Assembly: GCF_000143415.4 (NCBI RefSeq)
Contig: NW_003314299.1
Coordinates: forward strand, 1,424,316 to 1,488,315
Length of the DNA stretch: 64,000 nucleotides
Direction: 5' to 3'
Source: Selaginella moellendorffii
Taxonomy: Eukaryota; Plantae; Lycopodiophyta
The notes beneath the pieces are model-generated. The model made no database searches. It had not been told where the DNA came from and was given only the letters and a program-made list of their open reading frames with translations. A program made the position numbers and the translations under genes. Positions 1 through 64,000 of this stretch are shown one piece after another; within the stretch, counting starts at the first letter, position 1; each line of letters begins with the position of its first letter.

Positions 1-105
1 TCTGGAAGTTGGCCGCTGAGGCAATGCCGGAGGGAAATCCTTGGGCTTCTCATCCGATCTTTTCAACGATTCCAAAATCTCCTCTAGCGTGCTGCGTAGA
101 GCCAT
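1..105 (-). CDS. Myosin class VIII, N-terminal coding start (gene continues beyond the left window edge)
   Basis: Not in the ORF track. ATG at 105 (minus) reads MALRSTLEEILESLKRSDEKPKDFPPALPQRPTSR, which matches the plant myosin VIII N-terminal signature S(S/T)LEEML.SL...D..PKD.PPALP.RP.SR. Confidence 0.8.
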   Translation of the reverse strand, partial: MALRSTLEEILESLKRSDEKPKDFPPALPQRPTSR

Positions 106-2001
106 GATTCTATATCGCTCACCTGATCTTGCCTCTCAAACCCCAATCCAATCCTCGCGGACGTGTTTCAGTCACTCTCTTCCGCTGGCCCGACGAGGAA
201 ATCCCTGTCCCTCCCAAATCTCCCAGCAAAACGGAATAGCCGCGGACCACATTCTCTAATCGCGCCTGTGCTGTGCATCTATCCCGGACCATGGATAATC
301 CAATCCCTCATGCACCAGCTCCTACAGATCGCCGATCGAAATTTCGACCGTGAAACGAATCCGGATGCTACCCTGCCGCCTAGGGATCGCCCCGCCGCAA
401 TCCCAGTCGAAACCCTTGGACGATGAAGAACTCACCGATTGAGCGCGGCGCTGGAGAGATCCACTCCGCGAAGCTGCTCGCTGGAGCTAGCGCGCGAGAT
501 CTGACACGCGCACCGATCTTGGAGGGCGATCCGGTCGAGGAAGGCGCTCACATCACTGCCGCATTCCCTGACGACGCAAAACGCATAAATTCTTTTTTTC
601 CCTCTGTTGCTGGAAGAAAATCCGAGCATCGCATGCCCGGCCCTAGGATTCCAGTATCCAACGCTCCCGGCCCCGCCACGTAGGCATCCAATGTTATGAT
701 ATATTAGGGCACCAGTGCCATCCCCGTCGTCGATTGGCCCCTCGTCAGAATCCAGGCTGCCCCTGCCGTCCGATGGGCGGACAGCGCTGCGCGGGAAAGT
801 TTTGACGCTATCCAACTGGCTGGCCACGTCCAGAGCTCGAATCCTGGCACGACGCCTACTAGATCGATTTCATTCCACGCATATAGAAGGATCCAGTAAC
901 ACAACAAAAGTAGTGGCATCATGTCCCCTGGCTCCACATCGCGCACGTAGCCACCCAAAAATTTAGTAAAAAGACTATTCTTTTCAACCTTGGAAGAATC
1001 TACACGAGGATGCGAATCGAATCCCAGTGCTCACGAGATTCGAGCCCCGGATCAATGCATCTCTATCTGTCAGGTAAAGGAAACCACCCTGGTCTAGGAA
1101 AGGTGGCGGCCCTTAAAAATGTAGGACTCCAAAGTCACACGCAAAACTTTTCTTCCATGAAGGGACACTGGTCATAAAACCCTAGTGTTTTATAGCCACC
1201 TATCAGGGGCCAATAACCATCGTTTCACACACATTTTTCTTTCCAACTTACACCACTGCACAACTTTCCCAGAACCACACGGTACAAATCCACTCTACGG
1301 AGATTTTCCCTGTCCTGAGAGCTTCCAGTACAAACAAAAATTTTAGAGAAAAAAAAAAACAAGAGGTAAGCTATTTCATATTACAACAGGGTGTGTGAGA
1401 AAGACAAAAAAGAAAGAAAAAAGAAAGAAAAAAAGAATGGGCTTTTCCTTTACGGCCAGGGACTTGGTTTGATTTGATTGGATTGAATTTTCTTCTTCCT
1501 GTGGACTCTTTTGTCTGTCTTTACTCCATCTTCGATTCTTCCGCCAAAGCCGGATTTGGCTTTCCCTGATATGATCATCTATCTCCTCCAAACTGCGAGA
1601 GGCACTGTTCTTGAGAGTTTCTTTCCTCTCTAGCTATACTTTCCCCCCGTGTCAATCAATCCTGCTTGACAACCTGCGAATTTCTCAAGAGCTTTGAATC
1701 GGGTACCTGAATTGGATACCGCTCCAAGGAGATACCGCACAGAGAGGGAGCCATAACTTCGAGCTGAGCAGCGGCGGCGGTAGCAGCAGCAGCACCTAGC
1801 AGAAGAAAGAAGAAAATAAAAACTCTACAACCAAGGAGGAAGTCCTTTCCCCTCCTCCCTGAACCCTGAGTCCTCCTGTAAGATAGCTTATAGCTATGTG
1901 TGTTTTTCCTGTCCTGTGTGTCCTCCCTGATAGACGAGTTTAAAGCCTGGAGAGCCTCGTTGCGAGCGCTGCTTCTGCCGCACTCGCTCTCCCCCCGTCG
2001 C

Positions 2002-3335
2002 TCACCACATCTCGCAGGGAAGAACATCGTCAATCTCATCCGAGCTCGAGTACCATTCCTCGATATCCCAGCCATCGTCCGAGTAGTGCACGTCGGACAT
2101 GTCGTCGTACAGGTCGAGCATCTGGAACTGGTCATTGAACTTGATGTTGTAGATGACTCTGATCTTCCGGCACCGCTCGGCCATGGCCCCGTCGATCGTC
2201 AAGTTCATGCAGCCCCTCAGATCGAGAAAGTCCAGGCTCTTGCACTTGTCCAGTATCGCGGCCAGCCCCGAGTTCGTGAGCGATCCGTAGCAGAGCTCGA
2301 GGTGTCTCAGCAGCGGCATGTGTGCGGCGATGGCCAGCGCCTCGTCGTCATACTCCTCGGCCACCAAGTTGTTGGTCTGGAAGAAAAAGGACATGTTGCG
2401 GTCGAGGCGCGCGAGCGACTTGCAGGAGCGGCCGATCTGCGCGAGCGCCGTCTTGGAGATCGCTGTGCAGCCGCTGATGTCCAAGTGAGTTATCCTGCTC
2501 AAGCTGGGGGCGATGTTGGCAATGCAGCCGTCCGTGACTTGGCAGAATGGTATGCGAAGAACTTTCAACCCATGACCCCTGCAAGGCCAAAGAATGTATA
2601 GAAAACCATTCATGTCAATAGCATCCAGGCCCTGGCAGAGAGAAGTTTCTTTAAAAACCATTGCTGGTTCCTACAAAACCATGCAAATTCCATGCAAAGC
2701 GACTCAAACGAACCAGGAAGAGGTCAGGGCCGTTTGCTTATCTCTCACCGGGAAGCGTTATCTATGCAATGAGCAATCGGAAAATCAATGCCAGAGACCT
2801 AACGGAATTTGGTTTTTTGCGAGACAATCACTAGCAAAGCAAAGAGCAAAGAAACAAGCTAAAGAAACCCAAGAACACACAAGACAATGAAATAAGAGGG
2901 GAGAAAAAGAAAGAACCTCTTGGCGATGTAATCCACTGGCTCGTCGTTGGCGAGCCGACAGACCGAGAGCTCCTCGAGGCCGCCTCCGCTGCGCTCCACA
3001 ACGAGCTGGACCATCCTGTGGATTACCTCCCAGGGCATGAGCCGGCTCCATTCGTGCAAATCCACAACCCTCCAGCACGTCGGATCCATCGCCGCCTTGC
3101 GCCACGCCTTGCAAACCACCGGGACGCTCCGCATTCGCTCCTCGAGCGGAAGAACAGCGAAAATCCTGGCCAGGGCTTCCGGCAGCATCTCCGACCACTG
3201 CGCCGCGACGCCCCCATCGCTGACGCTCGGTGCTAGCAGCGCCGAGGAGGAGCCGCCGCTGCAAATTTCAGCGCTGCCGCGCTCCATCTCCATCTCCACC
3301 TCCATTGGCATTGCCATCGCCATCGCCATCGCCAC
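2002..3335 (-). CDS. F-box/LRR protein, FBW2/SKIP-like (exons 3335-2917, 2578-2002; about 331 aa)
   Basis: F-box WSEMLPEALARIFAVLPLEERMRSVPVVCKAW, cysteine-containing LRRs (LDISGCT, LDLRGC), DDEALAIA motif and acidic tail. One GT-AG intron joins the two ORFs in frame. Confidence 0.88.
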
Positions 3336-3484
3336 GACACGATGTAAGCGGGGAATCAGCTTTACACAGGGAGACTTAAAAGAAGAGTGTCCTTAACCTT
3401 CCACGTCACCATCAGACGTGGACAATCTGGACACGTGGACGGTCGTGGGCACGCTACTAGGGCTTTCTTAGGGTTCTTGGGGGA
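3336..3484. promoter_or_regulatory. Probable bidirectional promoter (F-box / sirtuin)
   Basis: 149 bp between divergent ATGs. G-box CACGTG near 3433, CCACGTCA near 3400 and a TAGGGTT telobox-like motif near 3469. Confidence 0.55.
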
Positions 3485-4665
3485 ATGGAGCTCGACGAGG
3501 CGCTGCGCAAGGCCGCCGATCTCATCGTCAATGCGTCCTCGGTGGTGGCGTTTACTGGCGCTGGAATTTCGGTGGAATCCGGTAAGAATGCGGCGATCTA
3601 GCTCACAATGCGGGTTATTTCATTCGTCTTAGATGGCGCATTGCTCAATGCTTGTGTCGAGAGGGATTTTTCTAACAATGAATTGCCGCCAGGAATTCCG
3701 GATTTTCGAAGCAGCGGGGGATTGTGGTCAAAGTATGATCCCGAGGTGTATTGTAACTATTCTGTTTTCAAACAAAAGTAAGCGCTGGAGAAAAGAAGTT
3801 TTACTTTCTAGCTTCTTCTCTAACTTTTTTTTTTTTTTTGTTTACTTTTCTGTTCAGGCCCGAGCTCTTTTGGAAGATGGCAGTGGACATGCAAAGCACA
3901 ATGGCAGAAGCTCAGCCCAATCCCGCGCACTATGCGCTTGCCGAGCTTGAAAGTATGGGATATTTGAAACATGTTATAACGCAGAATGTAGATAACTTGC
4001 ACCAGGTACTTGGGATCATCTCTCTCCGTTTTTTTTCTCTCTATTTTGCTTCTCGTATCCGACCAATTGGGAAATCTTTGTAGCGTGCAGGGAGCAACAA
4101 AGTACGTGAGCTGCACGGGAATGGATCAACTGCGTCGTGCATGGTTTGTAGGAGCAAGGTACCAATCTCGGAGGCGATGGATCAGTTGAACTCGGGAAAA
4201 GTAAAAACAAACTTGTCTCTTTTTTTCCCAGCTTTTTCTTACACTGTACATTTGCAGAGCGTTCCGGTGTGCTCTCGTTGTGGAGGAGTTTTAAGAATGG
4301 ACGCGATCCTCTTTGGCGAGCCTTTACAAAGTTCTGTGATGGAAGGCTCGCTGCGACTGGCAATGTTTGCGGAGGTGATGCTTGTGATCGGAACTTCTCT
4401 TGTGGTAGGCACCATGGATGCTTTTGTGTTGTTTGAGCTGAACTTCTCATTTCATGTTTTCGTTTTTTCGTCCGAGCAGGTCTCGCCCGCCAACAGCCTC
4501 GTGCAGCTCTGCAAATCCAACCAAGGAACAATTGTCATTTGTGATCCCAGCCCTGCCAATTCTCATTTGGCTCATGTAATGCTGCGCGGAAACGCAGGCG
4601 AGGTGTTGCCTCGCCTTGTGCAAGCATGCAAAGCGCTGAGAACTAAAGGCAAGGCTCAGATGTAA
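3485..4665 (+). CDS. NAD-dependent protein deacylase (sirtuin), prokaryote-like; exons 3485-3581, 3693-3777, 3858-4005, 4084-4200, 4258-4404, 4480-4665 (259 aa)
   Basis: The six exons splice to 780 nt in frame. Motifs: TGAGISVESGIPDFRS, QPNPAHYALAELE, ITQNVDNLHQRAGS, ELHG, zinc-binding CMVC/CSRC, LFGE, VIGTSLVV, GNAGEVLP. Confidence 0.93.
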
Positions 4666-5891
4666 GAAGCCGGGAAGAAAAAAAGGTTCTTTTTTACACA
4701 GACGTTCCGTCCTTTATGTTTTTCTTGCTAATGATTTGTCCCACAGTGGAAGTCAGAGGGGATGCGTAAAGTAAACGCGGTCCAAACAGGACTAAAGCAA
4801 AAGCCGTGACGAGCCCTTTCAAAGACAAGTTTACTATGCAAAGTTCCATCAATCATACATGCAGGTAAGATAGTTTACTTGGGGGCTTTTTTTTTCCAAA
4901 CTAATCTTGTTTAGTTCCTTGTGTGTTGTTATTGACAGCATGTGTGATTCAGGCACACATCAAATCGCCAGAGACTGTCAACACCGGACAATCTCCTAGA
5001 GCAATACAAACAATGGAAAAAGGAAAGCTTGGAGTAAGCAAGCGTGTTTGGAATCTCTCCTGATGATTTGACAAGGTTGAGAGAGAATTTGATTTTATTT
5101 GCATGGTCTGTAGACAATGTGGAAAAATCTCTGGTCCCTTGGTACGCCCACTTACAAAGTGAAGTATGGCTATGGCCTGAACGTGCTGCTTTTTCACCCC
5201 ACTATGCTATCCGCTATTCCTATTGTTAATCTCTTGAATTTATTGTTTTACTAACGAACTAGTCAAAATATAAATTTGAGGTAGTGGCCTTTTAGCTAAA
5301 ACTCGAAACACGACCTTTTTCCTCTTAACTAATGTTGTCGTTCATTCATTGTTCATCCGTCGATGGACAAAAAGTGATCAATCAAAATGCATCTAAGAAG
5401 TAGACAAACCCTAAAAAAAGATCTCGATTGGAGGCCGCTATAGGAAGTAACAGTGACAAGAAAATCAATTCGCACCCCTATATAAAAAGGCAGTAGAAAT
5501 AAAATAAAGGTAGTTTATAATTGCACGTTTTACAAATTGCTAATACCGTACGCGCAACTGAAGGGCGGCGGCCCAGCCACGTCAGCGCACACCCGCGAAG
5601 AAGAACCCTAATTTCTCAGTGCCAGTGCGTGGCCAGGAGCCGCCATATCCACAGCGGCACGCTGCGCGATATTTAGGGTTGTAGGGTTCCACATTGGGAC
5701 TGGGAGAGCGCTGGGAGTCTCATCTCTAAGGTGAGAATTTCTAGCTCGATCTGGCCGTGACAGGAGATTCGTTGACCTCTGTTTTTTTTTGTGTGCCAGC
5801 TGCGAGCCTTGGAAATCGCGTTTCTACATTTTGCCTGTTCGTCACGCACCAGTGGAGCTCTCGCTTTCGTTGAGCGCTCTTCGGTGGAGTG

Positions 5892-7668
5892 ATGGCAGGC
5901 GTGCTGGTTCCTTCGCAAAATGTGGGGATTTTCCCCCGTTCCTCGCAGTCACTCTCCTTGCCTTCAAAGCTTTGCTACAAGACGCCGAGATCATCGCTAA
6001 GTTTTCGATCGCCCAAGCAAGCGTGTGTCATCGCTGGCCTTGGCTCTTCCTTTTCTCCACTCTTGGCTCTTAAAAGAAGGCTCAAGCCCGGCTCGAGCTC
6101 GCCATCCGTTCCAATGGTCGCTGTTCCACTCCGAACTGTCACTGCTCCTCAAAGCGATGTGGTCGGTGACTTCTCCAAGGAGTTTGATCCTGCCGCTCCA
6201 CCACCATTTTCTCTGGGAGATGTCAGAGCTGCCATTCCAAAGCATTGCTGGGAGAAGAATGTGTGGAGATCGATTAGCTATGTCGTGAGGGACATAGCGG
6301 TGGTTCTCGGACTGGCTGCTGGTGCTGCTTACTTGAATAATTGGCTCGTCTGGCCACTCTACTGGGCTGCCCAAGGCACGATGTTCTGGGCTCTCTTTGT
6401 GCTCGGCCATGACTGGTAAGTTTTTCTCTCCCAGCAATGTTTTTTCTTTCTCGATCTTACGCGTCTTTGATCAGTGGACACGGGAGTTTTTCCAATAACA
6501 AGAAGCTTAACCATGTCTTCGGCCACATTCTCCATTCTTCCATCCTGGTTCCATACCACGGGTGGTACGTATGCTTTTCCATTTCTTGTTTGGCTTAGAG
6601 TTTAAACTTTGTGGAAATCCAGGAGGATAAGCCACCGGACGCATCACCAGAATCACGGCCATGTCGAGAACGACGAGTCCTGGCATCCAGTAAGTCGCCT
6701 GATGCTCTCGCAAGTGGAAACCATTTTGTTTTTCTCTTACCTTACACTGTTCTTCATGTAGATGACCGAGAAGCTCTACAAAGACGCAGATATCTTTACT
6801 CGCTTCGGCCGGTTCCAGCTTCCATGGGTCATGTTTGCTTATCCGCTTTATCTGGTATTACTAGAAGTTCCATTTTGCTTTGCCTCGTTTCTAATCTTTC
6901 TCACGAACAGGCGACGAGGAGTCCGGGTAAAACTGGCTCTCACTTCCATCCGGACAGCTCTCTCTTCGTCCCGAGCGAGAGAAACGACGTGATAACGTCG
7001 ACAGTGTGCTGGTCGGCGATGTTGGCGTTGCTGGCTGCCATGACAGCTGCTGTTGGCCCCGTTTGGATGTTCAAGCTTTACGTCGTACCTTACTTGGTAA
7101 GTTTTCCAGAGTTCTACGCAATCGTTTGATGCTTGTGACCGCAGATCAATATTGTTTGGCTGGATGCTGTGACTTACATGCATCATCACGGGCACGAAGT
7201 CAAGGTTCCGTGGTACAGAGGAAAGGTACTGTGCAAGCTTTGTTTTTTTTTTCAAGGCTCTTTATGCTGGAACTCTAGGAGTGGAACTACATGAGAGGGG
7301 GACTTTCCACCATAGACAGAGACTACGGAGTGATCAACAACATCCACCACGATATCGGCACTCACGTCGTGCATCATTTGTTCCCTCAAATTCCTCACTA
7401 CAATTTGGTGGAAGCTGTGAGTTCATCTTAGCGCTTTTTTGCTTCGGATCGAGCTAATCGTGGTTCTTTTTTCTTTTTTTCTTTTTTTTTTGTTTTCTTG
7501 GTGTAGACCAAAGCGATAAAGCCTGTGCTGGGAAAATACTACAGGGAACCAGAAAAATCTGGCCTGCTTCCCTTGCACTTGTACAAAATTCTTAAGTCGA
7601 GCCTCGAGGAGGACCATTTTGTGCCGAATGAAGGCGACATTGTCTTCTACCAGCGGGACTCCATTTAA
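5892..7668 (+). CDS. FAD7: Omega-3 fatty acid desaturase, plastid type (FAD7/FAD8-like) with transit peptide
   Basis: Ser/Lys/Arg-rich N-terminal extension, FDPAAPPPF, His boxes HDCGH, HRTHH and HVVHH across 8 exons. Confidence 0.9.
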
Positions 7669-7985
7669 AGAGGAACAATGAAAAAATCATTTTTTGGCGA
7701 AAATGCGAAGCCAACAAAAAAGAAAACACGCAAAAAGCATTCTTTTCTCCAGAAATGTTATATAGAGTTTGAGACCTTGATCTTTATAAAGGGTCCCATT
7801 CGAAAGATTCGTTTGATCAGGAGGAGCCTACCTATAAATATAAAAGAATGCCAGTGGAGAGATGCGATAGGGGTTCCCTAGAAGCTTTTATACAGAGGTC
7901 TTTTCTTTCTTTTCTTGGCGGCAATCCAGGCGGCGGCTCTTGCGATCCGATCGATCGCCATTAGATCGATTCCATCGATCGATCC

Positions 7986-9774
7986 ATGGCGGACGACGGC
8001 GACGCCAAGGGGTTTGATCCATCAGCGCCGCCGCCGTTCACCATCGCCGAGGTCCGCTCCGCCATCCCTAGCCACTGCTGGAACAAGAGCCTGGGCAGAT
8101 CTTTGAGCTTCCTGGCCAGGGATCTGGCGGGCGTCGCGATCTTGGCCTGCATTGCCGGATATTTCGATCACTGGCTCGTCTGGCCCGCGTATTGGATCGC
8201 GCAAGGCACGCTCTTCTGGGCGCTCTTCGTCATCGGCCACGACTGGTAAGCAAAATCTTCCATTTCCATCGACTCGCATTGGATTTCATTGCATGGCAGT
8301 GGTGAGAATTTTGTCTCTTTGGTTTGCTCTTGGATTTCTGGTGCCCTGCATTGCGATTCTTTCACCTGAATGCCTCGAAGTTCCCTTTCTCTTGGATTTC
8401 GCGCTCGATATTTATTTTTTCTTATACTTTTTATGTACGTTTGCGTGCGTGCTTTTTTATTTTTTGTTTTTTTATTTCTTGGGTTTTTTGTGACTTAGAA
8501 CATGTCTCTAGTTTGTCTTCTACTTCCCTTGAGCAACTTGCGTGAAAGTTACTCTATGAATTCTTTTTCTATGCAGTGGACACGGAAGCTTTTCTGACAA
8601 CAAGGACGTGAACACAGTCGTAGGACATTTTGTCCACTCGTTTATTTTGGTCCCGTATCATGGGTGGTGAGTGATCAGATTCTCTTGTCCTGTTTTTGTC
8701 CTCCGCCATGACTGATTCCCCGGCCTCGCAGGAGAATCAGCCACAGAACTCATCATCAAAATCACGGTCACGCAGACAATGACGAGTCCTGGTCACCTGT
8801 AAGCCGTTCTGAGGTTGCAAATTTTCAAAAATTTCATGGTTTTTTCAGATGACTGAGAGCATGTATAAGTCGTCTCCTCCACTGAAGCTTGTTGCACGGT
8901 TCCAATTGCCGTGGCCATTGTTGGTATTCCCGTTCTATCTCGTAAGGATTTGTTTATTCTCCATTGTTCGAGCTTGACACCTTCTTGTGCTCGTAGGTGA
9001 AAAGAACTCCTGGCAAGGATGGTTCTCATTTCCATCCAGAGAGCCCCTTGTTCAAGCCCAGTGAGAGGGGTGATGTTTTGACGTCAACCGCGTGTTGGAC
9101 GGTCATGTTGGCCATCCTGATCGCCTTGACGATAAGAATCGGGCCACTCTGGATGTTGAAACTCTACTTTGTTCCTTACGTGGTAAGTCCTCTACGCTCT
9201 TGAGTATGCAATCCAGTGTAGAACTCTAGCTTTATTAACTTTTCGTTTCTTTATCATTTTCAGATCCAGATAATGTGGATTGCTGGCGTTACTTACATGC
9301 ACCACCATGGCCACTACCAGAAAGTACCATGGTATCGTGGGAAGGTACAAGTATTTTCCTGTTCTGAGGATTCATTTCTCTCAAACGAGCTCTTTTACAT
9401 CTCAGGAATGGAATTACATCCGAGGCGGCCTATCAACTATAGACCGAGACTATGGATTGTTCAATAACATTCACCACGACATTGGAACGCATGTCGTGCA
9501 TCATTTGTTCCCGCAAATTCCACACTACCATTTGATCGAAGCCGTAAGTTTCTCTGAGTAGTATCAAGGGTCATCGATTAACGTTCTTTTCAAATTTCCT
9601 GTGTAGACTAAAGCCATAAAGCCGATTCTCGGGAAATACTACAGGGAGCCTGAGACGTCCGGGCCAGTGCCGATCCATTTGTTCAAGGTTCTAAGCAAGA
9701 GCCTCAAGGAAGACCAGTTCGTCGCCGACGACGGCGATGTTGTCTTCTACCAGAGCGATCCAGGCTTGAAGTAA
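7986..9774 (+). CDS. FAD3: Omega-3 fatty acid desaturase, microsomal type (FAD3-like), no transit peptide
   Basis: Starts [18 protein letters not shown]. Same three His boxes and equivalent intron positions as the upstream copy; ends FYQSDPGLK. Confidence 0.88.
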
Positions 9775-9939
9775 GTCTGTTTTTTTGTCTCTGGAAGACC
9801 AAATTTTTGGAGAGTTTTAATAATCCAGCCGGCGATGCTAAGGTAAAGATAAAAGCACCTCTTTTACTGACCAGTTTTTAGTGTTCTTCATCTTAGAACT
9901 CGGTTTTGAGAGAAAAAAAATTCCATTTCATCGAAGTTT

Positions 9940-10935
9940 TCACGAGCTTGCAACTCGAATTTTCACGAATGTGGCTATGTCCTCGCAAAATTTCCTCGCA
10001 TGAGGAAATTTTGGAGCCAAGTAAAAGCCATGGCAGGCCCCCGGGACGAATATGCTCTGGGCCTCCTTTCCAGCGGCTATCAGCTTGTCCACGTACTGTG
10101 CGTGGCGGTCCTGGCCAGGGCACGAACCCCCAATCACCACCAAAGTTGGCGGAATGGCCATGGCCGCCAAATCTAGCGGCGCTTCTCCGCCAAATGGATT
10201 ACACCCCGGATGATCCCTGCTCGCGCCGGGTGGGAGATACGCGCGCCATCGCCACTCCGAGAATCGCTGATTCGCGAAAGGGACATCCGCGAATTCCTTC
10301 TCGGATGGCGTGAGGGATTCGCCTCCAAAGGATGGCTGGATCAAGACCTGGCCGCGAATGACGATGGGGGAGAGATCCTCGCGCGCCAGGGCGAGCTTGG
10401 AGCTGAGATTGTGGACGAGATTGCCGCCGGCGCTATCCCCGACGAGGAATGTGTTGGAGAGATCAAGGAGCGCGTTCTTGGAAGAATGCTGCTGGAAATA
10501 TTTGAGGGCTTCGAAGCCATCGTCGATCGCTGCCGGGTACCTGTGCTCTGGAATGCGGCGGTAGTTCACGGAGATCACGATCGCTGCGCAGGCCGTGGCG
10601 AGATTGCGGCACAGGGCGTCGAAATGGGGCGATGCTGGCGTGCAAAGCGCGAAGAATCCCCCGTGGAAGAAGAAGATTACGGGGAGCGTGGACGAGGAGG
10701 AGCTCGGCGTGAAGATCCGGACCCAGAGATCGGTGTCTTGATCATCGATTGTGAGATCCCGCGCGCTCACTCCCTCCGCGTCGATTGCTGGGGTTTTGCG
10801 GTCGAAGAAATCGGCCGCGCGCCTGCTGAAGCTGCCGTCGCCGCGGAGGATGAATGGAAGCGCCATGAATTTCCAGATGAATGCCGCGATCCTCGCAGCG
10901 AATGGCGTGGCCAATGGCGGATTGGCCATGGACAA
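9940..10935 (-). CDS. HSL-family carboxylesterase / GID1-like protein (intronless)
   Basis: FHGGFF, SVNYRRIPEHRYPAA, GDSAGGN and CHGFY motifs; N-terminal RGDGSFSR..DFFDRK resembles the GID1/CXE lid. Confidence 0.9.
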   Translation of the reverse strand: MSMANPPLATPFAARIAAFIWKFMALPFILRGDGSFSRRAADFFDRKTPAIDAEGVSARDLTIDDQDTDLWVRIFTPSSSSSTLPVIFFFHGGFFALCTPASPHFDALCRNLATACAAIVISVNYRRIPEHRYPAAIDDGFEALKYFQQHSSKNALLDLSNTFLVGDSAGGNLVHNLSSKLALAREDLSPIVIRGQVLIQPSFGGESLTPSEKEFADVPFANQRFSEWRWRAYLPPGASRDHPGCNPFGGEAPLDLAAMAIPPTLVVIGGSCPGQDRHAQYVDKLIAAGKEAQSIFVPGACHGFYLAPKFPHARKFCEDIATFVKIRVASS

Positions 10936-11008
10936 CAGAGAAAAAATTCTTTAATGGATCTTTCTCTATAAAGTGTCGAATATGTTTTTAGGGTTTATGC
11001 GCATTTAA

Positions 11009-12099
11009 ATGTCTTGGCCCGCCGTGAGCTCCAAGCGCGGGTTGCGACGCCGCGAGCTCAAGGGAATCCATCTCTTCACGGTACGTTTGAGACGGATTTC
11101 TTTGATGATTCCCCTGCTTGGCTATGGCAGATCGATGATCTCTTGAGCACGGCCGAGGTGGATGCGTTCGTCGCGGCGGCGGAGAAGCTAGGGTTCCAGC
11201 ACCAGGGAAGCCTTGGCCCCAGCAAGGGAGAGGCATTCAGGGACAACGATCGAATTTCGCTCCACAGCCAGGCCTTGGCCGATCAGCTCTGGAATGCGGA
11301 CCTAGCGGCGCTGTTTGATGGCATTGAATCGAATGGAAGGATCGCCACAGGGCTAAACCCCAACATCAGATTCTACAGGTAGAGCTCACGATCCAGTTTC
11401 CTTAAAGTTCTCATGCCTCCAAATCCATCCATTTTTCACTCCTTACGACCTTCCTGTGGTACTCTATTACTTCCTTGCGAGCTTCTCATATAGATTGAAG
11501 CATCAAAATAATCCCCTTTCCTTTTCCTTCTTGTGGTATTCTATTACTCCTTCGCATGATCGAAAGCATTCTCTTTCCTTTCACTTTCTGTAGTGCCTCC
11601 TTACGAGCTTCTCGTATAGATTGAAGCATCGAAATAGTTCTCTTTCCTTTCCCTTGCTGTGGTACTCTATTGCTCCTTGATTTCTATCTCCAATGATTGA
11701 AAGTGTTGTGGATTTTCAGGTATAACCAAGGCCAGCGGTTTGGTCAGCACGTAGACGAGAGCGTAGAAATTGATGCCGATCATGCCACCGAGTACACGCT
11801 TTTGATCTACTTAAACTCGGGGATGGCTATCAAATCCAAAAAGGGAGCGCGGGACTCTCAACTTGTTGGCGGAGAAACGGTGTTTTACACTGGCCGAAAC
11901 AAAGCAATAGGGGTGAGTTTGCGTAGCCATCCTTTCGGTTTTTCTCAAGAAATGGCATTTGCAGGTTGTTCCTGTTTCAGGGATGGCTTTGCTGCACCTG
12001 CATGGCGATGAATGCATGCTACACGAAGCTAAGACTGTCCGTAGAGGAGTGAAGTATGTGCTACGATCGGATGTAGTCTTCTCCAAGAGAAGAGAATGA
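11009..12099 (+). CDS. 2-oxoglutarate/Fe(II)-dependent dioxygenase (prolyl-4-hydroxylase-like); exons 11009-11080, 11131-11378, 11720-11912, 11965-12099 (215 aa)
   Basis: GEAFRDNDRI, GLNPNIRFYRY, HVDES (HxD), TLLIYL, GGETVF, MLHEA (distal His), KYVLRSDV. Exons splice to 648 nt in frame. Confidence 0.9.
11440..11680. repeat. Imperfect internal tandem duplications in intron 2 of the 2OG gene
   Basis: GAGCTTCTC(A/G)TATAGATTGAAGCATC occurs twice and TGTGGTA(C/T)TCTATT three times. Confidence 0.6.
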
Positions 12100-12251
12100 T
12101 ACAGGTATCACGTTATTTTCCAGCTTTGTGCCTTCAAAATAGCTAAAATAGCTGGGAACATTTACCAGTTCCATGATTGTAAAAATTTCGTTTAGCTAGC
12201 TCATTGCATTTTGAAGAAGAAATATTCCTTATAAAAAAGATTTGTATTTGA

Positions 12252-14324
12252 TCACCTTGCCAACTGGTATCTTTGGGCTTGTTGAAGGCTTTGCCTCCTC
12301 AGTGACTTTCCCAACATGGAAGAATCTCCTCTAGAGTATAGGTTCACAAGCAGCACATAGACTGGTTTCAAATTCTCTATGTTAGAACCACCAAGAACAC
12401 GCTCTGCCACCCAAGCTCCCAGTTTGTGATTGTTGTGACTCCTGCAAGCGCCAAGCAAGCAAATCCAATCCACAGCCTCAGCAACGTAGGGCATTCCCTG
12501 GATGAGATCTCGAGCGTCTTCCAGATGCCCAGCTCGGCCCAGCGTGTCAAGCATGCAGCAGTAGTGCTGCTTCGAGTGGGGGATTCCGAAGTCGAGGGTG
12601 ATGGATATGAAGCTGGATCTAGCAGCGTAGAGCTTCCCTCCTTGACTGCAGGCAATGAGATGGAGCACGAAGCAGATATCGTTTGGGGATTCCGTGATCT
12701 TGGTGGTGTCAAAGAGATCACAGAGCTGGTCACTGCAGCTCTCGAGGTTCTGGCAGTAGGCCGCGAGCATTGCGTTCCTGGAGACGATTCCTGGCTCGGG
12801 AATCATGTCGAAAACTCGCCTGGCCCTCACGAGCAGCCCATTGCGGTAGTACGCAACAATGAGCGACGTCCACGACATGGAATCCCTCTCCGGCATCGCA
12901 AAGAATAACAACAACGCCTCCCTCAAGAAACCATTCTGTGAGTAGCCAGCGAGGAGGGTGTTCCACGAGAAAAGGTTCCACTCGGGCATATTGTCGAAGA
13001 TCCGCTTGGATTCTAACAGATGCCCTGAGAGGGCAAATGCAGCCAGCAAAGCAGTCCACGATACGACGTCATGTTGGAGCATTTGGTCAAACATGGACTT
13101 GGACTTCTCTACTTCACCGCTCTCTCCGTACGCCACTAGCATTGACGTACAAGATTCCAGGTGCCGGAGCGGCATCTGGGAGAACAATCGCTCGGCATCC
13201 TGCAAATGCCCATACTGGGCATTTACCGCAAGCATGGACGTCCACGTGGCCAGTTGCCACTGTGGCATGGCCCTAAAAACACTCAATGCCTCGCTGACAT
13301 TGCCGGCTTGTGTGTAAGCCCGCAACAGCGAGGTCCACGTCACAAGGTTCTGGACTGGCATATTCTCAAACGTACGCCTAGCTTCTAGAACATTCCCTTC
13401 TTGGGCATATGCCGTAAGGAGAGATGTCCACGCGACAAGATCCCACTGGGGCATTCTGTCAAACAAATGTTTAGCTAATTCTACCTGATCACTTCCAGCG
13501 TAAGCGTTTAAGAGAGTATTGTACGAGATAATATCATGCTCGGGTATCCCATCGAAGTGTATCTTTGTACGCTCCAGATACCCAGAGTGGGCATATGCCA
13601 CCATCATCGCGTTCCAGGCGGGGAGCTGGAACTCGGGCATCGAGTGGAATATTTTCTCGGCATTTATCAGATCCTTGCTCTGAGAATATCCCGCCAGCAT
13701 CGCATTCAGCGTCACGAGATTCCACGCAGGCATATCATGAAATATTCGCTCCGATTCCAGGATATGCCCAGTTTGGGCATATGCAGCGAGCATGGCAGTC
13801 GAGGACACGAGGTTTCTCTCGGGCATCCAGTCGAATATCCGCCTCGATTCCTCGAGATCTCCACTCTGCGCGTATGCGACGAGCATCGTGGTGCACGAGA
13901 CAGAGTTGAGAGCCGGAATTCGATCGAAAATCTCTCGCGCGCGATCGATCTGCGCCCCATTCCGAATGTGGGCGCTCAGAATCGCGGTCCACGCGACGAT
14001 GTCGGGCTCCGGGATCCGATCGAACAGCCGCTTCGCATCGTCCAAGCGATCGTTCCGCGAGTACGCGCAGAGCATCAAAACCCAGGAAAAGGGGTTCTTG
14101 TGCGGGATTTCATCGAACGCTTGCTTCGCTTGCTCCAATCCGCCGCACCGCGCGTACATCTCCACGATCTTGTTGTAGACAAACACGTCGAGCGATCCAA
14201 TGCCTCGGCGCACGCGCTCGTGGATCTCTTGCGCCCGCGAGAGCGTGTTACAGCCCTCCAGGAGACGCACACAGTGGCTTCGCTCCATCCAAAGATTTGA
14301 ATCTGGAGCGTTCGATGGCGACAC
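12252..14324 (-). CDS. PPR protein with many ~31-aa short (S/SS) motifs and an E-type C-terminus; no DYW domain
   Basis: Intronless 690-aa ORF with repeated (D/N)(L/V)V(S/A)W(T/N)A(M/L)L.AYAQ.G.L..A..(I/L)F..MP units, then HYCCMLDTLGRAG and W..LLGAC. Confidence 0.9.
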   Translation of the reverse strand: MSPSNAPDSNLWMERSHCVRLLEGCNTLSRAQEIHERVRRGIGSLDVFVYNKIVEMYARCGGLEQAKQAFDEIPHKNPFSWVLMLCAYSRNDRLDDAKRLFDRIPEPDIVAWTAILSAHIRNGAQIDRAREIFDRIPALNSVSCTTMLVAYAQSGDLEESRRIFDWMPERNLVSSTAMLAAYAQTGHILESERIFHDMPAWNLVTLNAMLAGYSQSKDLINAEKIFHSMPEFQLPAWNAMMVAYAHSGYLERTKIHFDGIPEHDIISYNTLLNAYAGSDQVELAKHLFDRMPQWDLVAWTSLLTAYAQEGNVLEARRTFENMPVQNLVTWTSLLRAYTQAGNVSEALSVFRAMPQWQLATWTSMLAVNAQYGHLQDAERLFSQMPLRHLESCTSMLVAYGESGEVEKSKSMFDQMLQHDVVSWTALLAAFALSGHLLESKRIFDNMPEWNLFSWNTLLAGYSQNGFLREALLLFFAMPERDSMSWTSLIVAYYRNGLLVRARRVFDMIPEPGIVSRNAMLAAYCQNLESCSDQLCDLFDTTKITESPNDICFVLHLIACSQGGKLYAARSSFISITLDFGIPHSKQHYCCMLDTLGRAGHLEDARDLIQGMPYVAEAVDWICLLGACRSHNNHKLGAWVAERVLGGSNIENLKPVYVLLVNLYSRGDSSMLGKSLRRQSLQQAQRYQLAR

Positions 14325-14342
14325 CGCCGTCTATGGGCCTTC

Positions 14343-14810
14343 TTGGCCGATCAGCTCTGGAATCGAGGTATCGGGACGGCTTCCTCTGATGATTCGCTGG
14401 TTTTGGTATGGCAGATCGATGATTTGTTGAGCATGGCCCAGGCGCTAAGGTTCCAGCACCAGAGTGGTCCAAGGGAGAATTTTGCTGCACAGCTAGGCCT
14501 TGGCCGATCAGCATTGAGTCGAATGGCAGGATCGCCACTGGTCTATATCCCAATATACAGGTAAAGCTCACAATCCAATTTTCTCCTGTGCATGGCTGTG
14601 CAAGTTCTCTTTCTTTTTGCTCCCTCCATTGTCCTTACGAACTTCTCGTATAGATTTTAGCTTTTCTTTCCCTTATTACTGCTAGCTTCCTTCTCATAGA
14701 GATTGAAGCATTCCCTCCTTTCCTCCTTAGAAAACTTAATCATCGTTCTCCTACTGTTGTTATTTTTCAGGTACAACGTAACTTGGGGATGGCCAACAAA
14801 TCCAAAAGGG
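14343..14810 (+). pseudogene. Decayed partial duplicate of the 2OG dioxygenase gene
   Basis: TATGGCAGATCGATGAT, GGTTCCAGCACCAG, GGCCTTGGCCGATCAGC, TACAGGTA.AGCTCAC, intron-2 sequence and TTTTCAGGTA.AAC all match 11100-11840, with deletions. Confidence 0.85.
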
Positions 14811-15115
14811 TTGAGGATTTTCATCACAAATGGTGGACTTTGGAAGCAAAAATACCTTAGTTTAGACTGGAGCTGAGAATTTGCAAAGAAGAAATCCTAG
14901 AGGAATATAGTTGGAGATAAGAGGGACAAAGAGTGAATGGACTTTCTACGTCGGATAAATCTTCTAAAGCCGTGAATATTCTTTGTTTCCCGGAAATTCT
15001 AGGCGCGGATTGCGTTCATGCCGCCGGATAGCGCTCGCTCTTTGTCGATTCGGATTGTGATGTTTTCCGATACCGCATTCTTGATTGCGATCGAAATTTC
15101 ATTACAGCACTTGTA

Positions 15116-16247
15116 ATGTTTGATCGAAATTTCGTTTTGTCTAGAGGGTTTCGAAGGAGAGAAGCCCGTGAACAAGAAGACTTTTATGGCACTCTCATTC
15201 TACTTGCATATCTTGTCCAACTCTTCGGTGCTACGCTTATTCCACGTGAATCATATGTATGGAGTAACACCATGACTCTGCTAGTGATGGTTCTTGACAC
15301 CGAAATGCAGAACTGTACCAGTCATGTTTTTTTCCCATTCTTTTTATCTTCTAACTATATTGTTTAATCAGGATCTGATCAAGAGCTCTCAGATTGTAGA
15401 TGCGATAAACAACGAAGACGTAGAATTGCTGCATGACTGTGTTGTCTACTTTTTGGGCCCAAAAGTGGAAGCCATGTCTAAACACTGCAAAGGTAGTGCT
15501 GCTTTCTGATCTAACTTAACCCTTATTAGGTCCGTGCTCTCTCATGAGTATAACAGCTGCTCAAATTTTGGTGGAGGCTATGGGCAAGTTGATTTCTAAC
15601 TAAACACTTCCGAACAAGGAAACTGGTCCTGTTCTCAGCATTCTTGCTTCTTTGCAAAATGCTGCACAGGTGTTGGTGGCAGAGCTGAAGCCGTTTCTTC
15701 CTCTTTCACTCAAGCATGTGGAAGAGTTAGATACATGGGGATCTTTTTTCCTGGAGATCTGAAGTACACAAATCCTATTGACATTATGTCAAATATGGGG
15801 ATGCAGCTGGTTGACGAGCAGCACGCCGCTCGCTTTCAAAGGAAGTTTGGCGGGGTTCTTGAATGTATTCTCCATTCTGGAACCTTGCACTGTGAGATGC
15901 AAATAGTGAGCCATCTGGTGAGCTCTGGCACTACTGGTACCAACTTCGAGAATTTTGGCTTGAGTAAATTGCCCTGTGGCTTGTGTTATGAGGTATTTGC
16001 TATGTTACAAAGTATTTGTTTCTCACTTATGATTTTATACTCGCATGCAGATACTGAAGATCTTCGTGCGTAACACGGAAAGTTTATTGGCAATTGGAGG
16101 TCTCTTGCTGGCTGTCCCTTCGACGTAGCAGCTGTGACCAAGTGTCTGCAGGATCATGTGGCTGTTCTGATCCAATCGGCTCACAACCACACCCTGGAAG
16201 CCCAAGGGCTTCGACTGTTACGTACAGACTTGCCCAAGTTTGAGTAA
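15116..16247 (+). pseudogene. OTT_1508-like nucleic-acid deaminase, multi-exon, apparently frameshifted (5' boundary uncertain)
   Basis: LHCEMQI (HCE at 15888-15896), then FGLSKLPCGLC, then after an intron and a 1-nt frame break HGKFIGNW; final stop at 16245-16247. Confidence 0.72.
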
Positions 16248-16283
16248 AAAGATTTCTAACATTTTATTTCTAGTAATCAGATG

Positions 16284-18092
16284 TTAATCTGGTGAGCACG
16301 TCGACTTGGCAAGAGCTGGGTCGAGTGGGGTGCTGATTACAAGAACCGTAGAATCCTTGTCTGCAGGATCTAATACTGAGAGAGCCTCTGCTGTCTGTAC
16401 AACATCCCCACGAGAAGCTTCCTCGATGGCGTGAGCGGCTAGTTTCTTCAAGGACAAGGTCGCCACTATAAACAGGTCTCGTGGTTGTTTTGTTGCCTCC
16501 ACCACGTTCACGTTGCCAGCATCTTCTGGGGTGAGCCACTGAAACGAAATAAGAAACTTTTTCGTATGAGCAGGAAGCAAAGACAGCTCCATACTCACCT
16601 TCAAACCTTGCGAACCGACAAGAGCAACTACGAAAGCGCCAGGCCCGCCGACTGCTACGACATTCCCCTTGACAGCAATCACTGTCGAGTGCATCTCCGG
16701 AAGCCACTCATCCTCCTTTGACACAACGAGAAAATACATCGAATACGAAAAACAAAAGAAGAAAATACCCGAATTGTGTGGATGCTTTCGACCTCGTCGT
16801 CTTCCTTTTCCCAGTCCCGCTCGTCTTTTTCGACTTGCATGAGCTCCTGGATCCTGTTTTGCGTCCCTTGCTTTACTCTAGATATACCCATCATGTATGG
16901 ATCACACAAACTTAAGCCTTTTACCTGCGGAAGAGACTTTCAATGGAACGCTTCAGGTTGCCAGTGCAAAAGGCGTCTGACAAATACATGTTGAACAGCC
17001 CCAACCTGTACATACACAGGTCTCTTGCCACTGCGAAACAAAGCCCAGATGAGAGTTCAGTGTAAGAAAGAAATGACTTACGTGGATGTCGGGCTCCACG
17101 ATAGCCATCCGATACAATAACGTGGATTTTCTCATCTCCCACTTGCAATTCTTGAAACAAGTTCTGCAGCGATCACCTTTGAGAACAGCAAACTCAATCA
17201 ACAATGCTCACCAGATTGAAAGACAACTTCTTGTCCATCCTAGCACAAGACAAGCCGCCCTGAACATGAATCTGTGGCCCAAACCCGCGATCAAGCGGGT
17301 AAAACCGCACGCCCCTTGGGAAATCCACCTCCCGCTGCTCTCGCCACCCCATACCTAGCTAGGTTTGTAAAAATTGAACATGTTTAGCGCAATTAGTTAG
17401 GTGGTGGCATCCTCTGTGCTGGAAGAATACAGTGAAATCCTCCCTCTGGCTACATGAGATCAATGAGAAACTTCTTCCATGACGCTTGCCGTCGGAATCT
17501 GTATGGGATTCGCCTTGGCATCCTCTGTGCTGGAAGAATACAGTGAAATCCTCCCTCTGGCTACATGAGATCAATGAGAAACTTCTTCCATATGGGATTC
17601 GCCTTGGCATCTTCCGTATAGCGGCTGCCCATGTACTTGTAGAAGTGTTTCGGAAGAACAGCGCGTCCCAGGAGCAGGGGAACTGGTGTAGATACGGCAT
17701 ATTTTGGTTAGTCCGTAGCGTTCCATTTTGGCACTTCCAATGGAGCCCACGTCATGGGAGTATCTGGTTTGTATTCGTCGTCGGGGAGCTCCGCCCATTC
17801 ATAAAAAATCTGCTTTTCTTGGTCAATAATTTTCCCGTGGACATCCCGACGTGTGGCAATGAGGATCACATAAGCTGCACAAACTTAGTGGGTGCAAACA
17901 TCTCGTCCCAGTATCCAAGCGAGCTCGGGAATCCAGCTCAAGCCCTGTTTCGTATCTCCTTCCTCTGCGTATTAAGATCTCACCATGGATCGAGAGCGCA
18001 TCCGTGACATTGGTCGTTGGTGGTAAGTTCTCCACACACATAGACACACTTGACTTATGCGACTTACTTGAAGCACCAGGATATGAATTCAT
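16284..18092 (-). other. Unidentified multi-exon, lineage-specific gene or pseudogene convergent with the deaminase
   Basis: Chain of minus-strand ORF pieces bounded by GT-AG sites, with Cys-rich segments (CRTCFKNC, CVCTGWGCSTCIC). No recognisable domain. Confidence 0.4.
17405..17611. repeat. Interleaved perfect direct repeats (76 bp x2 and 21 bp x2)
   Basis: 17405-17480 equals 17516-17591; TATGGGATTCGCCTTGGCATC occurs at 17502 and 17591. Confidence 0.9.
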
Positions 18093-18699
18093 TGAAGTAT
18101 GTCTGTTTTTCTTCTGTTTTCTTCTTACGGCTTAGCTAATTTTTCCAGATCGACGAAGGAAAAGAGAGCGCTTTGAGTGCTCTCTGGGTCCATATCAATG
18201 GGCAATTAGTATGGATCTGGAGCAGACATCCCAAAGATTGACAGTGGTGAGAGGCTCAAACATCTCGCCCAGTACTCTGAACAACAAATTTATCAATGCT
18301 TGCAAGTTGTGTGGCCAAGTCGAAAGAGTGGAGTTGAGATGGGATATGTGTTCTACCACCCAGCTGAGATGAGGAACATGATGATAGATAAATTTCAAAG
18401 TTCTTCCAGAAAATCTTTTCTTTGGCATTTTCATTCCATTCCAGGCTATGAGGCTATGAGGTCACAATCAATCAATCTCAATGGCATGTAAAACCAGTGC
18501 CCCGATGCTTTGATATCAACATGCTTAACTGTGCAGAAGGGGATATCCAAGTCACATTTTTGGTTTGCTAAAATGCCCCAAATGTTATGGTGTGGAGGAT
18601 GAACTGGTGAGCTTAGAGAGTGAGTGTGATAGCGAGGAAGGTATTGTGTAGATGGTATTACTGTAGGGATGCTCACTTCATTTCTAGTGAAGTTTGTCA

Positions 18700-21298
18700 A
18701 AGACAACTATTTCAACTACAACTATATGCAGTATACTAAGATTGTAGCTGAGTAGGTGATTAGTCAATTAAAAATGCACTAAATATATGTAGTCAAATTG
18801 CATTATAGATTATGCTATTATGCACAGCATTATGGTAGTTAAGTGGTGACATATTTTTTAAGGAGTGGGATAGTGGTAATCATGTCTAGAATATGACACT
18901 CAAGAAAGTAATGTTGTACTTTTGGATTTAGATTTAAGAAGATTATGATTATATTTTAAGTTTGCACTAATAAAGAAATTATATTCTCTTTCTAATCATT
19001 GGGTGGATGAGTTCAACGAAATTGAAATGGACTTAGACAAATGTATGAGAAGGTTGCAAAGGAGTGTTTATTTGTGGTTTATCAATTTATAACCAGTTAA
19101 AGCTCATGTGTTCCATTAAGTAGAAAAACACTAAATTTACAGTGTATTTAACACTTTTGGATGGAAATCTAGTGCAAGGTATCTCAAAACAATGAATTTT
19201 ACTATAAAGCATCATCAATTAATTAATTTGAGAGATGTTTGGCATGCTTACAGCATGAGGTACTTTATTGCAGTGGGTTGAAAAATATAATACTAATGTA
19301 CACTATCACAAACAAACATGGATATTGGCATATATATATTTCAATAAGACTATTCCAACCCAATAAATGCAAAACTAGATTATAAGCATCAATTTTTATT
19401 TTTACCTCAAACTTCAGACACTTACTAGTATAGTACAGTTGTGCCCCTTACTCACAAACACATTATCACGTTAAACATTAATAATGTGTACCAAAACCAT
19501 ACTTTTATACTTCTCTATAAAGTACTTATAAAAAAAATTAATAATCACTTAAATAATTTTTTATTTTAAAAGTAATGTGGAAAGTTTTGTGATGTGGCAA
19601 GGCATATAAAACCCATCCATACCACATACACTTTAACATTACCAAAAGTGATGTGAATGTGTTATAAAATAACATTTTTGTGTATACAAACAAAAAAACA
19701 TAGCATAAATTTAGACAACACTTTTTAATAGTTATAAGTGATGAATCCATGCTTTTGTCCATATATAAAGAATGAAGTATCTTTGAGATTAAATTTATAA
19801 AAAGAACTCATAATAAATATTTGACTCTTGTAGCATATCATTTTATTTATATCTCCAGAGTTAAAAATAAAATCTATAAACTATATTGTTACTACAAATC
19901 ATATCTAATTACTAAATAAATATAATTAATACTTCACAACTCTAAAATTAATTTTGATGTATCTAAACTCTCATTTAACAAAATCTTATAGTTTTGCAAT
20001 AATGATGCTCATCCAAAAAAATATTAATAACAATATTACACATTAATATATGGTTACAAAGCCTTAAAGTACTAAATGATTGTTTATATATTTATAATTA
20101 AAATTTTATAGTAAAAACTAATCTAATAAAATTTATTCATATAGCTTATAAAATAAATTTAAAATAAACAACTCCTAATATATAATGCATGTAAAAAATA
20201 TTTAATTATTTCCATTATGTAAATAATTGTTTTTTAAAAATATATTAAAATAAAAATATTTAAATTTACTTTTTAAAAATGATGGATTAATATTTACCTC
20301 TAATGGTAGTTAATGACTGAGTTTAAATAGGGAAAATAATAGAATTTAAAAATTCAAGTGCAAAAACACGTCTTTAACTAATCTTTTGTATTGATCTAAA
20401 TTTAATTGTAACCTAAAAACACATTTATAAATTTATATATATGTCTTCTCATAACCGTATCCAGAATAATATTAATAAACAGAGTAAGAAAGTAATTGCA
20501 GATAGTAGCTTTGTTCAATGCCCTAAAATTAACATAAACACGTAAGTTTCATGAATTAAAGCTACATATTAAAAGGTAATTGAAGCCATTCGCACTTGCT
20601 CTTTATTCTTGAAATGTGTTAAATTTAAGTGATGAATACATTCGCACTATGTTTTAAAATAAAGTAAATTACTTTACATTAAAATTTAGGATATTTTTTT
20701 AAAACATTTTGATTCGCACATAGTGCTAACTTTAACACAATGTTTTCACTTTTTAAAACATTCAGACCAATTTTAAAAGATGGGGGGGGGTTCTTTTAAA
20801 CTTAAAATATTTTTAAAAGGAATCTCCAAGATTCCCTAAAGATTCCAGCACCCTAATTAGGGCATTTCAGTTTTTTGCCGCGAGCTCAAGCATTTTATGG
20901 TGGGGGAGCCGATAGCAGTCATCGCTCTAGGGTTAGATCTTGTTGGGGATTCGGTAGAGGAAGGAGGAGCAACTGATTTTGGGGAAAGAGGAGCTGTAGG
21001 GTTTAACACGAGTTCGGGGCAGTGGCATACAGCAAGGAGGTGCTGCTCGTGGAGTGAGGAGCAACCGTGGTGGAGGAGCATCTGGGGCTAAAGGAAAAGC
21101 ACCAAGCCCAAATGTTGCTCGAGGAGGTAGGCTGCCTCAGGGCCAAGGCCGTGGAAATGCCAATCTCTCGAATCTTGGCCTATTTTGAAGACATTTTGAA
21201 ATAAGTCAAGTTTTATAAATATAAAATTTTTAAATTTCAATTTAAAACTTAAATAAGCAAACAAAATGATAAAATTATAACAAAAGTTTTTCAATATA
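18700..21298. other. AT-rich, CpG-poor non-coding island (probably old TE-derived), with a small GC-rich patch at about 20860-21180
   Basis: Visibly AT-dominated sequence that contrasts with the genic flanks; no credible ORFs. Confidence 0.55.
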
Positions 21299-24140
21299 AC
21301 TTTATGAGGTCCAAGTTTATAGTTATGATGCCATATACTAATATTAGCATTGTGGGATTTTAATTACCCTTAGATTGATTTTAATCTGGACCATTCACTT
21401 CTATATATAAACTAGGTTTTTGGGCTAATTGATATATATTTTATATTATCTTTCCATATTCCATGCACTAATATTGATGAAAATGAGGGGTAATTTTGAT
21501 TGTCCCTAATGAGTGCTAGAATTTGGGATTTTGGTTTAAATTTAACTTTTGCATTGTCTTGTCTAGATCTCCTTTTTCTTATTGCTTTCTCAATTTTTTT
21601 TCTTTTGCTCTTTTTTTTAATTCATCTTCATGGTAGAGCAACAACCTACTTATCTTTTGACTCTAGAGTAATAGTTGGTACAATTGTTCGATGTTATGTG
21701 GTTGCAATTGAACACCTAAACTCAATTGATAGTAACATTCACGACACATAATACAATTCCTTCTACTCTTATTACTAATCTTCATATTTGGTTAAAATTC
21801 TTCCGTGGGAATCTTAGGGATGATGTGTACCATTGATTCAATCACTTCATGGTAATTGCCACATATCATTCATAGGATGATGCTCAACATTTGTGTGAGT
21901 TTCCCATGTCTTTCTAAGGGATGACACTATAATGGTATAATGGTTTAAGTATACCTACTCGTGAGGATTGAAGTATTATTTCGGATGTGTTCAAGTTCAC
22001 ATTTGGATATGTTAACGATTGTGATGATGCCTTTTAATAATTGCATCATCTTTGTTAAGGGCAATCTAGGGTGGTGATGCAATTTGGCATTTGTTTTTAA
22101 AGCCTTTTGTTTTGTGTAAAGCCAAATATGTCACAACGGATCAAGCTAGGAATATTGTGGCTAGCACTTTGTCAATATCTGGTAAAAGTTGTGCATGCAC
22201 TTGTTTCTGCCACCCTTGACAATGCCCTTCGCTGGGTACAATATTATGAAATGTCGCCTCTTCCACTTTTTGTTACACATCCTTTAACTCCACTTCATGT
22301 GGGAGATGGTTTTGTTTCAATGGAAGTTGATGCCACTAGTTATATTGCTCGGTGGGCTTTGAAGCTTCAGATATATGATTTTGATGGTGTTCATTTCCCA
22401 AGGATTCTATGGCTAATATTGATGCCCTTTCTGCAGCTCTTCTTCCGTTCTTACTCTCTTCTCATTTTTTGACAACCTATTGTTGTAGTATTTATGGATT
22501 TTTTAGATGAGGAATTTGTGCCATCGATGGTTGTTATACTTAATATTTAATGTCCACAAGGTGCAAAGTAAGATTTACCTTCTTTTAACGAGATTCGTGA
22601 GGCTCAAAAGATTAAACTATGAATTTGAAAATTTCGAGATAGATTTAAAAATCTTGCATCACTTGCTGATGACTTGCCCTTTTAAAATTTACATTTTCAA
22701 TATCACCTTAAGGATAGTCTTCTTTATTTTTTGGGGATGGATCTTGATGATTATTTACAATTGATGGTGCTTTCTATTTTTATTCTACACTTTTTCTATG
22801 CCTACCATAATTCTTCTATTCTTGGTTGGGACATCATCATGTGATTAAGAAGTTGTGTAGGTCTTTTTATTAGCTGGAGATGCGACGTAATGTTATCTAG
22901 TATGTGCATAGTTGCATTTGGTGCTAAGTTTGTAATACTCCCCCTTGGGCTGTGGAAGGACGATTAAAATTAATTGTAGTTTTTTGTCCATTTGAGTTAG
23001 TGACATTTAATTTGATAGGACCTTTTCCACAATTAAAATTTAGCAATGAGTATGTTATTAGTGCTTCTGACTACTTGACTTGCTGGGTGAAAGGTGATGC
23101 TCTTGCTAGCACATTTACAATTGCTGTTAGATATTTCCTCCTCAATCAAATAGTGTTCTAGCATTCTTGTCTAGAGTGGAGTTTTTTTGAAAAATGGTCC
23201 CGCATTTATGGTTGAGGCATTTTATATTTTGACATTTTGATTGGGGATATGCCACACTTTCACGAATGCTTATCATCCACAATCAAACAATTTGGTAGAA
23301 CAGCTTGTTTGAACCTTTAAAGGGATGATTGCAAAGTATGTGAACTTTTAATATTCAAATTGGAATGATTATTTGCCATCTCTTTAGTATACGTATATCA
23401 CAGGGGTGCAAAATTTTGTTAATGCTTCACTATATAAATTCTTATATGGTTATAACATAATATTGCCAATAGAGTTGGGTTTACCATTGCGATTGCCATG
23501 GTCTGCCAATACTAAGCCATGGGATCAATATTTGACAAACATTCTTCCACTTGTTTGAGTAGAGTTTGCCGAATACTTAGGTTGTATACAAATTCAACAA
23601 TAATAGCATTACAACTCCATTATTATTCATTTGCGGAGTACAAAATGAATGATTTGGTGTTAGTATGTTTTCCCCATTTTATCGTATTTGGTTTATTTAA
23701 AGAGTTCCTTGCTCAGTAGAAAAGTCCATATCAAATGTTATAGTAAATTGGACTAATGGTTTATGAGGTTTGGCATGACATCTAGCAAGCTGATCCTCCA
23801 AAAATTGTGCATGTATAGTGGCTAAAATGTTTTGTACTAAAGGATCAAGAACAATTAACACCATTTACAAATCCATTGATGCTTCCTCTTAATGTTCTTC
23901 TAAATCCCAGCCCATCCATAAAAGAACCTTGACAGTATTCCATCATTTTAAGAGGAGGGGATGATATAAGGTCTAAGTGTATAACTATAATGCTATATAT
24001 TAATATTAGTATAGTGGGATTTTGGTTGCCATTAAATTGGTTTCAATTCGGAGTATTTGCTCTTATATATAAGTTAGAGTTTTTGGGGTAATTGATATGC
24101 ACATTTCTTGTATTCTCTTTCCATATTCCATGGACTCACA
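21299..24140 (+). mobile_element. Degenerate, internally deleted Ty3/gypsy LTR retrotransposon
   Basis: Diverged ~175-bp LTRs at about 21299-21471 and 23962-24140 (TG...CA); polypurine tract AAGAGGAGGGGA at 23950-23961. RNase H remnant ARWALKLQIYDF. Integrase remnants PFELVTFNLIGPFP...DYLTCWV, AYHPQSN.LVE and WNDYLP, broken by stops. Confidence 0.85.
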
Positions 24141-24633
24141 ATTTGAATATACTAAATATCTTTCTTTAAAGATTTTGTAACAATTATTTGATATCAAGTA
24201 AATATTTGGTGATATTTTGAAATATCCACTAAATACTCTAACAACTATTTATAAAATCTATAGACAAATAATAAATGAAGAAGGATGATGAAATGGAAGA
24301 ATTTTTTTCTGATTATAAATTGTTAATTTGTCAGAATTAGATCTAGGAGCTTAAAATATTTTTATAAGAGGCAGAAAAGACATTTTAAAGGTCATTAAAA
24401 CCACTATATTTGCATATGAACTGCTGGCTGCTATGGGATTCTTTGGGCTTGCCAACAGAGTCCTCCTACATGGAAGAATCTCCTCAAGACATGTAGACTG
24501 CCAAGAACATTCCCTGCCACCCAAGCTCCCAGTTGCAAGCGCCAAGCAAACAAAATCAATCCACAGCCTCGGCGCATTCCCTGGATGACACCTTGGGTGT
24601 CTTCCAGATGCTTGAATTATATCACATGGAAAA

Positions 24634-24698
24634 ACCCAGCGTGACATGTCCACCATGGCAGACACCCAGCGTGACATGTCCACCATGGCAGACACCCA
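24634..24698. repeat. 30-bp perfect tandem repeat x2 at the insertion junction
   Basis: ACCCAGCGTGACATGTCCACCATGGCAGAC twice, followed by ACCCA. Confidence 0.9.
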
Positions 24699-24847
24699 TC
24701 GCTGCGGGAGAATTTCGACGTGGACAATGGTTTTGTAAGCGCATCTGCAGGCATGTCTTGTGTGGGGCTGTAGCTAAGCTAGACTACCTGATCTTCAAAC
24801 TAGTCCTGTCAAAGTGATGTGTTGTGTCCATGTGTTTCGTCTGGGAA

Positions 24848-25150
24848 TTAATCTCGAGGCGATGTAGCCTTGATTGTCACAGTAGATTGGCGTTGGGCCA
24901 GGAAAGGAATGTCGTTGAGGAGGCGGCGATGCCAGATGGCCTCTTTGCATGCAGAACTTGCCGCAATGTACTGCCTCACAGATGGAGCAGGTAACAACGC
25001 TCTGCTTCTTGCTGCTCCAGAAGTGTGAAGGCTAAAACAATAGCCAGTATGTGACCGTCGAGAGCCCAGTTGCAAGCTTGACTCTGTAGACTTATAGAGA
25101 ATATCTCAGAAGTACCGAAAAATATGTTTAAATGCTTGCCAATGTTTGAT
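24848..25150 (-). mobile_element. Ty1/copia RT C-terminus and RNase H fragment
   Basis: HWQAFKHIFRY, SRRSHTGYCF and YIAASSACKEAIW.RRLL.D motifs. Confidence 0.85.
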
Positions 25151-25887
25151 TGTCAAGGAACCTGCTCACCACAGTTTGTCGAAGAACCCTAACTAACCTG
25201 CCACACATGTTGCTGCTGTCAAGCAAATCTTGGAAGACCTGGTTGAAGGTAGAGTGGCTGCAGTCCGCGCCGGAGAGTCTCAAAGATCCGCAGGTCATTC
25301 GAGGGCTTCATCCATCTGCGCTCCCACCAAGACACCGCCACGGCTGATTGAGACCATGCTCGCAGCTGTACAAGACATCCCTGTAAGGCTTGTGGAGATC
25401 TTATGGAGACTTTAGCTTGTCCAGGAGGCGCTTCTCTTGTTTTTAATGATATTCCTCATCAAAAGCGTGGTCTGGGTTAAGCTTGATGCTTGGAATCCAC
25501 ATCGATTTAACCACTTGCTAGAGTGGAACTTCAGGAAATCCTGACAGGGAAAAAGGAAAGCTGCTGTCTTGCGCTAGAAAGCCGTTAGTCACAAAAGGCT
25601 ACTCTCAAGTGGCTGCTGACAACAATTTGAACATTGCTCGCGCTTGCTGCAGCAGAGAATTGGCATGTTCACTAGATGGATTTAAAAACAGCTTTCCTCA
25701 ATGGAGAGCTAGACGAAGACTGTTACTTCCGATTCAGATAGCGAGGACGAGAAAGCTGCCACCGTGGGAAAGAAAAAAGAAGAGACTGCTACAGCTGGAG
25801 GAAAAAACACAGGCAGATTCAGATAGCGAAGTTCCAGGGGAGAAGAATCAAGAAGAGGCTGCTACAGCTAAATAAAATAAAACAGTG

Positions 25888-26540
25888 GACATTTACATGG
25901 AGCAGCCGGAGGGTTAACAAAATTCGAGGCAAATAGAGTTACGTCTGGAAGTTACACAAGCCTCAAAAGCGTTTTTCTCGTGCACTCTAAGCAAATCTTT
26001 ATTACAAATAAGTGGGAGATGATGTGATCTACATCACAACGACTCTCAACTGGTTTGTAACAGTTTGACCTTCCTTGCAGAGATCAAGCAAGGTTTTTCT
26101 TCCCATTTCGAGATGAAAGACCTTGGCAAAGCTCGCTATTGTCTTGGGATTCAGGTCAATTGCCAATCAGATGGCTCTCTGTTTCTCCATCAACGAAAAT
26201 ACATAGAGGACATTTTGCAACGGTTCGCTTCGGCTCCTATGGTAGCAGGTCTGAAACTCTTAAAAGATCAGTCTCCTTCAGCGGAGCAAGATGGCCCGAG
26301 TTGCTTCCTCCTCTTCCCCCCTCCTTTCCCACCTCCTCCGATGCAGCTGACAGCTTTACATAACACTGCCTTGTGCGTCCAAAACAGATGAGAAGACTAA
26401 GACTTCTTCCCACAACACCACAGCAAGGCCAGGCAAGAAGAACTGTCGCATTCCAGTGGGAGTTCTTCCAGCACGACCAGAATATACAACCCTTGCCCGC
26501 ACTGCAAGAAAACGAATCATGCTGAACACAACTGTTAGTT
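25888..26540 (+). mobile_element. Ty1/copia RT fragment followed by a gag zinc knuckle
   Basis: DIYMEQPEG; FEMKDLGKARYCLGIQV...LHQRKYIEDILQRF; CPHCKKTNHAEHNC (CX2CX4HX4C) at 26494-26535. Confidence 0.85.
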
Positions 26541-27731
26541 CGAATACCGGAGGTGGTGGCGGTGAATTTGGAGGAAAATTCGCTGTCTGCTAATCCACTC
26601 CATTCGAAGTCTAGTTTGTGCAAGAACCCGAACGATAGCGTGATATGTCAGCCAGGTGGCTGTCCGCCTACTCTTACAGGGTACAACATGCAGCAGTAGT
26701 GCTGCTGCGAGTGGGGGATTTCAAAGTCGAGGGCGATGGATATGAAGCAAGATCTAGCAGCATAGAGCTTCCCTCCTTGGCTGCAGGCAATTAGATGGAC
26801 CACGAAGCACACATCAGGATATTTCCGTGATCTTCGTGGTGATAGAGCTGGGCACTGCAGTTGTAGGCCGCACGTATTGCATTCCTCTGGCTCGGGGATC
26901 GCGTTGAAAACTCGCCTGGCCCCAGATGCGACACTGAGCGACAGTCCACAACATGGAATCCCTCAACGCCAGAAACCGTTCTGAAGGCATATTGTCAAAA
27001 ACCCGCTTAGATTCCAGCAGATGCCCTGGGAGGGCAAATGCTGCCAACCAGGCAGTCCACGATACGAAGTCGTGCATTTGGGCAAAAGTGGACTTTGACT
27101 TCGCTCTTCCGTACGCAGCTACATACAGTGCCAGAGCGCATCTGATTGCTGTGGCATGGCGTTTGTTTGCTACAGAGTGAGAGACACAAGAGAGAGAATC
27201 AAAAGTCCAATGCCTAGAGTGGAATATCCTCTCGGCAAGAGAAAGAATATCCTCCTGGCCGTGGAATATTCTCTCTAATTAAGATATCTGTGAGATTGGG
27301 CATATGCTGCGAGCATCCGTGGATTCCTCAAAATCCCCGGCCTGCGCGTACGCAACTAGCACAGACAGAGTCTTGTGCGGGATTTCATGGATTGCCTGCT
27401 CCAATCTCCACGATCTTGTTGTAGACAAACACTTCGAGCGATCCAATGCCTCGGCGCCCGCGAAAGCGTGACGAACACCGTGTCCATCCAAAAGGTTTGA
27501 ATCTGGAGCGTTGGATGGCGACAATCTCCGCCGTCTATACTTTCTTTTTGGAAGCTACCAAAACAAAGCTTCCAAGTCTTGGAACAAGCTTGAAAGCGGG
27601 AGATCCCAAGTCTCCTCTTCTTTCAGGCCGTGTTCTTATTCTCTTTCCTACACAAGAGATCAATCCAAGGAAAACACCCACACAAACTTGGAAGTACCTG
27701 GCGAGCGGGCGATGAATCTCTCCACTTCTCT

Positions 27732-28916
27732 TCACGTCGAGGAATCCATGGGCTCCTGCTCGTCGCGCACAAACCCCCGGATCTTGTCCATCACCCGGTA
27801 GTACTGCTCGGTGTTTGGAAAGATGAAGAAACCCACCGGCGTGTCCTCGAGCACAAGGACCTCCACGCTCTTCCCGGATCTCTCCATCCCCCTGGCATAC
27901 CGCAGCTGCCAGTCCTGCGTCAAATCCAGCCCCGCCACCACCACCAGCGACTTTGGCACTGGAATCTCCCCGAGCACCCTCTCCGCGTCCGAGCCGGGCC
28001 CGAAAACGTTGCAAGCCGGGTGATCCCTGTCCGCCCCCTCGGGCAAGAAGAGCTTCCAATAGTAATCCCTGTCCTTGACCGTCACAAAGTACTGCCCGTC
28101 CAGCCTCCTCTCGGACGCGGTCCTCTCCACGCCGCCAAACATGGGCATCAAGAGAACGTGCCCAACGACGCGCACCGGCCAGAGCTCGTGCCGCGCGGTA
28201 GCCGCCGCAACGCCCACGTGGTGGACCATGTTACCGCCGCTGCTGTCCCCGGCTAAAAAGCACCGCGAGAGGTCGGCCCCCGGCGGTAGCCACGTGGCAG
28301 CAACGTGCCGGGCGGCTTGCAGCCGGAGCCACCGGAGCGCCGCCAGGCCGTCGCGGTACGCCGCCGGGCAGCGGTGCTCCGGCGCCCGGCGGTAGTTGAC
28401 GGAGATGACCACCGCGCGGCACGTACGGCAGAGCTGGCGGCACACCATGTCGTACAGCGCGGTGTTGGCGGAGGAGTGCGCGTAGCTGCCGCCGTGGAAG
28501 TAGAAGATTATGGGCACTTTGTCGTCGCGATTTGCTTGCTCTTCTTGGGCGTAGGCGATGGCGGGGAGGAAGATCCGGGACCAAAGGCCGGAGGAGCGAT
28601 CAATGGTCACGTCCATGGACGCGACGCCGTCGTGTGGGGCGAGGCTAGCGCTGGCCTTGCGATCGTGGAATTCGGCGAGGTTGCGGTTGAAGGATCCGTC
28701 GGCGCCGCGCGTGAGCATGTACTCCACCTTGAGCTTGGAGATGAGGATCCAGGTGCTGAGCGGCACCACATCCTGGAAGAAGGGATCGCGATAAAGGAAT
28801 CACGCAAGAAATCTCTCAAGAAACGAAAGAAATCTCTCAAGGAACGAAGAAATCTCTCAAGAAACTCGAAATCTCACCTTCGAGGGCTTGAGAATCGCCT
28901 TGCTACAGGAATTCAT
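27732..28916 (-). CDS. GID1: Gibberellin receptor GID1 (exons 28916-28878, 28772-27732; 359 aa)
   Basis: Short first exon MNSCSKAILKPSK, then DVVPLSTWILIS, DGSFNRNLAEF.DRK, HGGSYAHSSAN..YD, GDSSGGN, YFVTVKDRDYYW and LDLTQDWQ. The catalytic His position is Val (TPVGF), as in GID1 receptors. Confidence 0.93.
28806..28876. repeat. ~21-bp minisatellite in the GID1 intron
   Basis: GAAATCTCTCAAG(A/G)AAC... three times, plus a partial copy. Confidence 0.8.
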
Positions 28917-29371
28917 CTCCAAAACCCCGCGGCGGAGCTGCTAGAACGCGCTTGGCGGCTTTCTAAATAGATCCATGGCGTGACGATCCGAAGAGCGCGG
29001 CGAGTCCTAGGCATCCATTCGCAGCCGCGTTCCAATCCGTCGCCAATCGCGTCCCTTTGCGACCCTCACAAAGCCCCACAATTTGGATCATCGCGCACGC
29101 CAAAACCGAGAAAATCCCCCGCTTGAATCACTCCAGCCAATCGTTCCCACAGTACTCTTGGCAGCATTGGATTCGATCGACCCCGAGTAGCTCGCCTGTA
29201 GATCTGCTAGGCCTATTGTGTTGCATCGATCTGGACGCTAGCGCCTTGTAGCCTCTATAAGCCCTAACAATGCCACCATGAAAAGAGAGGAATCTTCCAT
29301 GGAATAATCTCGAATTATAGCGCTAGAGGCATGAGAGCCACACAATAGAAGGTGTGGCGGGAGAGAGGGCA

Positions 29372-30152
29372 ATGGCCGATTCCATGGCGAAGCTCTCGTC
29401 CAATCTCGCGATGTTTCGCCCCGGCGTCGCGCTTCCTCCATCGCAATGCTGCCGGAATCGAAGATTGGTGGTGCGAGCGGCCGCTGGGACGATCGCCGGA
29501 GGAGGAGCCGGGGGATATCGTACCATCAGGAGAAGAGTAAGTGATCCAATCCACAATCCCAGAGTGAAAGTCGCGAGCAAGCGCGATCCAATCCAGGCGC
29601 GGCGAGGGAGCAATCGATCCAGAACGATAGCGAGCGAGGAATCCATTCCATCAGCCAAGCTCGAAAGAGTGATTTTCTTTTGCTCACGAACAGCATTCTC
29701 ATGGATTGGAACTCCTGTAGGTCGCCAAGGTGCTGTCGATCGGTGACAAATCCGCCAAGTTCCGGGATAAGGCATCCGGGGACTCGCCCAACATCAAGCT
29801 CCTCTCGCGGATCGAGCAGCTCCGGCTGCTCACCAAGGCCGAGAAGGCCGGCCTCCTCTCCACGGCCGAGAACCTGGGATTCACGCTCTCCTCCATTGAG
29901 AAGCTGGGGCTCCTCTCCAAGGCCGAGGATCTGGGCGTCCTGTCCGCCGCCACGGATCCATCCACGCCCGGCGCGCTCCTCACCACCGCGCTCGCATTGC
30001 TCCTCCTCGGCCCGGCCTTCGTCTACTTCGTCCCGGAGAACTCGGTGCCGCTCGTCGTGCTCCAGGCCGTGGTGGCGGCGGTGTCCGTGCTGGGAGGATC
30101 GGCCGCGTTCGCGGCATCGAATTTCGTGGCCACGATCCAAGCCGCGAAGTGA
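29372..30152 (+). CDS. DUF1118 thylakoid membrane protein (RIQ1/RIQ2-like); exons 29372-29536, 29721-30152
   Basis: Transit peptide (LVVRAAA), [41 protein letters not shown] and two C-terminal TM helices. Confidence 0.87.
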
Positions 30153-30252
30153 AATAGATTCCCAAGGGAATCCCAAAAACGAAAATTAGGGTTCTTCGGA
30201 TAAACCCTAGATAGGATTGTAATGGAGGTCCAATGGCGATGAGCGCGCTCCC

Positions 30253-31998
30253 ATGGCGCCCTGGCCGATTCCATGGCTCGGCCGCCTCCTCTGGCGCTCC
30301 GATCCAGCCGGTGGCGACGGCGATTTGGCCGCGATCGCGGAGTCCACGCGCAGATTTGTCACGCTGCTCAAGGCGCCGGCTATTCAATCGACGAGGGCAC
30401 CGCCAGGTCTGGTCTATTTGCTCGCATCCGAGGCTCTTTCCGAGCGATCGGCGCTGGATGCCGCGGAGGTCGTGCGCGCGATTAAGCCGGGAGCGGTGGT
30501 AGCACAGGTAGGAAATGGAGATCTCGCGGGTCTTCGGTCGGAGGAGGAGAGTGGCAAGGAGAGGATTCCAACGAGTTCTCTGGCGGTGATCGGGGCTTGT
30601 TTCTTAGATAGCTCGCAGCGCAAAAGCTTCGATAGCAAGGCAGGGGTGGAAGTTTTGCGGTCCATCTTTGGAACTACGTATCACGGTCCGGCTCTTAGCG
30701 CTAAGAACGCTGCGAGGGAGGCTAGGTGTGCGTTTCTTTTCCTCGAGACGCCGAGCACAGGGAAGAACGATGCGGGAAAGAGTGACGCTGGGCGGATTCG
30801 CTTCGGGCAAATGGTGGTCACGCCAGAGATTGCTGCTAGAGTCTACGATGCATCCTCGAGTTTCCAGGGACTAAGTTTGTGCCAGAGTTTGAGAAGCGGT
30901 GATGAGATCGTTAGACATCATGGCGACTCGCGCGAGTTTCCGGCCTATGCTTCGTCGTTCTACGCTCTCCTGGTCGATCTACACGACGCGTACCGCGAGC
31001 TCCCGGGGATGAACACGGCACTGGCGCATGCACGGAGTTTGCTCTTTGACGTTGAGCAGGGAAGGCCTGTGGATCAAACCGAGCTCGCCGGGGCTCAAAA
31101 GTTTCGCCTCGCGGTGGAGGGTCTTCGGATCGCACTCGCTGCCGCCGGTTCTCGATCCGACAGTAGCACCAGACGCTTCCGGAAAGCTCCAAAGTTTGAG
31201 GAGATGTCCGGCGCGGATCAAGGTGACGTTCTTCTCGCCCAGGCCCTCCAGGAGCAAGCGAGAGCTCACGGCTCGGTGGTGGCGGTGGTGGACGCGAGCA
31301 GCATAGCCGGTATTCGCCGGCAGTGGAACACGGCCGTGGCTCCGGACGTCCGAGACCGTGCCCGTGAGTGCTTCGTAGTGGAATTCGACAAAGTTGGCGA
31401 TGATGATGGTGACGAAAACTTAGAGAAGAAGATAGTTGGCTCCGGTGGTGCTGTGGCCGTGGTCGGGATCGCCTCGCTCCCCTGGTGGGCTTCTGCGACG
31501 ACTCCCTTCACCAAGGTTCTAGTTCTCAAGGCCCCGGCCTTCGTCAAGCTCGGGCTCGTTCAGATCAAGAGAAACGCGACGGTTGTCATCGCAAAGTCGG
31601 TCACTCCGCTCCTCACGCCAGGCAAGGCTTTCTCGGCGGTGGTGAAATCGGCTGCCAGTGCCGGGAAGGCTCGAGCCGCTGCTCATAGCGTGGTGGCTAC
31701 TGCCGAGCGAGCGACGCTATCGGCGATTCGAACAGCGTTTTACTGCTTGATGAGGAAGAAGCAAGGGATGTCGAGTGGTGGAAGGCCATGGCTGGTGCTG
31801 GGAGGAAGTGTAGCGGCTGGTGCTGGGATTTTGTGGAGCGGTGACAGGCTTGAGTCGGCCATCGAGGTGGCTCCGGCGGCTCCGAGCGTGGCTCGCTTGG
31901 GACGTGGTTTGGAAAACTTGGAGAGAGCTTCCAGGTCGTTAAGCGAGAGCCAGCCACAGCGTGTATGGGAGGATTTGTACAAAGTGCTTCACAAGTAA
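30253..31998 (+). CDS. Uncharacterised plant protein with a degenerate TraB-like fold and C-terminal hydrophobic segments
   Basis: Intronless 581-aa ORF containing LSERSALDAAEVVRAIKPGAVV and LLAQAL...VVAVVDASSIAGIRRQW. Confidence 0.75.
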   Translation: MAPWPIPWLGRLLWRSDPAGGDGDLAAIAESTRRFVTLLKAPAIQSTRAPPGLVYLLASEALSERSALDAAEVVRAIKPGAVVAQVGNGDLAGLRSEEESGKERIPTSSLAVIGACFLDSSQRKSFDSKAGVEVLRSIFGTTYHGPALSAKNAAREARCAFLFLETPSTGKNDAGKSDAGRIRFGQMVVTPEIAARVYDASSSFQGLSLCQSLRSGDEIVRHHGDSREFPAYASSFYALLVDLHDAYRELPGMNTALAHARSLLFDVEQGRPVDQTELAGAQKFRLAVEGLRIALAAAGSRSDSSTRRFRKAPKFEEMSGADQGDVLLAQALQEQARAHGSVVAVVDASSIAGIRRQWNTAVAPDVRDRARECFVVEFDKVGDDDGDENLEKKIVGSGGAVAVVGIASLPWWASATTPFTKVLVLKAPAFVKLGLVQIKRNATVVIAKSVTPLLTPGKAFSAVVKSAASAGKARAAAHSVVATAERATLSAIRTAFYCLMRKKQGMSSGGRPWLVLGGSVAAGAGILWSGDRLESAIEVAPAAPSVARLGRGLENLERASRSLSESQPQRVWEDLYKVLHK

Positions 31999-32146
31999 GT
32001 CAGGGAGTTTTGTTTATCACTCTGGACAGGTTGATTGATCGGAACATTGGATGAAGTAAGTTTATTTGCAAAGAATTCTTTTCAGCGTAGCTAACAAGTC
32101 GAAATGTTCTCTCCAGAATTTACAACTTTACAAAGCGCGGAGGTGC

Positions 32147-33197
32147 TCAAGAACAGCAGTTTGGCTTGTGCTGCAAAACCTGTCCTCTGAGTGGGATTGT
32201 GGTGGGCTTTGCAGAGCTCATCGACGGCTGGCTCGCCATTCTACACAGGAAAGAAGAGAAAACGAGAAAAAGAAAGAGAGAAGATCAACACCAACGTACC
32301 TGTTTTTGATCTCGGCAGCCATGGTCATGAAAGCTTGCTCAACGTTGGTAGCATTCTTGGCGCTGGTCTCTAGAAACGGGATTCCAATCTCATCCGCAAA
32401 GGCCTGTCACGAAGAAAGATTTTTACTTTGTACAGTAGACGGAAAGAATAAGAGATTTTGTCACCTTGGCAGTTTGGTAATCCACGACTTTCTTCGCAGT
32501 TAGATCGCACTTGTTGCCGACGAGAAGCTTGTTTACGTTCTCGCTCGCGTAGCGATCGATCTCGTTGAGCCATTGCTTGACGTTGTTGAAGCTTTCCTGG
32601 TCGGTCACGTCATAGACAACCTGAGAAAACAAAGAGTCGAGAAGATAAGAACTTGCAAGGAAAGACTGGAAAGAACTAGGAACAAATCGAGAACTTTGGA
32701 AAAGAATCGAGAAGGATCTGGCAAGAAACAAGAGAACTTACGATGATCCCATGAGCTCCCCTGTAATAGCTGCTCGTGATCGTTCTAAAACGTTCTTGGC
32801 CAGCCGTGTCCCACTGAGAGATGGAAGAACATAAGCGAAGAAGTAAAGTTCTTTCTGGCTTACAATTTGGAGCTTGATCGTCTTCCCATCCAGCTCCACG
32901 GTGCGAATTTTCTGAGAAAAGTTTTCCAGAATGAAATAACAAGGAATCCTCTCATACATACGAAGTCTACTCCAATCGTACTGATGTAGCTCTCCAGGTA
33001 AGAATCGTCCTGTGCCACAATCCATCCCCATTCAGAAGCATTCGCGAGAATATGAGCTTACAGCGAATCTCAGAAGCAAGCACGACTTTCCAACACCAGA
33101 ATCCCCGATCAGCAACAGCTTGAACAAATAGTCACTGCGATTCAAGATCAGAATCCTCGAACAGAAAGGAAGAAATTGCTTACTACTCGGGATTCAT
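32147..33197 (-). CDS. RABD2: Rab1/Ypt1-type GTPase (RabD)
   Basis: [54 protein letters not shown] and a C-terminal CCS prenylation motif; multi-exon. Confidence 0.95.
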
Positions 33198-33679
33198 GAT
33201 CAGAAGCGCGGCCCCAAAATGCAGTGAAACGAGGAACCCTAAACTCAAAAGCAACCGATTTAAGCAGATGTTTTTAAACATGTTATAATTAATTTATAAG
33301 TGTAAAACAGATTAAGGAATTGCAAAGTTTGGAGAAAAACAAACACAGTAACGTTTAAAAGAAGGACCGAAAGAAAATCAAACCAGGTGATGGCCATTGA
33401 TTCGGTCAATGGCCATTAGACACTCATCCAACAGTACTCTATACCACACATTGCACCCTTCACATAGAATTTCCCAATTTCTTAAGATCGGTTAACCCAT
33501 GTCTAATTGCTGTTCATATGGAACTTTCTTCCACTTCAATCTTCAAATTTCTCATTTGAAAACTTATTACTACCACCAAGATCTACACTAGGGCCATTAC
33601 CAATAGCAATTTTTTTTGAAACTTCCAACCTTCATAGCAACTTTAACTTTTCTCTCCATAACAATTCATCTAGTGAGCA

Positions 33680-33889
33680 TCACTTCCCAAAGCAAGATAA
33701 GAAGCCTGGGAGGTTCACCACAAGACTTGAGCCGTGAAAAAAGCTATTATACTGAGTGCACGTTGCAACCAGTACATGTGTGTGGTAGTCGTAAGAAGGA
33801 TCTGTACAGGACCGGAGGAAGCCACCACTGTTTTTGGTTGTAATTGCGGCTGAACATAAGAAAAAGAAGAGAAGAAGGAAGTACCTCAT
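33680..33889 (-). pseudogene. Secreted cyanovirin-N homolog (CVNH)-like gene, truncated
   Basis: Signal peptide MRYFLLLFFFLCSAA followed by GGFLRSCTD...HVLVATCTQYNSFFHGSSL, matching the CVNH repeat pattern F..SC...L.A.C......H.SS. Confidence 0.6.
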
Positions 33890-34350
33890 AGCTTGAGATG
33901 ATGGTTCACATGTTAATTATATATCAGTCGTGCACTTGCCAAATGTGACGAATTTCCAAAACATGCTACTATTCCTTAATTCCTTCTAGAAACTATCAAG
34001 GCTTATGAACTTTGAAACAAATGGTCACTGGCAGAATACACAAGCTACCTGTTGGACGATGAAGTTTTCTAGAAGTGCACTCCAGGATGGTTATAGTCAT
34101 GAAGTTCCATGAGAATTCTTTCCTTCTCGGAGGAAAAATGGGCCTTCCAGCTGAAACTTTAGTGCCCTCTCGGCATTCTTGAGACTCTTATTCGAGAAAT
34201 CCTGCTCGGAGCCAAGCCTCAGGTCGATTAGACAGCTCTGCGATCCTGTCTGCCCTCCCAGAACTCCGCTACTCAACTCGACTATCTCAATTTTCCATGG
34301 ATTTTCGTCACTTGCTGCCACTCAATGATCCGAAGATCTCTAGCGAACGC

Positions 34351-34600
34351 GCGCATACGCTGCTGGGCTGCTCTATGGTTGCAACGCCCCCAACTTGCCG
34401 GGGATTGGGAGCCAAGGTGGCGGCCATGGTGGTGAGCCAGCAGGCGGTGCGGCTGAGACACGAGGACCAGCTCGCCATGGAGTTTGCGCTCCAGCAACAG
34501 CAGCAACAAGCATCGCTGCCGGAGCTCACGTCAGGAATGGTGATCTTGAGTCTGGAACTAGCGCCAATTTGTAGCATTCTCTCATTCAATGAGTAAATCT
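34351..34600 (+). pseudogene. Inverted copy of the 3' end of the pfkB gene
   Basis: Encodes AKVAAMVVSQQ..RLRHED..QLAMEFALQQQQQQAS on the + strand; it is the reverse complement of about 35617-35880. Confidence 0.92.
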
Positions 34601-34899
34601 TTATCTCGAGGAAGAGTTCCATCCAAGAATATGGATAGCAATCAGGGAAGAAAATGCAAAGCACTGGAGAATAATAATACATGCTTTTTGGGTTAATATG
34701 TTATGGCATCACTTCCAATCACCAGCTTGGTCATCTTGATAACTTGAGCTTTTTGCAGTCAAGAATTTCACAAAGAGGTGTAAGAAAAAAAATATGCGCG
34801 AGAGAGATGATTACAACAATAAAATTCATTCATATCACTATTTAATCTGAAGAAGTCAACACAATCACACATTTCAGCAGTACTACGTTTGCTTTCCAA

Positions 34900-35100
34900 T
34901 CATTATCTCTCCAGTTCATGAGATTGTGAGCATCGCTTCCTGAGCAAGAGTAAGATTGGAAGGCCGTAACACTTTAGCTATAGGGACGGCCATTTTCCCA
35001 GAGTCTTTGTGTTGTCGTCATAAGAAGGATATTTGCAAGACCTGATGAAGCCACCCGAACAGAAGGAAAAAAAAATGAAAAGAGAAGAAAGTAATCTTGA
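34900..35100 (-). pseudogene. Second, more decayed CVNH-like copy
   Basis: Minus strand reads a hydrophobic leader remnant then SGGFIRSCKYPSYDDNTKTL, paralogous to GGFLRSCTDPSYDYHTHVL. Confidence 0.55.
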
Positions 35101-35635
35101 CTGTCTTATATACTAGGATTGGAGTGGATCGAAGTTTACCAGCCATTAGATTGTGCACGCCAAATGTGATGAATCTCCAAAAGCTCCATTCCACGTATGA
35201 TATAGACTTTTAATAAACCATCAAAGCTAGCTTCTTGGCTTGTTCTCTGCACTTAGAAACAAATGGTCAGTCAAAATCCCTGCTTCGCGCTAAAGGATCC
35301 ACTGTTACACGGCAGAGCTTTCGAAAGCAAGACGGCAAATAGTCATAAAGCTTATTTTCGTAGGAAAACGCCAAGCCTCAAATCGATTAGACAGCTATGC
35401 TGCGCGATTGTAGTCATGCTTCTGCAAAGCAACCATCTCGATTTTCCATGGATCTTCGTCACTGGCTGCCACTTCTATTCCGAAAGAAGCAGCTGCTTGC
35501 TTGGCAGCTTTCAACCAGCCTGGACTTGCTAAACTGCTGGTTTCATCGCAATTGAAACCTAGCTGGGCTGAGTAGCATCCTTGGCGAGCTGGATCAAAAG
35601 AGAGGTCAGCTCTCAAAGACTTACTCAATGAGTTG

Positions 35636-37358
35636 CTAAAAATTGGCGCCAGTTCCGGACTCAAGATCACCATTCCTGACCTTGAGCTCCGGCGGCGATG
35701 CTTGCTGCTGCTGTTGCTGGAGCGCAAACTCCATGGCGAGCTGGTTCGCGTCCTCGTGCCTCAGCCGTGCTCCCTGCTGGCTCACCACCATTGCCGCCAC
35801 CTTGGCCGCCAAGCTCCCAATCCCCCGCAAGTTGGGGGCGTTGCACAGCAGCCCATAGAGCAGCCCGGCAGCGTACGCGTCCCCGGCACCGCAAGTGTCC
35901 ACAGGCTTGCAGCGTCGCGATGGAGGGACGTAGACGACCGAGCCCGCCAGAGCGATGTACGATCCTCTCGCGCCGTCGGTCACCGACACGAGCTTGCAGT
36001 AGCGGCTGAGGTGCTGCGCGGCAAAGCTCGGACTCGTGCTCGATCCAAATCCACACAGAGCTCGGGCCTCGCCGCTGTTTGCAAAGAGGACGTCGGCACT
36101 GGATTCCATCACGTCCCTGGGGAGAAGGAAACAAGCTCTCGGTGAGAAAGAGAGGAAAAGAGTGATTCTTTTGTGTACCAGAATTGATCGCGATGACGAG
36201 ATATGCACGAGACGTCGCTGGCAGTGAGGGCGACGAGAACGTTGGCCTTGCGAGCCTCCTGGCAAGCTCGAGAGAGAGCCTGGATTGTTTGGGGGATCTC
36301 CCAGAGGTAGCCTTCCACCACCAGGAGCCTCGAGGCGGAGAGAGCTTTGGCGAGGACTTGGTCGTACTCAATCACCGAGGACATGCCCTGTGGTTTCAAG
36401 GATCTAACAACAAAAAAAACATGGTTCTTTGTTTTTTCACCTGGTAGGAAAGCATAGTTCGCTGGGCATCCGGTGTTGTGAGAACGATCACTGTTCCAGT
36501 CGTGCCCCTGACCATCGGGGATGATAGAAAGTGTACGTTGGCACGTAAGAGCTTTGTTCTGACGAAGAAAACCCACACAACAGTGAGTGAGAGATAAAAA
36601 TCGAGCACGAAGAACTTACCTGTAAAAATCGCCTAATGGATCTTTGCCGACGCTACCAGTCATGGCTACGTTGATCCTTCCCATCCCGAGCCTCGCTAAT
36701 GCGACGAGTGTGTTCGAGAGAGAGCCTCCAGCCGAGACTTTGTAGCTCCGGCCGTCGAGAGCCTGTAGAACCTTGCCTCGTTGCTCGTGGTCGATAACGG
36801 TTCTCACTCCTTTCTCTAGTTGCAGCCTCTCGAGAGCGTCATTGCCAACCATAGCAGAGCAATCCACCTACATAGAAAAAAAGAGAACATGAGAAAAAGG
36901 ATAACAATAGCAAGAATTCTATGAAGTGTATAGAAAACTACGCGAATGGATAGCAATCACAGGGAAGAGAATGCGTACGCCAATGGATAGGGAAGAAAAG
37001 GTGTAGCACTGGAGAAAAGAAGCATTGGGAACTTCAAGAAAGAAACAAACCAAGCATGCTTAAACCCTAGCAAAACCCTGGCAATGCCGCTTACCATAGC
37101 TTGTCCCAATCCCACCACGTCCCATTGCGATGGCACCGCCGTCTCTGGAACTCCATACGGCTGATCGCCATCCTCCGCGCCGCCGCTACGGCACAATCCG
37201 CCCATTCTCGACCGCCGCAGGCTCAACCCCAAATCTTTGCGCTGCTTACATTGCCACCGCCTCCAGCCAAACAGCGATTGCCTCCTTGATGGCAATGGCG
37301 ACGACGAATTCCCTGCTGCGGCCAAGCAGCTAGGATTGCTCTCGCACGCCACCGCCAT
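35636..37358 (-). CDS. NARA5: Plastid pfkB-family carbohydrate/nucleoside kinase, NARA5-like
   Basis: Transit peptide, DVVGLGQAMVD, AGGSLSNTLVALARLG, GTTGTVIVLTTPDAQRTML, VEGYLWE and the pfkB signature DTCGAGDAYAAG. Confidence 0.88.
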
Positions 37359-37693
37359 TCTTTCCCCTCCCTTTAAAGCCTATCCTCCATCGCAGTCCCT
37401 TTGAAAACCTAAAGCCCTTGCAGCGCGAAGTAAAGGCAATCTTCTCCAAGAACACAAACACCAGCTTATCCGCGTGGCAGGCCGTTTGGAATTCCGCCAA
37501 TGACATGGACGGGAAACGTCCACGTCGCCAGCCCTAATTAAAGTGCCCTAGATTCATCGAATCTTTTAAATTTAAACCTTTTCGCGGCAAATCGTGTTGT
37601 AGTAATCAATTCTATCTTTTTCGCGTATGGAAACGACTAGGACGATTCGTGACCGAGCGCGATCGATCGATCTATTCACATAGTTCTCTCTTA

Positions 37694-38943
37694 TCACTTG
37701 AAGAACTGGTAGAGGAAATCGAGGAATCCCGTTCCTCGCAAGAACCCTTTGCCAGTGACGAGCTCGAAAACTAGCAGCACCGAGAAGCCCATCATCGCCG
37801 CCCTGCCGTTTGTGATCTCGTTCTCCGGCGTGAATCCAAACACCCGCTTGTTTTCGTCCTCCACCACCATACGAACCTGTGGAAGAAAAGAGAGATTTCT
37901 TTTCGCCTTGGAACTTTGGAATCGAGAAAGGCTTACTTCTTCGATGTTAACATCCGAGGCTGTTCTTCCCGCGAATGTCTGTCCGCTGAAAACGATCTCG
38001 GCGGATTTCTTGTCCTCTGCCTGCTGTTGTGTGTTGATACAGATGTAGTCGCCGTCGATCTTGACGGGGTATGTGACGAGGTTTCTAGTCGGTTGGATCA
38101 GGAGCTTCATCACTGGATTCGTGGGGTACCAGTCTTTGATCTCTCCAGTCTGGAGGCTAAACGTTGATGAAGTGGAGGGACAAACAATGCAGCCATCCTG
38201 GAACAGAGTAGCACAAGGAAGAACAAAGTTTAGAGCGACCTTTCAAGGCAAAGTCGATGTTTCTCTCTTGCAATCGTGCATGATAAAAGCTTTGCACTCT
38301 CGTAGCCTTGAAAACGTTTTTTTTTTTCTCCTCACGATGATCTGACTAGAAATTCTAGAACAAGTTACTTACATCGACAATGCAGTGCATCACTTTCTCT
38401 TCTCTCTCTCTCTCTCTCGATCATCCCTGAAAGATAACTCTTTGACTAATTTCTATGCTATGATCGATGCAAATGGAACGCAAGGAAGCCTCGCTCGCTA
38501 TCTAGAATGCTTTCCACCAATGCATAGATACTTACTGGTGTGAGCTTCGCATTGATCAATCCCTCGCTATACGCGCCCTCCGCCGGCGATTTGTTCTCCA
38601 CAGCGTACACATCGTTCTTGTACCACAGCAGCAAGATCGTCTCATTCTCCTGCCTCACAAGCCTCCTCTCTCCTCTCGGCAGAGTCGCGAATGGAACCAC
38701 CGGTATCCAGCTCCCAGCATCCCCATCTTCTTCCTCCTCGGACGAATCGGGCGTTGTCGCGGTCGTAATCTCGCTGCTGCTGCTACATTTCAAGAATCCA
38801 GCCCTCAATCCACCGCATTTGCCACCGATTTGCTGCCACAGAGCTGCTCTCGATGCGCAAAATCGGCCCGCGCCGCCGCAAGAGAGTGGAGGCGTCCGGG
38901 AGAGATTGGGAAGAGGATTCAGACCTATCGCAGCGGTCGCCAT
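37694..38943 (-). CDS. PSB33: PSB33 (Rieske-like domain plus LHC-motif helix); intron at about 38198-38534
   Basis: LPRGERRLVRQE.ETILLLWYK..YAVENKSPAEGAYSEGL; C-terminal ENEITNGRAAMMGF chlorophyll-binding-type helix. Confidence 0.9.
38401..38418. repeat. (TC)9 microsatellite in the PSB33 intron
   Basis: Read directly from the sequence. Confidence 0.9.
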
Positions 38944-39056
38944 AGCCTAGCTCATCAAACGCGCGCCACAAAGTATATGGCGTGACGTGGCCCATCTTAG
39001 CTAGGGTTTTGGTTTAGGGTTTATGCAAATTCGTTTGCGCGGAAACGATCGATTCC
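38944..39056. promoter_or_regulatory. Probable bidirectional promoter with two teloboxes and an ABRE-like element
   Basis: 113 bp between divergent ATGs; TAGGGTTT at 39002 and 39015; TGACGTGGC at about 38983. Confidence 0.6.
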
Positions 39057-41837
39057 ATGACGATCAAGTGCGTTCCCCTCGGTAAGCGATCGAATGCGGC
39101 ATAGCTCGGACTCGCTGCTAGATTTTTTATCTCCTTTGGTGGATTTCTTCATGGATTTTGATCCAGGAGCCGGCCAGGATGTGGGCAAGAGCTGTGTAAT
39201 TGTGTCCATGGGAGGAAAGAAGATAATGTTCGATTGCGGGATGCATATGGGATATCAAGACGAGCGGCGCTTCCCAGATTTCTCGCAGATCTCCAAAACC
39301 GGGGATTTTACTCACGAAATTGATTGCGTCATCGTCACACACTTGTAAGTAGTTTTCTTTCTTTTTTTTTTTTTTTTGGTTCTTGTGGATACGCTCAATG
39401 TTTGTGATCACAGCCATTTGGATCATGTTGGAGCTCTACCATATTTTACTGAAGTTTGTGGTTACGAAGGACCTGTGTATATGACTGTAAGTTGTGTTTG
39501 TCCTGTTGAAGGATTCTCTCTATTTCTATTCTGCAGTATCCAACAAAAGCTTTGGCTCCGATCATGCTGGAAGACTATCGCAAAATTATGGTTGATAGAA
39601 GAGGGGAAGAAGAACAGTTCTCGACGCTTCACATTCAGCAATGCATGAAGAAAGGTATTCATTCTTGTGTAGTTTCAACACAGTTGGTTTTGCTAATGCG
39701 TGCTCGAACTATAGTCATTGCTGTGGACTTGAGGCAAACGATTCGAGTTAGCAAGGATCTAGCGTTCCGCGCTTACTACGCTGGACATGTAAGCCCGCTA
39801 AACTTTTAGAAATTAGAAAAAGAAGAAAATCTTTCTTACATTTGCTTGCAGGTTCTTGGAGCTGCTATGTTTTATGTGAAGGCCGGAAACAGTACAGTTG
39901 TTTATACGGGTGACTATAACATGACTCCGGATCGTCATCTTGGAGCGGCTCAGATAGACCGATTGAAGCCGGATTTACTGATCACCGAGTATGGCAATCG
40001 AGTTCTCTTTCACGCTTCTCATTTTGATCTGCAGATCGACTTATGCTACAACTATTCGTGAATCGAGGCTGGCTAAAGAAGCAGAGTTTCTCAATGTGGT
40101 ATGTGAAAGAGGCTCATTTTTTTCAGCATTTATACAGCATTTGTCGATAGTAGGTACATACCTGTGTCAGCAAAGGTGGAAAAGTGCTCATACCAATTTC
40201 GGCCCTCGGCAGAGCTCAGGTATTTTATGATTTATTTCAGACAGTATCATATCGTTGGTTTCAGGAGCTGTGCATACTTCTGGACGAGTACTGGGAACGC
40301 ATGAATCTTAAAGTTCCCATCTACTTTTCTGCCGGTACGATTTTTCTTTTGCATTAATTTCGTGTGCCATTCTTGGTATCACTCTTAGGATTGACGATGC
40401 AGAGTAACGCGTACTATAAACTCCTGATAAGCTGGACAAATCAGAGAATTAAAGACACTTACGTGACTCGTAATGCTTTTGACTTCAAGCATGGTAAGAA
40501 GGACCTTCAAGTTCTTCGTGCTCGTTTTCTAACATCAAACTTAACAGTTTTTCCATTTGATCGGACGCAACTGGATGGCAACGGACCGTGTATACTTTTC
40601 GCTACGCCCGGGATGCTCACAGGCGGACTGTCCTTGGAAGTTCTAAAACACTGGGCTCCTGTAGAGCAGAATCTTCTCATCATACCCGGGTCTGGTTTTG
40701 CTTTTTGAATAGTTTTTTTATTTTTGTTGGTGCGCTTAAAGGTGATGGACCAGGTTTTGTCTCGCGGGAACTGTGGCACAAAAGTTATGTTCCGGAAAGC
40801 CCACGCGGGTAGAAGTGGACAAGCGAACGACAATAGATGTTCGATGCCAGGTTAGAATATCTTAATTTCTCTTTAAGAAATAGAGCACTAACTTGTGTTT
40901 GACGCAGATACATTTGCTCGCTTTTAGTGCTCATACGGACGCTAAAGGCATCATGGATCTTGTGAGACAAGTCGAGCCTCGCAACGTCATCCTCGTCCAT
41001 GGGGAGAAACTCAAGATGGATGTTTTGAAGGCTCGGATCAACAATGAGCTCGGGATGCCGTGCCACAATCCCGCCAACCACGATGTCGTCGAGGTACCTT
41101 CGCACTGTCTCTTCAACGTCGAAGCCTCCAAAGAGCTCGTGTCTTTAAGCATGAGTTCGTACTACAGCAGCACACACTCGGCAATGGAAGACTCCGTGAC
41201 TTCGGACAGATGCAAGCCGGGGATTCCTGTGGAAGGAATTGTGCTTACTACAAACTCATCCAAGATCAAACTGGTACATCCTTTCGAAGTTCCATCAGTT
41301 CTGGGTGAGCCGAAGCACGACATATCCTTTAGCAGTGAGGTGGAGATCATCTTGGAGGAGGAGGAAAGCGAAGCCGCAGGACAGCAATCCCACGATGCAG
41401 CGACAGAACCATCCAGCAAGAGAGTCCGGAAGGACTTGAAAAGGACTTTAAGCCTCGACTTGGAGCGTTTGCCGGAAGAAGCAGAGACCGAGGCCGAGCA
41501 TCCCAAGGACCAAAAGTTCTTACTCGACATCAACGAAGTCCCGGTAGCAGGCTCGCCGGAGGAATCACAGCAGGTTTTCACTCCTACTAGCGAAGAACTC
41601 TCGAAGCTCATGACCAGCGTCTACTCGGAAGCTGTAAGCTGGATCAAAGAGCTCACTCTGGAGGACAACTGCGTGAGGTGTCGCAGCCTGGAGGTCTCTT
41701 TTCTCTGCGGGAAGCTCTGCAAAGAAGATGGCGCTGTGAAACGCAAGGCCAGCTTGGAGTGTAGATGGAAGTACGAGGAAAATGGTCTGGCGAACAGGAT
41801 GCTGGGCATTCTCCGAAACTTTGCGGTACAAATCTGA
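39057..41837 (+). CDS. CPSF73-II: CPSF73-II / Integrator INTS11-like MBL-beta-CASP endonuclease
   Basis: MTIKCVPL|[62 protein letters not shown] and ILVHGE; many short introns. Confidence 0.93.
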
Positions 41838-42752
41838 GCGATCCAAGGTGATCTTTCACTCTTGTGTGACTTAACTTTGTTTCTTTTCCTTTACCAAGTG
41901 ACTATCTTAGAGTTTTGGCGAGACCATTTTGATATCACTGCAAGTTAAAGAGGTCTTTGGAAAGCTTGGAGGTAACAAAGAACTTAATTTGTGTGAAAGC
42001 TCTATGGAATCTAACGTTAGCTCTTCGTCCCTCCATCAGTGCTTAAACAAGCTTATCAGGTTATGGGCCGACATCAGATGTAACAAGAGTTCGTTAACAC
42101 GTCCTCCATCCAAGCGCCAAAAGAAACCATGGAATAATCTTCGATAAGTGGAGCACATGGGTGATAATATTAATTATACGTTAGTCTAATCACAGCTTTA
42201 GCAATTTTAAATCTCCCTCCACTTGGTTAGAACCCTAGCTGGCAGGGAACAGGGCGATGGTGCGCTTCCACGAGCCGCCGCTTGGCGCTTTGATCCTCCC
42301 CACGGTAAGAATCGCGTGCCAGATCGCTGTCGCGAGGGATAGTTTAGTGGAGCGCCTGCGCTCTTGCGAGAGATCTGGCATTTTTTTATCATGGATTTCG
42401 TTCTATGATGCGGGCTTCTTTGCGAGATTTGCTCTGTCCTGGCCTTGCAAGTGGATGATATATGCATCGATTGCGTGATCCTTGCGATTCTTGCTATGCC
42501 TGAATGCTGATTGAGCTTCGCGTCTGTGTCATTGACCCTGGAAGAGGCGCGAAGCTTTTTCACTGGGAAAATTCTTTCTTATTGTGTTGCTGTGTGTACA
42601 GTCCTTACAGCTGCTGGTACGAGTGACAAGCAAGGAAAGGAACGTCGTGGTGGTCTTTCTTTTCGAGGAGGAAGCTGAGCTCCAGTTTCCTGTGAAGGAC
42701 TCTCTCGCGCGAGCTCGCAAATCGAGACTAGTATATTGGATCTCCGGCAAGG

Positions 42753-45700
42753 ATGGACGAGCGTCTCCAAGTGGTGGTGGACAAGGCTCAAGTGGCTGAT
42801 CACGACGAAAACGACGATAAGGAAGAGTGCTCCAAGTGCTCCAGGTGCATGAAGAGAGCCAGGCTGAGGAAATGGAGGCCGGGGATTTTCAGGAGAGCCA
42901 GAGTGGAGCGCAACCCGCTCGTGGCTCTCGAGAAATGCCGATCGAGTTACTATGGAGTTTTTGGAGCTCGAATTGCGATCATGGTCAGTAAGTAGAGTGC
43001 CAGTGACTGTATCAGTTTGGTGTTTGACGCGTCCTTCTTTTGCAGTTGATGCTCGCAATTCTGATCGGCTTGATCACCATCTTGACCTGGCACTTCACAA
43101 CAGCTTACGCTACGAAGTCCATCAAGAGCCTGGCTTACAGCTTGCGGGTGGAGCTGCTAAAGAGGACCATATCCAGATCATGGAACTTGATAAGCACGAC
43201 TCTGGACGCTACCACTACACTGGCGAATTTGTCCGACTATATGATCCCGAAACATTTCTCCTCAAGTGTTCCTGCTACACCAAATGGTTCTCATCCGTCC
43301 CACCAGGTAAAACAGTTTTCATTTCGTGCTACAGTCTTATGGACTTACGCACAGCCGCAGCACTTGGTGATGAGAAACATTACATGGGCGGTGTTCTCGA
43401 GTCGCCAGTCGCTGAAGACGCTGAGCGTTCTGTATTCAAACGGACAGCTACTGGCGTTTGACCGGAATCCTGTGAACAACAAAACTTACTACTTGTTCTC
43501 CAACAACTCAGCCGCTTCCACTTTGGGTACAGAGTTTCTCGAATTTGTTGAGTCCTCGACACCAGGTCAGTGGTACAAAGAAGAGCTGAATCCTTCTACT
43601 GGTCAGCCCATAGATTCGGCAGTTTCCATACCTTCGGTGAACTTCAGTGACTACACTGGAAACGTATCTACCCTCAAGACCGGCGAAACGTTCTGGCACG
43701 TAGCAGTCGGCTCGACGGACAACGAGTGCCTCTTGTCATCGGCGGCCGATGTGAGACATCCAGTTACAAACGAACTGATGGCAACAGTGGTCGTAACTTC
43801 AGCACTTTCGGGGATCAGCAACCTGATGAAGGACCTTGCAAGGAACTACAGTGGATCTTTCTACCTTACTTCCTACGATGGTCTGCTACTTGCGTCATCC
43901 AGCAACCATTCTCTTGTGAGGGTGTTATCTCATGGGCCAAAGTTGACACCAGCAGTGGACGCGCAAGATTCCGTCATCAGAGATGGTGCAAGGTGGCTGC
44001 GAGAGTATCACACCGATAGCATTCTTGCACAGAAGGAGGTTCATGCCGAAGACGTCGTCCTCGGAGGGAAAAAATTTTATATCGACTCCTTCTATTGGAA
44101 TTTAACTGGACTGCCTTTGGTAAGCAACTGGTTATCTAAGCTCCTCCATTCTCAAACTTTTACATTACAGATCGGAGTAATATTACTGCCACGATCCTAC
44201 GTTTTGGGAGATGTCGATGACAGGGGCCGCACCACGCTCATAATCCTTGTCTCGGTGGCGATAAGCATCCTCGTTGTAGGATGCTTGTTGATACTTATTT
44301 TCACAAGCGGAGTATCCACCGAGATGAAGCTTCGTTCCGAGCTTATAAAACACCTTCATGCTAGGCAGCGCGCAGAAGCATCTAGCAATTACAAAAGTCA
44401 GTTCCTTGCTAATATGAGGTACGCTCTATCTACATGTTCGATAAATCTTTGTTGACACTTTTTTTTATTTTAGCCACGAACTCCGAACACCAATGGCTGC
44501 TGTTATTGGTCTTTTGGATATACTGCTTACAGATGCATGCCTCACAGTGGAGCAAATTGCTATCGTCTCTCAGATCAGGCACTGCTCAACAGCATTGCTA
44601 CGCCTCCTTAATAATATTCTGGACTTGAGTAAGGTAGCTTTCAGTTTTGGCGCTTCAAGAATCGGCATTGAATCTGTTTTTGACAGGTGGAATCAGGAAA
44701 GTTAGTTCTTGAAAAGGTCGACTTTAACATTCGTCATGAACTTGAAGCTGTGATTGACATGTTTTCTGTGCAATGCGTTGACATTGATATCGTTCTCGAC
44801 CTCGCAGGTAAACGTTGTCTGTGCAGTCTTCGCTTGTATATTAATCTTGTTGGTTTTTTAGATAACGTTCCCCAGATGGTTCGTGGGGACTTAACAAGGA
44901 CAGTTCAGATTTTTGCGAATTTGATTGGCAACTCAATCAAGTTCACTTCATGTACTTAGTGAGCCAGCCAAGATTTACTGTGATGTTCTCAAAAATCTTT
45001 TCGTGCTGCAGCTGGGTATATTACAATACGTGGCTGGGCAGAACCATTTGTATCACGATACGAGCCGTTGGAAGCGTCAGGAGGTCACATTGAGAAATTC
45101 CTTTTGTGGTTTGAAGTTGATGATTCTGGATGTGGTAAGTTTGTTCCCATGACCATATTTTCTCCATAACAATTATTTGAGCAGGAATTGATCCAAGCAA
45201 ATGGGAGACAGTGTTCGATAGTTTCGTCCAAGCAGATACTTCAACAAGTCGAACGTATAACAGACTTTCTTTACATTTTACGACACTGATAATGTTTGTG
45301 TTTCGTATTTCAGACATGGAGGAACCGGCCTTGGCCTTTGCATCGTCCGTTCTTTGGTTTGTATATCGTTTAAGAGCCTCTTTTCCTGATTTAGTAGCAA
45401 ACAGGTTAGCAAAATGGGAGGAGAGATAAAGGTCGTGAAGAAGGAAGAGCCAGGAACTTTGATGCGGTTCTATCTTATGTACGACTCTCCATTCGAAGTA
45501 TCCACTCCAGATAACACCACGCATTTGGCTCAATCGCCTTCTTTTCCTGTTGACATGAACCAATTCAAGGTAACTCAATCCTGACAACCAGAACATTGTC
45601 GTCGACAGGTTTACTTGTTACACAGGTTCTTATTGGAATGAAAGGAATGAAGCTGAGGTCTTTCCTGACTGACTGGGTCGCCGAACAGAGACTCGACGTT

Positions 45701-46900
45701 AGCAGCACTGAAGATTGGAACAGCCTTATCGAGCATATGGACAAGGAACTTCCAGATAGCGAAAGCAGCAAAAAGTTATTGGTCGTCCTGGACACGAGGC
45801 TACTGCCAGCGAATCTCGAGGCCCTTACGGATCACCTCAACGCGCTAAACAACTTCAGCAAACGAGGTGCTCTGGTATCCTGGGTGTTGAATCATGACAC
45901 ACCAGCATCAGTGAAGATGAGGATACGTGACAAAGGATACTCCATCATGGCCAACAAGCCTCTCTACAAGTCCAAGCTTTTCATGCTGCTCAAGTCGCTG
46001 GTAGGAACTCTACCAGACAGCTTCTGCTTCATTCCCGGGCTCCAGTGGAAAGATGGCATCCTTGGCCTCAGAAACACTAGCGTGGATTATGCACAGGACA
46101 CTATTTGGTACGGCAAAGAGCCCCCGAAGGCACTGGAGAGATTGTCGAAAAGAATGGACCTCATCCTTGGAGAAGTTGCGAGTCACGTATCTCAAAAGAC
46201 ACACTGTGGAGACGACGAGGACGGGTTTAGCAGCACCAGAGGCTCGCAGGACATCAGCCACAGAGCGATGGAGCTCAAGGAATACACAGACGAGGAAGGA
46301 AAAGAAGTGGAATTGGCAGCAAAGATCCAGCCAGCTCCGTGTGTTTCGTCAAAAATACCGCCAGTAGCTCCCAAAACTCCGGCCACTGTGGAACAGACCG
46401 TCAAGCCTCGGGCCTCGCTGACGGGAATACACATACTCCTCGCGGAAGACACGCCGGTGATCCAAAAGGTGGCAGTGGTTCTTCTCAAGAAACTTGGAGC
46501 TACTGTGGTTGCCGTGGCCGATGGACAGGCCGCAGTGGAGGCTTGGAAGGGGAGCTTGAAAGATCATGCGGTAGTAGACGAAGAGCGCAAGCCATTCGAT
46601 CTCATTCTCATGGACTGCCAGGTATGGAGCTAGATCTTTCTCGTTCTCGCTGATCCTTGAGAAAACTTTTGGTTCCAGATGCCGAGAATGGATGGATATG
46701 GTGCCACTAGAGAAATCCGCAAAGCCGAGGAGGGCAGTGGCAGCCATGTCCCAATAGTGGCGCTCACTGCTCATGCGATGTCCTCGGACGAAGAGAGGTG
46801 TTTGGAGGTGGGCATGGACGCGTACCTCACCAAGCCCATAGATTGTAAGCTCATGGCCACCACCATTTTATCATTGACAAAGAAGATTGTATGGACCTAG
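42753..46900 (+). CDS. AHK1: Hybrid histidine kinase, AHK1/ATHK1-like (two TM helices, HisKA, HATPase, receiver)
   Basis: [14 protein letters not shown]|[83 protein letters not shown]. Confidence 0.92.
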
Positions 46901-46913
46901 CAAGAAAATCTAA

Positions 46914-46982
46914 AGTCAATGTAAGTCAAATAATGTGAAACCAAGTGAAAGTCAAAGAAGTCAAGTCATTGTATAAAGTCAA
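46914..46982. promoter_or_regulatory. W-box (AGTCAA = TTGACT) cluster, copy 1
   Basis: AGTCAA at 46914, 46924, 46950, 46959 and 46977. Confidence 0.5.
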
Positions 46983-46996
46983 ATTAAAATCTTTTT

Positions 46997-47140
46997 ATGC
47001 GCCCAGGAATCTCCAAGATTCTCCATCTCCTCGTGGGAAGCAATCAGAACTAGAGAGCACCACTATGCACCTGCAAGTGAGATTTCCCCAGCAGCTGGCA
47101 AATCCACACCCACATCCTTTTATTGGGATAGAGCACTGAC
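46997..47140 (+). pseudogene. 5' remnant of the PPR gene at 53771
   Basis: ATGCGCCCAGGAATCTC.AAGATTCTCCA, CTAGAGAGCACCAC and GCTGGC.AATCCAC.CCCACATCCT are shared with 53771-53960. Confidence 0.85.
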
Positions 47141-47159
47141 ATCTTCCTGTGGAAAATTC

Positions 47160-48250
47160 ATGTTATAGGTATTTTAAAAGCATTTATACTATTAATAAAT
47201 AATTTATCTTAATGACTTGTTAATATTCAATTTCCATGATCAAATTTTTTATTATGTTGTGGCCATATATTTTTCTTCATTCTGAGTATTTTATAATGTT
47301 TAATCCATCATTTTTACTAGTAATATTTTGTATATAGTTTTAGAAACATTATTAAATATATGCATGTGATCCTTTAAGAATGCTACTAACAACTTATAAA
47401 AATATACCATTTCATACCATTAAGTTTTTATATTTGATTTTCTTTTCTAACCAAATATTATTATATTGCCCATTGTTCATCTATCTTAGTATTAGTCAAA
47501 TACAATTGTGACTATTAAATAAATTAATTTTAATTAATTTTTAATATTAAGTAAAATATTACCTTTAGATTTAAATAGATATCCATAGATAGAAAACACT
47601 GATAGCCAATATATATTCTTCATCAAACATTATTTATTTATTTTAAAATTATTGGTAAGATAGAATACAAAACTTGAAATATCTATATTTGAAGGTTTGT
47701 TATTATATAATATTTTAGTGCTATTTAGTTATTTGTATTTCATCGTTTATATCTTTATGTCATTATAGTAACACTCAATTGGGAAAACAAATTCAACTTA
47801 ATACAAAAGAGCATGAACATATTTACCTTTATGTTTGAAAAGGAAATGCAACCTATTATTCAGAGGTAAGTTAAAATTAGTATTAATCCATTATTAATTC
47901 ATTTTGAATTTTAGGCCATGAGTTATACAACATATTGGATTGATGGAAAACAAGTTTCTTGAATAGATGCAAATAAGAAAACAATAGATAGCATTTTAAT
48001 TGCATCGAGGAATTGACAACAACCTCGTATTCGTTTTCCAGGTATGAGGTAAACTCTGGACCATTGAAGAGAATTGGTTCATTATTGAGTAAACAACAGT
48101 GAGAATGGAGGAAATGTTTGATCAAGTAAAACCTTTGGATGGGAATATTTTTATAAATCCAAAGTTCTTTGAACAAAGATATATCCAGAGTCCAAAATTC
48201 TCAACACATGTATGTCATTTGCCTCAGCTGGCTCAATAAATGAGCTGCCC
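47160..48250. other. AT-rich non-coding insertion
   Basis: Abrupt compositional shift that truncates the PPR remnant. Confidence 0.55.
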
Positions 48251-48894
48251 AAATAAAGCATTCAGCTAGAGTAGTCCAACTTTTGAGAGGCGTATCAGAA
48301 TTTAGGGTTAAAAGATGCAAGCCGGGCCTGGAAAGAAGATCCCTTAACGACTCTCAAGGTCATCTTCCAGATCTGGGGGATCCGTGGCAGCGGCAAATCG
48401 GACATGCTCCACTTCTACAATGCTTAAGGTTATTTTCCAGATCATTGGGAGTGGCAAATCCAACAAGCTCCACTTCTAAGACGCGGCATGCTGGCTCTAC
48501 GATCACCATCCCCGGAGCCAACATCGCCAAGGTTGCTACTTCAAGGATCTCCTAGAGCCCGTCCAGCAGATCCTGGAAGGCGAGGTGGTGACAGCGCCGA
48601 GGATAGGAGGAGTGCAAGAACAAGAGACATGATCAGTGGTGGCGTAAATATATATAAACACACAGTCTTCTGTTTCGTTTATGAAAAAATCTTCTGGAGT
48701 TTCTTGAAAACTATGCTGCGACTTTGCGTAAGCTTACAAAAAAAATGAAAACACAACAAAAAGTCAAGTGGACGATGATTTCAACCGCAAGGTATGCGTA
48801 ACTATGACAATACTCACAGGCGCTTGAGTGAAAAGTGCAAGAAATTCAAGGAGTTTAGGAAGTGATGCTGTCGTTGTCCAGGGTGCAGGGAAAG

Positions 48895-49334
48895 GCAACA
48901 GGACCTCTTTAACCTCATGGGATCCATGTATTCTGCCGTGTATTTCATTCAGTAGAGCAAGATGTATACTATCGAGAAAAAGCTGCTGGAATGTATTCAG
49001 CTCTCCATTTTTGTTTCCCTTCCTCTTCTTCACGCTCTCCGGGCGTGGCAATCACGCCCAACAAGAGGGTGGCGGCAATTTGTTCCACTGGATTCTACAC
49101 GCTGTGGAACCTCCCTCTTCTCGGGAAGAACTCTGTATGGAATCATCACTTCTCAGCTCGGGGATATCACCACGTCGCTGAGGCCAGTGCAAGAGTTTTT
49201 GAGACACAACTTGGGCTACAAGCGCCATTTCCTAGGTGTGGCCGCAGGCGTGTGCATCAAGTTGTTGTCTCGTCGTCACAATCGCGATTGTCTTCGGCCT
49301 GTGCATCAAGTTGTTGAACTTCCAGAGACGATGA
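48895..49334 (+). pseudogene. ABCG/PDR transporter C-terminal fragment, internally deleted
   Basis: LMGSMYSAVYFI, YYREKAAGMYSAL, VAITPN, TLYGIITSQLGD and KLLNFQRR-stop. Confidence 0.85.
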
Positions 49335-49417
49335 AGCATCGCGGATGTAAACAAATTAACGCTTAATCAATGGTGGTTACTGCGCCGTTACTTATGTAAG
49401 CATGGCGCCTGGAGCAG

Positions 49418-50081
49418 GTGCTACTCACGGGCGGTCTTCCGCCTATTGACGCTGGATGCACTGCCGGGGCCGTGTATCGTGCTTGTTACAAGCGTGTCCT
49501 GCTCCAAAACATGAAGTTTTACCAGTGTTTCCCTCGGGATGAAGAGCTCGTCCGGGAGATTGTTTTACACTTGGCAAGTAGCGAGGATGGAGGGGTGAGT
49601 CGATCTTTTCTTGCCATTTATATTTATATAAAGTGTGTGATAGGTGCTTCTTCCATCCCCAAGGAGCTTTCAGTTGCTTGGCTTGACAGGATTGGGATCA
49701 CAGTCTGGCTTTGAAAAGCTTCACTTGAAAAGTCTTTTCCTTCTTTTCTTTATGTTTTTCTTCTTCATTCACTCTAATTTATTTTTTCTTTTATTTCCTT
49801 CAGGTTGGAGCGAGCATGGGATCCTGTTCTTGTACCCGGCATTAGCAAGCAGCTTAGCTACACATTTCTTCGAGCGGTAGGATATTACCAACCTTTTGTC
49901 TCAAACGCTTTTTCTTTTCACACTACTTCATGTATAGTTTGAGAACTGAAATGTACATAAATGTGAACTTGTCAGAGGCGACGGCTGCGTCCATACCAGG
50001 AATAAGGCTGTGGATCACTAACGAGTTCATGCACTCTGGACTCCGCGAAGATGGCTATCATCTCCTTGCGATGCTAAAAGG
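49418..50081 (+). pseudogene. Proline iminopeptidase (alpha/beta hydrolase) 3' fragment with introns
   Basis: VLLTGGLPPI..GCTA..VYRAC, LQ/FQLLGL.GLG..SGFE.LH and IRLWITNEFMHSGLREDG; the 5' exons are absent. Confidence 0.8.
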
Positions 50082-50229
50082 ACTTTCCTTTAACTTTCGA
50101 AATTCCTTTATTGTTTTGTGAGTTCCAGGCCTTTCTAAGCGCTGGGAAGTGAAACGGACGTCGCTGTACCTCTCTCGTTTGCGGGTCAGGGTTAGGGCTC
50201 CACATGGAGGGAGCAATGACGATGATATG

Positions 50230-51220
50230 AAGCGCAGGGTAAGCGTAGCTATGACAATACTTGTTTACTAGTGCTGCTTGATGCTCACAGGTGCTTGAGC
50301 TGCTGCGGAGGTGTGAAAAGTGGAAGAAATTCAAGGAGTTTAGGAAGTACTACTTGACCTCGGTTCCCACCGAGGATGCTGCTGTCGTTGTCCACCCGCT
50401 GGAGGTATGTTGTCTTGAGGCTGTTTAGATGCTCACTCAAGTTTCTGGCCGCCACAGAAGAGCACAACCGCAGAGCAATGGAAGCACGTAATCACGTATA
50501 ACAGGTCAGAGAAATCTCTCCAGTGACACTACGTAATGACATAACGCTTTTGTGCTTGCAGGACTTGTTCCCAGCGCAGCTGCGAAATTCTCTACACACT
50601 TTTACGTTCGGAGTATTTCCCTCCGGAGCACAACAATGGGCGTTACATGATCCTGCATGTATGGAGAGGCGAGCAGCACCCTGATGCAGTATGGCCAAGC
50701 AGCTTTACAAAGCGTGCTCGGAGGAGACGGAACAAAAAGTATCGAGAAGAGTTTCATGCGCGATCATCGTCACCGCCGGTGCAGCTACAGGTTCTTCCAT
50801 TCTCTTCGTTTAAGTTTTCCCTTGACTCATTCCCTTTTGCTCCAGGCCTACTGTGTAGGTGAAGGAAACGACCAAGTTTCATCGTACTTTTCAACTGTAG
50901 CTGCCGAGCCAGAGGTGTGGCCCCGCACTTACGCAGCCTCATATCGCCGATTGTGGGATTTAGTGAGGCAGATTGCAGCGATCGACAAGGAGACGGGAAC
51001 TTGTCCTCGAGAGCTCTTGGAAGAAGCCAGCAAGCTTGAATACCGTTGTTGATGGGGTGACTTTCATCAAATAGATTGTAGCATCATTCTGGTAAGCTTT
51101 TTTGTTGATGCTCGCAAAGGACGAGATGATCAAAGCAGCACTCACCAGAGAAGGTGTTGCAATCTCAAGAGCTCGGCCATGGAAGTTGTTTGCAGAAAGC
51201 TCTTAATGAGCCATAATAAA
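50230..51220 (+). pseudogene. Unidentified multi-exon gene remnant; a condensed copy of its start lies at about 48790-48880
   Basis: CTATGACAATACT, CTCACAGG.GCTTGAG and AAGAAATTCAAGGAGTTTAGGAAGT occur at both sites; in-frame stops. Confidence 0.45.
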
Positions 51221-51231
51221 ACACGTCCTCT

Positions 51232-51753
51232 TCATATTGTAGTTCCTTGCTTGAAAAAACTACAAGTCATCAAGGGACATTGTTTTTTCTTCCACTCTAA
51301 ATACTCATAACACTCACGGACGGATGGTGGGGCTCCTTCGGCATTGAAGTACTCCTCCCAGGATCTCTTCTCCTTGTCAAACATTTCAATCACTTGGACT
51401 TCCATTCGTTTTTCCCGCAACCAACGTCCGATTTGATTTTGGTCCGGGCATTCTTTTCCGCTGGAGTGGTGGACGATTGCAGGGCCGCTACAGCTGCTTG
51501 GTACATTCTGGTAGGCCGTGTACAATGATTCGATGCCTCTCTTGAACAAATCCAGTGGCAAGGAATCCATGGCGGCCACACCTCCCTCGCCGATTGCAAG
51601 TTTGTCCCCGGTTTCAACTTCAATGTTGCCTAACTGGTGTAGCTTGATGGTGGAGGCAGAAATCGTCTTCTTGTTTACCACCATAAACTCTGCGCCTTTA
51701 CCCATGTCCTTGGTGAGTTGTTGAAGCACTTCACTTTCTAATATCATCTTCAA
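51232..51753 (-). CDS. Hypothetical protein / terminal exon of an unknown gene
   Basis: 173-codon ORF with protein-like composition and no ATG start; no recognisable motif. Confidence 0.35.
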   Translation of the reverse strand: MKMILESEVLQQLTKDMGKGAEFMVVNKKTISASTIKLHQLGNIEVETGDKLAIGEGGVAAMDSLPLDLFKRGIESLYTAYQNVPSSCSGPAIVHHSSGKECPDQNQIGRWLREKRMEVQVIEMFDKEKRSWEEYFNAEGAPPSVRECYEYLEWKKKQCPLMTCSFFKQGTTI

Positions 51754-52209
51754 CCTTGCCAGAAGGTCCTCACCATTTGCTACTGCTTCCTTGTGTTATT
51801 TCTGGAGAATCATCCACAAGACAAGCATGGGTATATAACTGTGTCCACTGAAGCTCACAAAGAAGTCACCTCTTGCCCACAACTGCCTGCATTTGTCTTC
51901 ATAATGTGGAGGTTGCTTGCTTGTGTAAATAAAGTATTTGAAAAAATAACAATGTGCTGAAGATACATTATAATTGTCTTTGAGTAATAGAAAATGTAAA
52001 ATACTAACTCAATGTGAACTATGCTGAGAGTCACAAGTCATCAATTCTCTACCAGTATGTTTTAACATTTTGTCACTGCAAGTTTTGGGACTGGATTATC
52101 AGGCACAGCTGATCTACACACACCTCGTCTAGGTTCAGTCAACTTCTTTTTTCCTTCTCAATTTCCTCTCTTGTTTGCAAGACAAGTAGGGGCCTGCTTG
52201 TGGAAGCAA

Positions 52210-52721
52210 CATTGATATTACTGGAGGAATCCTTACTATATTTGGGACGTCTGTTCTTCACGCCCACTGCTGCCCTCATGTTTGGCACCATGTTTTGGGA
52301 TGTTGGCTCAAAGAGGTAGGCAAGCTTTAATCCTGAGCTTTTCACAAAGCTTATGTTTACTTTGCAACCTCATGGGATCTATGTATTCTGCCATGTATTT
52401 CATGGGAGTTTGCAACGTAGTGGAGTTGTTTCAGTAGAGCAAGCTGAGAAAAAGCTGCTGAAATGTATTCAGCTCTCCCCTATGCCTTTGCTCAGGTAAA
52501 GCTATATAGCTTTGGGTATGGTGGCAAGAATCTTACTTGAAAGTGTCGTTGATCATCAAGCTATTCTACACTTTTGTTCAGGCAGTTCCATACGGATGGC
52601 CGCAAAGTTTTTATGGTCCGTTTTCTTTTCCTACTTCCCCCTTCTCTTCTTCACGCTCTACGGGATGATGGCCGTGGCAATCACGCCAAACGAGAGGGTG
52701 GCAATTTCTTCCACTGGATAA
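52210..52721 (+). pseudogene. Second ABCG/PDR transporter fragment (retains introns)
   Basis: YWRNPYY, RLFFT, ALMFGTMFWDVGSKR and AAKFLW..FF...LLFFTLYGMMAVAITPN. Confidence 0.85.
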
Positions 52722-52733
52722 AGACATAACCAC

Positions 52734-52750
52734 CCCTAAACCCTAAACCC
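52734..52750. repeat. Short plant telomere-type tract (CCCTAAA)2CCC
   Basis: Read directly; it sits between the ABCG fragment and the kinase duplicate. Confidence 0.75.
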
Positions 52751-52753
52751 CTC

Positions 52754-53661
52754 GTGTTAAGATGGGTGCTCTGTTATCCCGGCATCAGTGAAGATAACAA
52801 GCCTCTCTACAAGTCCAAGCTTTTCATGCTGCTCAAGTCACTGGTAGGAACTTTGCCGGACAGCTTCTGCTTCATTCCTGGGCTCCAGTGGAAAGATGGC
52901 ATGCACAGGACATTGGCAAATAGCCCCCAAAGGCACTGGAGAGATTGTCAAAGCAAATGGACCTCATCCTTGGAGAAGTTGCAAGTCACGTTTCTCAAAA
53001 GGCACACTATGGAGATGACGAGGACAGGTTTAGCAGCACCAGAGGCTTGCAGGACATCAGCCACAGAGCGGAATACAAAGACGAGGAACGAAAAGAAGTG
53101 GAATTGGCAGAACACATCCAGCCAGCTCCGTGCGTTTCCTCAGCAATACCACTAGTAGCTCCCAAAGTTCCGGCCGCAGCAGAACAGATCTTCAAGCCTT
53201 GGGCTGCGCTGACTGGAATACACATACTCCTTGCGGAAGACACGCTGGTGATCCAAAAGGTTGCGGTGGTTCTTCTCAAGAAACTTGGAGCTACTGTCGT
53301 TGCCGTGGCCAATGGACAGGCCGAAGTGGAGGCTTGGAAGATCAAGTGGTGGTAGACAAAGAGCGCAAGCCATTCAATCTCATTCTCATGGTATGGAGCT
53401 AGATCTTTCTTGTTCTCGCTGATCCTTGAGAAAACTTTTGGTTCCAGATGCCAAGAATGGATGGATATGGTGCCACTAGAGAAATTCGCAAAGCCAAGGA
53501 GGGCAGTGGCAGCCATGTCTCAATAGTGGCACTCACTACTCACATGAAGGAGAGGTGTTTGGAGGTGGGCATAGACGCATACCTCACCAAGCCCATAGGA
53601 TTGTAAGCTCATGGCCACCACCATTTTATCATTGACAAAAAAGAAGATTGTATGGACCTGG
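52754..53661 (+). pseudogene. Duplicated, frameshifted 3' (receiver) part of the histidine kinase
   Basis: [35 protein letters not shown] is identical to the intact gene and the last intron is retained. The phospho-acceptor DCQ codons are deleted and there are several indels. Confidence 0.93.
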
Positions 53662-53674
53662 CCAAAAAATTCAA

Positions 53675-53765
53675 AGTCAATGTAAGTCAAATAATGTCAA
53701 CATAAATCAAGTGAAAGTCAAAGACGTCAATAAAGTCAATGTAAGTCAAATAAAGTCTTAAAGTC
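53675..53765. promoter_or_regulatory. W-box cluster, copy 2, abutting the PPR start codon
   Basis: AGTCAA at 53675, 53685, 53716, 53734 and 53744, with variants at 53695, 53705 and 53725. Confidence 0.55.
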
Positions 53766-53770
53766 TTCTT

Positions 53771-55729
53771 ATGCGCCCAGGAATCTCTAAGATTCTCCAG
53801 GCAGCACAAAGATCCACGCAAACGCTCCAGGAAGCAATAGCGGAGCTAGAGAGCACCACCAATCACACCGATCTCGCAACATACGCTTCCCTGCTGAGAC
53901 GATGCGCCCGCGAGCGAGATCTCCCCAGCGGCTGGCGAATCCACGCCCACATCCTCGCGTCGGGACGGGGCAGCGACGTCTTCCTCTCCAATCTTCTCCT
54001 CCATATGTATGGAAAATGCGGCAGCCTCGCCGATGCGCAGCGGATCTTCGATCTTCAGGCTCAGCGGAGGAACCTCTACTCGTGGACTGCTATGATCGCA
54101 GCAAATGCCCAGTGCGGGCATTGCAAGGAGGCGCTAGTGTTGTTCCATCGCATGAATTGTGAGGGCCTGAGGGTTGCAGGGGTGACGTTCGTGGCCGTGC
54201 TAGGCGCTTGCGCTAAGCTGCGAGATCTCGCGCAGGGCCAGCACGCACACCAACGAATTCTCTCCAGCGGCGGCTTCTCCAGCAACATCGCGGTGGCAAA
54301 TTCGCTGATCACGATGTACGCCAGCTGCGGATTTATAGATCTCGCGAGAGAAGTTTTTGATGGAATGTACATACGAAACGTTGTCTCGTGGAATTCGATG
54401 ATTGTAGCATATACCCAAGCCCGGTATTTTGGAAAGGCGTTGGATTTGTTTGACAAGATCAAAGTGGAGCCGGACAGGGTGACTTTTGTCACTGCGCTTG
54501 GTGCCTGCTCGGATTTTCAGCAGGGAAAAATGATCCACGACAGGATCTTGGCTTTGCAGATCGAGCTTGATGCTGTTCTTGGAACCGCGCTCTTGAATTT
54601 CTACAGCAAGATCGGCCGCTTGAATGAGAGTAGAGATGTCTTTGATGCGATTCAAAGGAAAGATCCTGTCTCATGGTCTGCGATGATCGCCGGATATGCC
54701 CAAAACGGGCATTGCAAGCTGGCAGTGGAGCTCTTTTGGAGGCTCGACCAGGAAGGCATCCATGCAAACCAGGTAACTTTCATCAGCGTGGTTGACGCAT
54801 GCTCCGGCCTGGGAGATCTTCGCCAAGGGAAGGGACTACACGCGAGGATACTCGAGCTGGGCTTTGACAGCCATATCACCGTCAAGAACACGCTGCTCAA
54901 TCTCCACGGCAAGCTCGGCAGCCTCGAGGACGCCGAGAAGGTGTTTCACTCGCGGGAGGAGAAGAATGTGGCGTCCTGGAATGCGATGATCGCCGCGTAT
55001 ACTCGTCACGGGCATGGATCCAAAGCAGCCCAAACGCTGGAGCTCATGGACTTTGAAGGGACAAAGCCGGACGAGGTGACTCTCTCCGGGATCTTCGACG
55101 CTTGCGGTGACATGGGCGATTTAGCGTCGGGGAGGAAGCTCCATATCCGGATCCGGGGAGGAGAGCTCGAGCAGGACGTCACGGTTGCAAACAGTCTTAT
55201 CAACATGTATAGCCGGTGCTGGAGCGTGGTGGAAGCTGAGCTCGTTTTCCATCGGATGACAAAAAGAGATCTTATAAGCTGGAACAGCCTCATTGCAGCA
55301 AATGCCATGCACGGGCATCCAGCTGAGGCTCTCGATCTCTTCCGGGAGCTCAGCCTCGAGGGCTTTGCCGCGGACAACTTCACGTTTACGAGCACGTTGT
55401 TTGCTTGCAGCCATGGTGGCTTTCTCAAGGAGAGCCTGGAGGTGTTTGCGTCCATGGTGGGGGATTACCAGGCGGTGCCATCGCCGCAGCACTATGGGTG
55501 CGTTTTGGATCTGCTTGGGCGGATGGGGAAGCTGGGCGAGGCCGAGGAGTTGATCGGTGACATGCCTTTGGAGCCTGACTCTGTGGCGTGGATGAGCCTC
55601 TTGGGTGCGTGTAGCACTCACTCGGATGCCACCAAAGCTTCTGGACTGGCTGATAGTCTTGTGGAGCTCCAGCCAGAGAAGGCTGCTCACTATGTAGTTT
55701 TTACTAATGTGGCAACCAAGTTTGAATAG
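53771..55729 (+). CDS. PLS-class PPR protein with E domain (no DYW)
   Basis: Intronless 652-aa ORF with P-L-S triplets (NSLITMYASCG, VSWNSMIVAY, PDRVTFVTALGAC), then HYGCVLDLLGR.G and AWMSLLGAC. Confidence 0.93.
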   Translation: MRPGISKILQAAQRSTQTLQEAIAELESTTNHTDLATYASLLRRCARERDLPSGWRIHAHILASGRGSDVFLSNLLLHMYGKCGSLADAQRIFDLQAQRRNLYSWTAMIAANAQCGHCKEALVLFHRMNCEGLRVAGVTFVAVLGACAKLRDLAQGQHAHQRILSSGGFSSNIAVANSLITMYASCGFIDLAREVFDGMYIRNVVSWNSMIVAYTQARYFGKALDLFDKIKVEPDRVTFVTALGACSDFQQGKMIHDRILALQIELDAVLGTALLNFYSKIGRLNESRDVFDAIQRKDPVSWSAMIAGYAQNGHCKLAVELFWRLDQEGIHANQVTFISVVDACSGLGDLRQGKGLHARILELGFDSHITVKNTLLNLHGKLGSLEDAEKVFHSREEKNVASWNAMIAAYTRHGHGSKAAQTLELMDFEGTKPDEVTLSGIFDACGDMGDLASGRKLHIRIRGGELEQDVTVANSLINMYSRCWSVVEAELVFHRMTKRDLISWNSLIAANAMHGHPAEALDLFRELSLEGFAADNFTFTSTLFACSHGGFLKESLEVFASMVGDYQAVPSPQHYGCVLDLLGRMGKLGEAEELIGDMPLEPDSVAWMSLLGACSTHSDATKASGLADSLVELQPEKAAHYVVFTNVATKFE

Positions 55730-56801
55730 CCATTTTCGATTCAACTTGATCCCAGCTCGCAAAGATTGAGAACTTTGACCCTTGGTTATGAAGAAACGTT
55801 CATCTTCCTTCGTTTCTTTCTTACGCTACTTTCTTTCAAGAGCGGCATATCTGGAGAAGCAAGCAAGTAAAGTTCAAACAGTACTCAGTTAGGGACACGA
55901 GATAGATTCAAGTTCAATAGATTCCCTCATGAAGAAAATAACTTTAGGCCCAACTTCACGCCCTGATCGAAATGTTTTTGCGGCGGACAAGGGGAGGTTC
56001 AATGTCAGCCCTGGGATAAGGAATGATCGCTTTGACCTCTGACCTTCTTCCTGGAGAAAGCTCTAGCTTATGATCGTTTGATCAAAGGTCTACACTCTAC
56101 TCATTCATTCTGGCCCTTCCTCAATGGCTTTCTCAGCATCTGCAGGCCGTCGTTGCTGCAATATAAAACGTAGAGAAGTTTCAGAAAGAAATCTCTTTCT
56201 TACGTTATACAGACACCATTCCGATCCACGCCTAGCCAAAGGGAACATGGAACGCCATCTGCATCATAGACATTTTTTTTTATAGCATTACCCTCCAGGA
56301 TTTCCAGCCAAGATTTGAGTTGGAAAAACGTCCAAGGTCCTTCGTGAGGAGCAGATACATTTGTTCCACCTTGCATTCTCTATTGTTATTTCTTTTTAGA
56401 TATTAAAAATGGAATTAAACAGTCCACCAATTCTAGTGAGCAGTATAGTGATATGCATATACCTCCACGAGGAACGTGCTGTATGTATGGTTTTTTAAGC
56501 CGGTAAATCTCCATATGGCATTAGACATAGAAAGTTTCTAGCTTTACCTATCTTATTGTTTTCAAAGTAGACATATGAGAGTTTCTTCCAGGTAATAAAA
56601 TTCTACTCGATCATCTCTCGAAAAGTTTGCTTGGTCTTGCGCACATTCCCTTTATGGGCAAATGCTGACAATATGGTGTTTCATGTTACAATGTTTCGCT
56701 AGTATATCTCTTGCTTTAGAACTAAAGGATCAAACTTCTAAAACGGAAGCATCTTCATGAAGATTCTTAGTAGGGTTTAGGGTTTTCCTGGGTTCTAGCA
56801 G

Positions 56802-58343
56802 ATGGGAAGAAATGCGATGGCGATGGCGCTCGCGAGGCGCTGGATCGCAAATGCGCGCTGCTCGCCATCGATCGGCAGCTCCAGGTACGTGGCGGGGATG
56901 GAATGCAGGGCAATCCCCGCGAGATTTCTCTTCACGGCGGAGGAGCTTGAGCAGCAACCGAGCAGCAGCCACCCGCCGGCGCCAGTGGTCCGGCCCTCGA
57001 TCACCTGGGGCGTGGTGGGCGACAAGAACGCGCAGCGCGACGGCCGCGAGCGAGTGCTGGATTACCTGCGCGGCGAGGGGATCAACACCGACGAGTTTGA
57101 GTCCGTGGAGCTCCCCACCACCGTGGACGTGATGGCCGAGCGCCTGGATTTCCTCAAGAATCTGGGCCTGGAGAAGATCCACATCAACGAGTATCCTCTC
57201 GTGGTGTGCTGCAGCGTCAAGAAGAACATGGTGCCAGTGATCAACTACCTCGAGGCGCTGGGCTTCTCGGCCGCGGATCTCACCAAGCTCCTGCGAAAGT
57301 ATCCCATGGTTCTCCATTCGAGCGTCACGGTGGACATCCAGCCAGTGGTGATCTATCTCATGGGACTGGGAGTTCCAAGATCCATGGTTCCAAGGCCGCT
57401 CGTCAAGTACCCGGACATGCTGGGCTTCCGGCTCGAGGGGACGATGAGCACCTCCATCGCCTACCTGGTTAGCATCGGCGTCCACATCCGCGCCATCGCC
57501 GGGATCGTGCTTGAGTTCCCGGAGATCCTGGGGATGAGAGTCGGCAACAACATCAAGCCCAAGGTGGACTTCCTGTGTGGCCTGGGCATGCCGCGCGAGG
57601 CCGCCGGGAAGATCCTCGAGCACCACATCCAGATCCTCGCGCACGACCTCTCCCGGATGAAGGACAACGCGGCGCTGCTCGAGAGGGCGGGTGTGAGCGG
57701 CGATGGATTCCCCGGGCTGGTGCTGCAAATGCCCACCGTGCTCGTGGATCCGATCGACAAGCTGGTGGAGTCCCTGGCGGACTGGCTGGAGAAGACGCTC
57801 AAGGTCCCGCGGGCGAGCACCGGGAGAGTTCTCGAGAAGTTGCCGCAAGTCCTCTACCTCCATCGCCGCTTCGCGGCGGCGCGCGTGAGTTTCTTCCAGG
57901 CCAGGGGATTCACCACGCAGGAGATCGGCAAGATGGTGGTGCTGTGCCCGCAGATCCTTGTGCTGGATCCCCGATCGATGAGGGAATCGATGGAGTTCTA
58001 CGTGAAGCAGATGAAGCGGAGCATCAAGGAGCTGGTGGAGTTCCCGGCCTTCTTCACGTATGGGCTCGAGGAGAGGATCCGGTTCCGCTACAAGCGCGTG
58101 GCGGAGAAGGGTCTGAGCTTCAGCCTGGCGTGGTTCCTGAATTGCAGCAATGCGGTGTTCCAGCAGAGGATCGCCGGGCCGATCCACGAGGGCGAGAGGG
58201 CCGAGGGATTGTTCTTGATGGGTGGTCCTGTCCGGCAGCTCGCCAAGCCCTCCTCCAGTGACGATGAGCTCGATGGTAGTGACGACGATGACGATGGAGA
58301 TGATCGTTACGATCAAAGAGACGGCAACGATGTTGAATTCTAG
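56802..58343 (+). CDS. mTERF family protein, mTERF4/BSM-like
   Basis: INEYPLVVCCSVKKNM.PV..YL, LGFRLEGTMSTSIAYLVSIGV, FPAFFTYGLEERI and SLAWFLNCS; organellar targeting-like N-terminus. Confidence 0.9.
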   Translation: MGRNAMAMALARRWIANARCSPSIGSSRYVAGMECRAIPARFLFTAEELEQQPSSSHPPAPVVRPSITWGVVGDKNAQRDGRERVLDYLRGEGINTDEFESVELPTTVDVMAERLDFLKNLGLEKIHINEYPLVVCCSVKKNMVPVINYLEALGFSAADLTKLLRKYPMVLHSSVTVDIQPVVIYLMGLGVPRSMVPRPLVKYPDMLGFRLEGTMSTSIAYLVSIGVHIRAIAGIVLEFPEILGMRVGNNIKPKVDFLCGLGMPREAAGKILEHHIQILAHDLSRMKDNAALLERAGVSGDGFPGLVLQMPTVLVDPIDKLVESLADWLEKTLKVPRASTGRVLEKLPQVLYLHRRFAAARVSFFQARGFTTQEIGKMVVLCPQILVLDPRSMRESMEFYVKQMKRSIKELVEFPAFFTYGLEERIRFRYKRVAEKGLSFSLAWFLNCSNAVFQQRIAGPIHEGERAEGLFLMGGPVRQLAKPSSSDDELDGSDDDDDGDDRYDQRDGNDVEF

Positions 58344-58470
58344 AGGCGGAGGATGCGATTCTAGTGATCCTGCGCTCCCCGATGGAAGATGAATCGCTAG
58401 ATGGTGATCTTCCAGTTTGAGTTCGCTGGAGGGAGAGCTACTGTTCTTGGCGCCCAAATTTGAAAATATT

Positions 58471-59592
58471 GATCTAAGAATATTCACGGTTGCTCTTTTC
58501 GATGATGGTTTTCTGCCTTCGACATCTGGTGGAATGCTGATCGGCCTGCAAATGACTAGCACAAGACACAGTCTCTTCGAGAATCATTCGAGATCACATA
58601 CTTCCCCGCTGATTTGCTTTTGCCTCTGTTTGGGACTTTCACGCCTTGATGCCGGAGGAAGCTGTCGAGGGAGAAACTTACTTCACGGAATTCCTTGACT
58701 CCATTCTACTCAAGTTCAAGCAGCGCTTGACAAGATGAGCCTTCAGCAAAACAGGAGAGTTTTCGCAGTTTCCATGTCCCTGGCAGCTGGCTTTGCGAAT
58801 GGGTTCATGATGTTCAGAGTGATCTGCACAAGAGATATTCTCCACGGCTCATCTTAGTTATGGCCAGAATGAGCTTTATTTTTCCTGCGCGAGGTGCGAT
58901 TTGCTTTGAACGTTTTAATGTTCTTTAAGGAGGCAAACAACCAGTCGAGCTCTAAGTTCCCAGGAAGTCGCGCTCAAGGTGGTGGATTATGGTGTAGATG
59001 TTTATGTGAATAAACATAACAAGGAACAACCCCTCTCCCTCTCCACCATATTCATGCTCACACAGGTTCCTCTCCATTGCGAAAGCGAACCCCCAGCAAC
59101 GCATTATCATATAACATCTCCATGATTTGGCACTCGCAGTTGGATGGATGCAGAGTGACAGTAATCTCTCCGTCATTCTGCATAAACGAGAAGTTGATGA
59201 ATAAGATTTCAAAGCCGAACTTCTCACTCACTTCTGGGTAGTCCTTTGTTTTCATATATAACTCCTTGTACATGGCAAACTCTTCCTCCAACCAGCAGTC
59301 TGGACTTTTCTCAGGCCAAATTTCCTCAGGACTAGCATAGTACCGCCAAGAAGCCTGTGCAGATACAGCAATCAGATGAATCTCAAGATTGACTTTTACT
59401 CACATCTTCAAACACTTCAAAGCGGCCTTTGGGTAGCGCCACCCCAGTCCCCAGTGTGGTCTCAGTTGCGTGGGCATCTCTTCAACAGCCCTAATCCATC
59501 CTGTGCATCTCACCAGGAAGAAACAAACTTTGCGGATCTCGACCTTGTCACAGGTCCACTCGCACTCCTAGGGCACTCCTAGCTTTTGGGTC
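58471..59592 (-). pseudogene. Decayed unknown coding sequence flanked by 23-bp direct repeats
   Basis: Stop-interrupted minus-strand frame (EEEFAMYKELYMKTKDYPEV...). Flanks 58448-58470 and 59593-59615 match at 22 of 23 positions. Confidence 0.45.
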
Positions 59593-59728
59593 TGGCGCCC
59601 AATTTTGAAAATATTCTCTAATTGTTTCTTTTTTAGGGCTCTTGGTGAGCGGGAATAATTTTGAAAGCAAAGCCCTTCATCCTAGGGTTTAGCGAGATCG
59701 CTGTCTCAAAGGTAGGGCCTTCAAGGCG

Positions 59729-62702
59729 ATGGAGCTCGCTTGCGAGAATGGGAGGTGTCTGGTTTGCAAGAGGGAGCCGCCAGAGCAGGAGATCCTGCCT
59801 TGCGCCAGCTGCGGCTGTCTGTGGCATCTTCAATGCCTCAAGACGCCCAAGACCCTGGGGGATGTTCGTCCCGACTGGGAGTGCCCGGATTGCGAGTACG
59901 ATCCGGCCAGCAGCGGGAAGCCGCCGCCAAGCGGTGGTGGTGGAGATAAGGCGCTGGTGACAAAGATCCGTGAGATAAATGCGGATAACACTCTCTCCGA
60001 CGTCCAGAAAGCAGCGAAGCGGCAGAAGCTACTAAGCAATGGTGCTGTTCCGGCTGGAAGTCAGGAAGATCGAGATGAGTTGATTTGCATCTTTTGCCAG
60101 GGCCCTCTCGATCGCCCAGTCACGGTATGTTTCCTTTCCTTTTGTTCTCTCTTCTCTGTTCTTTCTTTCTGCAAGAAAACTAAGTTCTTTCTCCTTTTTT
60201 TTCTAGACACCTTGCGGCCACAACTTCTGCCTTAGATGTCTCCAGAAGTGGTTCGCCCAGGGACACAAGAAATGCGGGAAATGCCGGGTGGATTTCCACC
60301 GAAGTTTTATTCAGCAGCCAAAGATCAACCCGGTGCTTGTGCAAGCCATTCGAATGGCCAAGACTGCTGCCAGTGGAGTGAGCTCATCAGCTTCCAAGTC
60401 CGTCCAGTTCATCCAAAACAAGCACAGGCCAGACAAAGCATTCAAGAGCGAGAGAGCGAAAAAATCCGGGTTGTCAAACGCGTCGAGTGGAAGGATCTTC
60501 GTCACGGTTGGCAAGTATCACTTCGGGGCTATACCAGCCGAGAATGACCCCGAGAGGAACTTGGGAGTTTTGGTTGGCGAGACTTGGGCGGATAGGATGG
60601 AGTGCAGGCAATGGGGTGCTCACAGCCCCCACGTCGCGGGAATCGCTGGGCAAAGCGACAGAGGTGCTCAGTCTGTGGTCATGTCTGGCGGCTACGAGGA
60701 CGACGAGGACCATGGAGAATGGTTTCTCTACACCGGGAGGTGAGATTCACCTTGTTCTTACATGCGTTCTTTATGGCTTCCATTTTCGTTGCAGTGGTGG
60801 CAGGGATTTGAGTGGTAACAAACGAACGAACGATCAATCGTTCGACCAGGTCTTTTCGAAATCGAACAGAGCTCTCTCTGTAAGCTGTTTGAAAGGGTAC
60901 CCCGTACGCGTTGTGCGGTGAGCTTGTTGTTTTTGTTTTTCCTGGTTCTAGTATTTAGTAAGTGTGTTCTTGCAGATCGTCCAAAGACGTGCGTTCTGCT
61001 TACGCACCTCAAGAAGGCCTGAGGTACGATGGACTGTACAGAATTGAGAGGTGCTGGCGAAAAATCGGTCTCAAGGTAAGAGTGGTGTTTACTGTAATCG
61101 TTGCTAAGTCGTGAACCAGGGCTTTCTGGTGTGCCGGTATTTGTTCGTCAGGTGTGACAACGAGCCGGCACCCTGGACAAGGTGTGTGTTTCTGTAAATT
61201 CTATCGTGTATATTCTTTCTGATAATTCTGGTGATTAGTGAGGACTATGGCGATCGGCCACGTCCACTTCCAGAGATTGCAGAGCTTAAAAATGCCACGG
61301 ATGTCAAAGAAAGGAAGACGGAACGGCCGGCATGGGACTGGAAGGTAAAGATTGTGTTACCTTCTTTCATTATGCTCTTTAACATGGCAGTTTTAGGAGG
61401 ACGAGAATGTCTGGGGATGGACTAAGGCACCTCCAAGTTATAATCCGTCATCTGCTCGGAGGAAAAGTGTATCGTCAAAGGAAAAGGAACTGAAAACCAG
61501 TACGTACTTGCTTAAGTCATTGCGTACTCACGACAATGTTCTTTCTGTAGGATTTGGATGTGGCCTTTGCAAAAATGTATTGCAACGTCCGCTTTGCGCT
61601 CCTTGTGGCCACAATTTTTGTCAGTCTTGTTTGATTGGTCATTTTGCTGGCCACAAGGACGTTCGAGAGAGGGGCAATGGCCGACGGTCCCTCAGAGTTC
61701 GAAAGAACCAGAAGCTGTGTCCTCAGTGTAACAAGGACATCGCTGATTTCCTGGAAGCCCCTGCAGTAAGTAGACTTCTATCGGAATGAAGTTTTAAGTT
61801 TTTCTCTTGTCATCAGGTCAACAACGATATGGATAATGTCATTCAAAAACTGAAAGATGCCATTGCGGAACAGGAAGAGGAAAATCGTGATGCTGCTGCT
61901 GATGACGATGGAGATGAAGGGGCTGAAGAAGCGGAAGAAAACGAAGAGGCTGACGAACAGAAGCACGAGGATTGTTTTGGACGTGTGGTATAGTTTGGCT
62001 TATCATTTTTCTGTGGAATTGAAATGTGCTCATGCAGGATGCGAGTGTTACGGAGGGCAAGGAAATTGAGATGGCAAGTGCCATTGCCAAGAGAAAAGAG
62101 AAGGTGGATTTTCATGTTTAGTTTTGTTTCACTAATGCTTGGCATCACAGGATATAGCTGCAAATGCAGGAGTCAAGGTAAATGAGGACACGACTGTAAA
62201 CGGAGAACTTTCTGTACTCAAGGAAAAATCGGCACGGAGAACGCTCAAGGTAAATGAGGATACGAATGGTGTACTATCGGTGCGCAAGGACATGAGAACA
62301 GTCAAGGTAAATGCTTTCTCTATTTTGGCCTCGATGAAGATTAATTTGGTGGATGGTTCCAGGGTTCGACTGGAAAACATTCCTTGGGCAAGGAAAACTC
62401 GGCCACCATTGATGTGGAGGTAAAAACTCCTTATACTTCGGCTTAACTGACGTTTAGCGTTTTGTATGGCAGGATGGCGATGAAGAACTTTCCATGAGGG
62501 GAGAAGAGGCTAAGGTGAATGCTATGAGCTCTCTTTACTTTCCCCTCACTAAGCGTTTTGTTAATGGCAGGAAGTGGGAGAACTTCGCTTGGGAAATGGC
62601 AAAAGAGCTGCTGTGGACATCTCTAGCATTGCAAAGAGAACCAGAAGTAAGGGAACTGTGGAGCAGAAGAAGTCTGTTGTCATCGTTTTGGATGATGATT
62701 GA
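59729..62702 (+). CDS. VIM1: ORTHRUS/VIM (UHRF1-like) PHD-RING-SRA-RING E3 ligase with an extended acidic C-terminus (3' exons less certain)
   Basis: PHD CLVC...CASC..WHLQC..WECPDC, RING CIFC..PVT|[58 protein letters not shown], and second RING CGLC...[10 protein letters not shown]. Confidence 0.92.
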
Positions 62703-62890
62703 CTAGACTTTCATACATTTTAAGTTTTGGGAATATTCTTTAGTATGTTATCTTTCTCAATTCTTAACTTAATCGATTGTTAATATTAAGTATACAACGT
62801 GCGAAGAAGATGGTAGTCGTTTTTCTGTAACATACTGAGGAAGCCTAGTAAGCGTAGGGCACAGTATTCGCAGCGCCACCTCCTTAGAAC

Positions 62891-63700
62891 TCACTGTAAG
62901 GAAACGTAACGAAACGAGAAAACTTTGGCCTCAAAACCTTTGATGTTCCTGTCCTTGCAAAACTCGCTCCACAAGCGCTCCAGGTGCTCCGTCACCTCCT
63001 CGTCTTGCTTCGATGCGTCTAGCGAGGCAAGGCTTGTAAGTCCAGTCCGCGAGAGCAGCATCCGGCAATCGAAATCAACCATGCAGTCCATCTGCGCTCG
63101 CGCGTCGTCCCAGCGGATGCCATCTCGCAAGCATAGCATCTAAGCATGCGTTTTCGTGCTCGTCCAGCGCCGCTGCCTGCTCCTCATGCGGCTGAGCTGC
63201 TCTGGAGACGAACTTGGACACCGCCTGAGCATAACTAATATCCCTTGAGATGAAGTTCCTGACAACATCATTAAGACCTTCCCTGGTTTCAAGGTCTCAG
63301 TTGCCTTGGGGACGGGTAAGTGGAGCATCAAATTCTCCCCTTACCAAAGCTGCTGGACTTGGTGTCCAAGGTTGTAAACTGCGACTTCTTCCCCGTGGAC
63401 AACATGGTGAGTAACTCAAATCCTTGAAATCCCTGATCTTTATAAGTTCTCTCCACAAGGGGCGATCGGTTGTGCTTGACCAAGCTCGACGAGACCAAGT
63501 AAAACTGGTTTACTCGCAGCTTGCAGGACATCGAGTCCCGTCGCCTTTCCCGTTTGTTGAAATGGACGGCATGGAGTCTGCACCCCTGCGGGTCAAGGAA
63601 CTGGTACTGCTGCTCGAAGGGATCCACAACAACAAACTCCTGCGATCGCTCGCCCTCGAGAGGCCACCTGTTGCCGCACTACCATGCCATCTCGGCTTGC
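62891..63700 (-). pseudogene. Frameshifted unknown gene with a possible OB-fold-like segment
   Basis: Three abutting minus-strand ORFs; FLDPQGCRLHAV...LRVNQFYLVSS loosely resembles RPA70-type OB folds. Confidence 0.3.
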
Positions 63701-64000
63701 ACGCAGCACGCTCGCATCCGGCTTGGGCGCTACGACCTCCGAATCTATTACGACCACAAGTTGACGTGTAAGTTTTGTGCCTCTCCAGAGTTATATATGT
63801 TCAAGTGTTTTGCTGGACTAGATGGCCGGCTTGGGACACAGGATTCTAGCACGCAAGAGGAGGAGGAGGTATGTACATGTTTGTGTGCACAAACTTTGAT
63901 TCTTTTCTTCTTGCCAGGTTCTAGCAAATGCTTTTTGCAAGGAGCGCACTCCGTCCTTCATGGAGAAAGAGTGTGAGGGACTGCACTGTGAAGCAATGTG

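What the first reader, a model, noticed from the sequence alone, without database searches (positions are those of the whole stretch)
3485..4665. Archaeal/bacterial-type sirtuin with five spliceosomal introns
Seen: a compact 259-aa sirtuin with no transit peptide or extensions, and intact NAD-binding, catalytic His and Zn motifs. Established: angiosperms have only SRT1 (class IV) and SRT2 (class II). The segments GLWSKYDPE, PNPAHYALAELE.MG..K.VITQN.D.LHQRAGS..V.ELHG and G.AGEVLP closely recall Archaeoglobus Sir2-Af2-type prokaryotic sirtuins. It lacks the YxxR desuccinylase motif of SIRT5/CobB (here FWKMAVDM), and the conserved RP(D/N) reads RMD. Inference: a third plant sirtuin class, acquired by old horizontal transfer or lost in seed plants, with unknown acyl substrates. 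The introns argue against contamination.
Basis: partly seen in the sequence, partly recalled or inferred. Interest (0 to 1): 0.75.

Follow-up and report, generated by a model that had tools for sequence, protein, structure and literature searches.

The report
Archaeal-type third sirtuin in a spikemoss
This spikemoss has a working, intron-containing gene for a small NAD-dependent protein deacylase of the archaeal Sir2-Af2 type; green algae, mosses, lycophytes and ferns share it, but no seed-plant copy turned up, so it is a third plant sirtuin that flowering-plant research has missed.

Summary
Window 3485-4665 (+) carries six exons and five GT-AG introns encoding a 259-aa sirtuin. Assembled contigs from four public runs, probably RNA, show all five junctions spliced as predicted.

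The protein differs at one residue from the public Selaginella moellendorffii entry SELMODRAFT_271141, which is named "hypothetical protein".

It is neither SRT1/class IV nor SRT2/class II. Its best solved relative is Archaeoglobus Sir2-Af2 (220 bits). SIRT4 scores 106 and SIRT6 scores 91. The predicted structure also matches Sir2-Af2 best.

Orthologues occur in lycophytes, ferns, mosses, Zygnematophyceae, Klebsormidium and a chlorophyte. None from a seed plant appeared. Four of five intron positions and phases are identical from Klebsormidium to Selaginella, and two are shared with the chlorophyte. The gene is therefore old in green plants. It is not contamination or recent transfer, and seed plants most likely lost it.

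In trees, the plant proteins sit in a eukaryotic clade with dinoflagellates and protists. The nearest prokaryotes are mostly Asgard archaea, with moderate support.

It lacks the succinyl-recognising Tyr/Arg pair. I predict a cytosolic or nuclear deacetylase, possibly also a long-chain deacylase.

The scan noted the same thing on another piece of this genome (s1-422305). I found no paper describing this class.

The parts
3457..3484 (+). 5' UTR (minimum extent)
   Evidence: Transcript contigs begin at 3457-3478. No ATG lies upstream of 3485 in this stretch.
3485..3581 (+). Exon 1: start codon, helix 1, first strand and the start of the NAD-binding GAGIS motif (residues 1-32 plus 1 nt)
   Evidence: Model. 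Junction 3581|3693 seen in runs X2, X3 and X7.
3582..3692 (+). Intron 1, 111 nt, GT-AG, phase 1
   Evidence: Same position and phase in Ceratodon, Diphasiastrum, Klebsormidium and Closterium.
3693..3777 (+). Exon 2, 85 nt (GIPDFRSSGGLWSKYDPE...)
   Evidence: This exon is 85 nt in all five streptophytes.
3778..3857 (+). Intron 2, 80 nt, GT-AG, phase 2
3858..4005 (+). Exon 3, 148 nt. It holds A69 and M72, the positions of the CobB/SIRT5 Tyr and Arg, plus PNPAH and TQNVDNLHQ.
   Evidence: Pfam SIR2, 3.1e-10; Sir2-Af2, 8.4e-13. This exon is 148 nt in all five streptophytes.
4006..4083 (+). Intron 3, 78 nt, GT-AG, phase 0
   Evidence: The position is shared with all streptophytes examined and with the chlorophyte Cymbomonas.
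4084..4200 (+). Exon 4: catalytic His121 (codon 4114-4116) and the first CxxC of the zinc site. Val131 (codon 4144-4146) is the single difference from SELMODRAFT_271141.
4201..4257 (+). Intron 4, 57 nt, GT-AG, phase 0, inside the variable zinc-module loop
   Evidence: It is phase 0 in the same loop in the other streptophytes, but the alignment there is ambiguous.
4258..4404 (+). Exon 5: second CxxC, RMD (in place of the usual R/K-P-D) and the FGE loop
4405..4479 (+). Intron 5, 75 nt, GT-AG, phase 0
   Evidence: The position is shared with all streptophytes examined and with Cymbomonas.
4480..4665 (+). Exon 6: VSPAN, GNAGEVLP, C-terminal helix and the stop codon at 4663-4665
4666..4864 (+). 3' UTR, continuing past 4938. 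It holds an alternatively spliced intron at 4686-4746 and a second intron at 4865-4938.
   Evidence: Loose ends and contig pieces, read against the sequence.
3354..3456 (.). Short region of about 100 bp shared with the divergently transcribed F-box/LRR gene; presumably a bidirectional promoter
   Evidence: No contig covers it; contigs of the neighbour end at 3350-3353 and the longest sirtuin contig starts at 3457. F-box-like domain in ORF 2859-3335 on the - strand. The promoter role is inferred.

Best explanation
This is a genuine, transcribed nuclear gene of Selaginella. It encodes a minimal Sir2-Af2-type sirtuin that consists of the catalytic core only. It belongs to a eukaryotic clade that was already present, with introns, in the common ancestor of green plants. 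Chlorophyte and streptophyte algae, mosses, lycophytes and ferns keep it. Seed plants lost it, which is why plant sirtuin biology knows only SRT1 and SRT2.

Inferred mechanism: an NAD+-dependent lysine deacylase. His121 acts as the general base. NAD+ binds through GAGIS...GIPDFR and QNVD. A four-cysteine zinc module is present.

The acyl pocket carries Ala69 and Met72 where CobB and SIRT5 have the Tyr and Arg that bind succinyl or malonyl. It should therefore act on uncharged acyl groups, such as acetyl and perhaps long-chain fatty acyl as in Sir2-Af2, and not on acidic ones.

With no targeting peptide, it most likely works in the cytosol and/or nucleus.
For: Shown here:
- Gene model and splicing.
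- One-residue difference from S. moellendorffii SELMODRAFT_271141.
- Plant-type neighbours: an F-box/LRR gene, a DUF3474 N-terminal domain (which I know from plant omega-3 desaturases) and an Abhydrolase_3 esterase.
- Best sequence and fold match is Sir2-Af2. The AF2 model has mean pLDDT 94.9.
- It reaches the NCBIfam NF001753 'NAD-dependent protein deacylase' cut-off, 264 against 243.
- Catalytic, NAD and Zn residues are conserved.
- Named orthologues at 50-61% identity: Diphasiastrum, Ceratopteris, Pteridium, Adiantum, Ceratodon, Sphagnum, Closterium, Mesotaenium, Klebsormidium and Cymbomonas. No seed plant appears.
- Introns 1, 2, 3 and 5 have identical position and phase in Selaginella, Diphasiastrum, Ceratodon, Closterium and Klebsormidium. 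Introns 3 and 5 are also in Cymbomonas.
- In the careful trees embryophytes score 99/88-90 and green plants plus dinoflagellates 100/99.
- CobB Y92 and R95 align to A69 and M72.

From papers:
- Sir2Af1 prefers succinyl and Sir2Af2 prefers myristoyl (PMC10652111, citing Ringel 2014). PDB 1ma3 is Af2 with an acetyl peptide and 4twj is Af2 with a myristoyl peptide.
- Arabidopsis and soybean have two sirtuin genes (PMC4120686).
Against: No enzyme assay or localisation data exist, so activity, substrate range and compartment are inferred.

The Pro of the usual (R/K)-P-(D/N) is Met here (Met or Leu across streptophytes). The effect on the substrate-binding loop is unknown.

Absence from seed plants rests on annotated or predicted proteins in one database search limited to the 8000 candidates sharing most words. 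Genomes were not searched for remnants.

No named liverwort, hornwort or Physcomitrium orthologue was seen, so there may be several losses or sampling gaps.

Within land plants the gene tree does not follow the species tree exactly (mosses group with ferns, 99/79), as expected for a 260-column protein.

Classes I, II and IV could not be put in the tree, because no tool supplied their sequences. Their exclusion rests on score gaps, not on phylogeny.
Confidence: 0.75

Rival explanations
1. Ancient horizontal transfer. A prokaryotic Af2-type sirtuin gene, from an Asgard archaeon or a bacterium, entered an early green-lineage ancestor or another protist. It gained introns and was later passed between eukaryotes, for example from green algae to dinoflagellates. 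On this view it was not inherited from the first eukaryotes.
For: Distribution among eukaryotes is patchy: green plants, dinoflagellates, Phalansterium and unnamed protists. Animals, fungi and seed plants do not appear in the hit lists. The dinoflagellate group is sister to green plants at 100/99, a pattern often produced by algal gene transfer. The protein is 45-50% identical to many prokaryotic enzymes. Support for one eukaryotic clade falls to 74/81 when more Asgard rows are added.
Against: All 28 eukaryotic rows form one clade in both careful trees (97/89 and 74/81; 78% of bootstrap trees in tree 2). No prokaryote is nested among them. The shared introns put the gene before the chlorophyte-streptophyte split. 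Any transfer would therefore be extremely old and hard to tell from vertical descent followed by losses.
Confidence: 0.25
2. Contamination or a recent bacterial or archaeal insertion in the assembly.
For: The closest solved structures and many top hits are prokaryotic.
Against: The gene has five spliced GT-AG introns, at positions conserved in other streptophytes. It lies between typical plant genes. The spliced form occurs in four independent studies. Orthologues lie on chromosome-scale plant scaffolds.
Confidence: 0.01
3. A divergent copy of plant SRT2 (class II) or SRT1 (class IV).
For: Those are the only sirtuin classes described for plants (PMC4120686, PMC2936527).
Against: PDB scores are Af2 220 bits against SIRT4 106 and SIRT6 91. 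NF003738 scores 147 against a cut-off of 305. The fold ranking puts Af2, Af1, Sir2Tm and PfSir2A ahead of SIRT5 and SIRT4.
Confidence: 0.02

Closest known systems
Archaeoglobus fulgidus Sir2-Af2 (PDB 1ma3, 1s7g, 1yc2, 4twj)
   Same: Same size: 259 aa against 253 aa, aligned end to end. It is about 43% identical in the structural alignment and is the best hit by sequence (220 bits) and by fold (TM 0.86-0.90). It has the same catalytic, NAD and Zn residues. A small residue and a Met sit where CobB and SIRT5 have Tyr and Arg (Af2 has Ser and Met, Selaginella has Ala and Met).
   Different: The plant gene is a eukaryotic nuclear gene with five introns. It has R-M-D where the enzymes aligned here mostly have (R/K)-P-(D/N), and VSPAN where the prokaryotes mostly have VYPAA. 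The activity of the plant protein is untested.
Asgard archaeal SIR2 proteins (Loki/Promethearchaeota, Hodarchaeales, Heimdall, Thor); LoSIR2a-c in bioRxiv 10.64898/2026.07.02.735847
   Same: They are the nearest named prokaryotic relatives by score (45-50% identity) and in trees. The sister clade scores 99/95, and the Asgard-dominated 65-row clade scores 93/79. The preprint shows that Loki SIR2 deacetylates histone tails with NAD+, and that Loki and Hod SIR2 restore silencing in yeast.
   Different: I could not map the tested LoSIR2 paralogues onto my tree rows. The join of eukaryotes to their Asgard sister clade has only 76/81 support. One actinobacterial MAG clade sits inside the same group.
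Plant SRT1 (class IV, SIRT6/7-like) and SRT2 (class II, SIRT4-like)
   Same: They share the Sir2 catalytic core and occur in the plant kingdom.
   Different: Scores are far lower: SIRT6 91 bits and SIRT4 106 bits against 220 for Af2. SRT2 is mitochondrial (PMC4120686, citing Konig 2014). This protein has no presequence. It is absent from the seed plants where SRT1 and SRT2 were defined.
Class III desuccinylases: E. coli CobB, human SIRT5, Sir2-Af1
   Same: Af1 is the second-best PDB hit (183 bits). All are compact, core-only enzymes.
   Different: The Tyr-x-x-Arg pair for acidic acyl groups is absent (A69 and M72 against CobB Y92 and R95). NF001755, which I take to be the E. coli CobB-type model, scores 105 against a cut-off of 318.
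Sulfolobus Saci_0381 type archaeal sirtuins (PMC10652111)
   Same: That paper groups them with Af-type archaeal sirtuins. They prefer short-chain and long-chain acyl groups over acidic ones, which is the specificity predicted here.
   Different: They were not compared by sequence here. The paper calls all of these 'class III', so class names differ between authors.

Membership tests
Sirtuin / Sir2 family (Pfam PF02146) | Rossmann NAD-binding motifs GAGxS...GIPxFR and QN(V/I)D | tested here: met
   G25-A26-G27-I28-S29, G33-I34-P35-D36-F37-R38 and Q103-N104-V105-D106. These are invariant or nearly so across 32 aligned relatives.
Sirtuin / Sir2 family (Pfam PF02146) | Catalytic histidine in the (E)xHG motif | tested here: met
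   E119-L120-H121-G122; the His codon is at window 4114-4116.
Sirtuin / Sir2 family (Pfam PF02146) | Zinc module with two CxxC pairs | tested here: met
   C129/C132 and C154/C157.
Sirtuin / Sir2 family (Pfam PF02146) | Profile match and sirtuin fold | tested here: met
   Four exons hit PF02146 at consecutive profile positions; three of them reach the gathering score on their own. The AF2 model (pLDDT 94.9) matches more than 50 sirtuin chains at probability 1.00.
Sirtuin / Sir2 family (Pfam PF02146) | NAD+-dependent lysine deacylation | not testable with these tools
   Needs a recombinant enzyme assay.
Sir2-Af2-type prokaryotic sirtuins (NCBIfam NF040867 / NF001753) | Closer to Af2 than to any other solved sirtuin | tested here: met
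   Af2 220 bits, then Af1 183, Sir2Tm 159, PfSir2A 149. Foldseek ranks 1-7 are all Af2 chains.
Sir2-Af2-type prokaryotic sirtuins (NCBIfam NF040867 / NF001753) | Reaches the curated family score | tested here: inconclusive
   The NF001753 subfamily cut-off is met (264 against 243). The NF040867 equivalog cut-off is not met (287 against 320). This fits a separate eukaryotic branch of the family.
Sir2-Af2-type prokaryotic sirtuins (NCBIfam NF040867 / NF001753) | No Tyr/Arg pair for acidic acyl groups | tested here: met
   A69 and M72; Af2 has Ser and Met at the same columns.
Class III SIRT5/CobB desuccinylases | Y-x-x-R in the acyl pocket | tested here: not met
   CobB Y92 and R95 align to A69 and M72.
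Plant SRT2 / class II (SIRT4-like) | Highest similarity to SIRT4-type enzymes; mitochondrial presequence | tested here: not met
   SIRT4 (5oj7) scores 106 bits against 220 for Af2. NF003738 scores 147 against a cut-off of 305. There is no N-terminal extension.
Plant SRT1 / class IV (SIRT6/7-like) | Highest similarity to SIRT6/7-type enzymes | tested here: not met
   SIRT6 scores 91 bits.
Vertically inherited green-plant gene | Orthologues across green lineages with shared intron positions | tested here: met
   Introns 1, 2, 3 and 5 are identical in five streptophytes. Introns 3 and 5 are also in a chlorophyte. The green plus dinoflagellate clade scores 100/99.

The most novel reading that the evidence does not exclude
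The plant protein may be a surviving member of a further ancestral eukaryotic sirtuin class that descends directly from the SIR2 of the Asgard archaeal host. On this reading animals, fungi and seed plants lost it, while non-seed plants, green algae, dinoflagellates and some amoebozoan or other protists kept it. Like the Loki and Hod SIR2 enzymes reported in 2026, it could act on histone tails. Non-seed plants would then carry a chromatin eraser of archaeal descent that flowering plants lack.
Probability: 0.3. Interest if true: 0.75.

Novelty: new member of a known kind. Interest (0 to 1): 0.5.

Why it matters
Plant sirtuin biology is built on two genes, SRT1 and SRT2, because it was worked out in seed plants. 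This result shows that mosses, lycophytes, ferns and streptophyte algae carry a third, archaeal-type sirtuin that is expressed and highly conserved. Lysine-acylation control in those lineages cannot simply be extrapolated from Arabidopsis.

It also gives a dated example of gene loss on the stem of seed plants. It offers a compact 259-aa, core-only enzyme for biochemical work.

If the link to Asgard SIR2 enzymes holds, it provides a living eukaryotic counterpart for the Asgard histone deacetylases now under study. That would bear on which sirtuins the first eukaryotes inherited.

Tried and rejected
Searching the spliced model: following the operators' rule, I sent only single exons by reference and the stop-free read-through window:4084-4662 to search tools. 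The joined 259-aa model was never handed to a search, fold or database tool. It was used only inside scripts, for alignments and trees. The public protein P0001, which differs at one residue (A131 in place of V131), stood in for it.

Full-class phylogeny: I could not build a tree with classes I, II and IV. No tool supplied those sequences and I did not type them from memory. E. coli CobB was the only outgroup, and it is a long branch of 2.7-3.2.

Its 80 loci are a sample, not the nearest relatives.

Sister clade: I tried to name the unnamed prokaryotic clade nearest the eukaryotes (P0169, P0187, P0193). Neighbouring genes gave no taxonomy: DUF1156, restriction-modification methylases and a GH106 rhamnosidase-like protein. 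A search with P0169 brought in only Asgard-labelled named relatives. In tree 2 the group joins the Loki/Promethearchaeota clade.

Literature: ten searches found no paper describing this plant class. One search was badly framed and returned irrelevant papers. The library lacks most subscription journals, so a prior mention elsewhere cannot be excluded.

Other points: Rfam found nothing in the window. The large representative protein search, complex prediction and atlas search were not used, because nothing rested on them.

Full report
**What is there**

Reading window 3000-5200 and joining candidate exons in a script gives a clean model on the + strand. The exons are 3485-3581, 3693-3777, 3858-4005, 4084-4200, 4258-4404 and 4480-4665. 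All five introns are GT..AG and 57-111 nt long. The CDS is 780 nt and encodes 259 residues.

Four of the six exon translations hit Pfam SIR2 on their own, at consecutive profile positions. Exon 3 alone finds Archaeoglobus Sir2-Af2 at 8.4e-13.

Contigs from four public runs in four studies carry the spliced form with exactly these five junctions. One run (X1) keeps intron 1 and differs at the intron-4 acceptor. The tool only guesses that the runs are RNA, but clean removal of all five introns fits that.

The transcript starts about 7-28 nt upstream of the ATG. It continues into a 3' UTR with two further introns, at 4686-4746 (alternative) and 4865-4938.

**Identity and organism**

A stop-free read-through of exons 4-6 (window:4084-4662) found the public protein P0001, SELMODRAFT_271141 of Selaginella moellendorffii. 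It is named 'hypothetical protein' in NCBI and 'Deacetylase sirtuin-type domain-containing protein' in UniRef. It differs from my model only at residue 131, Ala instead of Val. Earlier notes on this genome also call it a spikemoss.

The neighbours are ordinary plant genes:
- a divergently transcribed F-box/LRR gene at 2002-3335 (-);
- a DUF3474 domain at 5889-6419, which I know as the N-terminal domain of plant omega-3 desaturases;
- an Abhydrolase_3 carboxylesterase at 9940-10935 (-).

**Which sirtuin**

With P0001 against all PDB sequences, the scores in bits are:
- Sir2-Af2: 220 (3.9e-64), aligned end to end (residues 4-253 against 2-251)
- Sir2-Af1: 183
- Sir2Tm: 159
- PfSir2A: 149
- SIRT5: 115
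- SIRT4: 106
- SIRT3: 100
- yeast Sir2: 92
- SIRT6: 91

In NCBIfam the best models are the archaeal NF040867 (287 bits, under its cut-off of 320) and the subfamily NF001753 (264 bits, over its cut-off of 243). The class II-like NF003738 scores 147 against 305. NF001755, which I take to be the E. coli CobB type, scores 105 against 318.

An AlphaFold2 model built on 32 relatives has mean pLDDT 94.9. Its seven best Foldseek matches are all Sir2-Af2 chains, at TM 0.80-0.90. Af1, Sir2Tm, PfSir2A, SIRT5 and SIRT4 follow.

So the protein is neither SRT1 (class IV) nor SRT2 (class II).

**Active site**

All NAD-binding residues, the QNVD motif, His121 and the four zinc cysteines are present.

In an alignment that includes E. 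coli CobB (taken from the K-12 record), CobB Y92 and R95 fall on Ala69 and Met72. Every eukaryotic and Asgard relative examined also lacks the pair. Af2 has Ser and Met at these columns.

A paper in the library reports that Sir2Af1 prefers succinyl and Sir2Af2 prefers myristoyl (PMC10652111, citing Ringel 2014). PDB holds Af2 with an acetyl peptide (1ma3) and with a myristoyl peptide (4twj). From this I infer activity on uncharged acyl groups. That step is inference, not a result.

The Pro is also replaced in some relatives: Heimdall has KSD, Thor has KSE and Phalansterium has KID.

**Distribution**

The full-length search and cluster look-ups give orthologues at 50-61% identity in:
- lycophyte: Diphasiastrum;
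- ferns: Ceratopteris, Pteridium, Adiantum;
- mosses: Ceratodon, Sphagnum;
- Zygnematophyceae: Closterium (two strains), Mesotaenium;
- Klebsormidium, where it is named 'putative sirtuin';
- the chlorophyte Cymbomonas.

No seed-plant protein appears among the 120 best of 8000 scored candidates, although the sources (NCBI, UniRef) should hold many seed-plant proteomes. Named liverwort, hornwort and Physcomitrium hits are also missing.

Published counts give two sirtuin genes in Arabidopsis and soybean (PMC4120686) and in Chlamydomonas (PMC2936527, PMC10227436).

**Introns**

I fetched the genomic loci of five orthologues and mapped each annotated protein back onto its DNA.
- Selaginella, Diphasiastrum, Ceratodon, Closterium and Klebsormidium all have five introns.
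- Exon 2 is 85 nt and exon 3 is 148 nt in all five.
- Introns 1 (phase 1), 2 (phase 2), 3 (phase 0) and 5 (phase 0) fall at identical alignment columns.
- Intron 4 is phase 0 in the variable zinc-module loop in all five.
- Cymbomonas has nine introns. It shares introns 3 and 5, and has one a single codon away from intron 1.

The gene and part of its intron set therefore predate the chlorophyte-streptophyte split. This rules out contamination and recent transfer. Loss is the simplest reading of the absence from seed plants.

**Trees**

FastTree on 311 rows and two IQ-TREE analyses under LG+C20 (PMSF) on 102 rows each agree on the main groupings.

In careful tree 1:
- embryophytes score 99/88;
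- green plants plus a dinoflagellate group (Gymnodinium smaydae and two others) score 100/99;
- all 28 eukaryotic rows form one clade at 97/89.

The second eukaryotic subclade holds Phalansterium (Amoebozoa), an MMETSP transcript and three environmental sequences. Two of their contigs carry a gelsolin-repeat gene or a C2H2 zinc-finger gene next to the sirtuin, so they are eukaryotic.

In careful tree 2, with more named Asgard rows:
- eukaryotes are one clade at 74/81 (78% of bootstrap trees);
- their sister is a 25-row clade (99/95) of Loki/Promethearchaeota, Hermod, Hod and Thor sequences plus an unnamed prokaryotic group;
- the join of eukaryotes to that sister clade is supported at only 76/81;
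- with Heimdall, Hodarchaeales and one actinobacterial MAG clade, they form a 65-row group at 93/79;
- all other bacteria and non-Asgard archaea in the tree lie outside that group.

Caveats: the rows were chosen from best hits. The only outgroup is a long CobB branch. Support near the eukaryote stem is moderate. An Asgard origin is therefore a lead, not a result.

Two preprints give context. One shows that Loki SIR2 deacetylates histone tails in vitro, and that Loki and Hod SIR2 rescue yeast sir2 mutants, while declining to infer ancestry (bioRxiv 10.64898/2026.07.02.735847). The other reports an Asgard sister group for a different class, SIRT7 (bioRxiv 10.1101/2021.11.30.470311).

**Verdict**

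The family itself (Af2-type sirtuins) is well known. The protein is already in public databases without a specific name, and the scan noted the same thing on another piece of this genome (s1-422305). I therefore rate it a new member of a known kind.

What is new is the recognition of a conserved, expressed, intron-bearing eukaryotic branch of that family in non-seed plants, and its possible Asgard affinity. I found no paper describing it, within the limits of the library.

Noticed in passing
window 2002-3335 (-) and 3354-3456: An F-box/LRR gene is transcribed away from the sirtuin. The two transcript starts are only about 100 bp apart, which suggests a shared bidirectional promoter.
   Followed up: partly
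window 4686-4746 and 4865-4938: The sirtuin transcript has two introns in its 3' UTR, downstream of the stop codon. The first is spliced in some contigs and retained in another. Introns in that position can mark a transcript for nonsense-mediated decay.
   Followed up: partly
window 5889-6419 (+) and 9940-10935 (-): The downstream neighbours look like an omega-3 fatty-acid desaturase with a long N-terminal leader (DUF3474, 2.3e-27) and an intronless Abhydrolase_3 carboxylesterase of 331 aa.
   Followed up: partly
P0021, P0027, P0038 (dinoflagellate group): The dinoflagellate members have lost three of the four zinc cysteines (CMVS and RHPET in place of the two CxxC pairs). They also carry a ~15-residue insert after the acyl-pocket helix and a ~12-residue insert in the zinc-module loop. 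They may be structurally or functionally altered sirtuins.
   Followed up: no
L089 (Cymbomonas tetramitiformis, P0218): The annotated protein lacks the second CxxC and the FGE loop. This is probably a gene-model error in a 14.6-kb gene with nine introns, two of them GC-AG.
   Followed up: no
L086 (Diphasiastrum) and the Ceratopteris gene of P0002: The same six-exon gene spans 40.6 kb in Diphasiastrum and about 104 kb in Ceratopteris, against 1.2 kb in Selaginella. That is a 30- to 90-fold difference in intron size with unchanged intron positions.
   Followed up: partly
L082 and L090 (unnamed prokaryotic relatives P0169, P0252): In these contigs the sirtuin gene lies next to DUF1156 / N6-methylase / Type ISP restriction-modification genes.
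   Followed up: no
window 18000-24000: There is a marked AT-rich block (GC 0.30-0.34, against about 0.47-0.53 elsewhere in the window).
   Followed up: no

Follow-up and report, generated by a model that had tools for sequence, protein, structure and literature searches.

Gene content of the window

We analyzed a 64-kb stretch of the genome of Selaginella moellendorffii (hereafter the window), which carries a locus related to nucleic-acid deaminases. The window is ordinary gene-dense plant DNA: the neighbours of the locus are a PPR gene, a carboxylesterase, a fatty-acid desaturase, a 2OG oxygenase and a sirtuin, and their order is kept on a second copy of the region. A first-pass annotation had described the surroundings as a "plant accessory island", a label that does not hold for ordinary plant genes that are collinear on the second copy. 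We found no zinc-finger family among the neighbours. The genes on either side of the locus are the following:

12252-14288, minus strand: PPR gene, the upstream neighbour, divergently transcribed
16284-17352, minus strand: unnamed downstream gene, no Pfam family

An exact direct repeat of 76 bases (17405-17480 and 17516-17591, 111 bases apart) lies in or beside the unnamed gene, and 6 kb of DNA at 30-34% G+C (18000-24000) separates gene-dense stretches of ~46-54% G+C. Two carboxylesterase (Abhydrolase_3) genes, both on the minus strand, stand 17 kb apart (9940-10929 and 27732-28769); the first is named "probable carboxylesterase 18" in the annotation of the second copy.

[quoted passage not shown]

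The plus strand contains an open piece of 112 codons (15735-16070) that includes both LHCEMQI and FGLSKLPCGLC. Its translation matched the Pfam family OTT_1508_deam (PF14441) with an E-value of 4.5e-9 and 36.6 bits, over profile positions 1-47 of 64. Because the curated gathering cut-off of this family is 27 bits, the match is far beyond chance. The motifs were all found where the first-pass annotation had placed them:

15888-15986, plus strand: zinc and catalytic motifs, namely H (15888-15890), E (15894-15896), GLSK (15957-15968) and CGLC (15975-15986)

In this family, HxE (in helix 2) and CxxC supply the zinc ligands and the catalytic Glu. LHCEMQ and PCGLC lie in the same open frame, and they do not vary when aligned with the two best intact relatives that we found (P0002 and P0003, described below). 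The OTT_1508-like clade was defined by Iyer, Zhang, Rogozin and Aravind (2011; PMC3239186), who listed the member SELMODRAFT_427619 from S. moellendorffii. Its signatures are a GxxK before the CxxC (their Table 1) and a loop with a polar residue, usually H, followed by aromatic-x-x-P; some parts of the clade have degraded C-terminal elements (PMC3239186). The locus shares with this clade the HxE and the GxxK-CxxC (GxxK being present as GLSK), and a putative counterpart of the downstream loop with H and aromatic-x-x-P follows. The profile match above the curated cut-off and the HxE, GxxK and CxxC motifs assign the locus, by its sequence, to the OTT_1508-like clade, as the first-pass annotation had claimed, and mark it as a sporadic, divergent eukaryotic member.

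The C-terminal loop is less straightforward. In the window, HGKFIGNW (16074-16097) is read in a different frame from the deaminase core, so that the HGK...W of the loop is present after the CxxC but out of the core frame, and the WxxP there reads WRSL. By itself, the match of this loop to the relatives covers too few residues for a significant score. Frame 3 from 15288 to 16244 contains three stops in 319 codons, relative to a mean of 17.4 in shuffled sequences, and none of the 2000 shuffles reached so low a number.

The remaining pieces of the locus, each searched separately and N-terminal pieces included, gave no match to Pfam, and the N-terminal pieces scored no higher against P0002 and P0003 than shuffled sequences did. 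This agrees with the earlier description of the N-terminal region as uncharacterised. AlphaFold2 models were of low confidence (pLDDT of 46 for P0002 and 34 for the window piece), and a sequence search of the PDB for a solved relative yielded only chance-level matches.

A second copy of the locus

A mate of the neighbouring carboxylesterase in its 90%-identity cluster led us to a second copy of the region on another scaffold (L007; GL377593.1). The two copies are collinear over the ~17 kb that this sequence covers, and L007 carries the unnamed gene, the PPR gene, the 2OG oxygenase, the carboxylesterase, the desaturase and the sirtuin in the order of the window. It is probably the other haplotype of the sequenced plant; the assembly is said in the S. 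moellendorffii genome paper to contain both haplotypes. L007 has no gene call at the position of the deaminase. Unspliced contigs of both copies were also present in an independent sequencing run (X1).

The second copy is informative about the reading frame. Starting at the acceptor at 15556/15557, one of its frames is free of stops over 117 codons: it passes through the stretch read in frame 1 in the window, crosses a run of T and enters the frame of the deaminase core. The annotated gene model would make ~85 of these codons intron, and we put the chance of such an open stretch at ~1%. After a 58-nt intron (15993-16050), the second copy continues in frame into GTHGKFIGNWRSP. This stretch corresponds to the G-[ST]-H-G...W-x-x-P loop that is also present in P0002 and P0003; GTHGK...WRSP is in frame in the second copy. 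Pieces of the second copy matched PF14441 weakly.

Reconstruction of the ancestral gene

The sequence of both copies suggests an ancestral gene of four exons separated by three GT-AG introns, with the following predicted structure:

15018-15245, plus strand: candidate exon 1, frame 3 open from the ATG at 15018 with the best codon-usage score; start uncertain
15246-15371, plus strand: intron 1, 126 nt, GT-AG, phase 0, from the sequence and the annotated model P0001
15372-15492, plus strand: exon 2, frame 3 open and supported by codon score; helical N-terminal part without known relatives
15493-15556, plus strand: intron 2, 64 nt, GT-AG, from the sequence
15557-15992, plus strand: exon 3, rest of the N-terminal region and the deaminase core (HxE, GxxK, CxxC)
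15993-16050, plus strand: intron 3, 58 nt, GT-AG, phase 0, from the annotated model
16051-16247, plus strand: exon 4, carrying HGKFIGNW, with the stop at 16245-16247

Exon 3 is read in frame 1 until the T-run and in frame 3 beyond it. This reading is based on the PF14441 match to 15735-16070, the alignment with P0002 and the second copy. Since the 117-codon frame of the second copy stays open, the exon 3 that had been proposed in the first-pass annotation appears to be real, and the structure given there is backed by the second copy from 15372 on. The first exon given there, in frame 2 from the ATG at 15116, is probably wrong. A better fit to exon 1 seems to be frame 3 from the ATG at 15018, although this assignment is uncertain; frame 3 is also favoured by the share of synonymous differences between the copies, and the annotated model likewise reads exon 1 in frame 3, from 15145.

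The exon lengths plus three deficits sum to 957 (3 x 319), which would correspond to an ancestral protein of ~319 residues. Its first ~215 residues would have formed an N-terminal region that has no known relatives. The C-terminal part would have been a zinc deaminase domain of OTT_1508-like type, in which the H that binds zinc and the catalytic E were accompanied by GxxK, CxxC and a loop containing G-T-H-G-K and WxxP. By analogy with the family, the ancestral enzyme presumably deaminated an RNA or DNA base.

Lesions in the two copies

Comparison of the two copies, in which the polarity of indels was judged solely by reading frames and family motifs, identified the following differences in the window:

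15101-15133, plus strand: 33 additional bases within exon 1, flanked by a direct repeat of 12 bases and missing from the second copy
15601-15603, plus strand: nonsense codon TAA in exon 3, in frame; a sense codon in the second copy
15744-15749, plus strand: frame change in the T-run, the window being one base shorter than the second copy
~16074-16078, plus strand: frame change in exon 4, the window being ten bases shorter than the second copy, which shifts HGKFIGNW into frame 3

The first-pass annotation had described the locus as decaying, with a frame shift near the T-run at ~15743 and a 1-nt loss at ~16071, and comparison with the second copy supports a broken frame at both places. The second break and its effect on the frame stand, with a size of ten bases instead of one. 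The TAA at 15601-15603 was absent from the earlier list of breaks. The 33 extra bases of exon 1 hold an in-frame TAA (15114-15116) that may represent a fourth break besides the three well-supported ones. In addition, the proline of WxxP is replaced in the window, where WRSL (16095-16106) stands in place of the WRSP of the second copy. Contigs of run X1 were identical to the window over 15355-15837, including the stop at 15601 and the T-run. An extra C after 15642, suggested by X1 contigs, was rejected as an artefact of a short contig carrying a 66-nt duplication of the second copy.

The second copy differs from the window by its own lesions, about ten in number:

Exon 2: 14-base gain and 9-base loss
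66-base in-frame duplication
Deaminase core: 17-base loss, 11-base loss and one-base gain
Splice site: loss of the acceptor at 16050
Further lesions: 29-base duplication, more small indels and a stop just past the start

Judging from these changes, the second copy is dead as well, by a different and larger set of lesions.

Taken together, the sequences indicate that the locus is very probably a pseudogene: the nuclear gene with four exons that once encoded an OTT_1508-like zinc deaminase would survive here as a dead allele. The frame of the window copy would have been destroyed by the TAA at 15601-15603, the one-base deficit at 15744-15749 and the ten-base deficit at ~16074-16078, and the second copy would have died independently through lesions of its own. 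Since both copies are broken, the locus would make no working enzyme today.

The public gene model

P0001 (270 aa; EFJ20172.1, D8S649) is annotated as "hypothetical protein SELMODRAFT_418573" of S. moellendorffii. Its locus (L001) lies on scaffold GL377603.1, the scaffold of the window, and is 100% identical to window positions 8433-22128. P0001 thus represents this same locus in public annotation. SELMODRAFT_418573 already bears the PF14441 label in public tables, and we found no mention of it by name in the literature. The model takes the following path:

14433 onward, plus strand: start in an upstream ORF, followed by a frame-3 exon from 15145 (annotation)
14832/15145 and 15492/15670, plus strand: exon junctions (annotation)
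15493-15669, plus strand: skipped "intron" of 177 nt (annotation)

After CGLCYE the model inserts the 58-nt intron; its last 25 residues form a tail read in a different frame from HGKFIGNW. If the model were real, the locus would encode a truncated deaminase of 270 residues without the H/WxxP loop. The introns of the model are all GT-AG and it contains no internal stop, and a shortened C-terminus would be in line with the partly degraded C-terminal elements of the clade (Iyer et al. 2011; PMC3239186). However, the 177-nt "intron" contains the frame that is open for ~85 codons in the second copy and joins the deaminase frame at the T-run; on this open frame we rejected the combination of a real intron at 15493-15669 with an intact T-run. 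The conserved motif moreover lies in a frame other than that of the tail, one that stays open for 57 codons, and the ESM Atlas model of the protein has a pLDDT of 0.40. The exons upstream are without relatives, and in the second copy one of them contains a stop. We consider it very unlikely that the annotated model is real. The 270-residue protein is a construct of gene prediction that steers past the lesions: SELMODRAFT_418573 is mis-annotated as intact, its path skirting three lesions or more, and we read the collinear second copy as dead too.

The upstream ORF that the public model fuses to the deaminase has two exons (14343-14876, plus strand) and no Pfam match. Its first exon is nearly alike between the copies, yet contains a stop in the second copy. 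Alternatively, this region may belong to the divergent PPR gene as its promoter or 5' part.

The break after the CxxC motif

The position of the C-terminal break can be read in another way. A TAA at 16071-16073 stands directly before HGKFIGNW and in its frame. The locus would still be a pseudogene if this codon were the break, reached in frame through a 39-nt intron (16012-16050) or through no intron at all. Both copies carry a TAA at this position, and the death of the gene would therefore precede the divergence of the copies. A 39-nt intron would put CxxC and H at the same distance from each other as in P0002, "EVFAML" resembles the "DVFEQL" of P0002, and the Pfam match continues through this stretch to profile position 47. 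However, introns of S. moellendorffii are usually far larger than 39 nt. The canonical 58-nt intron places the second copy in frame with G-T-H-G-K, whereas the alternative places this motif out of frame, and every other lesion is private to one copy. We initially preferred the in-frame TAA, which became less likely once the second copy was aligned, and we now regard it as possible although rather unlikely. The ten-base deficit at ~16074-16078 remains the preferred C-terminal break.

Relatives and comparison with known systems

An exhaustive search of 1.84 billion representative sequences returned two proteins: P0001 itself and P0002 (304 aa; E-value of 1.9e-4), which matches PF14441 over positions 1-63 of 64. 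P0002 and the window core share an ungapped alignment that begins at HxE and ends shortly after CxxC, with 46% identity. A relative of P0002, P0003 (420 aa), comes from activated sludge. Across these best intact relatives, identity to the locus is 41-46% over 41-46 residues. Both resemble the locus in the GxSKLxCxLCY block and have GSHG...WxxP behind it; beyond the deaminase core, their similarity to the locus is undetectable.

P0002 (L002:1078-1992) and P0003 (L006:50-1327) are encoded on AT-rich (27-34% GC), intron-less environmental contigs, and the contig of P0002 also encodes an intein-bearing RPB2 and a NADAR gene. These contigs may come from a giant virus or from a compact protist. A word search found nothing with the 112-residue piece and P0001 alone with P0001. 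No close relative was found in bacterial and archaeal genomes, and viral contigs yielded nothing; among metagenome contigs, the contig of P0003 was the sole match. The nearest clusters of the ESM Atlas all belong to PF14441 and are mostly fungal, which we treat only as a lead.

We know of no plant OTT_1508-like member for which an activity has been established. Among eukaryotic members, only OLD-1 and OLD-2 of Neurospora crassa have been characterised (Honda et al. 2025, as described in PMC12754623). They belong to the OLD-ZAO antiviral module and act as A-to-I editors on mRNA from a neighbouring zinc-finger gene, one that contains a premature stop. The locus resembles OLD-1 and OLD-2 in being eukaryotic and nuclear-encoded; the Pfam domain and the HxE...CxxC centre are common to them all. 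It differs in its surroundings: the OLD-ZAO module has an adjacent zinc-finger target gene, whereas the neighbours here are the PPR gene and the unnamed gene.

Bacterial polymorphic toxins have an N-terminal secretion or RHS-type delivery region and an adjacent immunity gene; the locus has neither, and instead presents spliceosomal introns and plant neighbours. The DYW domain, found in plant PPR editing factors, is likewise a zinc deaminase with HxE...CxxC, and the locus lies in a PPR-rich genome just downstream of a PPR gene. However, the HSE...CxDCH arrangement, the PG box and the terminal DYW are all missing, the gene has no PPR tract, and no piece of the locus matched a PPR or DYW family in Pfam. 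The earlier statement that the locus is neither a DYW domain nor a TadA is supported.

Our results amount to an annotation correction within a known family and not to a new enzyme, as OTT_1508-like deaminases in Selaginella were already published in 2011 (PMC3239186). SELMODRAFT_418573 is a separate gene from the SELMODRAFT_427619 listed there, with three predicted spliceosomal introns, and appears dead on both copies. The fast birth-and-death family and the mutagenic or defensive role proposed in the first-pass annotation are hypotheses, our analysis covering this locus and its equally dead second copy. Because both copies are dead, the locus cannot be expected to supply a base-editor domain, and a working plant member is to be sought at other loci or in other lycophytes.

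Divergence between the two copies

We compared the divergence of the locus with that of its surroundings. Between the copies, the deaminase locus has accumulated 6.0% substitutions and 15 indels, 10 of which are not multiples of three. Divergence is lower in the coding sequences of the carboxylesterase (1.2% substitutions and no indel) and the PPR gene (2.1% and one indel), in the downstream gene (1.7% and five indels) and in intergenic DNA (3.8% and nine indels). Within the locus, the substitution rate of the inferred exons is not different from that of the inferred introns. The decay of the locus is neutral.

These values also bear on whether the gene could be functional, the breaks being assembly errors or being mended in RNA by editing or read-through. 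Frame 3 is unusually open, and A-to-I editing mends premature stop codons in the fungal relatives (PMC12754623). However, two of the three breaks shift the frame and are thus beyond repair by base editing, the independent X1 contigs reproduce the window sequence at the stop and the T-run, and the locus is at least as divergent as intergenic DNA. A functional gene is therefore extremely unlikely, and we retain the pseudogene as the explanation of the locus.

The divergence of the locus (15018-16247) exceeds that of nearby intergenic DNA (6.0% vs 3.8%; P = 0.014). Transitions are also in excess, with a transition to transversion split of 50:19 in the locus vs 123:93 in the flanks (P = 0.024). 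The CpG context of the transitions is not different between the locus and the flanks, and the excess is not explained by CpG. Both the extra divergence and the transition excess are weak effects that may be noise. A more speculative reading takes the OTT_1508 deaminases of lycophytes for defence genes that carry a cost and mutate themselves, have been exchanged with large DNA viruses and are repeatedly lost through selection as well as neglect. We give this reading very little credence; the points behind it are the separate knock-outs of both copies, the fast divergence, the transitions and the giant-virus-like contigs of the relatives.
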